NCBI GenBank assembly: GCA_035283685.1
Contig: DATETJ010000011.1
Location: 31,994-95,993, forward strand
Direction: 5' to 3'
DNA length: 64,000 nt
Source: Candidatus Bathyarchaeia archaeon
GTDB lineage: Archaea > Thermoproteota > Bathyarchaeia > Bathyarchaeales > Bathyarchaeaceae
Shown here one piece after another: positions 1 to 64,000 of the stretch. Each line of letters opens with the position of its first letter. Within the stretch, counting starts at the first letter, position 1. The position numbers were made by a program, and so were the translations under genes. The notes under the pieces are model-generated. The model saw only the letters and a program-made list of their open reading frames with translations. It did not search any database and was not told the origin of the DNA.

Positions 1-1700
1 GTATCATAGACAGTTTCGCTGTTCAACTCGCTATCAGGATCATGCGTAAACGGGTTACCTCGGAGAATCCATTCCCACGGGTGATCGTTGTAGGTAGGGT
101 CCAGGTAGAGTTGTGGTGAACTAACCATTGTATTCTTAACAATTAGCCCCATGTAGTAGACTTTTGTTTCGCTGTAAATTGTGGCTCCATTCCAAGAGTA
201 CGTTACATAATTGTTTGTTGATGTTATCAGTTTGGCGTCTAGAAACTGAAGTAGCGCAAACTGATGGCGTCTGCTCCCAGTGTTCTTAACGAACCAGATT
301 GGTTCAATCGTTAGACTCCAGCTCTTAACCGAATGCATTATTTTCAATTCCATGTCCTCTATTCTCATTTCGCCAATTATTAGCCAATAGTCTCGATCGC
401 CATCATTGATGTACAACGGCCTTGGTCCTCGCTCAAAGTACCTTTTTTCCAGAAAATATCTCTTGTGATCAACCCAAACATATGAAGAACTTATCTGACC
501 GAACAACATGTCCGGAACATATTGCACCTGACCGGTCTGGTTGTTCACTATTGTCTTATTGAACAACACGGAAAATAACGAAAAGCCGCCAATGGAATTA
601 ACGCCGAAAACAACGGTTTTCACCGTGTAGCCCCAAGAATAATGTTCGATTTTCTCCAAAGACCTCCACGCAAAGGGATCCCAGCTCAAGTTCATGTCGA
701 TTGAGTTTGGAGCCTGAGCCTGCAAAGTTGCTGCGTAGGCATCGACGATTCCCCACCCCCGGGCATTAATCGAACGACCTCTCAAATCATTATTCAGATA
801 AGCAGTTTGTCTCAGTGCAGCCTTAACCTGCAGAGGTCTAAGGTTGGGGTTTGCTTCAAGCATCAGCGCAACGGTACCGCTTACATGAGGTGTTACCATG
901 CTGGTCCCATCACCTGATCCCCACGCTGCGTTGGGCAAAGTAGACCAAATGTCAACGCCTGGCGCAACAAGATCAGGCTTCGGCCTTCCGCCTGAAGCAG
1001 GACCCCTGCTGCTAAATTGTGGCAGTACTGACTGATCCCTGTCAGCATTACCTTGATCATCAACAGCGCCCACTGTTATAACGTTGAAGGCAACCCCTGG
1101 ATCCCTGATTTGCTCTGATTCATCAAATTGGCCCTCATTACCCGCTATTGCTACGAATACCACTCCGGCGTCAACGAGTTCGTCAGCGGCCCGACTCCAA
1201 AGACTCGTCCCACCAACCTCGTAATTGAACGTGTTATAGGGCTCGCCTGCGGAGAGGCTTGCAACCCTTATGTTAAAGACATCCCTATTCCGGTAAACCC
1301 ACTGAGTACCTTGGAAATACCAGTCGTAAAACCACCATCCAACCGCATTCAATATCTTGACACTTGAAATATCCGCGGCAGGAGAAACGCCGATGAAAGT
1401 AGCGTCCTGGCTCGCAACAATGCCTGTAACGTGTGTTCCATGGCCGTTAAAGTCTCCTACGCCTTCTCCGGTGAAGTCTACTTGCGAGACTATTCTCCCA
1501 GTGAGGGCAGGATGGAAAGCATCTACACCAGTATCCAAAACCGCTACCCCTACGCCTCGACCACGAATGTTCAGATCGTTTCTAACCATGTCAGATCTAA
1601 TCACACTATTGCTGATGTCTAATGCTTTCACCGATGGCGGTAGCACAAAGAACGTGGCGAGGAAAAGCAGCAGAAGAAATTTGGGCGAAGGCAAAACCAT
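1..1700 (-). CDS. Subtilisin-like serine peptidase (S8 family), secreted; C-terminal end lies beyond the window start
   Basis: Own translation of the minus strand from ATG at 1700-1698. It starts with a signal-peptide-like MVLPSPKFLLLLFLATFFVLPPSVKA. The catalytic triad motifs follow: GVAVLDTGVD (Asp), NGHGTHVTGIV (His), GDGTSMVTPHVSG (Ser). The frame stays open to position 1, which explains its absence from the ORF track. Confidence 0.85.
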   Translation of the reverse strand, partial: MVLPSPKFLLLLFLATFFVLPPSVKALDISNSVIRSDMVRNDLNIRGRGVGVAVLDTGVDAFHPALTGRIVSQVDFTGEGVGDFNGHGTHVTGIVASQDATFIGVSPAADISSVKILNAVGWWFYDWYFQGTQWVYRNRDVFNIRVASLSAGEPYNTFNYEVGGTSLWSRAADELVDAGVVFVAIAGNEGQFDESEQIRDPGVAFNVITVGAVDDQGNADRDQSVLPQFSSRGPASGGRPKPDLVAPGVDIWSTLPNAAWGSGDGTSMVTPHVSGTVALMLEANPNLRPLQVKAALRQTAYLNNDLRGRSINARGWGIVDAYAATLQAQAPNSIDMNLSWDPFAWRSLEKIEHYSWGYTVKTVVFGVNSIGGFSLFSVLFNKTIVNNQTGQVQYVPDMLFGQISSSYVWVDHKRYFLEKRYFERGPRPLYINDGDRDYWLIIGEMRIEDMELKIMHSVKSWSLTIEPIWFVKNTGSRRHQFALLQFLDAKLITSTNNYVTYSWNGATIYSETKVYYMGLIVKNTMVSSPQLYLDPTYNDHPWEWILRGNPFTHDPDSELNSETVYD

Positions 1701-1716
1701 TTCACCATTCCTCCGA

Positions 1717-2520
1717 CTAGGCTAAAGCATAGCTCGCCCAATTTGGAAGTAATGCGTTTACCGGAAGCCATGATAGCTCCGAAAGAAGCCCGAGACTTGG
1801 CGGGATATCGGCAAATATCACCTGTAGTGATTCCATTTTGATGTCTTTATATGCTAGGCCATGTTTATTCAAAGCAACAATAACACTTTGACTCGAAGCA
1901 TCAGAAGGTGTGTCAAACAAGACTCTAATCTTCGCCAAAGGCTGTTCAATCGATGCTCTATATGTGAGAGCCCAGAGAACCGGATCAACCCTTCGAATTG
2001 CACGCACAGGGTAGTACTTGAGGACTTCTTCCATACTTTTTCTATTACTGCGCAAGTCTCGCACATAGTCACTTTCCGCTTGGGAAAGCGGGTAGAAATC
2101 GAATATCTCTTCTGGAATCGTGTATAAATCAACTTTATTCACGCCTGCGATTGACACTGCCTGTTCGATGTCCTTGGACAATAGGTCCACGGCGCACCAT
2201 ATGACTTCCCGCTTTTCGTTAGATGTGGTAAAAGGAGGTTGAACACCTCTTGCACCCAGTATCAAAGCAGGGGGTTTAGTTAGACCCGTGACTTCGTGAT
2301 ACATTGTTGCGTTGAAATCTATCCATACTTTGATCTTCTGATCTGGAGTGGCAGAAGCAAGCATGCTGCGTAATCCGTTTGAGATTATGGGATTTCCCTC
2401 AGGAACTGGGTCCGCGGCAGTTCGAAACTGCCAAGCCATGACAGATATAGAGACGAGCAAAATGGCAAACAAGAAAGAAAGAGCCGCTTTTGTTTTAGAT
2501 TTCATCGCATTACTCAGCAA
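1717..2520 (-). CDS. Secreted hypothetical protein, possibly with subtilisin-propeptide (I9)-like repeats
   Basis: 267-aa ORF with an N-terminal signal/anchor (KTKAALSFLFAILLVSISVMAWQF). The C-terminal segment IRVLFDTPSDASSQSVIVALNKHGLAYKDIKMESLQVIFADIPPSLGLLSELSWLPVNAL resembles the beta-alpha-beta propeptide pattern of subtilases. It lies directly upstream of, and on the same strand as, the S8 gene at 1-1700. Confidence 0.5.
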   Translation of the reverse strand: MLSNAMKSKTKAALSFLFAILLVSISVMAWQFRTAADPVPEGNPIISNGLRSMLASATPDQKIKVWIDFNATMYHEVTGLTKPPALILGARGVQPPFTTSNEKREVIWCAVDLLSKDIEQAVSIAGVNKVDLYTIPEEIFDFYPLSQAESDYVRDLRSNRKSMEEVLKYYPVRAIRRVDPVLWALTYRASIEQPLAKIRVLFDTPSDASSQSVIVALNKHGLAYKDIKMESLQVIFADIPPSLGLLSELSWLPVNALLPNWASYALA

Positions 2521-2743
2521 AGAGAATATTGCACAACATCAATTTAAGATTTGCGCCTCAATAAACAAGCGTAAACACCGACATATGAACGAGGAACAAA
2601 TCCTTAAATCCAAGAACACTCTGAAACATTCGCCACATTTTCACTTTCACTCTAGTCCCTCACCGACATACCTTGCTTCTTGGTCACAGAATTTATATCA
2701 TCTTGATGCGGTTGGGGCACTCAATGAGAGGGTGACATCGAAA

Positions 2744-2884
2744 ATGGCCGACTCATGCAAGAGCCCGTGGAACGGCAAATGCAGCAGCACAAATATCGAA
2801 GTCTACATTCAGTACAAAGACCAAGTGTTACCTATCTGCCGTCACTGCTGGGGCGAAATAGCTGAAAAAGACATTGAATGGTGA
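2744..2884 (+). CDS. Small zinc-ribbon-like protein (46 aa), tentative
   Basis: Internal ATG of the 2348-2884 ORF, chosen to avoid overlap with the 1717-2520 gene. Two Cys pairs are present (SCKSPWNGKC and CRHC). Its stop overlaps the next start as ATGGTGA. Confidence 0.25.
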   Translation: MADSCKSPWNGKCSSTNIEVYIQYKDQVLPICRHCWGEIAEKDIEW

Positions 2885-3129
2885 AACACATGCACACAAT
2901 CGACCTAAACGTGGCGCGTTCACACATTGGACGCAAAGTGAACCTTCACCTAAGAGATGGCTCAGTCATAGTAAACGTGCTCATCACAAAAGCGGCACGC
3001 AGCCTTCACAGCTTCGAACCAGATCGAAATGTCTTGCACTTCGCTGCCTCGATCAGAGCAAAAGCCAGCAGAATTCCTTTAACGGAGATCGAGTGGATGG
3101 AACCTTTAGGCAATTACCCCTTTTCTTAA
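2878..3129 (+). CDS. Hypothetical small protein (83 aa), possibly Sm-fold-like
   Basis: ORF track. The segment GRKVNLHLRDGSVIVNVLI is reminiscent of an Sm1-type strand pattern. The start is coupled to the preceding small ORF. Confidence 0.3.
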   Translation: MVKHMHTIDLNVARSHIGRKVNLHLRDGSVIVNVLITKAARSLHSFEPDRNVLHFAASIRAKASRIPLTEIEWMEPLGNYPFS

Positions 3130-3689
3130 CTCTCGCTTACTTGATCCTTCTCTTAAGAGCGATTTTCTCCCACGCTTACTCTTTCCGTACGCATCTGATC
3201 TTAATAGTTTTCACTCTTTCGACATCCCTTTGGGTTGGACTTTGACTCTAAACAAAATGTGAAAAAAGAACACACAAAGCAAGAAGTCGATAGTGGACCT
3301 CCACGTTGCTTCGAACCACATTTGAGTGTTAGCAGGATTTTGCGTAGACTTGGCGGTCGATCTTCGTGCGGAAGTCATGCCTTTGTGGAGGCCCGTCCCC
3401 AACATGGTGCGCCTTTTAATAAAAGGCTTGTTAAGAATCTGAAATATATCCGTCTAATATACGAGACCATTATTCCATCTGGCTGTTCACGCCCTCAGCC
3501 CGGAATCACTAGGCAACGCAGGCCACTTTGCGCTAGGGTTCACATGAAAGTGAGTAAAAACCTGTGGCGAAAAGCCACTATCAAAACGATATACAGAGGC
3601 ATAGAAGATTGTTCCACAAATTTTTATAGCGTAGTAAGCATCACTAGTTATCGCTTAAAACTTGTAGGAGAAAGGAGAGACAAACCATC

Positions 3690-5060
3690 ATGAGAGAAAA
3701 CAAACTGTTTGCCCAAATAACAATAGCACTACTGACAATAGCCATTTTCACTGCGTTGCCATTGGTGAAAGCACCCTCCATAGTTTCAGTTGGAGACGTT
3801 GAAGCCATCCCATTGCCTCCAGACCTTACAATGAACCAAGCATACCCTCCAGGTCAGACATTCACTGATTTTGTGGGCGGAATGGTTGCCTTTGATCAAG
3901 ATATGATTGACATAGACCAGCTTGCTCACCCGAACAGCAAATGGTATGGCAGAGGCGTTGTGGTCGCGGTTTTGGACACAGGCATGTTGCCCATTTGGAA
4001 CTACTTCTTCCCAAGAAACCGCATAGTCACTGAACTCGGCATAGGATTTGTGCAAGACCTTGACACGGGCGTTATCACAACGGTTCCATGGGACGACGCC
4101 GTCAGCGGACACGGAACCCATGTAGCAAGCACTATAATTGGTTACAACTACCGCGGAATGCCAGTCACAGGGGTAGCGCCGTTAGCCAAGATAATACCCG
4201 TCAAAGTCCTGTCATTCTACGACTACACTCGCCAGACAGCTTGGGGCACATCTGGGATGGTTGCCGCAGGCATCGACTACGTCACATCATTAGTCACTTC
4301 AGGCATGTTTGAGCCCGGAAAAGTCATAATTAACATGAGCCTTGGCGCAAGTGCACCGTCATCTGACATCGAAACCTCCATCAACAATGCAATCGCCGCC
4401 GGAGTGATCGTGGTTGCATCTGCAGGCAACCGAGGAGCTTCTGGCATGGGTTGGCCAGGCGGATTCCCCCAAGTGATCTCCGCGGCTTCATCTGCTTGGA
4501 CCGGACAATGGTGGCCTATAGTAGGCGGCAGAGAAAACCGGGCATTCTGGGTCAACGACGTACCTGAAGATCTAATGACACCCGCACCAGCCTCAATCCT
4601 CTATGGCACATGGGCAGGCACCCAAGCATACATGTCCTCATTCAGCAGTCGTGCGCTTGCAGGACAAGATTTGGACGTAGCCGCGTCGGGCGGCTGGGTT
4701 GTTGGACCATATTGGACACCCGCATGGGGACCCTTGCCGTCAGACCCGAGCCTAGCATACGCCTACGTAAGCGGAACCAGCATGTCATCACCACACGTTG
4801 CAGGCGCAGCAGCACTGCTAGCTGAGAAAAAGGGCGCAAAACTCACACAAAGCCAAATGGAAGCCGTCCTAGAAAGCACAGCTTGGAAAGCTCCAGTAAC
4901 ATTCGCTAACAGCGCCGGATTCCCACCCGCAACAATGCCATACATGGCTATATTCGTCAGCGTCGGACCAACAGGCTACTACTGGACACAATGGGCTAAC
5001 GACGCAGTTGGCAGCGGACTACTCCAAGTCGACGCTGCCGTCGCAGCAGTCGGTGGATAA
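3690..5060 (+). CDS. Subtilisin-like serine peptidase (S8 family), secreted
   Basis: Signal peptide FAQITIALLTIAIFTALPLVKA. Triad motifs VVAVLDTGM, SGHGTHVASTIIG and SGTSMSSPHVAGAAALL. A GGAGA-type motif lies upstream. Confidence 0.9.
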   Translation: MRENKLFAQITIALLTIAIFTALPLVKAPSIVSVGDVEAIPLPPDLTMNQAYPPGQTFTDFVGGMVAFDQDMIDIDQLAHPNSKWYGRGVVVAVLDTGMLPIWNYFFPRNRIVTELGIGFVQDLDTGVITTVPWDDAVSGHGTHVASTIIGYNYRGMPVTGVAPLAKIIPVKVLSFYDYTRQTAWGTSGMVAAGIDYVTSLVTSGMFEPGKVIINMSLGASAPSSDIETSINNAIAAGVIVVASAGNRGASGMGWPGGFPQVISAASSAWTGQWWPIVGGRENRAFWVNDVPEDLMTPAPASILYGTWAGTQAYMSSFSSRALAGQDLDVAASGGWVVGPYWTPAWGPLPSDPSLAYAYVSGTSMSSPHVAGAAALLAEKKGAKLTQSQMEAVLESTAWKAPVTFANSAGFPPATMPYMAIFVSVGPTGYYWTQWANDAVGSGLLQVDAAVAAVGG

Positions 5061-5091
5061 GGTCAACAAGCTCGCCATATACTCTCTCCCC

Positions 5092-5098
5092 TTTTTTT
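5092..5098 (+). terminator. Oligo-T tract (T7) downstream of the S8 peptidase gene
   Basis: CCCCTTTTTTTGT lies 30 nt after the stop. Archaeal intrinsic terminators are typically T-runs. Confidence 0.3.
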
Positions 5099-5189
5099 GT
5101 TCTTGCTATGTCTTGTGCCATCTGACTGAAGGCGGACCAAGCTGCTGAAAACTGAACACTCCATAGTCAAGTACCGATCATCGTGTTGC

Positions 5190-7085
5190 TTGTTAATCCT
5201 GTTTCTAGTCTGTTCATTCACCGCATCTTTGCCGCTCGCATATGGTCAGTCCACAGGAACAATCAAAGGCAAAGTCAAAAACCTGAAAATTGGCACAGGT
5301 ATCGAAAACGCCCAAGTGGAATGCAGTGGACCATCGCATGGATCCACAGCCACCGATGCTTATGGTAACTACACCATCACGGGATTGGCTCCAGGACCTT
5401 ACACAATAGCGATTACCGCATTAGGCTACGTCCAAAAAACACATTCAACATTCATCTATCCAACCATGAATACGCCGCCGGACTTCATGCTCAACATGCT
5501 TTCAATAAGAGGCAGAGTGCATGATGCAGCATCGCCCAGCACTGGCATAGCAGAAGCGAACATAACCATCGGAGAAGAAATTCGCCTCACCAACTCAACT
5601 GGACACTACGAATGGCTCGATCTGTCAAATGGAACCTACACGCTAATGGTTTCTGCGCCGGGTTACGCGAGCCAAACCCAGCAAGTCACTGTAAGCACAG
5701 GAAACACTCAGTTAGCAGATTTCGCGTCAGCCTCTGTTCCTGCAGGACGAATTTCTGGAACAGTCACCGATGACGCCACCAGAGACCCAGTGAATCAAGC
5801 AACAGTTAGAGTACGCCGAGGCTCATGGGAAAGAGAAGCAACAACAGATCTAAATGGACAGTATTCCATAGAAAACGTTCCCGCTTGGGCTTCTTGGACT
5901 GTTGACGCCTACAAGGTTGGATATGTCGCTCAGTCCACAACAGCTTCTGTCCAGTCTGGAGCAACAACTAGTCTGAATTTCGCGCTTGTGCCCTTTGGGA
6001 GAATCACGGGAACGGTGAGAGATCAAACGACAAACCAACCCATTGATCAGGCTCTTGTAAAGGCAGACTCGGAATTTCTCAACACAACCGACGCCAATGG
6101 CTACTACACTATTTTTGCGTTAGCTGGAACTTATACTGTCACGGCTTCAGCGCCTGGATACTCCAGTAGCTCCCAAGGCAACATTAGGGTCAGAGCTGGG
6201 GGAACAGAAACGGTGAACTTCCTGCTGCAATCTGTCCCGCCAGGCAATATAGTTGGAAATGTCACAGATGCCACCACAGGCAGTCCCATAGTCGGCGCCA
6301 CGGTCACAGCTGACGTTGGTTATTCCAACATCACCGATTCAGACGGTCGTTATACTCTCTCAAATTTACCTGCCTGGACTTACACTGTTAATGTCTCTGC
6401 CACAGGGTTCATAGGCGACACAATATTGAGAAGCGTACCATCCAGTGGTTCGATTACAGCTGATTTCCAGCTCGCTCCTTTCACCAGAATTCGCTTGGAA
6501 CCATACGTGAACTTCGGAAATCCTGGGCAGTCATTCAATGTTAACCTAGACGTTGCAGACGCAAGATTCGTGCACAGCTGGGATGCATATCTTTGGTGGA
6601 ACCCAGCTCTCTTTGACGTGTCAACTGCCAGTGAAGGAGACTTTCTTAAGGGCGAGTTTGGAAATCGGACAACACAGTTCAGTTACGAAACTTATCCAAA
6701 TGAAGGTGTAATCCGCATGCGTGGTTGGTCTTCGTTGGCAACACTTGACAGCGGTGTTAGCGGCAGTGGAACTCTGGCACTTCTGACACTTCAGGTTAAG
6801 GCCAAGGGGGCGTGCACCATTGATGTCACAAACGCATTGCTGTATGATCCCGGCGCGATGCCAAGCTTCCCAAATGCAATGGAAGACGCTGTCTTCAGGA
6901 CGCTGCAAGGCGATGTCAACAACGATGGGACTGTTGACAAGCCTGATCTTGATGTTGTAGTGGGCCTGTACGGTTCTAAATTCGGAGATCCCAGCTGGAA
7001 CGCAAGCGCTGATGTCAACAGTGATCATGTTATTGATGTTTTTGATGAGCATCGGGTTGGCAGGGACTACGGCCAGTCAATCTAA
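5190..7085 (+). CDS. Secreted surface protein: five CarboxypepD_reg-like repeats, a cohesin-like domain and a C-terminal dockerin
   Basis: Signal peptide LILFLVCSFTASLPLAYG. Five repeats of about 80 aa of the type G(R/T)I(S/T)GTV.D..T..P...A.V......T.TD..G.Y....L..G.YT. A cohesin-like segment runs from about 6478 to 6850 (GQSFNVNLDVAD..WDAYLWWNPALFDV..GSGTLALLTLQVKAKG). The dockerin duplicate Ca-loops DVNNDGTVDKPD and DVNSDHVIDVFD lie at 6909-7082. Confidence 0.8.
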   Translation: MLILFLVCSFTASLPLAYGQSTGTIKGKVKNLKIGTGIENAQVECSGPSHGSTATDAYGNYTITGLAPGPYTIAITALGYVQKTHSTFIYPTMNTPPDFMLNMLSIRGRVHDAASPSTGIAEANITIGEEIRLTNSTGHYEWLDLSNGTYTLMVSAPGYASQTQQVTVSTGNTQLADFASASVPAGRISGTVTDDATRDPVNQATVRVRRGSWEREATTDLNGQYSIENVPAWASWTVDAYKVGYVAQSTTASVQSGATTSLNFALVPFGRITGTVRDQTTNQPIDQALVKADSEFLNTTDANGYYTIFALAGTYTVTASAPGYSSSSQGNIRVRAGGTETVNFLLQSVPPGNIVGNVTDATTGSPIVGATVTADVGYSNITDSDGRYTLSNLPAWTYTVNVSATGFIGDTILRSVPSSGSITADFQLAPFTRIRLEPYVNFGNPGQSFNVNLDVADARFVHSWDAYLWWNPALFDVSTASEGDFLKGEFGNRTTQFSYETYPNEGVIRMRGWSSLATLDSGVSGSGTLALLTLQVKAKGACTIDVTNALLYDPGAMPSFPNAMEDAVFRTLQGDVNNDGTVDKPDLDVVVGLYGSKFGDPSWNASADVNSDHVIDVFDEHRVGRDYGQSI

Positions 7086-7151
7086 GCTCAAGTGTGAAAA
7101 GACAAATAAGCCAACCCTCGGCATAGCTGTGCAAACTCAAGGTGAAGAAAG

Positions 7152-8792
7152 ATGAGTGAAGATCAGAAATTTGAGAAACTCAACATGGAAATGTTCACGA
7201 AGTTCATGGAGGAAAACCCCACCTACGCCACGTTCTTGGGGCTGCATGATCCATACGACTGGCTTATGTCGGATGGAAGCAGCAAGAACATATTCAAGAG
7301 CTTAAAGATCGCCGAAGAATGGATCGGCAAAATGAAAAGGACAGTGAACTATGAAAAACTCAGCGCGGACCACAAAATCGACTGGAAAGTCATCGAGCAG
7401 ATGTATGAAAAGTTCAAGTTTCAAATTTACGAGCAACGCGTTTGGGAGACAAATCCAGACGCTTTCGACGAAGTCGGCGGCGTCTTCTTCATCATGTTAA
7501 CACGAAACTATGCGCCAATGGAAAAACGAGTTGATGCAATGGTGGCCAGAATGGAAAAACTCCCCAAATTCCTAGAAGAGTTCAGAACACGCTTTGATAA
7601 ATCAAAACCCGTGAAACTCTGGACTGAAATTGCCATTGAGAGTTGTCAGCAGATTCCTGGCCTTTTTCAGTTTCTTGTGGCAGCAACTAAAGGTGCCATA
7701 TCCGACGAGCTTCACAGCCGATTAACAAAAGCCGTGGCTGACCTTCAGAAGCCCATCAAAGATCACCAAGAGTGGTTGAACTCTCTACTGCCAAAGACAC
7801 AGGCTGAATGGGCTTTGGGCAAGGAGAAGTTTGACAAATGGCTAAAACTGCGCGGCTTGGGCATGACAGCTGACGAAATCTACAAGTTGGGCACGAGGTT
7901 CCTTGAAGAACTCAAACAGGAGCGGGACAAGCTGGCAAAGCAGATTGCGCCTGGAAAAAGCGTCAAAGAAGTCATGGAAGTAATCGAAGCAAACGCGCCT
8001 AAAACCTTTGAAGAAGCTCTGAAGGCCACGAAAGTAACAATGGAGAAATCAAGAGATTTCATAATCAAGAGCGACCTTGCCACCGTTTACCCGGACGACA
8101 AGCTTCACGTTGAGGAAACCCCTGCGTTCATGGCTCCAATCATACCCTTTGCAGCGTTGATCCCGCCGGCCAAGTTTGACAAACGCCAAGAGGGAATTTA
8201 CATCGTGACGCGTCCAAGGGATATCAAGAATTTGGGTAAACACTTGAACTACGCAAGCATTTCGGGCACGGCGGTGCATGAAGGCTTTCCTGGGCATTTC
8301 CTTCAAGGCGCTATGTCCAACCGAGGTTCACTGGTGCGCTTGTTTGCAGGAGGAAACGAAGTCATCGAGGGCTGGGCTCACTACTGCGAAGAGATGATGA
8401 CTGAGCATGGTTTCATTAAGGGTTTGGAAAGCCGTTTCATGATGGTCAATGATGGAATTTGGCGTGCGGTAAGAATAATCGTGGATATCAAGTTGTCGCG
8501 CGGAGAGATGGCTTTCGACGAGGCAGTTGACATGCTTATGAAGGAAGCTGGTATGTCGAAGGAGGCGGCTGTGGCTGAGGTCAGACGTTATACCATGACC
8601 CCAGGATATCCGCTCTCATATCTGATTGGCAAGCATCTGATTTTGCAGTTGCGCGCGGACATCATGAAGAGAATGGGCAAGAAATTCAGTGAAAGGTTCT
8701 TCCACGACACTATGACGGCCAACGGTGAACTTCCCATCGCTTTGCTGCGGGAAGTGTTCGACATAAGGCTGGCTGAGCTGGGGATCGGATAG
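7152..8792 (+). CDS. DUF885 family protein (metallopeptidase-like)
   Basis: 546-aa ORF with AVHEGFPGHFLQ (HExxGH) and a following EGWAHYCE motif, typical of DUF885. Confidence 0.75.
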   Translation: MSEDQKFEKLNMEMFTKFMEENPTYATFLGLHDPYDWLMSDGSSKNIFKSLKIAEEWIGKMKRTVNYEKLSADHKIDWKVIEQMYEKFKFQIYEQRVWETNPDAFDEVGGVFFIMLTRNYAPMEKRVDAMVARMEKLPKFLEEFRTRFDKSKPVKLWTEIAIESCQQIPGLFQFLVAATKGAISDELHSRLTKAVADLQKPIKDHQEWLNSLLPKTQAEWALGKEKFDKWLKLRGLGMTADEIYKLGTRFLEELKQERDKLAKQIAPGKSVKEVMEVIEANAPKTFEEALKATKVTMEKSRDFIIKSDLATVYPDDKLHVEETPAFMAPIIPFAALIPPAKFDKRQEGIYIVTRPRDIKNLGKHLNYASISGTAVHEGFPGHFLQGAMSNRGSLVRLFAGGNEVIEGWAHYCEEMMTEHGFIKGLESRFMMVNDGIWRAVRIIVDIKLSRGEMAFDEAVDMLMKEAGMSKEAAVAEVRRYTMTPGYPLSYLIGKHLILQLRADIMKRMGKKFSERFFHDTMTANGELPIALLREVFDIRLAELGIG

Positions 8793-8793
8793 C

Positions 8794-9687
8794 TTAGCTA
8801 GCTTTCACCACTCTATTTCTTAGGGTTCCGACGTTCTCGATTTCTATCTCAACTAGGTCGCCTGATTTTAGGAACCTTGGCTTTGGCTTCATTGCGAATC
8901 CTACGCCAGCGGGCGTGCCTGTTGCTATCATATCGCATGGTTCTAGCGTCATGATGAGGCTCAGTTTGTGCACTATCTGGGTGACGCTGAAGACCATGTT
9001 GCGAGTTGATGAGTCTTGTCGCACTTCGCCGTTTACACGAGTTCGGATCCGCAGATTGTCCGGATCGCCTATCTGGTCGGCTGTGGTCACGCACGGTCCG
9101 GTTGGCGCAAAAGTGTCGCAGCCTTTTCCGCGTGTCCACTGTTTGTCCTTAAACTGGATGTCTCTCGCTGAGACGTCATTGAAGCATGTGTAGCCGAAGA
9201 TGTGTTGTTTCGTGTCTTTGAGGCTGATGTTTTTGCCCCTCTTGCCAATGATTATCGCAAGTTCTCCCTCATAGTCCAACTTCTCCACGAAGTTTGGCTT
9301 AACTATGGTGTCGTTTGGTCCGATGATTGCAGTTCGAGGTTTCATGAAGATGACCAAGTCGTCAGGGAGAGCTGCATTTTGTTCCGCAATGTGATCTCGA
9401 TAGTTTAAGCCGAGACAGACTATTTTAGGTGGAGTCACAAAAGGCGCGAGCAGTCTTGCTCTGTCTAAGCCCAGAGTTGCCTTTCTCTTGTTCTGCCCAC
9501 TGGCTTCACGTATAAGATGCTCAACATCAGCTAGACCTTCTTCGCTGCAAATTGTGAGTTCCTCAAGACTTGATGGCACTGGATGTTTCATTGTCTCCGA
9601 CAAAACTCGAAGGTCGAGAATTCGGTCTTTGGCAACTTGAACACCGTAGGATTCTGAGTTGATTACAGCAAAACGAGTCAGTTTCAA
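8794..9687 (-). CDS. Fumarylacetoacetate hydrolase (FAH) family protein
   Basis: Motifs GLNYRDHIAE, DYEGELAIIIGK and GYTCFNDVSARD. Confidence 0.8.
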   Translation of the reverse strand: MKLTRFAVINSESYGVQVAKDRILDLRVLSETMKHPVPSSLEELTICSEEGLADVEHLIREASGQNKRKATLGLDRARLLAPFVTPPKIVCLGLNYRDHIAEQNAALPDDLVIFMKPRTAIIGPNDTIVKPNFVEKLDYEGELAIIIGKRGKNISLKDTKQHIFGYTCFNDVSARDIQFKDKQWTRGKGCDTFAPTGPCVTTADQIGDPDNLRIRTRVNGEVRQDSSTRNMVFSVTQIVHKLSLIMTLEPCDMIATGTPAGVGFAMKPKPRFLKSGDLVEIEIENVGTLRNRVVKAS

Positions 9688-10307
9688 GTTGGAGCCTTGC
9701 CTCGGGTCTTCATGCCAGAATAACGTCTAAACAACTTATGCTCAATGCTAAAGCAGTCCAGAACTCTGCCGACAACAAAGTCAACCATATCACTGATATC
9801 TTTGGGATCGTGGTAGAAGGCAGGCATGGCGGGAACGACGAAAACTCCCAACTTCGCAGCTGTTAACATGTTGCGCAGGTGAACCACGTTCAAAGGAGTT
9901 TCGCGTGGCACAACGACTAATCGTCTTTTTTCCTTCAATGTCACGTCCGCAGCCCTTAGAATGAGGTTGTCGGCGAATCCGTGTGTGATACCCGCTAGGG
10001 TTTTCATTGAGCATGGAATTATGACCATGCCGTCAGTTTTGAATGAGCCACTCATCAACGGTGCGGTCAAGTCATCTACGTCGTATGCGCGGTTTGCTAG
10101 CTTCTCAATGTCTTTTCTGCCCACTTCAAGTTCGTGTTCGATTACTTTTTCAGCTGCTTTGCTCACGATCAGATGTGTTTCCACTTTCTTCTCTTTCAGC
10201 ACCTCGAGCAGACGTTTGCCGTAGACAACGCCGCTGGCACCAGAAATAGCAACAACTAGGCGCAAACTCTCTGTGGCACGCACCTTAAACGGCTGTCTGC
10301 AGACCAA
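9684..10307 (-). CDS. ubiX: Flavin prenyltransferase UbiX
   Basis: Motifs LVVAISGASGVVYG, IIPCSMKTLAGITHGFADNLILRAADVTLKE and VVVPRETPL. The start is uncertain because the ORF overlaps the ftr stop. Confidence 0.85.
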   Translation of the reverse strand: MVCRQPFKVRATESLRLVVAISGASGVVYGKRLLEVLKEKKVETHLIVSKAAEKVIEHELEVGRKDIEKLANRAYDVDDLTAPLMSGSFKTDGMVIIPCSMKTLAGITHGFADNLILRAADVTLKEKRRLVVVPRETPLNVVHLRNMLTAAKLGVFVVPAMPAFYHDPKDISDMVDFVVGRVLDCFSIEHKLFRRYSGMKTRGKAPT

Positions 10308-11226
10308 GAGCTTCTTTCAAATCCGCCCTGCACTGACCAAGTTTTCCTCCGTAGTTGCCCGCGGAGATTCTTAAGACGCCTGGAACCTTAACTGCCGCCT
10401 GAATGCCTACAGCCATTGCTCGCTTAATCGAGTCCAAGCTCAAGCCGTCGATTACAATCTCGTACACGCTGTTGATGTTGTCAGGCACCTGGGAGTCCGG
10501 CACGAGCTTTTTCAGTTTGGGGCAGAACTGGTGAAAAGTTGAGGCTTTTAGCTTGTATTTCAGTGAGCCAGCTTTTGAGCCTGAGCGGCAAACGCCGCCG
10601 GGGAAAGGCAGGATTACTTTCTCGTTCAATTGGCTTATGGCCTTCACAGCTTCTTCAGCCGCGTGTAGACCTGCTTTTTGGCTTTCAGTCATGACTAGGA
10701 AGTTTCCGCCTCCGATAGCATTGATGGCTCCAAAACGGTCTTCGACGATGAACTCGCCTTCCATTACTGGAATGCGCCACACTAGGCGCTCAAACATGGT
10801 GTCTCTCTTTTGAAAGCCGTCGCCGAAATATCGGAGGCTACGACCTACTTTCATTCTTCTCTTAGACTCTGGCAACGCGTCAAACGCAGCGGTTGTTGGA
10901 CACGTCATGACGCATTGACCGATTCGCAGGATCATCTGGGATTTCAGGTCGAGTCTGTTGCGGTGGTAGATTTGTATGATGACTCCGGTTCTTCCGTCTG
11001 GCGTTTTGTCTGGAGTCGCTGTGCTCTCGATTCCTGCTTCCGCAGGCGACATGATGATCGAGGTTCCGAAGCCTGTGGCAGTTCGAGCTGCGGTTAAAGC
11101 CCATTTTTCGTTTTCAGCCGTGATTAAGACTCGCCCAGCCCACATGGGAAACATTTCGGCAAAAGTATCCACAACCTCGACGAATGTATCGGGTCCTGTT
11201 GGATATTTGATGGTTTGTGGCTGCAT
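10285..11226 (-). CDS. ftr: Formylmethanofuran--tetrahydromethanopterin N-formyltransferase
   Basis: N-terminus DTFAEMFPMWAGRVLITAENEKWALTAARTATGFGTSII and overall length of about 300 aa match Ftr. Confidence 0.85.
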   Translation of the reverse strand: MQPQTIKYPTGPDTFVEVVDTFAEMFPMWAGRVLITAENEKWALTAARTATGFGTSIIMSPAEAGIESTATPDKTPDGRTGVIIQIYHRNRLDLKSQMILRIGQCVMTCPTTAAFDALPESKRRMKVGRSLRYFGDGFQKRDTMFERLVWRIPVMEGEFIVEDRFGAINAIGGGNFLVMTESQKAGLHAAEEAVKAISQLNEKVILPFPGGVCRSGSKAGSLKYKLKASTFHQFCPKLKKLVPDSQVPDNINSVYEIVIDGLSLDSIKRAMAVGIQAAVKVPGVLRISAGNYGGKLGQCRADLKEALGLQTAV

Positions 11227-11427
11227 TTTCCTATATCCTTACTTTAGGTTGTTTCTCGTGGTCCTGGTCAGGGTCCTGAGAGCGTGCCTTCAATAAGGTT
11301 TCAGTGTCTTTAAGAGTTTCGCTGCTAGGAAAAACCTGCTCTGCGCATCTGTTGAAATAGAAGGACTTCATATGATAGATTGCGTGGTGCTCAGTGCGTC
11401 GACATCAATACAGGAGGCTTGTTGAAC

Positions 11428-12588
11428 ATGATCAAAGCAGTCATTTTTGACATGGACGGAGTAATTGTCGACAGCGAGCCCATGCACATCGAAGCTGAAA
11501 AGCGAATTCTGCTAAAGCATGGAGCCAGAGTGTCAACGGATGAATTGAGGACATATACTGGAACCACAGCTGAATTCGAGTTCACAGATTTGATACAAAA
11601 GTACAGGTTGAACACGACGGTAGATAGGCTATTTCGGGAAAAGGAGGCTATCCTCTTCAAGCTGCTGGAGAAAAAAACCAAGCCTACGAAGGGAGTGATT
11701 AGACTAATCAAGAGCCTGAAGAAGTGCGGTCTTAGACTCGCAATTGCATCCAGCGGACACAGAAAGCTGGTACAGTATTTTCTGAGGAAACTGAAAATTG
11801 CCAGACTCTTCGACTCTGTAGTCTGTGCAGAGGATATTAGTCGAAGTAAGCCTGACCCGGAGATATTCCTGAAAGCAGCAAGGAGCCTTGGCTTGGGTCC
11901 CGCTGAGTGCATAGTCATCGAGGACTCCAAACTGGGAGTGGAGGCAGCAAAAAGTGCTGGAATGAAATGCATAGCTTACAGGAACCCGAATAGTGGCAAC
12001 CAAGACTTGTCAAAAGCCGACATGGTAATCGATGACTTCTCCAAGCCTGACGTTCAAACGGTTGTTTACCCGTATCCTAAAGAGTATGAAGCCTATTGGA
12101 AACTTCGTGATGGACGCACGGTTTTGCTGCGACCAATAAAACCCGAAGACGAGCCTTTGTGGTTAGACATGTTTAAGGAGTTCTCGGAAGAAGCCATCCG
12201 CTACAGGTTCTTTGAACTCATAAAAGACACGCCACATGAAGTTCGGGCTCGATACTGCAAAATTGACTATAGCCGAGAGATGGCTATTGTAGCTGAGCTA
12301 ACAGAAGACGGACGCAGGAAAATCTTGGGCGTCGTCAGACTCAGCATAGAATCAGACAGAAAAACCGGGGAAATCGCTTTCATAGTTGCTGACACGTATC
12401 AAGGTTTAGGATTAGGCACAAAATTCGTTGAATATATGGTCAAGATTGGTCGTGGTCTCGGGCTGGAAAGCATTTACGGCATAATGTTGCCGGACAATGT
12501 CAAGGCTATCAGACTCGCGAAGAAAATGGGTTTCGTAAGCACGCATCTAAAGGACGGCACATTCAAAGTGACACTTGACCTGAAGTGA
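11428..12588 (+). CDS. Fusion protein: HAD-superfamily phosphatase (beta-phosphoglucomutase-like) plus Pat-type GNAT acetyltransferase domain
   Basis: HAD motif I (VIFDMDGVIVDSEP) and motif III/IV (EDSKLGVEAAKSAGM). The C-terminal half carries LLRPIKPEDEPLWLDMF..IRYRFF..IDYSREMAIVA..QGLGLGTKFVEYM. I prefer the ATG at 11428, preceded by AGGAGG at 11412-11417, over the GTG at 11380. Confidence 0.75.
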   Translation: MIKAVIFDMDGVIVDSEPMHIEAEKRILLKHGARVSTDELRTYTGTTAEFEFTDLIQKYRLNTTVDRLFREKEAILFKLLEKKTKPTKGVIRLIKSLKKCGLRLAIASSGHRKLVQYFLRKLKIARLFDSVVCAEDISRSKPDPEIFLKAARSLGLGPAECIVIEDSKLGVEAAKSAGMKCIAYRNPNSGNQDLSKADMVIDDFSKPDVQTVVYPYPKEYEAYWKLRDGRTVLLRPIKPEDEPLWLDMFKEFSEEAIRYRFFELIKDTPHEVRARYCKIDYSREMAIVAELTEDGRRKILGVVRLSIESDRKTGEIAFIVADTYQGLGLGTKFVEYMVKIGRGLGLESIYGIMLPDNVKAIRLAKKMGFVSTHLKDGTFKVTLDLK

Positions 12589-12646
12589 AAACCCTTCTCT
12601 TTAAGACGAAAGCAACGAGGTTAGCAGAAAGCGAGGCAGGGAGCGG

Positions 12647-13618
12647 CTAAAAGGGGAGAAGGTTTCGTCCAGTTTCGCTTGGGTTTTGCTTCTCCTTGCT
12701 TTTCTGGAGTTTCTCCAGCACTATTGATTTAGCGATTTCGTACGCGGTTTTGTAGTCGAATATTCCTTTAGGCGATTCCACAGCTCGTCTAAACAACTGC
12801 GCTTCAATCTTGTTCTTAAACGTGCCAATTGCCAGTGCCCCAATGCCCCAAACACTTGGCTTTATTTCGACATTTTCATCGGTGGGTTTGAGCCCTTCTA
12901 CACCCAGTGGTGGAATCGCGTTGATGTCGGCTACGACTTTGCACTTTGTTCCAAATTCTTCGAGTGCCACCCTTGGGAGTAATGCAATTCCAGCTGCGCC
13001 AGCTGACAGTACCACGTGTGAGTCTTTTATCGCTTCGCCGATTTCGTGCGGAGAGGCTGCTTGTACTCCGCGTGCTTTGTCAGTGCCTATTTCCTCGTTG
13101 ATTTTGTTTGCAATGGCAGTTGACCTAGTCAGGTCTCTTGAGGTGACGACAACGTTTGCACCTTCAACGGCATAGAGTCTTGAGGCAACTTGGCCAACTG
13201 GGCCTGTTCCTGCTAGCACTGTGGTGGTCTTATCGCTGAAGTCTCCTAGATTCTTCTCCATGAGTGTCGACAGCGTCTTGGCTACGGCTGCCGAGGCTGT
13301 GGTGTAGGCTCCTCTTGGATCAACTATCACTGCCAACTCAAAAGGGGGAAACATGCTTTTCTTTGCGATTTCGAGAATCTGGATGGCTTTTTCAACGTCG
13401 TATCCGCCTATGAATAGCTTGGTCTGTTTTGCTCCGTCTGGTCCACGGGGAAACATTGCATCTTGGATGATGCGTTTTGAGTCCTCAGGCGCGACATTAC
13501 TATAAGCGAGGATTTGAGCTTCTGGAAATAAGTCGACTGCAGTTAGAATGTCAAATGGGCTAGCGTGCTTGTCTGTGTCAAGGAACATTATGACAGTTTT
13601 CTTGACTGGTTTTGACAT
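12647..13618 (-). CDS. NAD(P)-dependent methylenetetrahydromethanopterin dehydrogenase, MtdA/MtdB family
   Basis: From memory it aligns along its length with methylotroph MtdA: FLDTDKHASPFD, VLAGTGPVG, LSAGAAGIALLP, VVADINAIPPLGVEGL. Confidence 0.75.
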   Translation of the reverse strand: MSKPVKKTVIMFLDTDKHASPFDILTAVDLFPEAQILAYSNVAPEDSKRIIQDAMFPRGPDGAKQTKLFIGGYDVEKAIQILEIAKKSMFPPFELAVIVDPRGAYTTASAAVAKTLSTLMEKNLGDFSDKTTTVLAGTGPVGQVASRLYAVEGANVVVTSRDLTRSTAIANKINEEIGTDKARGVQAASPHEIGEAIKDSHVVLSAGAAGIALLPRVALEEFGTKCKVVADINAIPPLGVEGLKPTDENVEIKPSVWGIGALAIGTFKNKIEAQLFRRAVESPKGIFDYKTAYEIAKSIVLEKLQKSKEKQNPSETGRNLLPF

Positions 13619-13778
13619 TTTCTCTCACCTTTGTAACACAATTGGTATAACCCTTACATCGTCAATTTGCTTATAAAATCTGCCGCGCCCTTGTGGTAAG
13701 CTTAATAGGTTGCAATCTGGTTAGTAGATTTTTCAACACCCACGCCAAAGCTTCAATATTGATGTTTGGAGAATCACA

Positions 13779-14180
13779 ATGCCCAGTTTGAAAGTGACGC
13801 TTCTTACGGGTCGAACATTGCGCCAAGGACAGGGAAAGGAATACGGCAAACTTTCTGAACGATACAGGAAAAGCGTGGCGACCTGTGAAATCGACCCAGA
13901 AGACCTGAAGAAACTAAGCATTAAAGACGGGACAACAGTGAAAGTCACGACAAGCTACGGTTCAGTTGCGGTGCGAGCCATAAAATCATTGCGTGGACCG
14001 CATCCCGGCAGTGTCTTTGTTCCGTACGGACCGTGGGCAAGCGTTATAGTTGGTTCAAAGACCCATGGTACAGGTATGCCTTCTTTCAAGGGCATTGAAG
14101 CAGTTGTCGAACCTGCTGACGACGATTCAAGAGTGCTGACTCTACAGGAATTGCTTCTGACTCATTACGGCAAGAAGTGA
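13779..14180 (+). CDS. fwdD: Formylmethanofuran dehydrogenase subunit D
   Basis: 133 aa with VTLLTGRTLRQGQG and a molybdopterin-dinucleotide-binding beta-barrel pattern. The stop overlaps the fwdB start (GTGA). Confidence 0.8.
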   Translation: MPSLKVTLLTGRTLRQGQGKEYGKLSERYRKSVATCEIDPEDLKKLSIKDGTTVKVTTSYGSVAVRAIKSLRGPHPGSVFVPYGPWASVIVGSKTHGTGMPSFKGIEAVVEPADDDSRVLTLQELLLTHYGKK

Positions 14181-15661
14181 AGGTCTCAATGACAGTTATC
14201 TCGAACGTCACGTGTCCGGTGTGCGGCTCGCTCTGCGACGATCTGGAAATCGAAGTTGAGAACAACGTTGTAACCAAAGTGAAGAACGCTTGCGGCATGG
14301 GCGAATCCAAGTTCCTAGGCTACTCAGGCCATCGACCCTTGAAACCACTCATACGCAGAAATGGCGAACTTGTAGAAGTCTCAATGAAGGAAGCGATCCA
14401 AAAAAGTGCTGAAATTCTGGCACAAGCGTTCTATCCGATTCTATACGGCTGGTCCAACACAAGTTGTGAAGCCACGCGAGTTGGAGTGGAACTGGCTGAA
14501 GAACTTGGCGGCGTGATTGACAATACCTCAACGGTTTGCCATGGCCCATCAGTTTTGAGTATTCAAGACGTAGGGTTTTCAACTTCCACATTGGGCCAGG
14601 TTCGGCATCGGGCAGACTTGGTTCTTTATTGGGGCAGTAATCCGTGGAGTGCGCATCCGAGGCATATTGAGAGATACACCAACTTCACTGAAGGCAGATT
14701 TCGTCACAGTGAATGGCACAAATATCTCTCAGGCCTTAGCGCATATCGATCAAAGAAAAGAGTAGAAAGAGCATGCAGATTAGCGGAAGAAATTCATGAA
14801 GCAGCCGCTGAAACAAGCGTTGCCAAAGAGAGACCGCGGCAACTGCCTTCATCCTTGCTTGAAAAGGAAAGAAAAATGATCGTTGTCGACGTGCGCAGAA
14901 CGCGATCTGCCGACATAGCCGATTGTTTCCTGCAAGTTGAGCCAAACACGGACTATGAAGTGTTTCAAGCCTTGCGCGCCCTGCTGAAAGAAGAGGAGTT
15001 GCAGGTCGATCAAGTTGGCGGCGTGCCAGTTGAGGTCTTAGAAGACCTAGTCGACGTGCTCGTCAGCTGTGAGTTTGGTGTGCTGTTTTTCGGCGTCGGC
15101 TTAACCATGAGTGAGGGCAAACTGCGCAATATTGAAGCAGGCATATCTTTGGTTCGGGATTTGAACCAGTACACTAAGTTCATTATCATGCCTATGCGCG
15201 GACATTACAATGTCACTGGAGCCAACATAGTTTCAACTTGGCAGACTGGCTATCCGTTCGCGGTGGACATGTCGCGTGGTTATCCACGGTACAATCCTGG
15301 TGAAACGTCGGTTGTCGATATTTTGAGTCGCGGTGAATCAGACGCTGCTGTGATTGTGGCTTCCGATCCCGTGGCGCATTTTCCTAAGGAAGCGGTGAAA
15401 AACCTCGTAGAGAAACCGCTTATTGTGATAGACCCAGAAATGAACGCGACCTCTTTGCTCGCGGACATCTTGTTTCCATGCGCCATTGCGGGCATAGAGG
15501 CAGAAGGCACTGCTTACAGGATGGACAGAGTACCGTTACCGTTGAAGAAAGTCGTGAAGCCGCCTAGAGCTTTCCTCTCAGATGGGGAGATATTAACCAA
15601 GATTCTTCGTGAAGTGCGTCGAATCAAGAAGAGCAAGGAAGAGGTCGTAGCGAATGGCTGA
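14177..15661 (+). CDS. fwdB: Formylmethanofuran dehydrogenase subunit B (molybdo/tungstopterin subunit, Cys type)
   Basis: N-terminal Cys cluster VTCPVCGSLCDD, NTSTVCHGPS, and GSNPWSAHPRH..VVDVRRT. There is no in-frame TGA. Confidence 0.85.
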   Translation: MKVSMTVISNVTCPVCGSLCDDLEIEVENNVVTKVKNACGMGESKFLGYSGHRPLKPLIRRNGELVEVSMKEAIQKSAEILAQAFYPILYGWSNTSCEATRVGVELAEELGGVIDNTSTVCHGPSVLSIQDVGFSTSTLGQVRHRADLVLYWGSNPWSAHPRHIERYTNFTEGRFRHSEWHKYLSGLSAYRSKKRVERACRLAEEIHEAAAETSVAKERPRQLPSSLLEKERKMIVVDVRRTRSADIADCFLQVEPNTDYEVFQALRALLKEEELQVDQVGGVPVEVLEDLVDVLVSCEFGVLFFGVGLTMSEGKLRNIEAGISLVRDLNQYTKFIIMPMRGHYNVTGANIVSTWQTGYPFAVDMSRGYPRYNPGETSVVDILSRGESDAAVIVASDPVAHFPKEAVKNLVEKPLIVIDPEMNATSLLADILFPCAIAGIEAEGTAYRMDRVPLPLKKVVKPPRAFLSDGEILTKILREVRRIKKSKEEVVANG

Positions 15662-17351
15662 ACTGCTAATCAAGAATGGGTTCGTTTACGACCCCATCAA
15701 TGGGATCAACAGAGAAAAGATGGACGTCTCAGTCAAAGACGGCAAAGTAGTTGACAAACTGAGTGGTAAAAGAAAGAAAATAGTTGATGCTACTGGCATG
15801 ATTGTGATGCCTGGTGGCGTGGACATCCACTCTCATATAGCTGGACCCAAGGTTAACGCAGGACGCTTGCTTAGACCAGAGGATCATTATAAGGATGTGG
15901 AACCCAAAACTGAGAAGACCCGCGCAGGTGTTGGTCGCTCCGTTCCTTCAACGTTTACTACAGGTTATCGATATGCTCGAATGGGCTACACCACAGTCAT
16001 GGAACCCGCGATGCCACCGCTAATGGCTCGTCACGTGCATGAAGAATTGAACGATACACCCATGATAGACAAAGCTGCCTTTCCGCTTTTGAATGACTGC
16101 TGGTTTGTTTTGGAACCTCTTCAGAAAGGCATGATAGAAGACGCTGCTGCCTATGTGGCTTGGACTATGGAAGCCACAAGAGGTTACGCAATAAAACTGG
16201 TCAACCCAGGCGGACTTGAAGCATGGGGTTTCGGGAGGAATGTAAGAAACATAGACGACACCGTACCGCATTTTGGCATCACGCCCAAGGAGATCATACA
16301 AGGGCTCTGCAAGGTCAACAAGCTACTTCACTTACCCCATACGATTCACGTGCATACAAACAACTTGGGGAAACCAGGCAACTACGAAACTTGCCTAGAA
16401 ACTATGAAGTGTGTTGAAAACCTAGCCAACAACGATAAACCAGTGATGCACGTGACTCACTGCCAGTTCAGTTCATTCAAGGGAAGCGACTGGCGCACCT
16501 TCGAATCAGGAGCCGATGAAATCGCAAAATACGTGAACAACCATAGCCACGTCACCACAGACATAGGGCAAGTTGTTTTCACGGACACGACAACCATGAC
16601 CGCGGATGGACCGTTCCAATACATTCTCTATCAGCTTAGCCACAACAAATGGATAAACAACGATGTTGAAACAGAGACAAGCGCTGGCATAGTACCGTTC
16701 ACCTACAAACGTAGCAGTTTTGTTCATGCCACACAGTGGTCAATTGGTCTGGAACTGGCACTGTTGATCAAAGACCCGTGGAAAATCTATATGACAACAG
16801 ATCATCCAAACGCTGCGCCTTTCATCTTCTACCCCAAAATTATAACTTGGCTCATGAGCAGAACCGCAAGAGAGAAGTTGCTGAATAAAGTCAGCAAGCG
16901 GGCTAGACACAAGAGCCTTTTGCCAACCATAGACAGAGAGTACACCTTTTACGAGTTGGCAATCGCTACAAGAGCTGGGCAGGCAAAGTCCCTAGGGCTG
17001 AGCAACAAAGGTCATTTAGGCGTAGGAGCAGACGCCGACATAGCTGTTTACAACGTCAACCCAGAGCAAGTAGACCCATCTAAACAATACAAGCTGGTTC
17101 GTAAAGCTTTCAAGAAAGCTGCATACACGATCAAAGACGGCCAGATTGTAGTTAGAGACGGCGAGATCGTCAAACCTGTTGACGGCAGAACCTTCTGGGT
17201 CAAGCCGGAGTTGTCTAATCCAAAAATGGAGATGTCACCAAGGCTTAAGGAAGCCTTTGAGGACTACTACACAGTGCAATATGAAAACTACATTGTGCCG
17301 GAACATCATCTCACCAATTCACATCCAATCCACATTAGGACGGAGGTCTAA
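15654..17351 (+). CDS. fwdA: Formylmethanofuran dehydrogenase subunit A (amidohydrolase fold)
   Basis: MPGGVDIHSHIAGPKVN and a length of about 565 aa. It overlaps the fwdB stop by 8 nt. Confidence 0.9.
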   Translation: MAELLIKNGFVYDPINGINREKMDVSVKDGKVVDKLSGKRKKIVDATGMIVMPGGVDIHSHIAGPKVNAGRLLRPEDHYKDVEPKTEKTRAGVGRSVPSTFTTGYRYARMGYTTVMEPAMPPLMARHVHEELNDTPMIDKAAFPLLNDCWFVLEPLQKGMIEDAAAYVAWTMEATRGYAIKLVNPGGLEAWGFGRNVRNIDDTVPHFGITPKEIIQGLCKVNKLLHLPHTIHVHTNNLGKPGNYETCLETMKCVENLANNDKPVMHVTHCQFSSFKGSDWRTFESGADEIAKYVNNHSHVTTDIGQVVFTDTTTMTADGPFQYILYQLSHNKWINNDVETETSAGIVPFTYKRSSFVHATQWSIGLELALLIKDPWKIYMTTDHPNAAPFIFYPKIITWLMSRTAREKLLNKVSKRARHKSLLPTIDREYTFYELAIATRAGQAKSLGLSNKGHLGVGADADIAVYNVNPEQVDPSKQYKLVRKAFKKAAYTIKDGQIVVRDGEIVKPVDGRTFWVKPELSNPKMEMSPRLKEAFEDYYTVQYENYIVPEHHLTNSHPIHIRTEV

Positions 17352-17354
17352 ACC

Positions 17355-18182
17355 ATAATCGCCGTAGTCAGCTTACGCCCAAAATACGTGTTCAAAGCTC
17401 CCGTCGAAGCTGACTATTTATCGCCCGACTCTTTTGCTGGTAAGACCTTGGGTGAAATATCTAAGTTGCCTATGTGGGAAGGAAACAAACAACGCACAAT
17501 AGGTGAACTGTTCGAGATCGAAGGCGAGCCAACAGCAAAACCTGAAGAACAGAGCATCCATCTCCACGGCGATGTAAGTAGAGTCAGGCGAATTGGCTCA
17601 GGCATGTCAGCGGGAGAAATCATGGTCTTCGGAGACGCAGGCTTGCACACAGGCGAAGAGATGAAGGGCGGCAAGATCACAGTTGGCGGCAACGCTGATT
17701 CATGGCTAGGCGCCATGATGAAAGATGGAACAATAGAAGTCAAGGGAAATGCAGGCGACTACGTCGGCGCAGCCTACAGAGGCAGCGTCAAAGGCATGCG
17801 CGGCGGCACCATCATAATCCATGGAAACGCAGGAAACGAACTTGGCTGCTTCATGAGAAAGGGATTGATCAAAATCTATGGCAGCACGGCTCAGTTTGCT
17901 GGCGTACATATGAGAAACGGTACAATATTCATCACGGGCAGCTCAAGCGGCAGAGTAGGCGCGGAAATGACCGGCGGAAAGGTGATTGTCAACGGCAGAC
18001 TGAACGAGGTTCTGCCGACCTTCTTGATTGACAGTCTCAAGCCAAAGGTCAAGGTGGACGGAGAAGAAATCACTGGTCCGTTCTACATGTTCATTGGCGA
18101 CACGGTTGAGGAAGGTGAAGGCAAGCTGTACGTCTCAAAGGCAGCAAACCCGCACCTGAAGTTTTATGAGCAGTTTCTATAG
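17355..18182 (+). CDS. fwdC: Formylmethanofuran dehydrogenase subunit C (start codon unresolved; first canonical start is GTG 17388)
   Basis: Repeated G-x-x-G-x-x-G beta-helix motifs (GDAGLHTGEEMKGGKITVGGNADSWLGAMMKDGTIEVKGNAGDYVG...). N-terminal family similarity (VVSLRPK...PVEADYLSPDSFAGKT) extends upstream of GTG 17388 to ATA 17355 / ATC 17358. Confidence 0.85.
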   Translation: MIAVVSLRPKYVFKAPVEADYLSPDSFAGKTLGEISKLPMWEGNKQRTIGELFEIEGEPTAKPEEQSIHLHGDVSRVRRIGSGMSAGEIMVFGDAGLHTGEEMKGGKITVGGNADSWLGAMMKDGTIEVKGNAGDYVGAAYRGSVKGMRGGTIIIHGNAGNELGCFMRKGLIKIYGSTAQFAGVHMRNGTIFITGSSSGRVGAEMTGGKVIVNGRLNEVLPTFLIDSLKPKVKVDGEEITGPFYMFIGDTVEEGEGKLYVSKAANPHLKFYEQFL

Positions 18183-18193
18183 ACTTCTGTTCC

Positions 18194-19180
18194 GTGGGTC
18201 AACTGGTGTCAACAACAAAGCTCAGCGTGAACAGAAAAGCACTGATGCTTGTAAACAAGCTACGCGCTAATGCAGACGAATACGGCGTCACTGTTAAAGT
18301 GCACAGAAGAGGTGCGACGCTCATCGACGCCGGAATCGAGGCGAGAGGCGGATTTCAGGCTGGAAAGATCATAACCGAAATCTGCCTTGGAGGACTAGGA
18401 AAAGCCAAGATATGCGTAATGCAGTATGACGATCTGATTTTGCCCTCTGTTTTCGTTCACACAAATCATCCAGCCATATCGACTCTGGGCTCTCAGTTTG
18501 CCGATTGGCGGATTAAGCAAGACGAGTTCTCAGCTATCGGTTCTGGACCAGCCCGAGCATTAGCGAGAAAAAACCGACAATTATACGAAGAAATCGCTTA
18601 TCGCGATAAGCATGACTCAACTGCTATGGTGCTTGAAACAAGCACCGAGCCTCCGGTAACTGTGATAGAGGAAATTGCCAAGAGCTGCAAGGTTTCAGCG
18701 AGCAATCTATCTTTGATCCTTGTGCCAACCACGAGTATAGCTGGCTCAACTCAGGTTTCTGGGCGTGTCGTGGAGACTGGTCTGCACAAACTTATGAAGA
18801 TAGGCGTAGACCCTAAGAAAGTGCTGAATGCTTATGGCTTGGCGCCCATTGCGCCCGTACATCCCAAGTTCATTGTAGCTATGGGTCGAACCAACGACGC
18901 CATTCTCTACGCTGGATTTGCTCACTACGACATATCGGGCTATACCGATAAAGAGCTTGAAGGCATTGTTAAGCAAGCACCATCTTCAGCTTCCCAAGGT
19001 TACGGACAGCCTTTCCAGCAAGTTTTCAAGAACGCCAACTACGACTTCTATAAAATCGATCCACATTTGTTTGCGCCAGCGGTTGTCTCGGTATGCAATG
19101 TTGACACAGGAAGCGTACTCAAAGCTGGCAGGACTAACTCTGAGGTTCTCAAACGATCCATGGGTTTGAAAATTCTGTAG
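18194..19180 (+). CDS. mch: Methenyltetrahydromethanopterin cyclohydrolase
   Basis: LSVNRKALMLVNKL, IGSGPARALA and a length of about 320 aa. Confidence 0.85.
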   Translation: MGQLVSTTKLSVNRKALMLVNKLRANADEYGVTVKVHRRGATLIDAGIEARGGFQAGKIITEICLGGLGKAKICVMQYDDLILPSVFVHTNHPAISTLGSQFADWRIKQDEFSAIGSGPARALARKNRQLYEEIAYRDKHDSTAMVLETSTEPPVTVIEEIAKSCKVSASNLSLILVPTTSIAGSTQVSGRVVETGLHKLMKIGVDPKKVLNAYGLAPIAPVHPKFIVAMGRTNDAILYAGFAHYDISGYTDKELEGIVKQAPSSASQGYGQPFQQVFKNANYDFYKIDPHLFAPAVVSVCNVDTGSVLKAGRTNSEVLKRSMGLKIL

Positions 19181-19408
19181 GTTAGCATGCTTTCGAGTCA
19201 CCGATCTTGACGTAAACAAGGGCTCCGGGAATTATGTTGAGGCGAAAACTCATGGGCAGGCTAAAATTGCGACGGTCTCCGTCTCCATGCACGGAATCTA
19301 AGACTAGCCAGAAGCTGCTATAACTTAAGCAGTCGCTGAACAGCAACTTCAACGCTTTTATCGGAAAGATGCTGAGAAGTAGGTTCTGCATTCACGGAGC
19401 TGAACGTC

Positions 19409-19954
19409 ATGGACTTGTTCCGAGCAATCAAAGAACGAAGAAGCATACGTAGGTTCAAACAAGAACCGTTACCCACAAAGGACTTGATGAAGATCTTGGA
19501 GGCTGCACGCTTGGCTCCCTCTGGAGGCAACCGTCAGCCCTGGTATTTCATAATCGTGAGAGACCTTGAAACAAAGAAAAACCTGTCAAATGCAGCTAGG
19601 AATCAGAAATTCATAGCTGACGCTGACACAGTGGTCATAGCCATAGGTGACCCGCTCACGTCCGCAGCCAAGCTGCCCTACACGCTTTCGTCTACTAGAA
19701 TACCTTTCAGGCAAGAACCAATGATTGCAGTAGAGCACATGGTTCTGGCTGCAACGGCTTTAGGCTACGGAACATGCTGGATAGGTGCATTCAACGAAGA
19801 CGAAGTCAAAAGAATTCTCAAGATCCCAGAGAACCTTGCGGTTATCGCATTGTTGCCCATCGGCGTCGCTGACGAAGCTCCACAAGCAAGACAAAGAAAA
19901 ACCTTCACAGAAATATTCTTCAAGGAATCATACGGAACGCCCATGGAAACATAA
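19409..19954 (+). CDS. Nitroreductase family protein
   Basis: IKERRSIRRFKQEPLP..ILEAARLAPSGGNRQPWYFIIV. Confidence 0.85.
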   Translation: MDLFRAIKERRSIRRFKQEPLPTKDLMKILEAARLAPSGGNRQPWYFIIVRDLETKKNLSNAARNQKFIADADTVVIAIGDPLTSAAKLPYTLSSTRIPFRQEPMIAVEHMVLAATALGYGTCWIGAFNEDEVKRILKIPENLAVIALLPIGVADEAPQARQRKTFTEIFFKESYGTPMET

Positions 19955-20097
19955 AACGAGTCCAGAATAACAAGAAAGGATTCCTTACCGCAGATAACTT
20001 GTAACTGCCAGTCTGATAACGTCAGGCATCGCGCAGCACATCTAATCCATAGGACCTGCTCACAACGACTGATTACCAGTTGAAACCCTTTTGAGCC

Positions 20098-20664
20098 TTA
20101 TTGGGAGAGGTGGGAATCGAAAAAGGCGGATATAAAATCGCGGAATCCGCTGTTGCCTGCAAGTGCCCCGATAAGAACACTCATTACTCCTAGCTCCATC
20201 CAAGCCTTGATTGATATGGAGATCACAAGGGGGACACTCAGCCAACCGAAGAAGAAAGGAATCAACGCAAGAAAGAAGAAGACCGTGAACAAGAACTCGG
20301 GCACATATCCGAGCAAGACAAACGGTATTGCACGCGTAGATGGATGCGGACTCTTACTGACATGAAAGCCCTTGAAAAGCAACCCCGCGGTCAGCCCCGT
20401 GAGGGCCTTACCAATAGGCAAGCCAATCATGCCCAGCCATGAGAGCTGTCCCATCGGCCCGAATAAAACTCCCGCGCTAATGCCTCCCCCGAACCCTGTG
20501 ATAAAACCCAGCGCAGGACCTCCGTACAAAGCGATTATAAGCGTTGTTACAAGAGAAAAATCGAAGCCGACTTGGCCGACACGAGTGAGCCCTATAGGAA
20601 GGAGTGAGAGGACGTTTCCTAGGACCGCCATTGTTATGACAAGAGTTATCATCTTGGAATTCAT
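20098..20664 (-). CDS. Integral membrane protein, ECF-transporter S-component-like (tentative)
   Basis: 188 aa with 5-6 hydrophobic helices and Gly-rich helices (GGPALGFITGFGGGISAGVLFGP). There are no decisive motifs. Confidence 0.4.
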   Translation of the reverse strand: MNSKMITLVITMAVLGNVLSLLPIGLTRVGQVGFDFSLVTTLIIALYGGPALGFITGFGGGISAGVLFGPMGQLSWLGMIGLPIGKALTGLTAGLLFKGFHVSKSPHPSTRAIPFVLLGYVPEFLFTVFFFLALIPFFFGWLSVPLVISISIKAWMELGVMSVLIGALAGNSGFRDFISAFFDSHLSQ

Positions 20665-20803
20665 CGGTGTTCGCCTTCCAGCGAGATAAGCACGTAACCT
20701 ATTTAAGAGTAGCTACTCAAAAACGGCAAATCAGAAACGCTTAAACGCTTATTTCAAGACAACCAGCCATTCAATAAAAGACCCTTAAAGGAACCAGAGC
20801 ACC

Positions 20804-21541
20804 ATGCAGGCACCATTAAGTATTCCGGTAATAGCAGTCGTGGGAAGCCGACACTCAGGTAAAACAGCCACAGTTGAAACCGTGGTTAGGGGATTAACCA
20901 AGAAAGGCTACCGTGTCGCCACAGCCAAACACATCCACGACATAAATTTCACAATTGACACCGAAGGACGCGACACTTGGAGACACACGAAAGCAGGCGC
21001 ACACATAACGCTCGCCGTTTCAGCAAGCGAGCTCGCCACAATCAACAAGTTGGACACATCTCAACTCACCCTAAGCGACATAACAAAACACTGCGAAGAC
21101 AAAACAGAAGTCATTGTTCTCGAAGGCTTCAGAGGACTAATCGACCAAGACCTAACCGTGCCCAAAATCGTCACAGCCAAGAACAAACAAGAGATAGAAG
21201 AAGCAACCCAAGTCTTCAAGCCCATCCTAGCTTTCACAACGATGTCACCCAAAGCCGAGTTCAAAGAACTCAAGACTCCCCCAGTCGACATCAAAAAAGA
21301 AACAGAAAAACTCATCCAAATAATCGACCAACGCATAAACCCAATAATAACCAAAAGACGAGAGACCACAGTCTCGACAAGCATCGACATCAACGGAAAA
21401 CCACTGCCACTTAACCCATACGTCCAAAAAATCACACGAAACGTACTCCTTGCCATCCTCTCCACACTAAAAGGAACACAACCCACAGGAAACGAAAACA
21501 TCCAAATCAAAATCACAACCCCAAACAAACCAACAAGCTAA
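20804..21541 (+). CDS. mobB: Molybdopterin-guanine dinucleotide biosynthesis adapter MobB with a C-terminal extension
   Basis: VIAVVGSRHSGKTATVETVVRGLTKKGYRVATAKH..DTEGRDTWRH. The last 80 aa or so lie in an A/C-rich stretch where several frames are open. Confidence 0.7.
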   Translation: MQAPLSIPVIAVVGSRHSGKTATVETVVRGLTKKGYRVATAKHIHDINFTIDTEGRDTWRHTKAGAHITLAVSASELATINKLDTSQLTLSDITKHCEDKTEVIVLEGFRGLIDQDLTVPKIVTAKNKQEIEEATQVFKPILAFTTMSPKAEFKELKTPPVDIKKETEKLIQIIDQRINPIITKRRETTVSTSIDINGKPLPLNPYVQKITRNVLLAILSTLKGTQPTGNENIQIKITTPNKPTS

Positions 21542-21832
21542 AACTCGCAAATTCACACAAGTCACCAGAAATCACACAGAATCACACAAAGCAACCCTAC
21601 GTCACGTTGAATAACGCAAAATCACACTAAACTATCAAATTGACGAACACACAAGAAAGGGTTATTGGGGTTTGGAGAAGGGGTCGAAAGAGAGAAAGGA
21701 ATCCACTCGAAAAACACGTAAAATTTTACGAGTGATACTTCTCCAAACCTGTCCAACCCGTGAGCCATGCTGGTCAACCACGTTAACATGAATCAACTCG
21801 CTCGCCATATGGAACAAACAAAAAATGGGAGT

Positions 21833-23017
21833 TTAGAGGGCTTTAAACGCATCAAACCACTTGTTATACGAAGCAACCATATCCACCGACACACTCGGCT
21901 TCCTCGTCTCCAGAATACCTCGAAAGTCCTCCATCGCAATCGACCTCGGCTGAGCCTGCTTGTCCTTGGCTCTGCCTGACTCAAAGAATTCACCGACTAC
22001 CTTGAGATGAGCTGACTGAGCCGCATCTCTTATGTCACTGCCTGAGAATCCCTCAGAAATGCGACTCAATTCGTAAAGATCCATGTCGGGTCCAAGCGTC
22101 AAATGACTGGTGTACAACTTGTACATGTGCAAGCGGGCATTATAGTCTGGCAGAGGCACCAGAATACGCTTCTGAAAACGTCTGATAAACGCCCAGTCCA
22201 AGTCCCAAGGCTTGTTTGTAGCTCCAATCACATAACCATGCAGGTTCTTGCCCTTGTCGATGACGCCGTCCATCTCCTTAAGAAACTGATTGCGCATCCG
22301 AACTTCGCCGCCAACCTCGTTTGAATGCTTGCCAATCAACGAATCCAGCTCATCAATGAAGACAACAGCAGGTCGTCCGTCGCCAGCCGTCTTCCTCACA
22401 GTGTTAAACAATTTGGCAACATTCTGTTCGGCTTCTCCCAGCCACTTCGACATAATCGAAGCCGCGTCAACTGAGAAGAAAGCCGCGTCGATTTCAGTGG
22501 CAACAGCAGCAGCAAGCAAGGTCTTACCGCAGCCAGGCGGGCCAAAGAGTAGGATGCCTCTAGGCCAACCCAGCGGGAACAGGTCGGGTCTTTGAACTGG
22601 ATAGACTATGGCTTCTTTGATTGCTTTCTTAGCCGGCTCGAGTCCAACAACTTCGTCCCATTTGACCATTGGCTTCTCTTTCAGCACTAACTCCTCAAAA
22701 GAAGCCTTCTTTGCATCCGACGCGGGAGCCTCACCGTTCACGCTTTCTTCGGTTGGTGGCTTTTCCTCGCTTGTCTGTGGCTCGAATGAGCCGCCCACGC
22801 CTTGTACTGCACGTATTCTTTCTTGATATGACATAGCTCTTTGAATGTACACTTTGTTCAAGCCGTAGTCGGGATATAGCTGAACAAGCTTCAGCAGTGT
22901 CTCGATGGCCTTTTGGTACATGGTGATGGCCATGCCTTTAGAGCCTTGCTTATCTAAGCGAACAGCTTCAATAGCGTAGCTGGTTGCAGATTTCTCCAAT
23001 TCTGAAGAAGCACTCAA
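21833..23017 (-). CDS. cdvC: Vps4-like AAA+ ATPase (CdvC)
   Basis: N-terminal MIT-like helices (AIEAVRLDKQG..YQKAIETLLKLVQLYPD), Walker A GPPGCGKT, Walker B VVFIDELD. Confidence 0.9.
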   Translation of the reverse strand: MSASSELEKSATSYAIEAVRLDKQGSKGMAITMYQKAIETLLKLVQLYPDYGLNKVYIQRAMSYQERIRAVQGVGGSFEPQTSEEKPPTEESVNGEAPASDAKKASFEELVLKEKPMVKWDEVVGLEPAKKAIKEAIVYPVQRPDLFPLGWPRGILLFGPPGCGKTLLAAAVATEIDAAFFSVDAASIMSKWLGEAEQNVAKLFNTVRKTAGDGRPAVVFIDELDSLIGKHSNEVGGEVRMRNQFLKEMDGVIDKGKNLHGYVIGATNKPWDLDWAFIRRFQKRILVPLPDYNARLHMYKLYTSHLTLGPDMDLYELSRISEGFSGSDIRDAAQSAHLKVVGEFFESGRAKDKQAQPRSIAMEDFRGILETRKPSVSVDMVASYNKWFDAFKAL

Positions 23018-23023
23018 CTATTC

Positions 23024-23911
23024 TCACCTTTGAATAACTATTTTCTGTTTTTTGCCCAAGTTATCCAACGCCTTCTCTAGGTCTTCATGGGGTACGCTTA
23101 GCTCGTTTGCGCATTGCTCTAGATCGATTTCGCCCTTTTCCTTGGCGTATTTCAGAATGACATCTTCAAGTGGTTGTTGCTCAATTACGTATGAAACCTC
23201 GCGAAGCTTGAGATCTTTGTATGTCACGTAAGACTGTGGTTCTCCATCCTCTCTCTCTTCTGAGGGCTGAGTTATTTCAGAGCACGTGGCGGACAGAGCG
23301 ACCATTTGTTTCTTGACGCTTTCTCGAGGGGACTCAGCCTTCGCTGCTTCAGGAGACATAGGTGGCGCTGGCAATTGTTCAGTCAATTTTTCTTCCAGAA
23401 AAGCTGACGCTTCTTTGAGGATTTCCTCGCCAGCTTCAGTCTTGCGGGTTAGCGGCGCTATATCTTCGGCTGAAGTCATTTTCGTTACTGCTAGGGTCTC
23501 GTTTATGCTTTCGTTCACTTTTTGAAGTTCAGCCGCGACGTCGGGCATGACGTTGACCATGGTTTCCGTTAACGCGCGTAAGCTTCGCAATGCAGGTTTC
23601 AGATCTGCCATTATTTGGCTTACTTCTTTTATTGTTTCAAGTCGCAGGATGATTCGCTCAAGGGCAAGTTGACATTGCGTTATCATGTTCAGAACTTTGC
23701 GAACTTCAGACAGCTCGTTGGCTGATATTGCTGCTCGTTCTTGTCTTTTCATTCTTATCTGAGCGACGCAGGCGTTGAAGAGCCCCTTGTCTCTCTCACG
23801 CAAACGAACTGTAGCTTGTTCTAACCGCAGTTGTTGAGTTTTCAGTCTTCGAACAGTTTCAGAAATAACTTCGCTGATGGGTTGTGGTGGAGGCTGAAAA
23901 ATCCTTACCAA
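23024..23911 (-). CDS. cdvB: ESCRT-III (Snf7-like) protein with C-terminal winged-helix domain (CdvB)
   Basis: Coiled-coil Snf7-type N-terminal half. The C-terminus YVIEQQPLEDVILKYAKEKGEIDLEQCANELSVPHEDLEKALDNLGKKQKIVI looks like a wH domain. It sits between cdvA and cdvC. Confidence 0.8.
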   Translation of the reverse strand: MVRIFQPPPQPISEVISETVRRLKTQQLRLEQATVRLRERDKGLFNACVAQIRMKRQERAAISANELSEVRKVLNMITQCQLALERIILRLETIKEVSQIMADLKPALRSLRALTETMVNVMPDVAAELQKVNESINETLAVTKMTSAEDIAPLTRKTEAGEEILKEASAFLEEKLTEQLPAPPMSPEAAKAESPRESVKKQMVALSATCSEITQPSEEREDGEPQSYVTYKDLKLREVSYVIEQQPLEDVILKYAKEKGEIDLEQCANELSVPHEDLEKALDNLGKKQKIVIQR

Positions 23912-23943
23912 GCTTTTTCGCTGCCTCCACTCCTTTGTCGAGT

Positions 23944-24669
23944 CTAACCTGTTTTGCTGGCACTTTTAACGTGCACTACAACTGGGGGCTCGGGCAGTGC
24001 TGGCGTGGATGCTGTTTTTGTTTCAGGTTCTTTCCATGGCAGTGTGGAGTCGCCGAGTAAGAGATTCGAGAGTTGACTTCTAAGTGATTCCAAGTCAGTT
24101 TTTTCGTAGTTAACTTTCTTTAGGCCATCTTGAACCATCTGGAGAGCGGTTTGGTAAGCGGTGTCGTCGATTCTGCCGATTTCGCGTTCAATTTCGATGT
24201 TGATGAGTGCTGAGTTGAGTTCTCTTATCTGTGAGTTGCACTTTGCAATCTGCTTGTCTATGGCGTCTAGGTTTGTTTGGGCGTCGGTTCTTAGTTGGTT
24301 TAGGGCGCCTTCGAAGTTCTTGTGCAGTTCGGTGAACATTTCAGATGGGATTTTCTTTTTGTCGACTAGGTCGTTGAGTGCTTGGTCTTTTCGCCATATT
24401 AGTGGGATTTCGTCGCATAAGGCTTTGACTCTGATTTTGATTGAGGGTGTGAGTGTGATTTCTTCGCCTTCCATTTTGAACTGGTCGCTTGGGTAGCTTT
24501 GGAATTCTCCGTCGCCGTGTTCTAAGAAGACTCCGTTGACTCTGCCGTTTGGGGTGACTGCGAATGATGCTATTTTGCCGACTTGTCTGCCGTATTCGTC
24601 TTTGACGGGTTTGCCTATGTATAGAAAAAGGTTGGATGTAGGTCGTGCTGACATTTTCTTACACCTCAT
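23944..24669 (-). CDS. cdvA: CdvA (PRC-barrel plus coiled coil plus C-terminal tail)
   Basis: PRC-barrel-like IGKPVKDEYGRQVGKIASFAVTPNGRVNGVFLEHGDGEF, a long coiled coil, and a Pro-rich tail PALPEPPVVVHV. The real start may be the internal MSARPTS. Confidence 0.8.
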   Translation of the reverse strand: MRCKKMSARPTSNLFLYIGKPVKDEYGRQVGKIASFAVTPNGRVNGVFLEHGDGEFQSYPSDQFKMEGEEITLTPSIKIRVKALCDEIPLIWRKDQALNDLVDKKKIPSEMFTELHKNFEGALNQLRTDAQTNLDAIDKQIAKCNSQIRELNSALINIEIEREIGRIDDTAYQTALQMVQDGLKKVNYEKTDLESLRSQLSNLLLGDSTLPWKEPETKTASTPALPEPPVVVHVKSASKTG

Positions 24670-24684
24670 TTATGCTTGTGTGGT

Positions 24685-25353
24685 TTAGCCTTGGGTTTCC
24701 GAGGTCGCTGTTTTCTCTGCTCCTAGGACGGCGGGCATCCCGGCGGGCAGGTCTGGGAATTTCTCTTTGATTCTTTGTTCGGCTACTGATGCTGCTTCGG
24801 TTAGGATCTTTTGGGCGTCTTCGTTGGCTGATTCGAAGTTTATGGTTAGTCCTGTGCTTTGTCCTGCGTCGATTATGATGCCGTTGAGTAGGTTGCCTAT
24901 TTGTCCTAGTTCTCGTTCGGCTTCTGGGAATATGCTTGCCATGCCTGTTCTGACTGTGCGTAGGACGCCGACTGCTGGGGCTAGTGTTGAGACTACGTCG
25001 CCGAGTTCGCCTACGGTTCTTAGTCTGAGTACGATTTGTTCTAGTGCTAATCGTGCGTGCATTATCATTTTTTCCATTTTTCGGACTTCGGCTAGTTCGT
25101 TGGCGAAGACGTTTGCGCGTGGCATGTCGTGTTTGCTGTAGGCTTCAACTATGCGGACGAATATGGTTTTGTCGCGTTCTGTGAATCTTTCTGCTGCGTT
25201 GTCTAAACGTTGGACTTGGAGTTCAATTCGGCGTACGGCGAAGTCTAAGCGCGGCTTGAGCGGGCCTGGTGGTCGTACTGCTTCTTTGAGTCTTGATTGG
25301 ATGGGTGTGGTTTCTTCTCTTTCTCCCCATTTTTTGGCAAATCTTTCTGACAT
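24685..25353 (-). CDS. ESCRT-III (Snf7-like) paralogue without winged helix
   Basis: 222 aa. Its helical pattern is similar to the N-terminal half of the 23024-23911 product (AVRRIELQVQRLDNAAERFTERDK.. versus TVRRLKTQQLRLEQATVRLRERDK..). Confidence 0.75.
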   Translation of the reverse strand: MSERFAKKWGEREETTPIQSRLKEAVRPPGPLKPRLDFAVRRIELQVQRLDNAAERFTERDKTIFVRIVEAYSKHDMPRANVFANELAEVRKMEKMIMHARLALEQIVLRLRTVGELGDVVSTLAPAVGVLRTVRTGMASIFPEAERELGQIGNLLNGIIIDAGQSTGLTINFESANEDAQKILTEAASVAEQRIKEKFPDLPAGMPAVLGAEKTATSETQG

Positions 25354-25585
25354 AAATTTTTTTCCTCCGAAAGAGGATAGCGTGAGATAACTGTATTTTT
25401 ACGCATCTAACACGTGGAGATTATTGTGGGATATATGTGGGAGTATATGCTCTAAGTGTTTTTGCGTTGTTTGTTGATTTTCACTATGCAATTGCTTGGG
25501 GTTTCAGGGGGGTTTTTTACGTTTTTGTGTAAGTAAGTTAGAAAAGGCAGTCTTTGGTTTTATTTGTTTTCAAGGGTGAAAAAGT

Positions 25586-25804
25586 TTGGGTGACAGAATT
25601 AAGATGATTGGGACCTTTGCTTTGCTTGGTTTCTTTGCTGGCATGGTGGCTAATGCGACTTGGAAGTATGTGATTCCTTGGCTTAGTGCTGTGGTGTTTC
25701 CTACGCTTGGGCTGGAGTGGATTTTCAGTGGCATTGCTGGTGCGTTCATTACTTTGGGTCTCGTGACTGCTTGGGCGTACATTAGTGGTCCTGGCGATAC
25801 GTAA
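25586..25804 (+). CDS. Small membrane protein (2-3 TM), hypothetical
   Basis: Hydrophobic 72-aa ORF; no family recognised. Confidence 0.3.
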   Translation: MGDRIKMIGTFALLGFFAGMVANATWKYVIPWLSAVVFPTLGLEWIFSGIAGAFITLGLVTAWAYISGPGDT

Positions 25805-25863
25805 GAGCTAGGGTTCCTGTAATTTCACCATATTTTCTTTTCTCTTTGTTTAGCTGTGGCTCG

Positions 25864-26205
25864 TTAGTATGAGTGCAGAAAATTTTTTTGCGGTGGAAGT
25901 TCTACTTTTCTGTTTGCTTTGTAGTTTCTGTTTTGGTTTTTGATTGGTGTTTTGGGCTCAGTGGAACTTGCGGCTGGGTCTAATAGTTGCTGCTTGAGGT
26001 CGTTGACTGGTAAGTTGCTCGTTGTTTTGCCCACCTTAGCAAGTATGAATGTGTGTTTCTGGTTTAGGTAGGCTATGCCTGCTCCGTGTCCGCCCACAGG
26101 CGTGGGTTCACCAGGTTCCTGTTCGCTTTCAAGTATGTTTAGGACTTGTATGACTTGCGTGATAGGGATGGGTTGGTTTCCCATGTAGGCGAATATACCG
26201 CACAT
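25864..26205 (-). pseudogene. Truncated class-II (Ntn) glutamine amidotransferase N-terminal fragment
   Basis: It starts MCGIFAYMG and has GGHGAGIAYL, like the GlmS/PurF-type Ntn domain. After about 75 aa it runs into low-complexity AC-rich sequence. No remainder of the domain is present in any frame downstream. Confidence 0.5.
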
Positions 26206-26273
26206 ACGGGTAAGGTTGCATGATGATTCTTTTAACTCTGTGGCTGAAGGCTGAATGTGGTGTTTGTATGCGT

Positions 26274-26486
26274 TGCGGGAAGAGTAATTTCAAAAGAAGA
26301 AGGGAACAATCGCTTAGCGCCTTCTTCTACTTTGTGTCTAGTTGTTGTTGACCATGCGAGCGTAGACTGTTTGTGGCGGGTTTCTGTTCAGATGTTGTTA
26401 ACTTCGGCTTAGAACAAGTAATAATACCGTGCTGGTTTCTGTTCAGAAGTAGTAGTCTGCGTCGCCTGTCTGTTGACTACTTCTTT
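26274..26486 (+). repeat. Copy A of a dispersed GT-rich structured repeat family
   Basis: It shares conserved blocks and two hairpins with 49081-49338 (-) and its 5' half with 58694-58806 (+). Hairpin 1 pairs 26295-26303 with 26320-26328. Hairpin 2 pairs 26445-26457 with 26475-26484. Confidence 0.8.
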
Positions 26487-26722
26487 GTTGGGAGGCGGCG
26501 GGGCTGTGTGCTTGTTGAAGTTGACTTGCGCTATAGTGTCATCATCAACTTATGTTTGCAGGTTTGCAGGTTGTGCGGCTGTGTGGATGTTAGTGTTGAC
26601 GATGCGTTGGAAACGCTGTACAAGGATTTGGCTGAAAGCAGGTTTCAAACAGGTCAAGGGGGGTCGAAGAAAGGGAATATGCCGCGACGTGGCAGTGAAG
26701 TGAGTGCCCAGGTTGTCATTGG

Positions 26723-27520
26723 CTATTGTGCATATCGTGGTTTTCTTGTCTTGAAGATGATGGTGTATGGAACCTTGCTCCATATGTCGTAATATTTCGA
26801 GTAATATTCTGCTGCGTATGGAATCTTTTTTCGCTCCTTTTCGCTCATTATGTCAACATTGTAGGGTTCGGGCTCTAGAATTCTCTCGACACTGAAGCCA
26901 GTGTTAACGAGCAGGTCGAAATAGTCTTGGAGGGTTCTTTGGCCTGTGTTGAATTTGGCTGTCCTCTTCTCAGCTCGCCATTTCCATTGGCGTTTTCTTC
27001 GGTCAAAATAGTTGCCGACCGCCCACATTCTTTTTCTCCCGTAGCGGACAACTCGACCTCTGTGAGCAATGGGATGAACAACAGCGAAAATGAACAAACC
27101 CGATTTCCTCAGCACTCTAAATGTTTCTTGAAATGCCCTCAGAAAATCGTCGATGTAATCGATGGCAAATGAGGAGAGGACAATGTCAAAGCTTTCATCC
27201 ATGAACGCACTGAGATCTTCCATGTTGCCTACGTAGAAGGCAACGTTAACTCGTTCTTTCTTCGCAAGTTTTCGAGCGTGTTTGATCTGCTCTTCTGAGA
27301 TGTCGAGACCGACGGGTTTCGCGCCCCACTTGGCGAGAACTATTGAATTCTGTCCTCCACCGCAACCGATCTCCAAGATGTTCTTGCCCTTAACGTTTCC
27401 AAGCAATTTAAGCTCAGACTCGCCGGGAGAAATCGGTCCGTAATGCACATCTTCAAGCGACATCGTGGTCTTCGCCTGATAACTTTGGGAGATGATGTTC
27501 CAGCCGTTTCGAGCTGACAT
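26723..27520 (-). CDS. Class I SAM-dependent methyltransferase
   Basis: Motif I ILEIGCGGGQNS, then GLDISEEQI and FDIVLSSFAIDYI. Confidence 0.85.
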   Translation of the reverse strand: MSARNGWNIISQSYQAKTTMSLEDVHYGPISPGESELKLLGNVKGKNILEIGCGGGQNSIVLAKWGAKPVGLDISEEQIKHARKLAKKERVNVAFYVGNMEDLSAFMDESFDIVLSSFAIDYIDDFLRAFQETFRVLRKSGLFIFAVVHPIAHRGRVVRYGRKRMWAVGNYFDRRKRQWKWRAEKRTAKFNTGQRTLQDYFDLLVNTGFSVERILEPEPYNVDIMSEKERKKIPYAAEYYSKYYDIWSKVPYTIIFKTRKPRYAQ

Positions 27521-27647
27521 TTTTGTTTCGCCTGATGAACACCTAATGTTCAGTGGTGACTTTCTTCTCTGTTAAGCGTTTTTCGACTGATTGAAGTATG
27601 GTTGCGGGTTCCCTTTAAGTGAGAGCTGAGAGTACATTTCGAACCGG

Positions 27648-28649
27648 TTGGGTGAGGCTACGATGAAGGAGCTTAAGTTGATTGAGGATTTGGCTTGTCG
27701 TATTCTGCGGGATGATTGTGATCCTGTGGTTCGTTTTCGTTTGCTGCGTGATGTTTTGAAGGTGTCTCGTGGCTCGGGTGAGCTTGTTGATGCTCGCCGA
27801 GGGATGTTGAGGAGTCGGTGGGTTCTTGAGCTTAAGGGTGAGCAGAGGGCGGATGGAAGCTGGGGTAGGTTTCATTCTGCGATGAAGAGTAAGGGGAAAA
27901 TCGTGACTACTGAAGCCGCGGTTGAGCGAGGTTTAGCTTTGGGTTTGGGAGCGTCTGATTCCGTTCTTTGTGCCACTGTAGGTTATCTTTCGCGTTTGCT
28001 TGAGGGTTCGGTTGATTTTCCTGATCCTGCTGAGCGCAATAGCCGATGGGCTACGGGTACGCAGTTGTTTGCTTCTTCAACCTTTGCTAGGATATGTCCG
28101 ACTTTGGCTATACTTGATGAACCGTGGGATTTGTGGGCTGAAATTGCGGAGCGCACGTTTACTTCAGGAAAGTATGATGCAGAAGCGGAGATTCGGGCAC
28201 ATCAGATGTTGACTGGAGCGTCTGTTAAAGACAGCTATCTAGTGCTTAATAATCGGTATCAATTGGCTCTGCTTGGATCAAGAGCGAGTAAGTTGTTAAA
28301 ATCGCTTGAGAAAGCGTTGGTTGATTGGGTATGGCACAAAGAGGATGGCGTTGGCTACTTGGAGATTCCCTTGTCAAACCTTCCTCAACGGTTTACAGCG
28401 GGAATGCTGGATAGGCTTTTCACATCACTTGAAACACTTTCCTATTTTCCAAGCTGGCGTAAACATGCGGGGAACGTGATTGATTGGTTGTGGACAAACA
28501 GAAACAAAGAAGGTCTCTGGGACTTTGGACCCCGAGCAAGCATGTCAGTCCACCTTCCGCTTTCAGAAAGCTGGCGAAAGAGCAAAAAGCGACAACATGA
28601 CTGGTCAACACGCGTTCTCGCATTACTCAGAAACTACTATGGTGCCTAG
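27648..28649 (+). CDS. Hypothetical protein, possibly alpha/alpha-toroid (prenyltransferase/terpene-cyclase-like repeats)
   Basis: QW-like motifs RADGSWGRFHS and NKEGLWDFGP. Otherwise no firm family call. Confidence 0.3.
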   Translation: MGEATMKELKLIEDLACRILRDDCDPVVRFRLLRDVLKVSRGSGELVDARRGMLRSRWVLELKGEQRADGSWGRFHSAMKSKGKIVTTEAAVERGLALGLGASDSVLCATVGYLSRLLEGSVDFPDPAERNSRWATGTQLFASSTFARICPTLAILDEPWDLWAEIAERTFTSGKYDAEAEIRAHQMLTGASVKDSYLVLNNRYQLALLGSRASKLLKSLEKALVDWVWHKEDGVGYLEIPLSNLPQRFTAGMLDRLFTSLETLSYFPSWRKHAGNVIDWLWTNRNKEGLWDFGPRASMSVHLPLSESWRKSKKRQHDWSTRVLALLRNYYGA

Positions 28650-28755
28650 AGCGTTTCCCAGTTCATAGGAAATGCCAGAGATGCCACGGATATGGACAGC
28701 CAGAGTCATTCACAGATAGGAGGTAAGATGCTCCAATATCCTTGATCATTCATGT

Positions 28756-28794
28756 GGGGTCGTAGTCTAGCTTGGTCGAGGATCCCAGCTTGGG
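28756..28794 (+). tRNA. tRNA 5' half only (acceptor 5' strand, D-arm, anticodon-stem 5' strand, GGG/UGG Pro-type anticodon); no 3' half nearby
   Basis: GGGGTCG TA GTCT AGCTTGGTCGA GGAT C CCAGC TT GGG. The D-stem pairs as G.U/U-A/C-G/U.G and the D-loop has the GG. Downstream sequence lacks a return strand, T-arm and acceptor 3' strand. Confidence 0.45.
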
Positions 28795-28938
28795 TCATTG
28801 AAGCGCGCAACTCGAACCGTAATCAGCATCACCAGTTGAAAGTTGCAGAGCTTACCAAGGACCTCCAGTAACTGTTTAATAGATTGCTTTAAAGTTATTT
28901 GAAGACTGTTTGAGTGAGTCCCTGAATTGATTAATGGG

Positions 28939-31845
28939 ATGGAAGACTCCAGCGCCTATGAGTTGCTTTTGAAACCCGTACGTGAGGCTTTAGAAGAATT
29001 AGGTTTCGCTCAGCCCACTGAGCCTCAGGTTAAAGCCATCCCAGCTATTCTAAACGGCGAAAACGTCCTATTGATCGCGCCTACAGGCAGCGGCAAAACC
29101 GAAGCTGTTCTTCTACCCATATTCTCCAATTTCATGCAGCAAGAGGACAAGCATGGCATATCAATCGTCTACGTGACGCCACTAAGGGCTTTAAACCGCG
29201 ACATGGTCAAGCGACTATCCTACTGGGCAACCAAGCTCGGCATAACAATCGAAGTGCGCCACGGCGACACCGAAATCAAAATCCGAAGACGCCAAGCCTT
29301 GTGCCCACCCAACATGCTGGTCACTGCACCTGAAACAATGCAAGCCATTCTCCCCGGCGAACGAATGCAGCAACACCTCAGCCACGTCCGCTACGTAGTC
29401 GTCGACGAAGTCCACGAACTTGCAGAAGACAAACGAGGAGTCCAGCTAACTATTGCCTTAGAACGTTTATTCGAACTGACCAAACACGAGTTTCAACGCG
29501 TCGGCTTATCCGCAACCGTGGGCAACCCAGAAAAAGTAGCTCAATTCATCGCCGGCGCCAACAGACCCATCAAAGTAATCGAAGTTCCCCTACCAAAAGG
29601 CTACCACTATAGTGTCGAGTATCCACTTCCAGAAGACGCAGACTACGATTTGGCTCAAAAACTTCACACGGCACCAGAGGCAGCAGCTCGCATCAGACGC
29701 ATACTCGACCTCGTGAAACAGCACAACTCCACGCTTATCTTCGTAAACAGTCGAGCAAACGCCGAAGTCTTAGGACACAAGTTCACTCAGCTGGAACGCA
29801 ACGACATCGCCGTGCATCATGGTTCACTGTCAAAAGAAATCCGAGCCTCAATCGAAGACGAATTCAAGGCGAAGGCGCTCAAAGCCATCGTCTGCACCAG
29901 TACATTGGAGTTGGGCATAGACATAGGACACGTCGACCTAGTCATACAATACTTGTCGCCGCGGCAAGTCAGCAGCCTCATCCAACGCGTGGGACGCAGC
30001 GGACACAAACTTGACCTAGTTTCCAAAGGCATCATCATTACAGCGTTTCCAGACGACACACTAGAGGCAGTCACAGCCGTGAAAAGAGCCTACAAAGGAC
30101 AACTCGAGCCCCTAATCATTCACGAAGGAGCCTTGGAAGTGCTCGCCCATCAAATCGTAGGCATCGTAATGGACAAAAGGCAAGTCACAGTCGACGAAGC
30201 ACTCGACATCATAAGACGTGCCTATCCATACCAAAACCTCACGCGCGAGAAATTTTTAGAAGTCGCCCAATACCTACATAGGCTAAGAGAGGTCTGGCTA
30301 GAAGGCAACACATTGAAGCGCAGCCGCAGAACACGCGAATACTACCACCAAAACCTATCTATGATACCCGACGAGAGACGCTACCCCATCGTAGACGTGC
30401 TCTCAGACCGCACCATAGGCACAGTCGGAGACGAATTCATGGCATTGAGAGCACGCCTAGGCTTAAACATAATCATACGCGGCAAAGTATGGCGCATAGT
30501 CCAAATAGAAGACGAAACAGGCACAGTCTACGTCGTACCCGCAGAAGACCCATTCGCAGCATTGCCAGGATGGGACGGAGAAATCCTACCCGTACCATAC
30601 AGCTTGGCGCAAGAAGCAGGAAAACTACGAGAAGAAATAACACAAGAACTCAAGAAAGGAAACAAACCAGAAAAGGTCGCAGAAAAACTCGCCAAAGAAC
30701 TCTCAACAAACAAATCCACCATGCTCAAACCTGCCGAAGAAATACAGGACCAGTTGAAGGAAGGCGCTCCAGTCCCAACTCACAATCACATTCTTATCGA
30801 AGCCTTCGATAAATGGATCATAGTTCACGCTTGCTACGGTGAGATTGTTAACCGAACCTTAGGCGCCATATTCGACGCAGTTCTATCCGATCAGGAACTT
30901 ATAACAGGCTGGTGGAACGATGGCTACCGCATCTTAATCGAAGCACCACGCAAAATCGAACCAAAAGAACTTGACAAACTACCGCACGTCTTGTTTGAAC
31001 TATCCTCTGAGGAAATGGAGAAAGCTTTCAACGAATACCTCAAGGCACGTTTCCCATTCTCGTACAAAATGAAATTTGTAGCCGAACGCTTCGGCGCCCT
31101 ACCGCGAGGCAAAACAATGGGACCAGAACGCTTGTCTGAGCTGCCAAGCAGATTCGCCAAAACGCCCATTTACGAGGAAACCATGCGCGAAGCCATGCAA
31201 GAAAAAGTAGACATCCCCACAGTCGAAAACATAATGCAAAGCATCAAACAGGGAAAAACCAAGATTTCAACACTGCTACGCCTTCAAAAGCCCACACCCC
31301 TAGGCTACCGCATCTTAGCGAAGTATGTTGAAGTCCCAGAACTCATGGCTCCAGAACGCGTTTTACTCAGCAACATAGAACGCATGAAACAAACAATCCT
31401 AACCCGACGACCATCACAGCTCTGCTTCAACTGCGGCGCTCATACAGAAGAAAGGCGCCTCCGAGAACTTCCAGACAAACTCGCATGCAAGAAATGCGGC
31501 TCCGGATTACTCGCAGACCTGCATCCGATTCAAGATCCAAAAATGCTCATCGACATACTCAAACGAAGACTGAAAGGAAAAGAAATAACGCCCGAAGAAC
31601 TGGAACAACTGACACATGCCAGACGAACCGCTGACCTAGTTCTAAGCCACGGCAAAAAAGCCCTAGTCGCCTTCCAAGTCAAAGGCGTCGGACCCGAAAC
31701 CGCCTTCCGCATCCTATCCAAAATGCACCCCAACGAAGACGACTTTTACATGGACCTACTGAAAGCAAAGATTCAATTCTTACGCACAAGACCGTACTGG
31801 GAAGACAAACAAGAAAAGTCTAGACGGAGAGAGGAGGACACCTGA
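28939..31845 (+). CDS. lhr: Lhr-type large ATP-dependent helicase (superfamily 2, DEVH box)
   Basis: APTGSGKTE (motif I), VVVDEVHE (motif II), SAT, HHGSLS and VGRSGH. A C-terminal zinc ribbon CFNCG..CKKCG is present. I prefer ATG 28939 over TTG 28927. Confidence 0.85.
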   Translation: MEDSSAYELLLKPVREALEELGFAQPTEPQVKAIPAILNGENVLLIAPTGSGKTEAVLLPIFSNFMQQEDKHGISIVYVTPLRALNRDMVKRLSYWATKLGITIEVRHGDTEIKIRRRQALCPPNMLVTAPETMQAILPGERMQQHLSHVRYVVVDEVHELAEDKRGVQLTIALERLFELTKHEFQRVGLSATVGNPEKVAQFIAGANRPIKVIEVPLPKGYHYSVEYPLPEDADYDLAQKLHTAPEAAARIRRILDLVKQHNSTLIFVNSRANAEVLGHKFTQLERNDIAVHHGSLSKEIRASIEDEFKAKALKAIVCTSTLELGIDIGHVDLVIQYLSPRQVSSLIQRVGRSGHKLDLVSKGIIITAFPDDTLEAVTAVKRAYKGQLEPLIIHEGALEVLAHQIVGIVMDKRQVTVDEALDIIRRAYPYQNLTREKFLEVAQYLHRLREVWLEGNTLKRSRRTREYYHQNLSMIPDERRYPIVDVLSDRTIGTVGDEFMALRARLGLNIIIRGKVWRIVQIEDETGTVYVVPAEDPFAALPGWDGEILPVPYSLAQEAGKLREEITQELKKGNKPEKVAEKLAKELSTNKSTMLKPAEEIQDQLKEGAPVPTHNHILIEAFDKWIIVHACYGEIVNRTLGAIFDAVLSDQELITGWWNDGYRILIEAPRKIEPKELDKLPHVLFELSSEEMEKAFNEYLKARFPFSYKMKFVAERFGALPRGKTMGPERLSELPSRFAKTPIYEETMREAMQEKVDIPTVENIMQSIKQGKTKISTLLRLQKPTPLGYRILAKYVEVPELMAPERVLLSNIERMKQTILTRRPSQLCFNCGAHTEERRLRELPDKLACKKCGSGLLADLHPIQDPKMLIDILKRRLKGKEITPEELEQLTHARRTADLVLSHGKKALVAFQVKGVGPETAFRILSKMHPNEDDFYMDLLKAKIQFLRTRPYWEDKQEKSRRREEDT

Positions 31846-33041
31846 CACAGAAAGACAGAGGACTACTGGCTCTACTGGGCGCGGCACACAGCCTCAACCA
31901 CTCACTCTTCCTAATCGCCCCACCACTACTGCTCATCATAATGAAAGACCTGAACACAACCAACCTACTAGTCCTCGGCACAATTGGCACAATAACATCG
32001 CTAATCTACGGCGTAGGCTCCCTAGTCGGAGGACCACTCGCCGACAAAATAAGCGAAACAAAAATCATCGCCCTCGCCCTCGCCTTGGCAGGCGCATCCA
32101 CATTTGTCCTCATATTCGCTAGGGATGTACTGATCTACAGCCTAGCCATGTTCCTTATGGCTGCGTGGGCAAGCCTCTACCACCCCACAGCCAACTCACT
32201 AATCTCCAAAGTTTATCATGGGCAGATGGGCGAAGCCATGGGCATCCACGGAGTAGGAGGCACGGTGGGCATCATGTTCACGCCAATCTTAGCCTTCGCC
32301 ATAGGCATAGCTGTAGACTGGCGCATCTCCTTCATCATCTTCGGCATATTCTGCATACTAATAGGACTCATCATCTCAAGAAACCCAACCCAAACCAGAA
32401 GCACTGAATCTAAACTCGGAGTCCTCGGAGTTTTCAAGATACCCGGACTGTTGACAATCCTCGTATTCAACGTGTTCATAGGCTTATACATGAAAGGCAT
32501 CGAACTATTCCTTCCAGCATATCTTACATTCAAGCCATTCGCCGCCTTAGGCGAGGAAAACGCCAGCCTCTGGGCAGCCACAGCCACAACCCTAGTGTTA
32601 GCCAGCGGCGTGCCCGGACAATGGCTGGGCGGAAGAGCAGCCGACCGCGTCGGCTCCAAAAAAGTCCTCATCACAGTCTCAGCAGGAATAACAGCTGCAC
32701 TTTTGCTCTTGCTGTTCACTCCACCCGCCTTCGCGTTCATTGGCGTCGCAGCCTTCATCATTCTTTACGGATTGTCTTTCTATGGACACCAACCAGCGCT
32801 GAACTCGCTAACAGGGCTAATAACTCCGCCAGAAAGGCGAGGCGCAGTCTACGGCATATTCTTCTTCACCAGTTTCGGCTTGGGCTCACTTTCCCAAGCT
32901 GTAACAGGTTACTTGATGTATAGTTATCCGAGCAACCCAGAGTATTCATTTTACCTCCTCACAATAATCGCGGTAATAGCGCTCGTTCTTTCAACCCTTA
33001 TCCCAGATAGAAGACAAAAACAAGACAAAGTAGCCATGTGA
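31842..33041 (+). CDS. MFS transporter (start probably CTG 31842; first ATG is 31941)
   Basis: About 12 TM helices and GGPLADK after TM2. The in-frame upstream stretch LTQKDRGLLALLGAAHSLNHSLFLIAPPLLLII looks like TM1, has no ATG/GTG/TTG, and is preceded by GAGGAGG at 31831-31837. Confidence 0.75.
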   Translation: MTQKDRGLLALLGAAHSLNHSLFLIAPPLLLIIMKDLNTTNLLVLGTIGTITSLIYGVGSLVGGPLADKISETKIIALALALAGASTFVLIFARDVLIYSLAMFLMAAWASLYHPTANSLISKVYHGQMGEAMGIHGVGGTVGIMFTPILAFAIGIAVDWRISFIIFGIFCILIGLIISRNPTQTRSTESKLGVLGVFKIPGLLTILVFNVFIGLYMKGIELFLPAYLTFKPFAALGEENASLWAATATTLVLASGVPGQWLGGRAADRVGSKKVLITVSAGITAALLLLLFTPPAFAFIGVAAFIILYGLSFYGHQPALNSLTGLITPPERRGAVYGIFFFTSFGLGSLSQAVTGYLMYSYPSNPEYSFYLLTIIAVIALVLSTLIPDRRQKQDKVAM

Positions 33042-33053
33042 GGAGCAGTCACT

Positions 33054-33683
33054 CTGACGTTTTCTATTGTCGCCCGAGATCCTAAGACTTTAGCCCTAGG
33101 CGCAGCCGCGTCCACCGCGATTCCAGCCGTTGGGAGCACAGTTCCACATGTAGAGGTCAATGTGGGCGCCATCGCAACCCAAGCTCAAACCAACATATCT
33201 TACGGAATTGAGGGGTTGAAACTTCTGAAACAAGGTCTGCTGCCTCAAGAAGCTCTGGACGCCATGTTGACGAAGGATAAAGACAGAGAGAAAAGACAAG
33301 TCATAATGCTAGATGCTCAGGGAAGAGCCGCCGCTTTCACGGGCAATGAAACCGAAGACTGGAAAGGACACCACATCGGAACAAACCACGTTGCAGCAGG
33401 AAACTTGCTCGCAGGCGCCCAAGTCGTAGAAGCCATGACCGCTGCTTTTGAAAACCAGAAAGCCAACCTAGCGGAACGACTGCTAAAAGCATTAGAAGCA
33501 GGACAGCAGGCAGGCGGAGACAAAAGAGGACGCATGTCAGCCGCACTGAAAGTGGCAGACCCAGGATGGAAGAACACGAGCCGTCCAATAATAGACCTTA
33601 GAGTAGACGCTCATCCGGAACCAGTCAAAGAACTTCGCAGAGTTTACACGGTCTCAAGGAGCTATTTCGATATTCCTGAATGA
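33054..33683 (+). CDS. DUF1028 family (Ntn-hydrolase-like) protein with apparent CTG start
   Basis: CTG ACG TTT TCT ATT GTC GCC encodes (M)TFSIVARDP, the hallmark DUF1028 N-terminus. The family pattern continues through GAIATQAQTN..RQVIMLDAQGRAAAFTG..LEAGQQAGGDKRGRMSAAL. GGAG lies at 33042-33045. The first canonical start, GTG 33162, would delete 36 conserved residues. Confidence 0.8.
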   Translation: MTFSIVARDPKTLALGAAASTAIPAVGSTVPHVEVNVGAIATQAQTNISYGIEGLKLLKQGLLPQEALDAMLTKDKDREKRQVIMLDAQGRAAAFTGNETEDWKGHHIGTNHVAAGNLLAGAQVVEAMTAAFENQKANLAERLLKALEAGQQAGGDKRGRMSAALKVADPGWKNTSRPIIDLRVDAHPEPVKELRRVYTVSRSYFDIPE

Positions 33684-34160
33684 AAACGGCTTGGGCATCT
33701 TCGCCTTCAAAGACACCAAAAAGCTTTCCATCTCCCTAATCTTGTGCGCCCACTGAACACGCAAATCGGAAACAAAATCCGTGTAATCCGTAAAGTCTCT
33801 GTGCACCGAAACCATCATGCAGTTTTTTCCATGCAAACCTTCGCCGCCAGCGGCGAAAAGAATCTTGCTGTTGTGACCCACCCACTTGTTGGCACGTTCA
33901 CCAAGAGCCACATCTAACCCGCCTGTCTTAGGGTCATACTGGTCGATGTCAAAGAACGTGAACGCTGTTATCTCGAAGCCCAGCTTAGTCATGTTTGGAA
34001 TAGCCGTGTAGTCAAGTATGTAACTGTCTCGTTCCAAACGTTTTCTCATTCGAGTCAGTGTAGGCTGCGAAACACCCAATATCTTAGCCAGGTCTCTGTC
34101 GCTTCTCTTAGAATTCTTAACTAATTCCTGCAAAAGCTGCATAATCCTATCTTGAGGCAT
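33654..34160 (-). CDS. Lrp/AsnC-family transcriptional regulator
   Basis: HTH LLQELVKNSKRSDRDLAKILGVSQPTLTRMRKRLE plus a C-terminal RAM-like domain. Confidence 0.75.
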   Translation of the reverse strand: MPQDRIMQLLQELVKNSKRSDRDLAKILGVSQPTLTRMRKRLERDSYILDYTAIPNMTKLGFEITAFTFFDIDQYDPKTGGLDVALGERANKWVGHNSKILFAAGGEGLHGKNCMMVSVHRDFTDYTDFVSDLRVQWAHKIREMESFLVSLKAKMPKPFSFRNIEIAP

Positions 34161-34281
34161 GGCATGAATTAATGATTCAACGCGGATTTAAGCGTTTTCT
34201 TCAAACCATCTCCATAGCCCGTTTCCATGATGTTAACGTTTATTATCTTATCTAAGATTGTTTCTCAAGAGTGTCTAGTAA

Positions 34282-34587
34282 ATGAGTACTAGCAATAACG
34301 GCGATATCAAGAGACGAGATCGCCACGACATTGTTGTTGAAATTCTGAAAACAGCTGTAGAAGGCAGGATCAAGACCCACATCATGTACAAGGCAAAGCT
34401 AAGCTACGCTCAACTAAACGAGTACCTTCCAATGCTGATCGAAAGAGGATTCTTGGAAAACACGTCTATCAGGCACAAAAGAGTGTTGAAGAGAGTTTAC
34501 AAAACCACTGAGAAGGGGCAGAGATTTCTGGAAAACTTTGACTCGATTAAGAAACTGTGGTCTTATCCAACTAACTCTTCCGTTTAG
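34282..34587 (+). CDS. Winged-helix DNA-binding protein (HTH_45-like)
   Basis: RDRHDIVVEILKTAVEGRIKTHIMYKAKLSYAQLNEYLPMLIERGFLE. Confidence 0.65.
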   Translation: MSTSNNGDIKRRDRHDIVVEILKTAVEGRIKTHIMYKAKLSYAQLNEYLPMLIERGFLENTSIRHKRVLKRVYKTTEKGQRFLENFDSIKKLWSYPTNSSV

Positions 34588-34798
34588 CAAGTTGATCCAA
34601 GTCCACTTCAGCAACGTTGCGGCAGCGCCAAAGACAAATAGCTTTTGTCACGACTGTGATCTTCTCACCCAGCGTATAAGCTGAAAACGTTACCAAACTC
34701 ATAGAGCAAGATGTCCAGCTTGGCTCGACAATAACATTTAAAGCCTTCAACATCCAATGCGTTGAAACAAGACATCGGGAAAGCATGGAGAACGTCAG

Positions 34799-35485
34799 AT
34801 GAAGAAGCATTTGCTCACCGTTTTCATCGCCATCCTGATCGCGTCCACTGTCATTTCGGCTTACGCAGAAACAACAACAAACATCAGAGCTGACGACAGT
34901 CTGTCAGTGACCTTCGAATTCAGGAATCTTGATGAGGCGGTGTATGAGCAGGCGAAGACGCAGTTTGCAGTTGACACAATTCCAAAGATAATTGCCAGCA
35001 ATCTGGAGAAGGGAAACCAGTCTGTGCGATGGGGTCTCCCTGCCACGCCATTAACGTTTGAGAATGCCAATCGGACTATTCGCAACTCCTTCTTCCTAGG
35101 CGGTTCAGCCCTTGCAACCTTCACCGTCAACAAGACGGAGCTGAAGCGCATGTATGAAGTCAAAACGGATTGGAGAAAATTCAAGGTTAATCTAACGGGC
35201 AGTTTCTCCGTTGACTTTGCGCAACACGCAGCCAAACCTGTGGCAGAGTGGCAGAAACTTAATGCGACCACGTTTTACTTTGAGAATAGAGGAACAGGTG
35301 CAGGGGACATCGTTTTCTACCTAGTGTTGCCTGCGTCAGCTTCCCGAGTTCGAGGTTCAGGAGACACTGTGTTTTATGATGTGCCACCGTATCTTGAAGA
35401 CCAACTGCTGTACAGCCCTTTTCCAGTTCTAGGCGCTTTGGCTGTGGCTTTAGCCATTATTCTGCTTTACAGAAAAATCCGCTAG
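34799..35485 (+). CDS. Secreted protein with C-terminal TM anchor (possible archaeosortase-type sorting signal)
   Basis: Signal peptide LLTVFIAILIASTVISAYA. C-terminus SPFPVLGALAVALAIILLYRKIR (TM plus basic tail). N-glycosylation sequons are present. Confidence 0.5.
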   Translation: MKKHLLTVFIAILIASTVISAYAETTTNIRADDSLSVTFEFRNLDEAVYEQAKTQFAVDTIPKIIASNLEKGNQSVRWGLPATPLTFENANRTIRNSFFLGGSALATFTVNKTELKRMYEVKTDWRKFKVNLTGSFSVDFAQHAAKPVAEWQKLNATTFYFENRGTGAGDIVFYLVLPASASRVRGSGDTVFYDVPPYLEDQLLYSPFPVLGALAVALAIILLYRKIR

Positions 35486-35495
35486 AAAGTGTGCT

Positions 35496-36074
35496 TTAGG
35501 CTTGTTGCTGTTTCTTTTCGGGTTCAACGGCTAAGAGTAGGTCGACTAGGGCTTTTTCGTCTATTTCGGCGCGGGTTCTCCAGTCTAAGTATAGCTGTCT
35601 GTTTTCGTCTTGCGTCAAATAGCCTGCTCGGATGCTGCGGTCTAGGTTGATGTCAACGCGCCAGCCCGGCAACTTGTCACGTAGTAGGTCTTCCACTTCG
35701 TCTCGTGGCGCCTGACCTTTCTTTGAGATTATGTAGGCTATGGCTATGGCTAAGCCGGCTACGTCGTCTATTCGCCAACCGCTCAATTTCGTCTCTTTGG
35801 GGGTTAAGCCGCCTCGTAACGTTATGAAGAAGCGAGCCCGATCCAGTTGTTCCAAGGTTGGCTTGTCAGCGGGTTTCTCGCCTTCGAAGACTGTTTTGAC
35901 TTGCAGGTCCAGTTTTTCGAGGTAGGCGTCAAAGAGCCCAAGCACTTTGGGGTAGTCTGAGCCCAATCGTTTTCGGAGTTCCCAGCCTTTGACGCCGGGT
36001 CGTCTATGTCGTTTGTAGAAGAGCAGGTGCGTGGCTCGTTTCAGCTTGCGTTGGTATGATCCCTTTTTGGTCAT
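35496..36074 (-). CDS. ScpB-like tandem winged-helix protein (tentative)
   Basis: The second wH pattern LAIAIAYIISKKGQAPRDEVEDLL...IRAGYLTQDENRQLYLDWRT resembles ScpB (LAIIAY.QPITR.EIE...L...G.I). ATG 36074 overlaps the upstream stop as ATGA. The ORF track offers an alternative start at 36104. Confidence 0.4.
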   Translation of the reverse strand: MTKKGSYQRKLKRATHLLFYKRHRRPGVKGWELRKRLGSDYPKVLGLFDAYLEKLDLQVKTVFEGEKPADKPTLEQLDRARFFITLRGGLTPKETKLSGWRIDDVAGLAIAIAYIISKKGQAPRDEVEDLLRDKLPGWRVDINLDRSIRAGYLTQDENRQLYLDWRTRAEIDEKALVDLLLAVEPEKKQQQA

Positions 36075-36889
36075 GCGTGTTTGTTGTTTTTCCAACGTTT
36101 CCACTCCTCGTGGCTTACTGAAACTGGGATTGAGATTACCTGTTTTTTTCCTACTAATGAGCGTGGTGTGCTGAATGGTATGATGTAGATTTCTTCCTCT
36201 AGCTTGTGCACTTCGAATGTGGCGTAGCCGTATGTGACTAGGAAACTGGTCATGTAGGCTCGTTGGGATGTTTCTTCGTAGCTGTCTGCGCCCACGAAGC
36301 TCCAGTACTCGATTTTCTCGTTCCCGCCGGCTTTCTGCTTTAGTTCATGCCACAGTGTTTCCAGTTCCTCGGTGAATGCTTGTTCAGTGATTATTCTTTG
36401 GGCGATGAGGTCGCTGCGCGTGGCTGAGCCGAGCTCGGTTTTGGAAGCCTCGGTTTTTGTCCATCGCTGGTCTAGTGGAAGCAATCCTTGCCAGTATTTG
36501 ATGGCTTCATGTAGGCTGTGGGGTGAAATCTGCTCTAATTCGACTATGGGGTGCCACGCGTTGAGGAAGAGGCTGGCTAATCGTTCTCGGCTTAGTTTGC
36601 GCAGTTTCTCCTCGATTAGGAAAGGGTCTGTGTACAGAGAAGTTGACCTGTGCTTGACCCAGTCGCTTTGCAGCTTGATAACAGACGCCATGCGGTTGAC
36701 GGCTTCCGAGTCCAAGCTGTACTCGTCCATTGATTCCCATTCTGGAAAAAAATCATGCACAACAGCGATCAAGTCGTCGACGTTGACCATGAAGGGGTCT
36801 AATCCTCGCTCCTCAACAGACTTGCACTGGTCGATTATGCGTTGTAGGCGTTCTGCGCCCAGTTTTTTCCTTTGTTTTTTCGATGACAA
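36071..36889 (-). CDS. ScpA-like kleisin (tentative)
   Basis: N-terminal LDPFMVNVDDLIAVVHDFF and NRMASVIKLQSDWVKHRS resemble ScpA motifs. It is about 270 aa long and translationally coupled to the ScpB-like gene. Confidence 0.4.
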   Translation of the reverse strand: MSSKKQRKKLGAERLQRIIDQCKSVEERGLDPFMVNVDDLIAVVHDFFPEWESMDEYSLDSEAVNRMASVIKLQSDWVKHRSTSLYTDPFLIEEKLRKLSRERLASLFLNAWHPIVELEQISPHSLHEAIKYWQGLLPLDQRWTKTEASKTELGSATRSDLIAQRIITEQAFTEELETLWHELKQKAGGNEKIEYWSFVGADSYEETSQRAYMTSFLVTYGYATFEVHKLEEEIYIIPFSTPRSLVGKKQVISIPVSVSHEEWKRWKNNKHA

Positions 36890-37177
36890 GGAGGCGAATT
36901 CCTTTGGCTCATTTCATTGGTGCGAGGGATAAAAACGTAATGGCTTAGCTGGGATGCTGTTCTACTTTGTTGATCAAGCTGTTCTAATCAGTAGTATAAA
37001 ATATGGTTGTAGCGCAATGCTCTTTGGCGATGTAGGAATGAGCAAGAGAATCAGGAAACAGTCGTCTCTATTCAATTTCATAGAGGACTGCGGGTTCTTT
37101 TTTCAGTTTGATTTGCGCAACAGTTATAAACTATCAGCACAGTTAAATCTAAAAAATGTTAGGAAAAATTGTGAATT

Positions 37178-37366
37178 GTGCTTACGGAGTATGAATGGAG
37201 CTTGGTTAGGCCTGATGAGCGGAGGAAGAAAGCTAGGATATCGATTGCCATTGACCGAGAGTTTCTGGTATGGATTGATGGAATGATAAAGAAGGGAGTT
37301 TTTGCCAACCGCAGCCACGCCATACACCGAGCCCTACTTAAACTCAAAGAGGAGGGCACAAAGTAG
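37178..37366 (+). CDS. Ribbon-helix-helix (CopG-family) protein
   Basis: ISIAIDREFLVWIDGMIKKGVFANRSHAIHRALLKL is a typical RHH pattern. It ends 1 nt before the next gene. Confidence 0.6.
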   Translation: MLTEYEWSLVRPDERRKKARISIAIDREFLVWIDGMIKKGVFANRSHAIHRALLKLKEEGTK

Positions 37367-37367
37367 A

Positions 37368-38090
37368 ATGTCAGTCGCCATCATGCTCCCAACATACAAC
37401 GAAGCAGAAAACATAGAAACCCTTGTTCGAGAAATTGAAGGTTTGAAGCTCGATTTGACACTTCTCGTTATTGACGATTCGAGCAACGATGGAACTGCGA
37501 ACATAGCTAGGAAGCTTCAGGAAGAGTTCGGGAATATTAGTCTGATTTCCAGACCTGAAAAACTAGGTCTCGGAACAGCTATAACAGCTGGGTTCCATCA
37601 TATTCTGAGCCAGAACGAGCCGCCTAGCCACATTATTGCCATGGACGCTGACTACTCTCATAACCCGCGGGATATTCCTAGGCTCGTCGCTGCAGCTAAG
37701 AGAGGCTACGACCTTGTCATTGGCAGCAGGTATGTCGACGGGGGAAAGGTAGTTGGATCGCGTTCAACCCGAAGAATAATCAGTAGACTCGCTAACCTAA
37801 TTGCTACAGTAACTATAGGTGCGCGAATGTATGATTGCACGAGTGGTTTCAGATGCTATTCATTGAACTATGTGAAGGACGTCATGCACAATCTGCACAG
37901 TCAGACTTACGAGATTCAGATAGAGACCCTTAGACAAGCTAAGATGAATAGGTTCATGGTTAAGGAAATCCCGATAACCTTTGTTGACCGAAAGAAAGGT
38001 AAATCCAAATTGACCACCAATGAAATCCAAGGATTCTTGACCTACATCACAAAAAGTGTACTGGGCAGATTAGCATCGCTGATGAGGTGA
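37368..38090 (+). CDS. Dolichyl/polyprenyl-phosphate mannosyl(glycosyl)transferase, GT2 (Dpm1-like)
   Basis: IMLPTYNEAENI, LVIDDSSNDGT, AMDADYSHNP and GSRY. I prefer the ATG at 37368, preceded by GGAGGG at 37351-37356, over the longer ORF from 37302. Confidence 0.8.
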   Translation: MSVAIMLPTYNEAENIETLVREIEGLKLDLTLLVIDDSSNDGTANIARKLQEEFGNISLISRPEKLGLGTAITAGFHHILSQNEPPSHIIAMDADYSHNPRDIPRLVAAAKRGYDLVIGSRYVDGGKVVGSRSTRRIISRLANLIATVTIGARMYDCTSGFRCYSLNYVKDVMHNLHSQTYEIQIETLRQAKMNRFMVKEIPITFVDRKKGKSKLTTNEIQGFLTYITKSVLGRLASLMR

Positions 38091-38229
38091 GACACCGCTT
38101 TCGCCGATTCAAGAACAAGCGACAACCTGACTTTCACGCAACCTTCTTTAGAATGTGATTTCGCAGAATGGTTATATCATAGTAGAGCCATCTGGCAAGA
38201 ACGTGTAGAATAATGAGCCTTGTTCTGTA

Positions 38230-41200
38230 GTGGGCGTTCCAATGAAAATTCCTCGTAAATTCCTGTTCGACATCCTCCTCATAGTGACTTACATTGTCTT
38301 GTTTAGTTTGCCCTTGAACATCTTTGGGGGTTTTTTTGGTTATTATAGCAACTTTCCCAAAGGAGACGACGCTCAAACACATGCTGCTTTAACGCTTTTC
38401 GTTTCCAAGAACTGGCCGCAGATCAACTGGTACCCATACTGGTATTCAGGGGTGCCAATATTTCTGAGTTATCACCCGCTCGTCTACTTTTTCTGGGGTA
38501 TCTTTACAGAAGCAACAACTCTCCCGGTAACTTCGACACTTTTCCTCTTCACTGCACTGTCCTACAGCCTGACCGCAATCGCTTTGTACGTACTAGTTCA
38601 CAAGATCACGTCAAATCGTTATTCGGCGTTCTTGAGCCCAATCTTGTTGACGACTTCTGGAGGATTCATTAGCCCGCTGCTCGCAGGAGGAATCTACACT
38701 AGACTATTTGCTACCATGTTTTGGATGTTCTCGTTGCTTTCTCTGTTCTGTTTAATGAAGAACCCAAGCGAAAAAAAGTTTTTCATAATCACGGTTTTAC
38801 TTCTGGCAGCGACAATCACTTCAAATCTTCTCATTGGACTGTTTTCCGTGTTGACTGCGGTGCTTGTTATTATTTATTGTTCCCACACGATCAAGGGGGG
38901 AATTGCGTTAATGCTGAAAATCTTCATTCCTGTCCTGATGCTTTCAGCTTTCTTTTATTTACCCTTCTTTGCCTTTTCTTTCAATAGGTTTTTCTCATTC
39001 TCCGTGGGCGGAGGGCACTATTCGATTCCTCAGCCGCTAATTTATCTAGGGGCAGGAGCTACTGTTCCCCTCCTATTGCTCTTTATTGCAGCCTTGTTAC
39101 GCAGACACATGAGAATTGAGTACGACTTTCTCACCAAGCGTTTTTCGAGAGTACTCATTGCGCTGATGGTATTCCTCTTCTTCTACGGATTTACAGTGTT
39201 GCCTCCGAACATAAGATTCGCTGCAACTTATGATAGCACATACTTCCTGTCTATTTACATCTCAATCTATTGTGGGATTGTTTTCGGAGGAATTTTCAAC
39301 GAAATCGCGAAGGGATCCACGATCTTAGAAACCTTTGAAAAACGATCTAAATCAAGACTCCTAAAGATAAGATCGCTGGGAAGACATCGACTCCACCTTA
39401 TCATACTGTTTTTAGCTTTGATTCTCCCTCTTTCTTACTATCCCTTGTTAATGCAGACTGTGGTTGACCCTGGAGCTTCTTCATGGGATTATCCAGCGTT
39501 CATAGCGGATCAAATAGTCAAGATTAACCCTAGCGAGGATAATTTCCGATTCTCAACCGATTGGATTCACGTCATGCGGTGGTTCAACTATCGCTACGAT
39601 TTGCCCCAGACAGAAGGCGTTCAGTCGATGGCGGTTCTATATCCACAATGGAACAGGTGGTTTCAAGAAGCAGTTTTCACGAATCCCAACAACTGGATCG
39701 AAACAAACTTCCTCCTTGATTGGTATGGAGTCAGGTGGTTTCTTGCAAGCAGGGTGGTGCATTCCTCGGGTGGAGGCGATTTTTTCAAGCGCTACGGATT
39801 GACGGAGAAGTTTCTCAACAGACCAGAATATTACTCTGTCAGATCGTCTGTCGAAATTCCTTCAGAGAGTTATTGGAGTGGCCCAGCTTACTTCTTTGAA
39901 TACGAGGAAGCTACTCCCGTGTTGTCAGAGAGTAGCGCAATTACCGCGCTTGTGCTTGCAGGGAACGATCAGTATGATGAAGTTTTTCGTTCGCTTTCTC
40001 CATCCGGATATGACAGCCGTTACGTGATTCCTGTAAGAGGATCTGTCTACATTGATGATTATACCTCGGAGGATTTAATGAGATTCGATGTAGTCGTGCT
40101 TTCCAGTTTCACTTATCGTGAAGCGGACAAAGCTAGAACATTGCTCAAAGAATACGTGGAAGGTGGAGGCGGCCTCATTATCGAAACAGGAAACATTGAC
40201 ACGTATGTACTAGAGGGTTTAAACCCAGTAAACCAAACTAAAGAAATCTTCAGCCAAGACTGGAATTTCACATACGTTTCAACTTCTGTCTCCAATTGGG
40301 TTGATTTCAGTTATTTTGCGGCGCCAAGTGAATATTGGGTTGCGTCCAAGGACATTCAGCCTTGGGCTTCAACAATAGTCATGAACAGTGGCTATCCAAC
40401 GGTTGTTTTTGGGTCGTATAGTAAGGGACGAGTGATCTATGATGGCCTGAGAGTATCACATCACGCGTCGTTATCTGATAATCAGATGGAATCTTTCTTT
40501 TTCTCAAAACTGATCGAGCTAGCTGCCGCCGCAGGAGAAAAAGCCGTACAGAGACAAGTCGTAAGCTCAAAGTCTGTTGAGGGCTGGATAATATATCTAG
40601 GCGGTAGAGAAACGCGGGGAACGCTGAGCACTTCGGGCAACATCACTAGGGAAGGCCACAGCACGCTTGAACTTGGATACGGGTTCAACACCTCGGTGGC
40701 CGGCGGGGAGTATATTGAATACAGGTATGCTCCGCGTGAATCTTGGGATTGGACAGACATGAAGTTTTTGTCCCTCTGGGTTCACGGAGATAATTCAACG
40801 AATCAGCTCAAGATCGCCATTCTTTCCCCGGACTGGAGCAATAGTTTTCAGACAACGCTAATACTAAATTGGGTGGGCTGGAGGAAGATCATAGTTCCGT
40901 TGACCGCGTTTGGCATTGCAGGCAAGTCTAAACTTACCAATGTTAATGAAGTCTCCTTTGTTATTGAAGAGACTAGGGCATATAACCAAACATGGAGCCG
41001 CATAAATCTCGACGATATTAGCATCGTTCAACTCAAGGGAATTGAAAACAATGCAGACCTACACTTCACGAACCCCAACCCTGAGCTTCTCAAACTCACA
41101 GTAAATCGCGGTTCAGGAGTGCTTTTCAAGGAATCATTCTTCCAGAACTGGGTTGCGCAATTGACAGATAGGAATGGTGTAACCCGCAACTTGGTCATAT

Positions 41201-41409
41201 ACAGAGCTGGGCCAGATTTCATGTACGTATCTGTACCGGATGGCACAGAATTTCCAGCTGAGCTGGTCTTTGAGTACAGGGTTGGCTTAATCGAGAAAGC
41301 AAGTTATGTGGCTTCGTTTTTCACACTTGTAGCATTGATTATCTATGGACTTTCGGGGCGATTGCACAGACTGTCAGATTTTGTCCGGAAATTCCCGAAA
41401 AGATTATGA
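38230..41409 (+). CDS. Large polytopic membrane protein, GT-C-like N-terminal half (about 14 TM) plus about 600-aa extracytoplasmic domain and C-terminal TM anchor
   Basis: 1059-aa ORF. The first loop carries an acidic motif FPKGDDAQTHAAL, as in GT-C/YfhO-type enzymes. No canonical AglB WWDYG motif is present (only SSWDYPAF). The context is a glycosylation cluster. Confidence 0.45.
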   Translation: MGVPMKIPRKFLFDILLIVTYIVLFSLPLNIFGGFFGYYSNFPKGDDAQTHAALTLFVSKNWPQINWYPYWYSGVPIFLSYHPLVYFFWGIFTEATTLPVTSTLFLFTALSYSLTAIALYVLVHKITSNRYSAFLSPILLTTSGGFISPLLAGGIYTRLFATMFWMFSLLSLFCLMKNPSEKKFFIITVLLLAATITSNLLIGLFSVLTAVLVIIYCSHTIKGGIALMLKIFIPVLMLSAFFYLPFFAFSFNRFFSFSVGGGHYSIPQPLIYLGAGATVPLLLLFIAALLRRHMRIEYDFLTKRFSRVLIALMVFLFFYGFTVLPPNIRFAATYDSTYFLSIYISIYCGIVFGGIFNEIAKGSTILETFEKRSKSRLLKIRSLGRHRLHLIILFLALILPLSYYPLLMQTVVDPGASSWDYPAFIADQIVKINPSEDNFRFSTDWIHVMRWFNYRYDLPQTEGVQSMAVLYPQWNRWFQEAVFTNPNNWIETNFLLDWYGVRWFLASRVVHSSGGGDFFKRYGLTEKFLNRPEYYSVRSSVEIPSESYWSGPAYFFEYEEATPVLSESSAITALVLAGNDQYDEVFRSLSPSGYDSRYVIPVRGSVYIDDYTSEDLMRFDVVVLSSFTYREADKARTLLKEYVEGGGGLIIETGNIDTYVLEGLNPVNQTKEIFSQDWNFTYVSTSVSNWVDFSYFAAPSEYWVASKDIQPWASTIVMNSGYPTVVFGSYSKGRVIYDGLRVSHHASLSDNQMESFFFSKLIELAAAAGEKAVQRQVVSSKSVEGWIIYLGGRETRGTLSTSGNITREGHSTLELGYGFNTSVAGGEYIEYRYAPRESWDWTDMKFLSLWVHGDNSTNQLKIAILSPDWSNSFQTTLILNWVGWRKIIVPLTAFGIAGKSKLTNVNEVSFVIEETRAYNQTWSRINLDDISIVQLKGIENNADLHFTNPNPELLKLTVNRGSGVLFKESFFQNWVAQLTDRNGVTRNLVIYRAGPDFMYVSVPDGTEFPAELVFEYRVGLIEKASYVASFFTLVALIIYGLSGRLHRLSDFVRKFPKRL

Positions 41410-42272
41410 GTTTCGCAAGAAAAATGACAATGACTATAAAAGCAGAAGCGAAATGTAGAATCAAGAACTGCTCTGTGGAAAATGGAGAACCAACAGTGAA
41501 AAACAAAGACGGCTACTTGATTTCGGTCATAATTCCAACGTTGAATGAGGAACGGTTCATAGGCAATCTCTTCAAATCGCTGGAAAGACAAACGTACAAG
41601 AGCTTCGAAATAATAGTAGTCGACGGTGGCAGCAGTGACAGAACCCTTAAGATCGCAAAAGAATACAACGTCAAGACGATAGTTAAACCCAAAACTCCTG
41701 AATACGAATCCAGAAACATAGGTGCACGCACAGCTAAAGGACAGATACTGCTCTTCACAAGCGCCGATATAGTTTTTCCGAAAGGCACCTTGTCTGACAT
41801 TCTCGAGCAGTTCGCCCAAGACCGTGCTTTGAGCGCGATTTGTGGTTCTGGCATCATGTACGACGCCCCCACGTGGGCACGAATTGAGTATGATACTTAT
41901 TACGGACTGTTACATGTTTGGGCTAGAGTAACCAGAGATTTCCATGGTAGCACAAACTTAATGGCCGTGCGAAAAAAAGACTTTGATGAAATGCAGGGCT
42001 TCAAGAAGAGGTTCGACTCAGACGGCAACTTCCTAAATCAGCTTGGAAAAGAGAAAAAAGTAAGGCTTACTTCGACCAAAATCATGGTCTCTGGACGAAG
42101 AGCTACTAGAATGGGATTCTTCGAGTTCAACAATCATTTTCTGCACTTGATCGACATTTTCCTTCCATTCCTGAGAGAAACCAAGCTAATGAACTCCCTC
42201 AAAAGCGCTGCGAAAGACAAAAGGCTAGAAGCACTTAACTCAGCACCACAGGACGAAAGCAAATCGCAATAA
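41406..42272 (+). CDS. GT2-family glycosyltransferase
   Basis: ISVIIPTLNEERFI and IIVVDGGSSDRT. The start overlaps the previous stop (ATGA). Confidence 0.8.
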   Translation: MSFARKMTMTIKAEAKCRIKNCSVENGEPTVKNKDGYLISVIIPTLNEERFIGNLFKSLERQTYKSFEIIVVDGGSSDRTLKIAKEYNVKTIVKPKTPEYESRNIGARTAKGQILLFTSADIVFPKGTLSDILEQFAQDRALSAICGSGIMYDAPTWARIEYDTYYGLLHVWARVTRDFHGSTNLMAVRKKDFDEMQGFKKRFDSDGNFLNQLGKEKKVRLTSTKIMVSGRRATRMGFFEFNNHFLHLIDIFLPFLRETKLMNSLKSAAKDKRLEALNSAPQDESKSQ

Positions 42273-42291
42273 TGAGGGTCGTGCTCGCGTA

Positions 42292-42987
42292 TTGAGTACT
42301 GCCTTGAAATCAGAAGTCATGCGAAGGGTGTCTTCAGCTTCCCAGTTGAAGCCGTACAGAGGAATAGGCGAGTTATGGCGCATGGCGAGCCAGTACACGG
42401 TTCTGAGAAAGTGGGAACGGAAATATCGTTTCAGATCTGCATGCGAGGTGCCTTATCAAAATTATGTCTGGGGTGTTGACGGAATCGCTTTAGACTGCCA
42501 TCATAGATCCTATAGAAAGTTCAGTGACATGCCATCAAAATTCGACCTTGTCTGGAACTTTTGTGTCATTCAACAAAGCCCCGAAATAATATACCGGATG
42601 ATCCGAAATTCAAACAGGTATGTAGCCTCCTTTGTTCCCAATTCACTGAACATTGGGCGAACGTTACATGGTCTTTATCACTTCGTTCACAGGACCGAGT
42701 GCACACACCCAGACAGAGGCGACAGGAGCTTGATGACTCTTGAGGGCCTAAAACAGCTTTTTAAGCAAGCAGGGGTTAAGATTTTGGAAGCAGGATATTG
42801 TGACATGCCACCTCAACCCGACTGGGTCATATCCCTCAAGAACTTTTTCCAGCCCGCAGACTTGGAAACCACGTATCAACCATCAACAACTATGCAAATC
42901 CTTGAAAGAGTCTTTTGGTTTGACCAAGCTAATCCTTTGCCAAGAAAAATATGGGCCCATCACCCCTACGTTTTCGGAGGCATCTAG
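42292..42987 (+). CDS. Hypothetical protein, degenerate methyltransferase-like fold (tentative)
   Basis: FDLVWNFCVIQQSPE..RYVASFVPN resembles post-II/III motifs of class I MTases. No clear GxGxG motif. Confidence 0.3.
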   Translation: MSTALKSEVMRRVSSASQLKPYRGIGELWRMASQYTVLRKWERKYRFRSACEVPYQNYVWGVDGIALDCHHRSYRKFSDMPSKFDLVWNFCVIQQSPEIIYRMIRNSNRYVASFVPNSLNIGRTLHGLYHFVHRTECTHPDRGDRSLMTLEGLKQLFKQAGVKILEAGYCDMPPQPDWVISLKNFFQPADLETTYQPSTTMQILERVFWFDQANPLPRKIWAHHPYVFGGI

Positions 42988-42989
42988 AA

Positions 42990-43844
42990 ATGCATAAAGT
43001 AGCGATGATCAAAGCGAAAGGAAACAGAAGAGAAGCCATAGTCCAAGCGGTTGATTTGCTAGGCGGAATGGAACGCTTCATAGAAAAGGGAGAAACTGTG
43101 GCGATCAAGCCTAACTTATGCAACAGCAAGTACAAATATCCCGTAACATCCTCCGTGGAAGCTGCTTTGGCTATTCTGGATCTTGTTAGGCCATTAACAT
43201 CTGAAATTTTGATAATCGAATCGCCGAATGCCTCAATGAACCCCGAGCTAAAATACACTGCCTTAGGATATGATCAACTAGAAGGAATCAAACTCATCAA
43301 TCTACATAAGAACCTGCTTGTTAAAGGAAAGGATTTTGACAAGTTAATCAACTTGTGCAATCTGAAAACAAGCGAAGTCGCTACGATAACCTGCGGGCTC
43401 AAGAACATCTTCGGATGCTACCCTCAAAGAACCAAAGCAAAGATGCATCCGCAAATAGCCCAAGCAATTGTCGATATAAACCAACGATATCCTTCCGACC
43501 TCATAGTTATTGACGCACTGACTGCTATGGAGGGTCAAGGACCCTTGTTCGGCACGCCAGTAGAAATGGGCTTGATAATCGCTGGCGACAATGTTGTTGC
43601 AACTGATTTTGTGGCTTGTAAGACAATGGAAATAGAACCATCTGAAGTAGAGCATCTGATGCTCGCGATGAAGTGCGGTTTAGGCGACATCAACAACCTA
43701 GAGCTCATTGGTGAAAGCATCGAATCTGTGAAGAGGAAATTCAAGAAGGCAGATCCGGAACCACTTGTCCGCCGACTGAAGCATTTCATCTCTGGCTATG
43801 AAACGCCTTCGAAAATCCTTGCCAAAGTTAGACAGGTTTCCTGA
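42990..43844 (+). CDS. DUF362 domain protein
   Basis: ETVAIKPNLC and VIDALTAMEGQGP. I prefer ATG 42990 over the overlapping longer ORF from 42951. Confidence 0.7.
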   Translation: MHKVAMIKAKGNRREAIVQAVDLLGGMERFIEKGETVAIKPNLCNSKYKYPVTSSVEAALAILDLVRPLTSEILIIESPNASMNPELKYTALGYDQLEGIKLINLHKNLLVKGKDFDKLINLCNLKTSEVATITCGLKNIFGCYPQRTKAKMHPQIAQAIVDINQRYPSDLIVIDALTAMEGQGPLFGTPVEMGLIIAGDNVVATDFVACKTMEIEPSEVEHLMLAMKCGLGDINNLELIGESIESVKRKFKKADPEPLVRRLKHFISGYETPSKILAKVRQVS

Positions 43845-43879
43845 ACATAGCGCGGAATCGGTGGCCTCGCTTTCCGAAA

Positions 43880-45028
43880 TCAGTAAAGAATCATGTTCTT
43901 GATGACCTTTAGCGCAGAGGTGAAATTGCACAATATATTCGTGTAGTGAGCATTCGCCAGAGGACACGCGCAGTTTTTTCCTCTAATGTAGTTTCTAATG
44001 TCTTGTGCCCTTTGGGAGAACCAGACTTGGCGAAAGTCGTAGTTATTTTCGCGTAGATTTCCCATTGAGTGATCATACGCTAGGATACAGCACGGCCATA
44101 CGTCCCCAAAAACCGAGATTTGGCACGAGGCGTAACCAGCGTAGCAAGAGACCACTTGTCGGCGTTTTTTCAACACTTCCGCGGCGAGTTCGTAATACGC
44201 AAGGCGGAAAGCTCTGGTTGTCCGCGAAACCGAGTCATTAAAGGAACCTCGATCATGCTTCATTTTCTGACTAAGCTCGTGAACAAATGCAGCATATTCC
44301 GCTGAGCTTGGCGTAATGTTCTCGCTCTTGTTAAGGAGTTCCGATCTATTCTCTGCAACCTCCGTTATGTAAGAATCGCAGCCAAGGCTTCTTGCGTACT
44401 CATAGACGTCGAAAAGCCTGCTTATGCTATGCTTGGACACTACACTATGAATTCCGACGTGCAAGTTGGGAAATTCTGATTTCAACTGCCTTAGGCGACC
44501 ATAAGTGTCGCTAAACTTGTCGAAGTTGCCTGGGACTTCGCGAATTCTGTCGTGTTCCTCTTTCAACCCGTCTAGTGACAGGTTCACGATTAGGGAAGGA
44601 AAGTCGCATCTTTCGAGTATCCTTTTGGTCTTGTCTTCGATCACTTCAGGGAGCAAGGAGTTGGTTGGAATGTTGACTATGCTGGGTTCACAGTGTTCGC
44701 TGAGGGATTCACATATTTGCGGAAGATCCGGCCTAAGATAGGGTTCTCCGCCGCTTAAAGTTGCCCAAAAAACCGAATTTCCAAGAGAAGAGAAGACTTT
44801 GTCAAACTCGCTGGTTTTGAGTTCTTTCTCCTTGAGCTGAGGCTGATCGTGGTAGAGCCTCCAGATAAGACACGTTTTGCAGTGGCTGTTGCAGAGATTC
44901 GTGACGCTAAACGTAACGTTTACGGGCAACGTGCGGGGTTTACCAAATCCATGATGTGAACGGTAACCGACAACTGCAGGAAACAGAGAAAGCCTCGACT
45001 TCAAACTTTTTCCACGCTTTCCGCACAC
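43880..45028 (-). CDS. Radical SAM enzyme with SPASM-like C-terminal Cys cluster
   Basis: CNSHCKTC (CxxxCxxC), GGEPYLRPD, and C-terminal CYAGYASCQISVFGDVWPCC...CACPLANAH. Confidence 0.8.
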   Translation of the reverse strand: MCGKRGKSLKSRLSLFPAVVGYRSHHGFGKPRTLPVNVTFSVTNLCNSHCKTCLIWRLYHDQPQLKEKELKTSEFDKVFSSLGNSVFWATLSGGEPYLRPDLPQICESLSEHCEPSIVNIPTNSLLPEVIEDKTKRILERCDFPSLIVNLSLDGLKEEHDRIREVPGNFDKFSDTYGRLRQLKSEFPNLHVGIHSVVSKHSISRLFDVYEYARSLGCDSYITEVAENRSELLNKSENITPSSAEYAAFVHELSQKMKHDRGSFNDSVSRTTRAFRLAYYELAAEVLKKRRQVVSCYAGYASCQISVFGDVWPCCILAYDHSMGNLRENNYDFRQVWFSQRAQDIRNYIRGKNCACPLANAHYTNILCNFTSALKVIKNMILY

Positions 45029-45942
45029 ACAGTTTTCGTGCTCTTAAGGGTTTCCCAAACAAAAGGAATCTTCCCGCGGCTGACATCGTAACGGGCGAGC
45101 AAGTAAGAAAGAATCTCTATGCCAGTGAACAACACAAGCACATGGAGATTCCTAAAGCTGAACCTAAAACTCTTAACCAGTGTTGACAGAATCTTACGAA
45201 AATCTGAAGTTGAAACAGTGAAGCCTTCCATTTTCTTGATATGCAAGTGGCCCGCCCATATTCTCCTGCGGTGCTTGATTATTTCAATGAATTTGTCAGG
45301 GCATCGAATATACACGACTGCATCCGGAACGTAGCCAATCTTGTATCCTTGGCGTCGAATGAGCATCTCAATGTAAGGTTCATCTGTGGCAAGATTTGCC
45401 GGAATTCTGTTCACCAAGGATGATCGTATAGCGCAGAGTTCGCCCGACATCTTGACAGATTCGCACGTTGAAATCATGTGATGCAGGTCCCATATGAGTT
45501 TCACAATCTTTCCACTAAGTCCAACCGATTTGCCAAAGGGTATTGGTCTTCCAGTTACAGCCCCAACATTAGATGTGTAAAGTGCTTTCACCAGTCTATT
45601 TATACTGCCAGCATCAGGAATTGCATCTGCATTTGTGAGGATCAGCGCCTCTGACCCGGAAGCACGCTCAAAGATGAGGTTTAGAGCCTGGGCCTTTCCC
45701 CCTCTTTCTATCTGGGTGATTACTTTCACACGCTGGTCTGCTTCTTGAAACTTGCCAACGATATGAGGTGTAGAATCGGTGCAACCTGAACAAGCGACGA
45801 TGATTTCGCAGTTTGGTAGAAGATCCTGTTGTGCCAGCAAATTCTTGAGAAGGAGGCCTATGTTTTTCTCCTCGTTATATGCGCAAACTCCTATGCAAAC
45901 CTTTCTCTGAGGAGCCACTCTTCTCTTAAGCGTGGTCAACAA
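45001..45942 (-). CDS. GT2-family glycosyltransferase
   Basis: CIGVCAYNEEKNIGLLLKNL plus a DA(D)-type acidic motif (LTNADAIPD). Confidence 0.75.
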   Translation of the reverse strand: MLTTLKRRVAPQRKVCIGVCAYNEEKNIGLLLKNLLAQQDLLPNCEIIVACSGCTDSTPHIVGKFQEADQRVKVITQIERGGKAQALNLIFERASGSEALILTNADAIPDAGSINRLVKALYTSNVGAVTGRPIPFGKSVGLSGKIVKLIWDLHHMISTCESVKMSGELCAIRSSLVNRIPANLATDEPYIEMLIRRQGYKIGYVPDAVVYIRCPDKFIEIIKHRRRIWAGHLHIKKMEGFTVSTSDFRKILSTLVKSFRFSFRNLHVLVLFTGIEILSYLLARYDVSRGKIPFVWETLKSTKTVCAESVEKV

Positions 45943-46191
45943 TTAGCTGTTACCTCAAGTTTTTTGAATGCTCTCCTCGTTGACACAGATCACCATGACG
46001 ACACATGAATCAACCTTCGGCGATAATAAGAATTACGTAACGTTCTTCCCCAATAATGACGGCACAAATCGCCTATTGCTATGCTGCCGTGCGCACCTCC
46101 AAGGGCATATAATATCGTAAAGGAAGCGCTGCAGACCTTGTAGAAAAGCAAAAGAAGGCTGGAACCTTACGACTAGTATAGGCGACAAGCT

Positions 46192-47235
46192 TTGAAAAAG
46201 GCCCTAATTACAGGGATAACCGGGCAAGATGGTTCATATCTTGCCGAGCTTCTGCTTTCCAAGGGTTACGAAGTGCATGGAATCATCAGAAGAGCTAGTA
46301 CCTTCAATACGTCAAGGATAGAGCACATCTATACAGATCCCCACGATTTGCAGGCACGGCTTTTCCTCCATTACGGTGACCTTTCCGACTCAGAGCAAAT
46401 CTCGAATATAATCTATAACACAAAGCCGGACGAAGTTTACCATCTTGGGGCGCAGAGTCATGTTCGAGTAAGTTTTGATATACCAGAATACACGGGAAAT
46501 GTCACAGCTGTGGGCACTACTAGGATCTTGGAGGCAATAAAAAGAAGCGGAAATAGCATCAAACTATACCAAGCATCAAGCAGCGAAATGTTTGGCGACT
46601 CTCCACCCCCTCAGAACGAAGAAACGCCCTTCAAACCGAGGAGTCCCTATGCAATTGCTAAGCTGTATGCTTACTGGATGACAGCGAATTATAGAGAAGG
46701 TCACAAACTGTTTGCATGCAATGGAGTCCTGTTTAACCATGAGTCACCCAGAAGGGGCGAGACTTTCGTCACCAGAAAGATAACAAGAGCGATAGCAAAC
46801 ATTCTGGCACGGAGGCAGAAAATTCTCTACTTGGGCAATTTAGAGGCGAAACGCGATTGGGGATACGCACCAGAGTATGTTGAGACAATGTGGAAGATTC
46901 TTCAGCTTGATAAGCCTCAGGATTTCGTGGTAGGAACAGGCGAGGCACATTCTGTGAGAGAGTTCGCTGAAAAAGCCTTCGCATACGCGGGTCTTGACTA
47001 TGAAAAACACGTGGAAATCGATCCAAGATATTTCAGGCCTACAGAAACTGAGGAGTTGCTAGCCGACCCTAAGAAGGCCCGAGAGAAGCTAGATTGGAAA
47101 CCAAAGATCAAGTTTGACAACTTGACGAAGATAATGGTCGACGCTGACATGCGAAAGGTTGGCTTGGAGCCTCATGGAGAAGGAGACAGAGTTCTCGAAA
47201 GAATCTTTTCAAACAGATGGTGGAAGGTAGATTAG
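46192..47235 (+). CDS. gmd: GDP-mannose 4,6-dehydratase
   Basis: [43 protein letters not shown] and NHESPRRG. Confidence 0.9.
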
Positions 47236-47236
47236 A

Positions 47237-48229
47237 TTGGAATTTTGGTCTAACAAGAACATACTTGTCACAGGCGGAGCTGGGTTCCTAGGATCGTTCA
47301 TAGTGGAGAAGTTGATAAGGGAGAGAAACGTGACTCCACAGCGGATTCGAGTGCCCCGAAGCAAGCACGTGGACTTGAGAAAATGGGAAAACTGCATGAA
47401 AGCAGTTGACGGTATGGATATTGTCATTCATTTAGCAGCTCGGGTAGGCGGCATCGGATTCAACAAGAAATACCCTGCCACCCTCTTCTTCGACAATGCA
47501 ATGATTGGGATTCAACTAATGGAGGCCGCTAGGCAAGCAGGAGTGAAGAAGTTTGTGGCGAACGGAACTGTGTGCGCATATCCAAAGTACACTCCAATTC
47601 CATTTCGAGAGGAAAACTTGTGGGGCGGCTATCCCGAAGAGACAAACGCCCCCTACGGAATTGCCAAAAAGATTCTGCTAGTTCAAGCTCAAGCTTACAG
47701 AGAACAATATGGCTTCAATGCTATCTATCTTTTGCCAGTCAACCTGTATGGACCCAAAGACAGTTTTGATCCTGAACGTTCCCACGTGATTCCAGCATTG
47801 ATAAAGAAGATGGTTGACGCAATAGGGCAAGGAAAAGAGGAAATAGTTGTCTGGGGAACGGGCAAGGCGTCCAGAGAGTTCCTATACGTGGAAGATGCAG
47901 CTGAGGGAATACTTCTAGCAACTGAGAAATACAACAAGCCCGATCCTGTGAATCTGGGTTCAGGCAAAGAAATCACAATTAAACAGCTTGTAAGTCTAAT
48001 AGCTGAGCTTACTGGCTACACTGGAAAGATTACGTGGGATACCTCAAAACCTGACGGACAACCGCGCAGGTCACTTGAAACAAGCAAAGCGAGAGAAGAA
48101 TTCGGATTTGAGGCAAAAACTGACTTCAAAGAAGGGCTTAGAAGAACAATTGAATGGTACAAAAGCATACACACGCATTCACCGTTCCCGCACGCTCATG
48201 ATGAGAGCATGATGAAAAAACACACCTGA
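47237..48229 (+). CDS. fcl: GDP-L-fucose synthase (GDP-4-keto-6-deoxymannose epimerase/reductase)
   Basis: ILVTGGAGFLGS, APYGIAKK and NLGSGKEITIKQL. It lies immediately downstream of gmd. Confidence 0.8.
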   Translation: MEFWSNKNILVTGGAGFLGSFIVEKLIRERNVTPQRIRVPRSKHVDLRKWENCMKAVDGMDIVIHLAARVGGIGFNKKYPATLFFDNAMIGIQLMEAARQAGVKKFVANGTVCAYPKYTPIPFREENLWGGYPEETNAPYGIAKKILLVQAQAYREQYGFNAIYLLPVNLYGPKDSFDPERSHVIPALIKKMVDAIGQGKEEIVVWGTGKASREFLYVEDAAEGILLATEKYNKPDPVNLGSGKEITIKQLVSLIAELTGYTGKITWDTSKPDGQPRRSLETSKAREEFGFEAKTDFKEGLRRTIEWYKSIHTHSPFPHAHDESMMKKHT

Positions 48230-48299
48230 CGAATGTGCGATCAAGTGGACTGATCAAGGAAACAATCAGATCTCAAGGGCAGAACGAGTACTCAATAAG

Positions 48300-48983
48300 C
48301 TACAATATCAATGGGTAGATTTCTTTTGTTACGTATTCTGTGTATTTGTTTTTGTCTGTTAGGTTGAAGACTGTGACTGATGCGTCTCTGGTTATGCCTA
48401 CAACGTAGCCGTATTCTCTAGCCCGTGCCACAATATACCATAGGTTGCCGTGTTTACTGTACTCATCAAACAACGACGTGCCCACCAAATCTGGGCCATA
48501 AAGCGACAACTTCTCCACATTCGGAATATCCACATTATCGAAGAACGTGATCTTCGTATCCTCAGGATTCCTAGTGTGAAAACCCTTAATCGTCTCAGGC
48601 GAAATCCGAGCCTGAACCACACCTCCCACCTTCTCAAAAACAATGTCACTAAGCTTATTAGCAATGAAGTTGGCAACCCGCTTCTTCTCAACCACGGTTA
48701 ACATTATCTGCTTCTTGAACTGACTGAAACTGAACATGGCTTCAACCGTTTTGGGCAACGGCACAACCTTACCCCTATGAAACACATGAAGCACAAAATC
48801 ATGAGAATAAACGCCCACAACATTGCCCTCCTTGGCTACGAGATTCATCACTTCAGTCACCAAAGTGAACTTGTAATCGCTCTCCACAAAATCCTCCTCC
48901 ACGCGGAAACCCTTCAACCTAGACGCAATGTCCGCCAACGACGCTGACTCAGCAACTTTGAACACTTTGCCAGCCACAACCAC
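48300..48983 (-). CDS. Hypothetical protein
   Basis: 227-aa ORF with non-repetitive, protein-like composition. No family recognised. Confidence 0.5.
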   Translation of the reverse strand: MVVAGKVFKVAESASLADIASRLKGFRVEEDFVESDYKFTLVTEVMNLVAKEGNVVGVYSHDFVLHVFHRGKVVPLPKTVEAMFSFSQFKKQIMLTVVEKKRVANFIANKLSDIVFEKVGGVVQARISPETIKGFHTRNPEDTKITFFDNVDIPNVEKLSLYGPDLVGTSLFDEYSKHGNLWYIVARAREYGYVVGITRDASVTVFNLTDKNKYTEYVTKEIYPLIL

Positions 48984-49080
48984 GACAAATCCCTCATGAA
49001 ACGCAGTTTCACACGCTCCTCACTCTACATCCCAAGATGCACATAAACCTTACACGCACTCACCACCCCACAACTCAGAC

Positions 49081-49338
49081 AAAGAAGTAGTAGTCAACAA
49101 ACACGCGGCGCAGACTACTACTTCTGAACACAGCCACCTCGGTATTATTACTGATTCTAAGCCGAAGTTAATAACATCTGAAAAAGAAACCGCCACAACA
49201 TGCCGGGCGTTGATGTCACTAGGAACAGTCTTACGACGATGTCCACACAGCCTTCAGCAGCTAAACGCACCCGCAACATGGTAGAAGAAGGCATAAGGGG
49301 CTTACCTCCTTCTTCTTCTGAAATTCGTTTTCCCGCAG
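49081..49338 (-). repeat. Copy C (longest) of the GT-rich structured repeat family, inverted relative to copies A and B
   Basis: The reverse complement aligns with 26274-26486. It contains a perfect 13-bp hairpin (49083-49095 pairs with 49113-49125) and the AGAAGAAGG/CCTTCTTCT hairpin. Confidence 0.8.
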
Positions 49339-49358
49339 AGCAACCTATCAACATACGC

Positions 49359-49402
49359 AAACGTCACGCTAACCAACATTAAACGTCACGCAAACCAACA
49401 TT
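49359..49402. repeat. Tandem 22-nt direct repeat (two units, one mismatch) plus a degenerate third unit
   Basis: AAACGTCACGCTAACCAACATT followed by AAACGTCACGCAAACCAACATT. It abuts copy C. Confidence 0.85.
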
Positions 49403-49625
49403 GAAAGCCACGCTAAAACACCAGCCAACAGCCCCAGACACACCAATCAGAACAAACAACAGAACCCAAAACACAAACAGAAAAGCCCAACTTTCACCAC
49501 AAAAAAAATTTTCTGCACCTATACTAACCCCAAGAACCCAGCCACAGCCCCTAATCGACAAATCTTATATGCACACATCAACAAAAACAGCTTCCCTCAA
49601 AACAAAAAAAAGGAATGAAAACAAC

Positions 49626-50840
49626 ATGATAGATTTCAGCTACACCGAAGAACAACAACTCTTCCGCAAAGCAGTCCACGAATGGAGCATGAAACACCTC
49701 AACCTCGAAGCAGTCAGAAAAATGGACAAAACCGGACAAATGCCACAAGGCCTAGTCAAAGAAATGGCCGACCTAGGCCTACTCATAATGACCGCGCCTG
49801 AGGAACACGGAGGCACAGGCGCCGACTGGATCACAACCTGCATCGCAGCCGAAGAACTAGGCTACGCAGACATAAGCTGCGCCATACCCGTATTCTGGCT
49901 AGTACAATCAAGCTGGGGCTACGTAGTCGACAAATACGCCTCAGAAGACGTTAGAAACGCAGTAATCAGACCCGCCATCAAAGGAGACGCATTCATAGGC
50001 ATAGCCACAACAGAATCCGGCGGAGGCTCAGACGTAGCCGGCTTCAAATCCGTAGCCAAAAAAGACGGCGACAACTGGATAATCAACGGCGAAAAAATGT
50101 ACATCAGCGGCACCGAAGAAGTCCAAAAACTCGGCGGCGGCTACTGGATAACCGCCCGAACCTCACCCGCACCACCAGGAGCACCACACAAAGGCTTAAC
50201 AGGATTCTACATACCAATCAACGCGCCCGGCGTAGAGGTCACCAAACGCTTCGACGACGTAGGCAGAATGGGCATCTCAACTGGTGGCTTCAGCATGAAA
50301 AACGTCAAAATCCCAGACACCTACCGACTGAGCAAAGAGGACGAAGGATTCTACCCCACAATGGAAGGATTCGACCTCGCACGAATACTCATCGGCGCCG
50401 TATGCGTAGGCGTCGCCCAGAGAGTTCTGGAAATCGGCATGGACTACATCAAACAACGCAAAGCATTCGGAAGCCCCATAGGCAAATTCGAAGGCATACA
50501 GTTCGAGTTAGCCGACGACTGGACCGAACTCGAAGCCAGCAGAGCACTGCTCTACCGCACAGCATGGATGATCAACGAACGATACAAAGGCAAAATGTCA
50601 CCACTCGAAGTAGTCAAATACATCTCAGCATGCAAACTGAAAATCCCACCGTTCGCAATGCACGCTGCGGAACACGCAATGGTTTGGATGGGAGCCTACG
50701 GCTACTCGCAGGAATGCCCCTTAGACATGGCGTGGCGCGGCGTAATGTCCTACGTCATCGGCGCAGAAGGAGCCTTGAATATTCAGCGCATAGTCATAGG
50801 CAGAGAACTACTCGGAAAAGAATTCATACCATACAAGTAG
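49626..50840 (+). CDS. Acyl-CoA dehydrogenase
   Basis: MIDFSYTEEQQLFRKAV, GIATTESGGGSDVAG and a C-terminal ..IGAEGALNIQRIVIGREL. I prefer ATG 49626. The 75-aa extension from 49401 is AC-rich low complexity. Confidence 0.85.
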   Translation: MIDFSYTEEQQLFRKAVHEWSMKHLNLEAVRKMDKTGQMPQGLVKEMADLGLLIMTAPEEHGGTGADWITTCIAAEELGYADISCAIPVFWLVQSSWGYVVDKYASEDVRNAVIRPAIKGDAFIGIATTESGGGSDVAGFKSVAKKDGDNWIINGEKMYISGTEEVQKLGGGYWITARTSPAPPGAPHKGLTGFYIPINAPGVEVTKRFDDVGRMGISTGGFSMKNVKIPDTYRLSKEDEGFYPTMEGFDLARILIGAVCVGVAQRVLEIGMDYIKQRKAFGSPIGKFEGIQFELADDWTELEASRALLYRTAWMINERYKGKMSPLEVVKYISACKLKIPPFAMHAAEHAMVWMGAYGYSQECPLDMAWRGVMSYVIGAEGALNIQRIVIGRELLGKEFIPYK

Positions 50841-50958
50841 GCTTTCTCACACCTTTCTTTTTTCTTGTCATCGCAGTCAGCTTAGACACTAGACTTAAGT
50901 GGAAAAATCACATTCACCTTTGTGAAAGGGAAAGCATCAAACCTAGGAGCAGACCGCG

Positions 50959-52302
50959 TTGCCAGTGGACACAGTTCTCTACAACGCCAAAATCCCTATG
51001 AACGGAGACTTGGTTGAAGCAGGCATAGCCATCGACCACGATCGAATAGTCAAAATAGCCAAGAAAACGAATCTGCCCAAAGCATCCAAAAGCATTGATC
51101 TGAAAGGAAAAGTTGCACTCCCGGGACTCATCGATTCACATGTTCATCTCAGAGATCAAGAGATGGCATACCGAGAAGATTTTACGACCGGAACAAGCGC
51201 GGCAGCCGCCGGCGGCGTCACCACAGTCATAGACATGCCAAACAACCGCCCAATAACAATGAGCCCCGAGACTTTGACCGCGAGGATGCAACTTGCCGAC
51301 ACTCGCATACTCGTAAACGTGGCTTTCAACTCAGCGTTTCCAACACAACCGTCAGAGATTCCCCAAATCGTGGAAACTGGAGCAGTAGGATTCAAACTAT
51401 ACATGCTCCAGCAAATAGGCGGAGTCAACATCGATGACGACGACACACTCCTCAACGCATTCAAAACAACACGCAGAGCTAAAACCCTAGTTGCGGTTCA
51501 CGCAGAAGACAAAACGATAATTGAGCAAGCCCAAAAGAAACTCAGAGAGCAAGGACGAAAAGATGTGGAAGCCTTTCTGCAAGCACACCCAACCGAGGCA
51601 GAGGAAAAGGCAACAAAAAGAGTCATAGAGCTATCTAAGAAATCAGACGCTCACGTGCACTTTTGCCACGTCAGCTCGCTGCTTGCCATGAAAGCTGTCA
51701 TAGGCGCCAAAAAACTCGGATACAACGCGACCTGTGAAGTCACGCCGCATCACCTCCTGCTAACTTCTAAGCATTTGCGAAAGTATGGAAGGCTCGCTGT
51801 TGAGATACCACCGTTGAGGCGAAACAGCGACGTGGCTTATCTCTGGCGGCAATTACACAAAGGTTTAGTAGACACTATCGCTTCGGATCACGCGCCTCAT
51901 TCGTTAGAGGAAAAAGAGGCAGAATCGGTTTGGGATGTGAAACCAGGCATCGCGGGCTTAGAAACCATGCTTCCGCTACTACTCACACAAGTAAACAGGA
52001 GACAACTGACTATACAGCAGCTTGTCCGCTTAACGTGCAGAAACCCAGCTGAGATATACCGCATCAAAGATCGAGGAACCTTAGCCGAGGGGTCATTTGC
52101 AGACATCATTGTCGTTGATCTCAAGAAAGAACATCACGTGGATGCATCAACTTTCCTTTCAAAAGCCAAGTTTTCGCCCTTCGATGGCTGGAAGGTTAAA
52201 GGAGCACCAGTAAAAACCTTTGTCAACGGGCAACTTGTCATGGACAAGGGTGAAATTGTGGCGAGACCAAGTTGCGGACAGGTCATTAGACGAGTAGTTT
52301 AA
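50959..52302 (+). CDS. pyrC: Dihydroorotase-like cyclic amidohydrolase
   Basis: LPGLIDSHVHLRD, VAVHAED, HFCHVSS and ASDHAPH. Allantoinase or hydantoinase cannot be excluded by eye. Confidence 0.7.
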   Translation: MPVDTVLYNAKIPMNGDLVEAGIAIDHDRIVKIAKKTNLPKASKSIDLKGKVALPGLIDSHVHLRDQEMAYREDFTTGTSAAAAGGVTTVIDMPNNRPITMSPETLTARMQLADTRILVNVAFNSAFPTQPSEIPQIVETGAVGFKLYMLQQIGGVNIDDDDTLLNAFKTTRRAKTLVAVHAEDKTIIEQAQKKLREQGRKDVEAFLQAHPTEAEEKATKRVIELSKKSDAHVHFCHVSSLLAMKAVIGAKKLGYNATCEVTPHHLLLTSKHLRKYGRLAVEIPPLRRNSDVAYLWRQLHKGLVDTIASDHAPHSLEEKEAESVWDVKPGIAGLETMLPLLLTQVNRRQLTIQQLVRLTCRNPAEIYRIKDRGTLAEGSFADIIVVDLKKEHHVDASTFLSKAKFSPFDGWKVKGAPVKTFVNGQLVMDKGEIVARPSCGQVIRRVV

Positions 52303-52303
52303 G

Positions 52304-52819
52304 ATGACTGAAGCAAAGCCGCATGACGAGAGACCCCTTCTGAAATTCGTGACAGATGGTATGTTGGGGAAGTTGACCCGTTGGCTTCGCATGCTCGGGC
52401 ATGACGTTGAATACGTCGGCTCTATAGATGACAAAGACCTAATGGCCAGGGCTAAGAAGGAAAGCCGAATTCTGCTAACACGCGATCTGGAGCTTTACAG
52501 ACAGGCAATAACGAAAGGTGCCGAAGCATTTCTCATAGAAAGCCCAAACCAGACTGCAAGCTTGGCCAGCCTAGCAAGAAGATTCGGATTCAAACTTGAA
52601 GTTGACGCAAAGGTTTCTCGCTGCCCCAAATGCAACGGTGAGTTGTGTGTCGTCTCCAAATCCAACATCGCAGTGAAGATTCCAGCTACGACTTCCTCAA
52701 ACTACGATGAGTTTTGGCAATGTCAGAACTGTGGACAAGTATTCTGGCGTGGCGCTCATTGGCAGAAAATAGAAAAAACTTTGGCTGAGGCTAAGAAGAC
52801 TCTGGCAACACTAACCTGA
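52304..52819 (+). CDS. Mut7-C (DUF82) PIN-like RNase domain protein with C-terminal zinc ribbon
   Basis: KFVTDGMLGKLTRWLRMLGHDV and CPKCNG..CQNCGQVFWRGAHW. Confidence 0.75.
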   Translation: MTEAKPHDERPLLKFVTDGMLGKLTRWLRMLGHDVEYVGSIDDKDLMARAKKESRILLTRDLELYRQAITKGAEAFLIESPNQTASLASLARRFGFKLEVDAKVSRCPKCNGELCVVSKSNIAVKIPATTSSNYDEFWQCQNCGQVFWRGAHWQKIEKTLAEAKKTLATLT

Positions 52820-53071
52820 CAGCCCGGGTTTCTGCCTCAAGTACAAGTAGAGCATCACCGACGCGAATGCAGGAATATAGAAGATGCAGATTTCCAAGAT
52901 AACATCGTTGAAAAATCGACCGACAAAAAATTGGATGAAGAACACGAAGGCTGCGGCGAGAACGACGATTATGGCGGCTGCACGCCAAGTCTTGAGTTCT
53001 TCTTTGCGTTGCAAGTTATTTCTTCTCAGAAAAAGGGAAAGTGCGTTATGCGGCTTTAGTGCAGCAACCAC
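52811..53071 (-). CDS. Small membrane protein, hypothetical
   Basis: 86-aa ORF with two hydrophobic helices, downstream of rpoK on the same strand. Confidence 0.3.
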
Positions 53072-53328
53072 TTGAGCGGAATGTCTTGGTGTGTTCCATC
53101 GGGCAAGGTTCGGCGAAGGGTTATTGGAAGGACGCCTGTTTCAAGCTCTTTGATCGCGATATCAATGGGGTTGGATGCACCTTGAGAAGGCACAACCAAG
53201 ACGGGAGCGCCCATAGCGATCTGGAGGGCTCTAGCTCCGACTATGCGAGCTCTCTCAAAGCGGGTTAGCTTAGGCGGGCCAACCCAGATTGCTTTGTCGT
53301 CGGTTGTGATGCTAGAACTCTCCAGCAC
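53056..53328 (-). CDS. rpoK: DNA-directed RNA polymerase subunit K (Rpo6)
   Basis: [25 protein letters not shown]. Confidence 0.85.
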
Positions 53329-54970
53329 CTTCAGCGCCCATGCCCATACCGCCCGGAGGTCCCTTTGGTGGCATTGGCGGCGTCTTCATCTTTCCAGATG
53401 CGATTATGTCGTCGATTTTCAGTATCATTGTGGCAGCTTCGGTTGCAGATTTGATTATCTGTTTCTTGACTGCTAAGGGTTCGAAGACTCCGACTTTCTC
53501 CATGTTCCGCGCCTTGCCTTCCAAAACGTCGACTCCAGCCCAGATTTCGCCTTTCTCATGTCGAGCCCGCAGCTCCGATATAATGTCAATCGGATCTAGT
53601 CCAGCGTTTTCTGAAAGCGTCAAGGGTATTGATTCCATTGCATCGGCATAAGATGTGACCGCAAGCTGCTCTCTTCCTGGCAATGTCTGCGCATAATCTC
53701 TCAGCGCTTTGGCAACTTCAAGTTCTGGAGAGCCTCCTCCAGCAACGACTTTAGGCTCTCGGACAACGTCTCGCGCTACGCATAGGGCGTCGTGTATGGA
53801 TCGTTCGGCTTCTGCTACGATTCTTTCGGTTCCGCCTCTTATGAGGATAGCCACTGACTTCGGATTCTTGCAGCCTTCAATGAATGTCATTTTGTCGTCG
53901 CCGATCTTGCGCTCTTCAACTACCTCAGCGTAACCTAGGTCTTTCTCAGTCATGTCATCTAAGTTGGTGATTACTTTCCCACCTGTTGCTTTCGCCAGCT
54001 TCTCCATGTCAGACTTCTTGACTCGTCTCACCGCCAGAATCCCCTTTCGAGCTAGGAAGTGCTGAACGAGGTCGTCGATGCCCTTCTGCGCAACGATGAC
54101 GTTTGCGCCTGTTTTGGCCACTTTTCCAACCATATCCTTTAGCATGGTCTCTTCTTGCTGTAGAAAAGCTTCCATTTGCTCTGGGCTTTCAATGTTGATT
54201 TTGGCGTCGAACTCGGTTTTCTCAATCTCCATTGCCGTGTCCAAAAGCGCGATTTTGGCTTTTTCGACGCGCTTGGGCATGCCTGGATGAACTACTTCCT
54301 TGTCTACAACTATGCCATTGATGAGTTTGGTTTCAGTCATGGATTCGCCGGGTTTTTTCTCAACCATTATGTCGTCGATGTCGACTTTGTAGTCCTTGTC
54401 GGCTTTCTCAGCGACGTGTAAGACTGCTTGTGAAGCGATGTCTGCCAGTTGTTCTTTGTGGTCGGCTACGAGTTTGCTTGCCATTGCTGTTACAGCTACT
54501 CTTTTCAACCATTGGCGGTCACTGGATTTGACGGGTATTGCTGTTTTTTCGAGAACCTCGAGGGCTTTTTCTGCTGCTTTTCGGTAGCCGTCTATGATGA
54601 CGGTTGGGTGAACGTTTTTGTCGATAAGATCTTCCGCCTTGCCCAATAGTTCGCCTGCGATGATTACGGCGCTGGTTGTGCCGTCGCCTACTTCATCGTC
54701 TTGTGTTTTGGCCACTTCTACCATCATTTTGGCTGCGGGATGCTGAATGTCCATCTCGCTTAGGATGGTTCTTCCGTCGCTGGTTATTGTGACGTCGCCG
54801 AAGCTGTCGACGAGCATTTTGTCCATGCCTTTGGGTCCTAGAGCGCTTTTTACTGATTCAGCCACGATTTTGGCTGCCATTATGTTGGCGTGTTGGGCTT
54901 CTCTGCCTCTGGAGCGTGATGCGCCTTCCCGTAGTATTAGAACGGGTGTTCCAGCTAGTTCTGATGACAA
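53312..54970 (-). CDS. ths: Thermosome subunit (group II chaperonin)
   Basis: [42 protein letters not shown] and a C-terminal GGMGMG tail. TTG start preceded by AAGGAGG. Confidence 0.95.
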
Positions 54971-55091
54971 TGTCTAATTAATCCTCCTTAAACTTTCGAA
55001 CAGTAGAAAACAACGTTCAGATATAAGTTTTTCTTTAGAATCATCGAGAAAAACGCTCAGGACTCCGTCGGGAACGATGCCCATGTGCATG

Positions 55092-55100
55092 TTTTAAATA
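55092..55100 (+). promoter_or_regulatory. TATA-box-like element upstream of the 55119 gene
   Basis: TTTTAAATA ends 19 nt before the GTG start, which would give a leaderless or near-leaderless transcript. Confidence 0.3.
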
Positions 55101-55118
55101 CTGTCTCTTTCAAATAGA

Positions 55119-55565
55119 GTGTCAGTGAGGAATGGAATATTGGCAAACTGCTCTAAATGTGGCGCGAAAGTCACTGAAGCGATGAGTTTCTGTCCGAACT
55201 GCGGGTCGCCTCTGAAGGCAGTGGCTCCACCGGCTCCAGCACCTGCTCCTGCGCCTGCTCCAGCTCCGCAGCCGAGGCGTGAGGAAAAGCAGGAGAAGCA
55301 CGAGAAGCGTGAGAAAGGGGAGAAAGGTGAAAAGTCTGAGAAGGGCGAGAAGGGTGAAAAACATGAGAAGCAGGCTTATGGACCCATTGTGCCAATTATT
55401 GGTGGCGCGATTCTCGTGGTTTTAGGCTTGTTGTTCTACATTAACATGACTACGACCATAACACCTGTGATTTGGGCTTATTTCTTTGTGATAATAGGCA
55501 TCGTTATCATTCTGGTAGCGATTTACGCAACGATGACGGCGTCGAGAAGGAATCCGCCGACCTAG
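55119..55565 (+). CDS. Zinc-ribbon membrane protein with Pro-Ala and Glu-Lys-Gly low-complexity linker
   Basis: CSKCGAKV..CPNCGSPL, (PA)n, EKxEKGEKGEKSEKGEKGEKHEK, then two TM helices. Confidence 0.6.
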   Translation: MSVRNGILANCSKCGAKVTEAMSFCPNCGSPLKAVAPPAPAPAPAPAPAPQPRREEKQEKHEKREKGEKGEKSEKGEKGEKHEKQAYGPIVPIIGGAILVVLGLLFYINMTTTITPVIWAYFFVIIGIVIILVAIYATMTASRRNPPT

Positions 55566-56677
55566 ATTAGCCAGCTCCACAGCAGTCTGTACAGTCTATG
55601 TTCGAGGAGAGTTAGGAAGGTTCGTCTTCCGAAGATGCGGAAGTAGTTTTTGCCCATTGATTCGATCATGTCGCCGATGTCGTATCGGGGAAACATGCAT
55701 GATGAGATTATGAGTTTGCCCCATTCGCCTCTTTTCAGTTCGTGAAGCATTTTTGTGCCCTTGCTGGTTTCGACTTCGAAGTAGTATTTGTCATAGTTGG
55801 GTGAAATGTAGGGTAAGTCGTCGAGTTGCTGTGCGAAGACGCCTTCGGTGGCGCTGTAGATTTCCACAATTGGCACTTCGCCGAAATACTTTCGGAGCAT
55901 TGGCGCGTAGCGGAACTGGATTTTTCTTACGCTGGTGCAGAATAGGGCGCGCAGGTTCCAGAGTTCGCGTGGCTTTTTTCCGTGTTTACGTTTGATGTAC
56001 CGTGCCCATGAGAGAATTACGGGTGTGACGCCCATAGTTGCTACGATGTTTTCGGGCGAAGCTTTTTGGTATACAAGTTCAAATCTTCGTTCCCAGTCGT
56101 GTTTGGTTATGCCGGGTCCAAGCGCGTCGATGTCTTCCTGTCTTGGGGTGAGGCTGGCTTGGTTGAGCATTGGGTTTAGTCGGGCGTAGGTTCCTGAGCT
56201 GTAGCCGTAGGAGACTGTTTGCCCCGCTGAGTCGATGGTTGCCACAGCTGATGGGAAGTTGAGATTCAAGATTTTGCCGGTTAGGATTGCGGTGTCGTTT
56301 TTTCTTATGGCGTAGTTGATGAAGGCTCTGGCTCCGCATGACAGGATGAGTTCGAGGTGAGTTTGGGTGGCTGGCAGCACTTTGGATCGTCCAGTTGAGC
56401 CTCTGGTCATGACCCAAGTTAAGGGTGGTTCCGGCAAGATTACGCGGTAGTCGGCGCTTCGAACGCTTTCCAGATATGGACTTAGTCCTTTGTAGTCGAT
56501 TGTTGGGAAGTGTTTTCTGAAGTCTTCCGTGCTTGATAGTTTGTCTGCGCCTCTGCTGATTCCATACTGCGTTGTCTCGTATCGTTTAAGTAAGTCTAAG
56601 AGTGTTTGTTGTTGTGATTCTGCTGGGTTTTTGAGTGATTCGTACCACGGCGTGACTATGCCCTTTAGAAATTCCAT
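55562..56677 (-). CDS. GH3-family-like adenylate-forming enzyme (short form)
   Basis: N-terminal QQQTLLDLLKRYETTQYG and TRGSTGRSKVLP resemble GH3 acyl-acid amido synthetases. I recall typical family members being longer than 371 aa. Confidence 0.5.
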   Translation of the reverse strand: MEFLKGIVTPWYESLKNPAESQQQTLLDLLKRYETTQYGISRGADKLSSTEDFRKHFPTIDYKGLSPYLESVRSADYRVILPEPPLTWVMTRGSTGRSKVLPATQTHLELILSCGARAFINYAIRKNDTAILTGKILNLNFPSAVATIDSAGQTVSYGYSSGTYARLNPMLNQASLTPRQEDIDALGPGITKHDWERRFELVYQKASPENIVATMGVTPVILSWARYIKRKHGKKPRELWNLRALFCTSVRKIQFRYAPMLRKYFGEVPIVEIYSATEGVFAQQLDDLPYISPNYDKYYFEVETSKGTKMLHELKRGEWGKLIISSCMFPRYDIGDMIESMGKNYFRIFGRRTFLTLLEHRLYRLLWSWLI

Positions 56678-56815
56678 GTTCGTTTTTTCCTGAGGCGCGT
56701 TGACAATCCATCATATGGCTTGTTGTTTGGTTTTATAGGTTTCTGGTTCAGGTTTTGGGAAAGATTTATGAACGGTTGTTTGAATGCTTAGAGTCTACGT
56801 TCAGAGGAATCGAGC

Positions 56816-57619
56816 ATGGTCAGGATAATCGTGTGCGTGAAACAAGCGATAGACGTGTCTCAGATTAAGGTGGATACGGCTACGCGGCGTTTGATAACTG
56901 TTGATGCGCCTAAGAAAATCAGCGACTTCGACAAGAATGCGTTGGAGGAGGCTGTTCGGTTGAAGGAGAAGTTGGGCGGCGAAGTCGTGACTGTGACTCT
57001 TGGACCTGAGGATGCCAAGACCACTGTTCGTGAGGCGTTGGCTATGGGCGCTGACAAAGCCTATGTCGTGAGTGATCCGATGTTTGAGGGTGGCGACACG
57101 ATGGCGACTAGTTACGTGTTGGCTGAGGCGGTGAAGAAGATTGGGCAGTTTGATCTTGTTTTGTGTGGTGAGGCTTCGGTTGATAGTTTTTCTGCGCAGG
57201 TTGGTCCGCGTTTGGCGGATCGCTTAGGTCTCCCGGTTGTAATGTATGTGAAGAAGCTCACGTTGGAAGGCGACACTGTAACGGTTGAACGGAACCTTGA
57301 GGACAGTTATGAAACGATCAAGGCAAAGACGCCTGTTCTGTTAGCGGTGACGAAGGAGTTGAATGAGCCTCGCATTCCGTCGTTGATGGCGATTATGAAG
57401 GCGTCCAGGAAGGAGGTTGTTCTGTGGAAAGCCACTGACTTGAATGTTCAAGCGGAGAAGGTAGGTCAGGCGGGTTCGGCGATCAAGATTGTGTCTGTTT
57501 TGGCGCCTAAAGTGGAGCGCAAGAAAACTGTGATTAAAGGTGAAACTGCGGCTGAGACTGCTGAGAAGTTGGCTAAGGCGCTTATTCAAGATGGTGTGGT
57601 TAAGCAGGTGAAGGCGTGA
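56816..57619 (+). CDS. etfB: Electron transfer flavoprotein beta subunit
   Basis: VRIIVCVKQAIDVSQIKVD and LVLCGEASVDSFSAQVGPRLA. Confidence 0.9.
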   Translation: MVRIIVCVKQAIDVSQIKVDTATRRLITVDAPKKISDFDKNALEEAVRLKEKLGGEVVTVTLGPEDAKTTVREALAMGADKAYVVSDPMFEGGDTMATSYVLAEAVKKIGQFDLVLCGEASVDSFSAQVGPRLADRLGLPVVMYVKKLTLEGDTVTVERNLEDSYETIKAKTPVLLAVTKELNEPRIPSLMAIMKASRKEVVLWKATDLNVQAEKVGQAGSAIKIVSVLAPKVERKKTVIKGETAAETAEKLAKALIQDGVVKQVKA

Positions 57620-58596
57620 TGAGCGAGTTTCATGGTGTTTGGGTTTATTCAGAAAACATGAATTTGATGTTGGAGATGTTGACGAAGGCCACTGAGCTGG
57701 CGGCTAAGTTGAAGACTGAAGCAGGCGCGTTACTTATTGGTCATGATGTTAGAGCGCAGGCAACTCAGCTCGTGAATTCTGGTGCTGACAAGGTGTTTGT
57801 GGTCGACCACGCTGCGCTTAAGGTTTTCAATTCTGAGACGTATCTGAGTGCGCTGACTACGGCTGTAAAGGAACGGAAGCCTGAGATCATTCTGTTCGGA
57901 TCGACACGTAAGGGCAAGGAGCTGGCTGCAAGGTTGGCTACTCGACTTGAAACGGGTTGCGTGCCAGACTGCACTAACGTGAGTGTGGATGAGCAGGGTA
58001 GTTTGGTTAGCGAGCGAGTGGTTTATGGTGGTAACGGCTCGGCTACGCATGTGTTTCTGACTAAGCCAGCGATCGCGTGCGTGCCTCCGCGAACTTTCGA
58101 GAAGCATGCGCCGACGGACAAGAAGGGTGAGATCGTGGATGTGAGTGTTTCGCAGTTTGATGCGCCGCGAACGGAGACGGTTGAGGTGAAGCCTTTGGAG
58201 GCTGGTGGTGGCAAGCTTGAGGAAGCTAAAGTGGTCATCGTTGGTGGTCGTGGTATTGAGAAGAAGGAGGATTTCAGAATACTGGAAAGCTTGAGCTATG
58301 CTTTGGGTGGGCAAGTGGGTTATACTAGGCCGTTGGCTGAGGATCGCAAGTGGTTTAAGGGCGATTGGATCGGCTTGTCTGGGATTAAGATCAAACCTGT
58401 GTTGTACATTGGCGCGGGTATTTCTGGGGTTATTCAGCATGTGGCGGGGATTAGGGATTCACAGGTTATTGTGGCTATTAACAAGGATGAGCAGGCGCCG
58501 ATTTTTGAAATGGCGGATTACATTGTCGTGGGCGACTTGTACGAGATCATTCCCGCTTTAGAAGCGGCGTTGAAGAAGCTGTTACCTCAGAGCTGA
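57616..58596 (+). CDS. etfA: Electron transfer flavoprotein alpha subunit
   Basis: VVIVGGRGI and YIGAGISGVIQHVAGIRDSQVIVAINKD. ATGA overlap with etfB. Confidence 0.9.
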   Translation: MMSEFHGVWVYSENMNLMLEMLTKATELAAKLKTEAGALLIGHDVRAQATQLVNSGADKVFVVDHAALKVFNSETYLSALTTAVKERKPEIILFGSTRKGKELAARLATRLETGCVPDCTNVSVDEQGSLVSERVVYGGNGSATHVFLTKPAIACVPPRTFEKHAPTDKKGEIVDVSVSQFDAPRTETVEVKPLEAGGGKLEEAKVVIVGGRGIEKKEDFRILESLSYALGGQVGYTRPLAEDRKWFKGDWIGLSGIKIKPVLYIGAGISGVIQHVAGIRDSQVIVAINKDEQAPIFEMADYIVVGDLYEIIPALEAALKKLLPQS

Positions 58597-58693
58597 CTGT
58601 GGTTCCGGGCTGAGCCGATTACATATTGAAGCTGCATGGATGTCAATGTTGGTTATGTCCTAGTCTTATCGTCATGATCCACGCTGATAGCGC

Positions 58694-58806
58694 TGCGGGA
58701 AGAGTAATTTCAAAAGAAGAAGGCAACTATCGCTTAGCGCCTTCTTCTACCACGTTGAGGCTGTGGGTGTGCGGGCGTCGTCGTCAAACTGAACCTAGTG
58801 ACATCA
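58694..58806 (+). repeat. Copy B (5' half only) of the GT-rich structured repeat family
   Basis: TGCGGGAAGAGTAATTTCAAAAGAAGAAGG / 16 nt / CCTTCTTCTAC is nearly identical to copy A. It then shares CGTCGTCGT..CCTAGTGACATCA with copy C. Confidence 0.8.
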
Positions 58807-58893
58807 TCAAGCTATGGGTCGCGAAATGTGGAAGTTGTTAAGTATGATTTGGATTCAAAAACTTCCTGTGTGAGCTGGCGCTGAGGTGGGAGC

Positions 58894-59514
58894 ATGAACG
58901 CTAGGCAACGCAATGTTATTGAACGGTATGCGAGGGAGCAGATGGCTAAGTTGGGCTTGCATGGTTGGCCTCATGTTAAGCGAGTTCAGTGTCTTTGTAA
59001 GCAGTTGGCAAAATCTGTGAAAGAGGCTGATCTTGAGGTTTTGGAGGTCGCTGCTTTGCTACATGATGTTGGCAAGCATGTTGAGAAAGCGAACAATGCA
59101 ATGGATCATGGCGGAGTCAGCGCTGAGATGGCTGAGAAGTTCTTGAAATCGATTAAGTTCGATGATGTAAAGGTGGATGCGGTTTGTCATGCAATTCGGG
59201 TTCATACTCATGGTGAGGAGCCGCGTTCTGTTGAGGCGAGGGTTCTGCATGACGCTGACTTTTTGGATAAGATGGGCGCTGTGGGTGTGGCTACACTGTT
59301 TATCAAAGCATGTTTAACCGACACAACGATTGAGGAGACAGCTGAGTTTTGGAAGCACCCGTCCAGAGAGTCTTACGTTGGACTCCACGCCCTTTGGCTC
59401 CAAAAACCTTACTTCTACACCAGAAAGGCTAGAAACTTGGCTAGAGGAAGAAACAAGATCGTCAAGGCCTTCTTCAAACAACTGGAGCGGGAAATAGAGA
59501 TGGCAGATGCCTAA
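58894..59514 (+). CDS. HD-domain phosphohydrolase
   Basis: WPHVKRV and LLHDVGK...HDADFLDKMG. Confidence 0.75.
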   Translation: MNARQRNVIERYAREQMAKLGLHGWPHVKRVQCLCKQLAKSVKEADLEVLEVAALLHDVGKHVEKANNAMDHGGVSAEMAEKFLKSIKFDDVKVDAVCHAIRVHTHGEEPRSVEARVLHDADFLDKMGAVGVATLFIKACLTDTTIEETAEFWKHPSRESYVGLHALWLQKPYFYTRKARNLARGRNKIVKAFFKQLEREIEMADA

Positions 59515-59540
59515 GGCTACTTTGGAGACTGACGAACTGC

Positions 59541-59939
59541 ATGAAGGTCTTGTTTGTTTGCGCTGGGAATGCACATCGCAGTCCGTTGGCAGAGGCGTTA
59601 TTGAAGAAGTTGAGACCGGATTGGGATGTAGAGTCGGCGGGCGTACACACTGCAATTCCAATTTCAGAAGACGTAAAAGCATTCTTGGCAAGGGAAGACG
59701 CTGAACAGCATCTTAAGAATGCTCCAGAAGACTTGGGCAGCAAGCACCTCAGCAGGTTTGATGTCATTGTAGCTATGGAACAAAGGCACAGGTACGCGGT
59801 GTTAAGCATGTGCTCCGAATGTATAGACCGAGTTGTTGTGTGGAATATTAGCGATCCTTACTTTATGTCGCATGATGACGCCGTGAAAGTCTATGAGCAG
59901 ATCAAACACAAAGTAAGAGAATTGGCTATGCGCATCTGA
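59541..59939 (+). CDS. Low-molecular-weight protein-tyrosine phosphatase / ArsC-like
   Basis: VLFVCAGNAHRSPLAE (CX5R-S P-loop). Confidence 0.8.
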   Translation: MKVLFVCAGNAHRSPLAEALLKKLRPDWDVESAGVHTAIPISEDVKAFLAREDAEQHLKNAPEDLGSKHLSRFDVIVAMEQRHRYAVLSMCSECIDRVVVWNISDPYFMSHDDAVKVYEQIKHKVRELAMRI

Positions 59940-60321
59940 CGCTCAAGGCGTTAGCTAGTTTTTTCAGGTCTTGGTGGGTCATCCATTCTGTTTTGAGGTA
60001 TTCACATATCTGTTGGTCGTTTAGCCCGAGTCTTCTAGCTTCTCTCACTGCGTGTTGGTAGGCTTCGATTTCAGTGGGTCTGTCGGCGTAGTCGTACTCG
60101 ACGTCGAAGAGCTGTTTTCCCTCCCTAAACTGTCTAACGTGAACTAGTTCATGAATTAAGTCGAGGTGTATGTCGGTTTTGTCACCGCCGTTCAAATAGC
60201 GAGCGCTGACCATGAGACTTCCGTCTTCAGTGTTAATCCACATGTACCCTGGTGCCCATGTGAACTCGACCTTAAGATTCTGAAGTATCTCTTCCGTCTG
60301 TTCGCCGAAGATCTGACGCAC
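59926..60321 (-). CDS. Putative zinc metallopeptidase (HExxH), N-terminus uncertain
   Basis: DLIHELVHVRQ plus a downstream EIEAYQHA. The frame is open for 56 more codons upstream with no canonical start. Confidence 0.5.
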   Translation of the reverse strand: MRQIFGEQTEEILQNLKVEFTWAPGYMWINTEDGSLMVSARYLNGGDKTDIHLDLIHELVHVRQFREGKQLFDVEYDYADRPTEIEAYQHAVREARRLGLNDQQICEYLKTEWMTHQDLKKLANALSVRCA

Positions 60322-60490
60322 AGCCTCAACTTTTTCAAAACCCTTGAAGTAATCAGTAAAGTAGTGCTTCGCGGCTCTAAATCTTAGCAGCTTGAATATG
60401 CTGGGCGCCCTTTCTATTTGCAGTGCTGTGACAGTGCGTAAAATAGCGATTAATAGTTGTTCGCGCCAATGAGTCGTCTCTGATTCCCTT

Positions 60491-60530
60491 CAAATGCTAT
60501 TAACTTCGGCTTGAGTCTAGTAGTTACAAC
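60491..60530 (+). repeat. Fragment D of the GT-rich repeat family
   Basis: CAAATGCTATTAACTTCGGCTTGAG compared with CAGATGTT[G/A]TTAACTTCGGCTTAGA in copies A and C. Confidence 0.5.
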
Positions 60531-60565
60531 TTCCAACCATAAGCTGCTATTCTGTGTGCCCACTT

Positions 60566-60781
60566 TCAACGCTTCGCCAATGCTTTCTTCAGCGCAGACA
60601 CAAAGGCGACTTCATCTTCAGCCAATCTCTTCTTGACTTCTCTCCACGTAGCTGGGCAACTCTTGTATTCCACACCAACAATGTTGTGTACAAGCTTGTC
60701 AATCTCACGTCTATTCTCGCTTGTCACTTCTAATCCAGCCTTCTTGAAAACCTCACCAAGATGTCTAAGATAACAGGTCAC
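60566..60781 (-). CDS. Hypothetical small protein (71 aa)
   Basis: ORF track; helical, charged composition; no family recognised. Confidence 0.4.
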   Translation of the reverse strand: MTCYLRHLGEVFKKAGLEVTSENRREIDKLVHNIVGVEYKSCPATWREVKKRLAEDEVAFVSALKKALAKR

Positions 60782-60865
60782 AGAGGCTCACCAGACACGC
60801 ACATACACACATGTCTAATTTGTTCGTTGTGGTTTCAACATTCAAACTGGTGTCTCTCAGAAGTT

Positions 60866-61342
60866 TTAATCGATCAGAACCAGCCCATTCCATACTGTGT
60901 TGTTTTTCGGCGGGATCTTGAATGGTAGCCCAGCGTTTGCCGCTGTCTGAAACGCCTCAATTCCAACAGCTTCCATCGAGGGCCTTGCTTGGAATGGATG
61001 TCTACATGGTTCCCGCGAGCTTACAGTCACACATTCTGAGCACAGCTTGCATGATCCTGCAATGAACCCTACCGCGAAACGGTGACCAAGCTCGAACGCC
61101 TTTGCTTCCATCTTGCAGACTATTCGATGCAGCCTCAATTTAACTGGATCGAGGTACTTTCTGTAGCTTTTGAGAAAAATGTCGCTCTTGTACAGTGCGG
61201 CAACGTTGTCTGCCTTCTTTATTTCCTCTCTCATTTCAACTGGTATTGGAGATTCAATTTGAACTAGAATTGCATGCTTGTATTTGGCCAAGCATTGAAT
61301 GAAACAACATTCGTGGCCCCAAGCTTCTTTGCCATTTTGCAC
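60866..61342 (-). CDS. DUF2284-like metal-binding protein, apparently frameshifted at its 5' end
   Basis: C-terminal CKLCSECVTVSSREPCRHPFQARPSMEAVGIEAF matches my recollection of DUF2284. A 36-aa ORF in another frame (61264-61374) carries a plausible N-terminus. Confidence 0.5.
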   Translation of the reverse strand: MQNGKEAWGHECCFIQCLAKYKHAILVQIESPIPVEMREEIKKADNVAALYKSDIFLKSYRKYLDPVKLRLHRIVCKMEAKAFELGHRFAVGFIAGSCKLCSECVTVSSREPCRHPFQARPSMEAVGIEAFQTAANAGLPFKIPPKNNTVWNGLVLID

Positions 61343-61929
61343 AGGGATTCAGCATGTGTCTCGAATTCGGACATCAACGACCACCATACATTGAAAAATG
61401 TTCAGTGTGGAACGCACATATTTTTTTTCTCATCTGTTGAGCGTCTCCGAGAAGGTTAAGAGTCTTTTTGTTGCTTGCGCTTCCCCTGCCACACCCTATC
61501 GAGCCAACACATCGACCTTATGAATGGCTGATCTTAACACACAAAAGGTAAGAGGATTTATGAGGGAATGTCACCATTCTTCTTCAAATTCTTCCTCTTC
61601 TGTTTCTTCAGTTTCTTCTGTTTCTTCCTCTTCGAATTTATATGTCATTTACTTTCCGCTCCTTGTTCCGTTCCAAGGGCATACCTATAGAACACGAGGC
61701 GCTTATAATCAATTCGATGGAACCCCCTTGGTGTTTCTTTCCTGTTCAACATGTGCTTCGATGGACCATCAGAGCAAGTAGTTCTGACGATCAGTTCAGC
61801 CCGACACGATCCTAGTAGATGGTGCCGCTAAGCAATGCTTCATGCATTTTGGCTATTAGAGAAGGTTAGTGGTGTTTAAAAGCGAGGTTCGCATATATCA
61901 TGGCATTACCTACATGAGGAAGTGAAATT

Positions 61930-62217
61930 TTGTCCAGAGAACCAAACGTCATATACGTGGGGAGAAAGCCTCCGATGAACTACGCATTAGCGATTATGAC
62001 AAGCTTCGGCACGCCCAATACAAAGGAAGTCACTTTGAAGGCGAGAGGACAAGCAATAACGACTGTCGTCGACGCTGTCGAAATAACCCGACACAGATTC
62101 ATGAAAGACCTAAGCATAGGCAAAATCACCATAGGAACCGAAGAATTGCCACCAAGAGAAGGCGAAAGCAGATCAAGTATGGTTTCAACGATAGAAATCA
62201 CCCTGATACGAACGTAG
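61930..62217 (+). CDS. albA: Alba (Sac10b) DNA/RNA-binding protein
   Basis: NVIYVGRKPPMNYALAIMT..EVTLKARGQAITTVVDAVEITRHRF. Confidence 0.9.
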   Translation: MSREPNVIYVGRKPPMNYALAIMTSFGTPNTKEVTLKARGQAITTVVDAVEITRHRFMKDLSIGKITIGTEELPPREGESRSSMVSTIEITLIRT

Positions 62218-62229
62218 GAAACAAGTAAA

Positions 62230-62886
62230 ATGCGAAACAAAAGATGGACTACGCGAGGTCGACCCCCAGGTAGGTTTCACTCTTACAATGACATTCGACT
62301 TCTCGAGTATCTCGCTCGAATTTCAGTGAAAAACGAAATCGATTCAGGCAAATTTTTCAGTAGTTTTCTTGACGCGTTTCAACACGTAGAAGCTACGTGT
62401 GGAGAACTATCGATAGAATGCCGAGAAAAGACACGCGATCACGCAATCTTTCTCATAACCAACACCCAAAAAGTGGTTGCGCAATTTCCCATACCTGTAC
62501 ATATTCTTGCAAAAACCAATCCGCTCAAAGAGTTCACCTTTAGGCCGTCGTTTATGAGAGACTCAGTCCAAGTGGCTAAATCAGACCACTATCAGATTAA
62601 AGACTTGAGGGTTGGAATGAAACGCATTAACATAAAGGCACGCGTTCTCGAAATGTCTCAGCCAAGGGTGGTCGCAACCCGTTTTGGTTTCTACGCTAAT
62701 GTGACAAACGTCCTCGTCACTGACGAAACTGGAACCATTCAATTACCTTTATGGAACAAACAGATAGATGGGATTTCTGCGGGTGACCTCATTCAGGTTG
62801 AAAACGCAAATGTTATCGTGTTTCGGGGCGAACGACAGCTAAGGGTCTGTAGAAACGGAAAATTGAGTATTATCAAAGACAGTTAA
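62230..62886 (+). CDS. OB-fold ssDNA-binding protein (SSB/RPA-like) with an N-terminal extension
   Basis: The C-terminal 100 aa (IKDLRVGMKRINIKARVLEMSQPRVVATRFG..VLVTDETGTIQLPLWNKQIDGISAGDLIQVENANVIVFRGERQL) match the crenarchaeal SSB OB-fold pattern. Confidence 0.65.
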   Translation: MRNKRWTTRGRPPGRFHSYNDIRLLEYLARISVKNEIDSGKFFSSFLDAFQHVEATCGELSIECREKTRDHAIFLITNTQKVVAQFPIPVHILAKTNPLKEFTFRPSFMRDSVQVAKSDHYQIKDLRVGMKRINIKARVLEMSQPRVVATRFGFYANVTNVLVTDETGTIQLPLWNKQIDGISAGDLIQVENANVIVFRGERQLRVCRNGKLSIIKDS

Positions 62887-62944
62887 TGTGTACACATTTA
62901 TGCGGTCGTTCAGAACCGAAACCTAGTGGGGAGAGACTGAGATT

Positions 62945-63175
62945 TTGTCAAGCGAAATGGAACAAACCAAGAAAGAATCCTTGGTAGAGCGTTATTGGAG
63001 ACTCAGAGGAGAGGCCGACGAATTATATCAGAGACGAATGAGAGAAATCAAAATCACCGAGGAAATGAGAAAGTCTATACAAAGAGAACTTGATGCTTTG
63101 GAAAATGCTATAGAGAGAGCAGACCTTGCCGAGGTTTTGCGGCACAAGTTAGTACTAGAAGTCCTACTGGGATAA
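62945..63175 (+). CDS. Small coiled-coil protein, hypothetical
   Basis: 76-aa charged helical ORF with TTG start. Confidence 0.35.
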   Translation: MSSEMEQTKKESLVERYWRLRGEADELYQRRMREIKITEEMRKSIQRELDALENAIERADLAEVLRHKLVLEVLLG

Positions 63176-63563
63176 GATCCTCGTTGAATACGAATGCTTA
63201 GCATAAGCAGCTGTATCTACGCTAGAACTTACAAAATGGGGCAAAGCTGAAATCTCCGAAGGGAACAACATTCTATTGGGCAATGAAGAAATCGAGGTAA
63301 ATTGACTGGGGACATTTGGATGATTTCTGTACCCCCAACTGAGTCCATTCTAGGTATCTCATTTGATGTGACAGAGTAGAAAGCCTTCTGGTAATCGATT
63401 ATCTTCGTAATATTAGAGTCTGAAATGGGAATGCGCAACCTATGAAGTATTCACACTTGACTTTCACAGAGCATTACGGTTTCATCTCACTTCTCATGCT
63501 TGAATTCAAGGATAAACGTTTTTTTGATAGAAATTTTATCCCCACACACAGATTAAACAGAAA

Positions 63564-63590
63564 GTGCGTTTGGGTTTGGGGATTAAATTT
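63564..63590 (+). repeat. Direct repeat unit 1 (GTGCGTTTGGGTTTGGGGATTAAATTT); unit 2 at 63955-63984
   Basis: The TTTGGGTTTGGG(G)ATTAA core occurs twice about 390 nt apart. Unit 1 is followed by a near-perfect 12-bp hairpin, GGGATTAAATTT / 9 nt / AAATTTAATTCCC (63578-63611). Confidence 0.6.
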
Positions 63591-64000
63591 TGATACAAAA
63601 ATTTAATTCCCTATTCTGACCATTTCGATATGGTGATTGATTTGGGTATGAGAAGTGCCAAGGATAAACCGATGACCAAGAAGGAAAGAGAGGAGAAAAG
63701 AAGGAAACGTAAAGAGAAACGCTTGAAGAAATAGACGTATAGAAGTCCGTAGATTTCTCCATGAGAACACCATTAGACAAAAGAGGGAAAAATCTAAAAC
63801 ACTAACAGAGTCATCGGCATATTAGTTAAAGGAGGGAAATGTATGAAAGCGTTGAGAAAAAAGAATATTAAAAAGAAAAAGAAACATCAGGAGAAAATCG
63901 GAAGATAGATAAAAAGAATAACCAGTCATTTAGTTAAGAATTGAGACCAAAAATGTGTGTCTTTGGGTTTGGGATTAATAATTTAAGCACACACACAAGT

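Follow-up and report, generated by a model that had tools for sequence, protein, structure and literature searches.

A modular, GT-rich intergenic repeat family in Bathyarchaeia, more probably a non-autonomous repeat element than a gene for a folded RNA

Introduction

Does the GT-rich, non-coding sequence at positions 26274-26486 of a 64,000-nt stretch of Bathyarchaeia DNA (the window, meaning the whole stretch that was analysed) represent a structured RNA, or is it a copy of a mobile, MITE-like element, the two options that a preliminary description of the sequence had left side by side? Bathyarchaeia are abundant, uncultured sediment archaea, and in the searchable literature we found no prior description of this repeat family, nor of Bathyarchaeia repeat content. 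The results presented here showed that the sequence belongs to an abundant family of non-coding repeats, each about 250-700 bases long with a fixed series of hairpin modules, and that the element resembles a non-autonomous repeat more closely than it does a gene for a folded RNA. A repeat family this large breaks assemblies, and its elements mark sites of gene-content difference between relatives.

Copies in the window

Copies A, B and C were present as the preliminary description had them, with all the features it listed. The invariant 9-bp stem forms a perfect hairpin, AGAAGAAGG-N16-CCTTCTTCT, at 26295-26328, 49283-49316 and 58715-58748, and the 16-nt loops of A, B and C agree with those quoted earlier; the pattern of this hairpin (HP1), with up to 3 mismatches, matched the window 4 times in comparison to 0.06 matches expected from shuffles. 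The 4 differences between the first 30 nt of A and C were confirmed (87% identity), A is 95% identical to B over 61 nt and 86% identical to C over 115 nt, and a third block, TAGTGACATCA, is common to A, B and C. The second hairpin, HP2, is also as described, with 13 bp that are perfect in C and a 3-nt deletion in A. The fragment D was found as a match at 60489-60512 with 88-92% identity, although it is marginal because the match covers only 24 nt and was not recovered by the iterated module HMMs. The coordinates first given for A and C were too narrow, and both copies reach about 200-400 nt further 5'. Because 25863-25950 in A also matches 49528-49440 in C (80% identity), A spans approximately 25865-26620 and C spans 49526-49080, with the following parts.

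25865..25950, + strand: copy A, 5' module UPGT (module HMM match), with the TAGTATGAG start, the A/T palindrome GCAGAAAATTTTTTTGC and a GT-rich stretch
25951..26270, no strand: copy A, unique 320-nt insert replacing the usual UP2, similar to no other locus
26274..26330, + strand: copy A, HP1 core, consisting of TGCGGGAAGAGTAATTTCAAA, 9-bp stem, 16-nt loop, stem and AC (hairpin 26295-26328)
26331..26370, + strand: copy A, M5-like linker, limits approximate (window architecture UPGT>HP1>M5>M2>HP2)
26371..26435, + strand: copy A, M2, GTGGCGG...TTAACTTCGGCTTAGAA...GTAATAATACCG, 86% identical to 49198-49134
26440..26490, + strand: copy A, hairpin HP2, AGAAGTAGTAGTC-N17-GACTAC---TTCT, with the 3-nt deletion in its 3' arm
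26520..26620, + strand: copy A, degenerate 3' remnants, an M3-like piece plus an M4 left arm
26532-26548, + strand: copy A, M3-like remnant TATAGTGTCATCATCAA, 3 mismatches
~26590-26601, + strand: copy A, M4 left arm GTTAGTGTTGAC without its partner arm, compared directly with M4 copies
49440..49526, - strand: copy C, 5' module UPGT, TAGTATAGG at 49526, A4T8 palindrome at ~49513-49501
49339..49439, - strand: copy C, UP2, 22-nt direct repeats GCGTGACGTTTAATGTTGGTTA at 49359-49416 (aligned in 50 units; TRF: period 22, 2.6 copies, 86% matches)
49277..49338, - strand: copy C, HP1 core (hairpin 49283-49316)
49205..49262, - strand: copy C, M3 GCTGAAGGCTGTGTGGACATCGTCGTAAGACTGTTCCTAGTGACATCAACG, 82% identical to 58768-58806 (41 HMM matches)
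49134..49198, - strand: copy C, M2 (module HMM, sequence comparison)
49080..49130, - strand: copy C, hairpin HP2, perfect 13-bp stem, 17-nt loop
58690..58750, + strand: copy B, HP1 core only, without 5' modules (hairpin 58715-58748; 95% identity to A)
58765..58810, + strand: copy B, M3 (module HMM, sequence comparison)
60489..60512, + strand: fragment D, M2 piece TTCAAATGCTATTAACTTCGGCTT, marginal, 88-92% identity to the M2 cores of A and C, below the HMM threshold

Family census and module architecture

The window carries 3.5 copies in 64 kb. Pattern scans identified 5 copies, sited near contig ends, in one other Bathyarchaeia MAG and at least 117 metagenome stretches with a match, yielding 128 distinct copies, so that the claim of a dispersed non-coding repeat family holds across at least two species and many metagenome contigs. 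None of the 128 copies was more than 97% redundant, and there were no near-identical pairs indicating recent transposition. The repeat pattern had 0 matches in IMG/VR viral contigs, on which a viral origin was rejected. Pattern matches in bacteria (L016, L017 and others) were treated as chance because the flanking family motifs were absent; most of the bacterial matches resemble stem-plus-T-run terminators. The family is lineage-specific and intergenic in a Bathyarchaeia clade.

Boundary alignment of about 60 copies showed that the family begins sharply at TAGTATGAG. Next come an A5-7/T5-8 palindrome, a GT-rich tract and 22-nt direct repeats, two to three in number, and HP1 closes the core unit as AGAAGAAGG-N16-CCTTCTTCT-ACC. 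The core unit measures about 247 nt (median unit length 247 nt), the A/T palindrome lying 10-28 nt inside the 5' end and HP1 stopping 3 nt short of the 3' end. HP1 may be followed in the same orientation by the optional 3' modules M3, M4, M5, M2 and HP2, while in several copies unrelated sequence stands directly after HP1-ACC. The module HMMs gave 66 matches for UPGT, 78 for UP2, 144 for HP1, 60 for M2 and 52 for HP2, and in every cluster the modules had always one orientation and essentially one order; truncated and rearranged copies were common, many of the truncated ones being without the T-run or without the repeats. The composition of the element strand is skewed, with 35% T, 31% G and 14% C. 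The loop that had been called variable is 16 nt long in 117 of the 128 copies for HP1 and has a conserved C-C/G-C-T-T-A/T core, and the palindrome loops share the conserved motif C-Y-T-T-A-G/T. The stems of HP1, M4 and HP2 are invariant as sequence, the perfect HP1 stem lying between the flanks AATTTCAR and ACC.

Coding capacity and RNA structure

The absence of a shared reading frame was borne out by unit lengths that are even over modulo 3 and by stops in almost every frame. A peptide GRVISKEEG..., which by eye seemed to run in frame across A, B and C, fails as a coding reading because other loop classes bring stops and the unit lengths are not multiples of 3.

The preliminary description had further argued from conserved stems and variable loops to selection on structure, and this argument did not survive, the stems being conserved as sequence and the loops carrying motifs. 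In RNAalifold on 50 units, HP1 was the only consensus structure, with 0 compensatory pairs. Stem mutations were mostly wobbles or plain mismatches, and the stem variants in pattern-independent copies were wobbles, mismatches or possible AAG-register slips; G·T wobbles were commoner than A·C among stem variants, and the recurrent stem variants of M4 and HP2 were uncompensated. The whole element was no more stable than shuffled sequence (folding z = -0.24 and -1.34). M3 gave the impression of a covarying hairpin in a few copies, but 41 copies folded with z ~0. In line with the preliminary description, which could match the element to no RNA family, Rfam returned 0 matches at the gathering threshold for the whole window and 0 at E<=1 for copy C. 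ARAGORN reported no tRNA or tmRNA-like match in the window, and a C/D-box or H/ACA sRNA, a K-turn, a group II intron and attC were each rejected by inspection, their motifs being absent.

Mobility hallmarks and turnover

The element is also not a canonical MITE, as it has neither terminal inverted repeats nor target-site duplications. For 55 units the longest terminal inverted match between the 30-nt ends averaged 4.33 nt in comparison to 4.51 nt for shuffled ends, and for 54 units the duplication between 12-nt flanks was 3.19 nt in comparison to 3.13 nt for unrelated copies; a single possible degenerate 9-bp duplication, AAGATTTGT and AAGGTTTAT, flanks copy C. The 5' flank is biased (of 55 units, 41 have T at -1 and 37 have G at -3), and this bias could equally belong to the element itself. 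The 444 ORFs in the neighbourhood of copies and the 150 genes directly beside them included no transposase, integrase or Rep gene and no parent insertion sequence. The approximately 0.83 Mb of family-bearing DNA around the copies likewise gave no TnpA, TnpB or Rep gene, and a RAYT-like (Y1 transposase) gene was seen near none of the copies. From the original wording, "ncRNA or MITE-like", the dispersed non-coding repeat family is thus retained, while the structure argument and the canonical MITE are given up.

Related genomes do not have the same spacers occupied. In L086 the p227-ACAD spacer measures about 108 nt and is empty, and it is similarly short and empty in L047, both relatives having 82-86% protein identity to the window, in which this spacer holds about 545 nt of extra DNA; these relatives have copies at other sites. 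In L075 and L100, copies flank opposite sides of the same block. A base-precise empty site was not found because the closest relatives are just 82% identical, no p227 homologs falling between 82% and 100% identity.

Comparison of near-identical loci gave five pairs with useful overlap. Loci with 98% identical pyrH genes differ in whether they carry an 83-nt M3 block. The L060 element contains a 1.43-kb block with a methyltransferase and a GNAT gene that L140 lacks; this block is flanked by two diverged copies (about 65-70% alike) of a ~95-nt segment with an identical 11-nt core, TAATAGAAACC, and in L140 and L064 the segment is single and gene-free. A DUF4382 gene is found between UP2 and M4-HP1 in L137. 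Identity of orthologous copies was 83% in comparison to 58% for third codon positions of the adjacent gene, and 79% in comparison to 73%. This slower evolution suggests constraint or gene conversion, and fits a host function too; because of it, the copies may also have a role as transcribed or protein-bound RNA.

Neighbouring genes and gene calls

The copies are intergenic and lie in any orientation, without bias to the flanking genes (36 downstream genes on the same strand and 45 on the opposite strand, all four arrangements being seen). A role as 5'-UTR, promoter or terminator that depends on how the gene is oriented agreed with early cases, but was rejected on the 128 copies without bias. 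All six tRNA genes downstream of HP1 are co-oriented with it; a tRNA promoter role was likewise rejected, since a separate TATA-like box stands between HP1 and each of the tRNA genes. The T7-8 run lies close behind the stop codon, because 10 of 21 co-oriented upstream genes end at most 65 nt from the 5' boundary of the element. Copy C is located between a promoter and its gene. Where pyrH is the copy-adjacent gene, the copies lie 29-252 nt downstream in 5 loci and about 1 kb away in the sixth, L060. Methyltransf_11 occurs in 8 of 150 element-adjacent genes in comparison to at most 1 of 150 controls, before any correction for multiple testing.

The repeat also misleads gene callers, giving a false 75-residue N-terminal extension to the acyl-CoA dehydrogenase of the window and a C-terminal tail to the minus-strand ORF 25864-26205 (start MCGIFAYMG), which is mostly in the insert of copy A and has its C-terminus antisense to the repeat. 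The tail of this ORF is similar to the false extension at the N-terminus of the ACAD ORF. The MCGIF... start was likened by eye to an amidotransferase N-terminus, a candidate that was dropped on the absence of a Pfam match; the 320-nt insert had no Pfam match and no similarity to any other locus. Spurious ORFs of at least 80 aa are yielded by the stop-poor repeat.

Interpretation

Our confidence is about even that these elements form a new family of non-autonomous repeats of the REP/BIME, BOX or MITE-like kind, non-coding and strand-asymmetric (GT-rich). Its elements would be gained, lost and reshuffled at the DNA level like REP/BIME, BOX or MITE elements, with a fold that is probably not selected as RNA. 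The palindromes, the loop motif C-Y-T-T-A-G/T and the 22-nt repeats are putative recognition sites for a trans-acting protein, candidates for which would be a recombinase or an HUH-type enzyme that targets single-stranded hairpins, and the short ATGTTG(C)GG junction motifs may promote module gain and loss. The 5' T7-8 run is a probable, predicted archaeal oligo-T terminator for neighbouring genes, as is the T-rich tract on the opposite strand after HP1, and the copies could be tolerated and partly conserved because these tracts terminate neighbouring genes. Counter-evidence to the mobile-repeat reading is that the collinear order, sharp 5' start and strand asymmetry would also fit a transcription unit, that orthologous copies persist (e.g., downstream of pyrH) and evolve more slowly than third codon positions, that the six tRNA genes downstream of HP1 are co-oriented with it, and that neither mobility machinery among the genes next to copies nor terminal inverted repeats, target duplications, near-identical copy pairs or a base-precise empty site were found. 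It is improbable, in our estimate, that an undescribed archaeal system of DNA mobilisation or recombination uses the element as its cis-acting site, spreading it and also inserting or excising gene blocks (methyltransferase, GNAT) at cores like TAATAGAAACC; one form of it would be an HUH-type or site-specific enzyme recognising the large-loop hairpins with CYTTAG.

That the copies are transcribed RNA elements, either independent small or long ncRNA genes or cis-acting RNA modules, is rather unlikely, even though much of the architecture is consistent with it: the sharp conserved 5' start has an A/T-rich box 15-27 nt inside, module order is fixed in a single orientation, the strand is asymmetric in T, G and C, the large loops share a motif, downstream tRNA genes are co-oriented in 6 of 6 cases, and orthologous copies are more conserved than third codon positions. 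HP1, M4 and M2 would then present the loop CYUUAG to a putative RNA-binding protein or complementary RNA, and the A/T palindrome would be the unit's putative promoter or terminator. However, compensatory changes are absent with HP1 as the sole consensus helix, folding stays at the shuffled level without an Rfam match, recurrent stem variants are uncompensated, and copies are often truncated or rearranged; the excess of G·T over A·C in stem variants, which also points to RNA, is weak because the GT-rich composition alone predicts it. The family may instead serve the host as a cis-acting DNA element whose usefulness led to its spread and retention, which would accommodate the conservation of stems, loop motifs and 22-nt repeats in sequence and not in structure. 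Here the repeats and palindromes would be putatively bound by a chromosomal or regulatory protein with a role in architecture, insulation or a regulon, and the oligo-T tracts would be predicted bidirectional terminators, consistent with the T7-8 run near the stop codon of 10 of 21 co-oriented upstream genes, the conservation above third codon positions, and an orientation independence that suits a bidirectional terminator or insulator. We nevertheless judge it unlikely: a terminator in the position of copy C, between promoter and gene, would be harmful, occupancy is unconserved between related genomes, the T-run or the repeats are missing from many truncated copies, and no candidate binding protein was identified.

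The gene blocks raise the further idea of attachment sites of an undescribed cassette-capture or integration system, in which accessory genes (methyltransferase, GNAT) would be inserted and excised. The bracketed two-gene block of L060 set beside the single, gene-free segments of L140 and L064, the unique DNA between UPGT and HP1 in copy A, the DUF4382 gene of L137 and the adjacency of Methyltransf_11 all agree with it; but there is one clear case only, with flanking segments of modest likeness, no recombinase gene lies nearby, the HP1 flanks are without attC core sites, most copies have no inserted gene, and the Methyltransf_11 enrichment is uncorrected, so that such a system seems very improbable. 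Decaying duplicated spacer DNA, arising from local segmental duplications without family identity, would account for window copies that are diverged (86-95%) and rearranged or truncated, and for the unique insert of copy A. It is refuted by the copy census, and almost certainly wrong: 128 distinct copies share the same invariant core in many genomes and samples, with a conserved architecture and with conservation above third codon positions.

If it is true that a dedicated enzyme binds the invariant hairpins and the 22-nt repeats, the family would point to a new archaeal mobilisation or recombination mechanism, and if the elements are transcribed they would constitute a large new archaeal RNA family. 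Under either reading, the consensus and the module models allow Bathyarchaeia genomes to be masked or annotated.

Comparison with known systems

The REP elements of enterobacteria and pseudomonads are multi-copy, intergenic, non-coding palindromes mobilised by RAYT/TnpA-REP Y1 transposases; REP/BIME lack terminal inverted repeats and target duplications, form composite units and can have terminator or stabiliser roles. The present family shares with them the multi-copy, intergenic and non-coding character, the short palindromes conserved in sequence, the composite units and the lack of terminal inverted repeats and target duplications. It differs in having far longer units (at least 247 nt), palindrome loops of 14-17 nt, modules in one orientation where REP/BIME units alternate, 22-nt direct repeats, a GT-rich tract and an archaeal host, and neither a GTAG-type motif nor a RAYT-like gene was seen for it. 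The BOX elements of Streptococcus pneumoniae (boxA-boxB-boxC) are similarly modular, collinear, intergenic and non-coding, with optional internal modules and no transposase of their own, but they are about 100-200 nt long with a predicted stable RNA fold, while the Bathyarchaeia family shows no excess folding; to our knowledge no sequence relationship between the two is to be expected.

In comparison to MITEs such as the Neisseria Correia and Sulfolobus SM1-SM4 elements, the family is likewise small, non-coding, multi-copy and intergenic with variable occupancy, and may supply promoters or terminators, but it is without terminal inverted repeats and target-site duplications, and no parent insertion sequence was found near the copies. 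With PATEs (IS200/IS605-derived) and IS91/Helitron-like elements the family shares the lack of these repeats and duplications and the strand asymmetry; as in PATEs, there are subterminal hairpins at both ends (the A/T palindrome and HP1), the biased 5' flank, GGGT|, may be a further parallel, and by analogy with HUH elements the alternative 3' ends at HP2 may resemble terminator-hairpin read-through. Unlike in PATEs, the hairpins at the two ends have no sequence relationship to each other, their loops far exceed those of IS608-type ends in size, and no TnpA, TnpB or Rep gene was found in the 0.83 Mb of family-bearing DNA.

Integron attC sites and CALIN clusters have been reported in Archaea too (PMC9668308). 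The family resembles attC in its hairpin-forming sites near accessory genes, one element bracketing a two-gene block, but it has no RYYYAAC/GTTRRRY core sites, its HP1 stem is perfect where attC hairpins are imperfect with extrahelical bases, its copies are solitary rather than in cassette arrays, and no intI lies nearby; its stems are conserved in sequence, whereas attC conserves structure.

Copies in the window

All of the features named in the preliminary description were found in the window sequence. The hairpin with the invariant 9-bp stem (HP1), AGAAGAAGG-N16-CCTTCTTCT, occurs in three perfect instances, at 26295-26328, 49283-49316 and 58715-58748, and its pattern with up to three mismatches gave four matches in comparison to 0.06 expected from shuffles. 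Copy A is 95% identical to copy B over 61 nt and 86% identical to copy C over 115 nt, with 4 differences at the first 30 positions of A and C, as claimed, and the second hairpin (HP2) indeed has a perfect 13-bp stem in copy C and a 3-nt deletion in copy A. The copies are real, but their limits had been drawn too narrowly: the segments 25863-25950 (copy A side) and 49528-49440 (copy C side) are common to A and C, and an additional block, TAGTGACATCA, is common to A, B and C. The match described as fragment D exists, but covers only 24 nt and was missed by the later profile searches.

Copies of the repeat and their modules
49526-49080, minus strand: copy C, a full long copy with UPGT, UP2, HP1, M3, M2 and HP2 (module profile searches)
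25865 to ~26620, plus strand: copy A, with UPGT, a 320-nt unique insert, HP1, M5, M2 and HP2, and degenerate M3 and M4 remnants
Hairpin at 58715-58748, plus strand: copy B, 5'-truncated, with only HP1 and M3

Size and anatomy of the family

The family census was a hairpin-plus-flank pattern scan of a genome collection, metagenome contigs and viral contigs. Genuine matches in the genome collection came from a Bathyarchaeia MAG only, a different species whose five copies are 74-88% identical to those of the window; eight bacterial matches were attributed to chance, as they lack the flanking family motifs and mostly resemble stem-plus-T-run terminators. At least 117 stretches of metagenome contigs matched the pattern and no viral contig did. 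Among the matches listed, 128 distinct copies were counted, with no pair above 97% redundancy. The repeat seems to break up short-read assemblies: of the five copies in MAG CAYLSJ01, four (L018, L021, L025, L026) sit a few hundred bases or less from the end of their contig.

The module map was built from seven flanking blocks, used as profiles in iterated searches. The results showed that the modules are co-oriented in every copy and follow essentially the order UPGT, UP2, (M4), HP1, (M3, M5), M2, HP2, and this single orientation and near-fixed order rule out a random mosaic. UPGT-UP2-HP1, the core unit, measures 247 nt in the median (10th to 90th percentile, 240-289 nt) and has a very sharp 5' boundary, at which unrelated flank, usually ...GGGT, gives way to TAGTATGAGTGCAGAAAAATTTTTTTGYGGTGAAAGTT...CTTTTCTGTTTGTGTT. 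UP2 holds two to three 22-nt direct repeats, GCGTGACGTTYAATGTTGGYA, for which TRF reported a period of 22 and 2.6 copies at 49359-49416 in copy C. The conserved, hairpin-anchored core of ~65 nt reads cTGCGGGAAaAgaAAT-TTCAR-AAGAAGAAGG-[16-nt loop]-CCTTCTTCT-ACCatgtt, and in several short copies unrelated sequence starts right behind CCTTCTTCTACC. The HP1 loop is 16 nt long in 117 of 128 copies, its positions 10-13 are constrained to C-C/T-T-T/A, and its classes include ...CGCTTAGCG, ...CCCCTTATA and ...TCCCTTTAG; the loop motif recurs in the M4 loop and in module M2 (GCCTTAG, GGCTTAG). Both M4 (GTTAGTGTT-N14-AACACTAAC) and HP2 (AGAAGTAGTAGTC-N17-GACTACTACTTCT) are large-loop palindromes. The element strand is composed of 35% T, 31% G, 20% A and 14% C.

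Sequence conservation and RNA folding

Unit lengths are evenly spread modulo 3 (14, 15 and 21 units) and stop codons occur in nearly all frames on both strands, which bears out the proposed lack of a shared reading frame and excludes a protein-coding element. The Rfam check returned no match even at E<=1, in agreement with the earlier failure to recognize a known RNA family. It had further been argued that conserved stems with variable loops indicate RNA or DNA structure; this argument fails, since the stems and the loop motifs are both conserved as sequence. RNAalifold on 50 units predicted HP1 as the sole structure, and none of its nine pairs carried a compensatory, structure-preserving substitution. 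Against dinucleotide shuffles, the full copy C had no extra stability on either strand (z = -0.24 and -1.34), and folding gave no robust hairpin for M3. The M4 and HP2 stems are conserved at the sequence level, recurrent variants of the HP2 5' arm such as AGTCGTC having no compensating change opposite.

For stem variants we used 16 HP1-like copies outside the pattern selection, recovered by a sequence-only profile. Changes including G·T wobbles were observed in L097, L124, L058 and L039, and plain mismatches in L080, L140, L112 and the L063/L137/L075 subfamily. That G·T outnumbers A·C is expected from composition alone. Two GC-to-AT changes (L056 and L100) can equally be read as AAG-register slips. 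Selection on an RNA fold is thus not supported, and the conservation of stems and loop motifs as sequence points instead to recognition by a protein, whether of dsDNA, ssDNA or RNA.

Placement, turnover and persistence

The copies are intergenic, overlapping ORFs being artefacts of the stop-poor CA-rich strand, and they occur in divergent, convergent and tandem gene contexts. With flanking genes of at least 150 aa, no orientation preference was found (downstream, 36 same-strand and 45 opposite; upstream, 37 and 38). Occupancy of spacers differs between relatives. The spacer between the 227-aa protein gene (p227) and the acyl-CoA dehydrogenase gene (ACAD), which holds copy C in the window, is ~108 nt and empty of the element in L086 (82-84% protein identity to the window) and also short and empty in L047 (ACAD 86% identical). 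A promoter-like GCATATAAGATTT is common to all three, the window having ~545 nt of extra DNA from it to the p227 start codon, and L086 and L047 carry copies elsewhere, 3' of p227 or 3' of ACAD. Likewise, copies flank the same block on opposite sides in L075 and L100 (~88% identical).

Modules are gained and lost quickly, as between L126 and L063 (pyrH 98% identical), where a clean 83-nt M3 block with RTTGTTG and ATGTTGCGG motifs at its edges is present or absent directly after HP1-ACC. In L060 a 1.43-kb block (4236-5663) with a SAM methyltransferase and a GNAT-like protein lies between HP1 and M2. On either side of it is a ~95-nt segment, the two copies being diverged and having an 11-nt core, TAATAGAAACC, in common; L140 (6013-6064) and L064 have a single copy of this segment and no genes. 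Five pyrH loci of two clades have a copy directly downstream of the gene, and in a sixth, L060, it is ~1 kb away. The orthologous copies there are 83% conserved in comparison to 58% at pyrH third codon positions for L140/L064, and 79% in comparison to 73% for L063/L073, with many indel columns in the alignments. The alternative offered at the outset, decaying duplicated spacer DNA, is refuted.

Neighbouring genes

The window sits within a 372-kb metagenome contig, of which several samples hold near-identical strain contigs; its genes include CdvA, an ESCRT-III-like protein, electron-transfer flavoprotein subunits and an acyl-CoA dehydrogenase, and it contains no tRNA gene and no Rfam match. 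The CdvA gene (23944-25353, minus; PRC barrel and CdvA coiled coil by Pfam) lies just upstream of copy A, and the adjoining ORF is ESCRT-III/Snf7-like by eye only; the two would form the archaeal Cdv cell-division pair. A 113-aa ORF (25864-26205, minus) may be what is left of a gene or may be spurious: its start, MCGIFAYMG, resembles an amidotransferase N-terminus by eye, it has no Pfam match and no homolog among the fetched loci, and its last ~30 residues come from reading the repeat in antisense. The 227-aa protein (48300-48983, minus) has no Pfam domain. Its 1637 homologs at E<=1e-20 mostly carry the label Bathyarchaeia and mark it as a widespread conserved protein without assigned function; in three species its gene and that of the acyl-CoA dehydrogenase are divergently arranged. 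The 479-aa dehydrogenase ORF (49401-50840, plus) begins ~75 residues too early, as it runs on through copy C along the stop-poor CA-rich strand; its Pfam domain begins at residue 82 and its true start is likely MIDFSYTEEQ at ~49626; public calls on the same sequence conflict (404 aa in L001 vs 479 aa in L002-L004). Near fragment D, L008 has no called DUF2284 gene between a 71-aa ORF and the Alba gene, other strains (L006/L007) having one (window 60866-61342), which may be strain-level variation in the compared region (~60860-61900).

Among genes adjacent to elements, 8 of 150 encode class-I SAM methyltransferases (Methyltransf_11 type), but no more than 1 of 150 among control genes, an enrichment uncorrected for multiple testing. 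They were seen at window 26723-27520 (minus), L128, L134, L039, L086, L107, L071, L102 and L060, are only 30-44% identical among themselves, converge on the 3' side of the element in six of nine cases and are accompanied in several loci by GNAT acetyltransferases. tRNA genes also often adjoin copies (L018, L110, L111, L122, L127, L144; upstream in L142 and L081). All six tRNAs downstream of HP1 are co-oriented with it, 66-286 nt away, and each retains its own TATA-like box; two elements begin ~12-25 nt from a tRNA 3' end.

Nature of the family

We hold, with about even confidence, that this is a family of non-autonomous repetitive DNA elements, REP/BIME-, BOX- or MITE-like, a reading based on its multi-copy, non-coding, intergenic occurrence in any orientation, variable occupancy, module and cassette turnover, palindromes conserved as sequence and absence of an RNA-fold signal. 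The invariant palindromes, their common loop motif and the 22-nt repeats would then be protein recognition sites. Inspection of the edges did not bear out a MITE-like signature, as unit ends carry neither terminal inverted repeats nor target-site duplications; copy C alone has a possible degenerate 9-bp target duplication. The nearest relatives are just 82% identical. HUH-type mobilisation of single strands (IS200/IS605-, IS91- or Helitron-like) would yield this set of features, namely the two absences together with the asymmetry of the strands, a subterminal hairpin at each end and a second hairpin at which alternative 3' ends lie. Among the genes adjoining copies no HUH-type enzyme and no transposase, integrase or Rep family was found. 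Transcription is probably terminated by a T7-8 run that lies 20 nt in from the 5' end, and probably also by the T-rich tract behind HP1 on the opposite strand; of 21 co-oriented upstream genes, 10 end no more than 65 nt from the 5' boundary.

A family of transcribed or protein-bound RNAs appears unlikely, and a cis-acting DNA element of the host somewhat less likely still. What chiefly speaks for a function at host level or as RNA is conservation above third codon positions. That the unit is a cassette recombination site seems very improbable; the core sites and arrays of attC sites are absent.

Comparison with known systems

No earlier description of the family was found in the literature searched, and it fits no family in Rfam. 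Recognizing it should be useful in annotating Bathyarchaeia genomes, and a dedicated enzyme or transcript, if found, would raise its importance. The family fails the tests that define a MITE, namely terminal inverted repeats and target duplications, and lacks the alternating orientation of BIMEs. It would work like REP/BIME or BOX elements, and its end features are held in common with IS200/IS605-derived non-autonomous elements.
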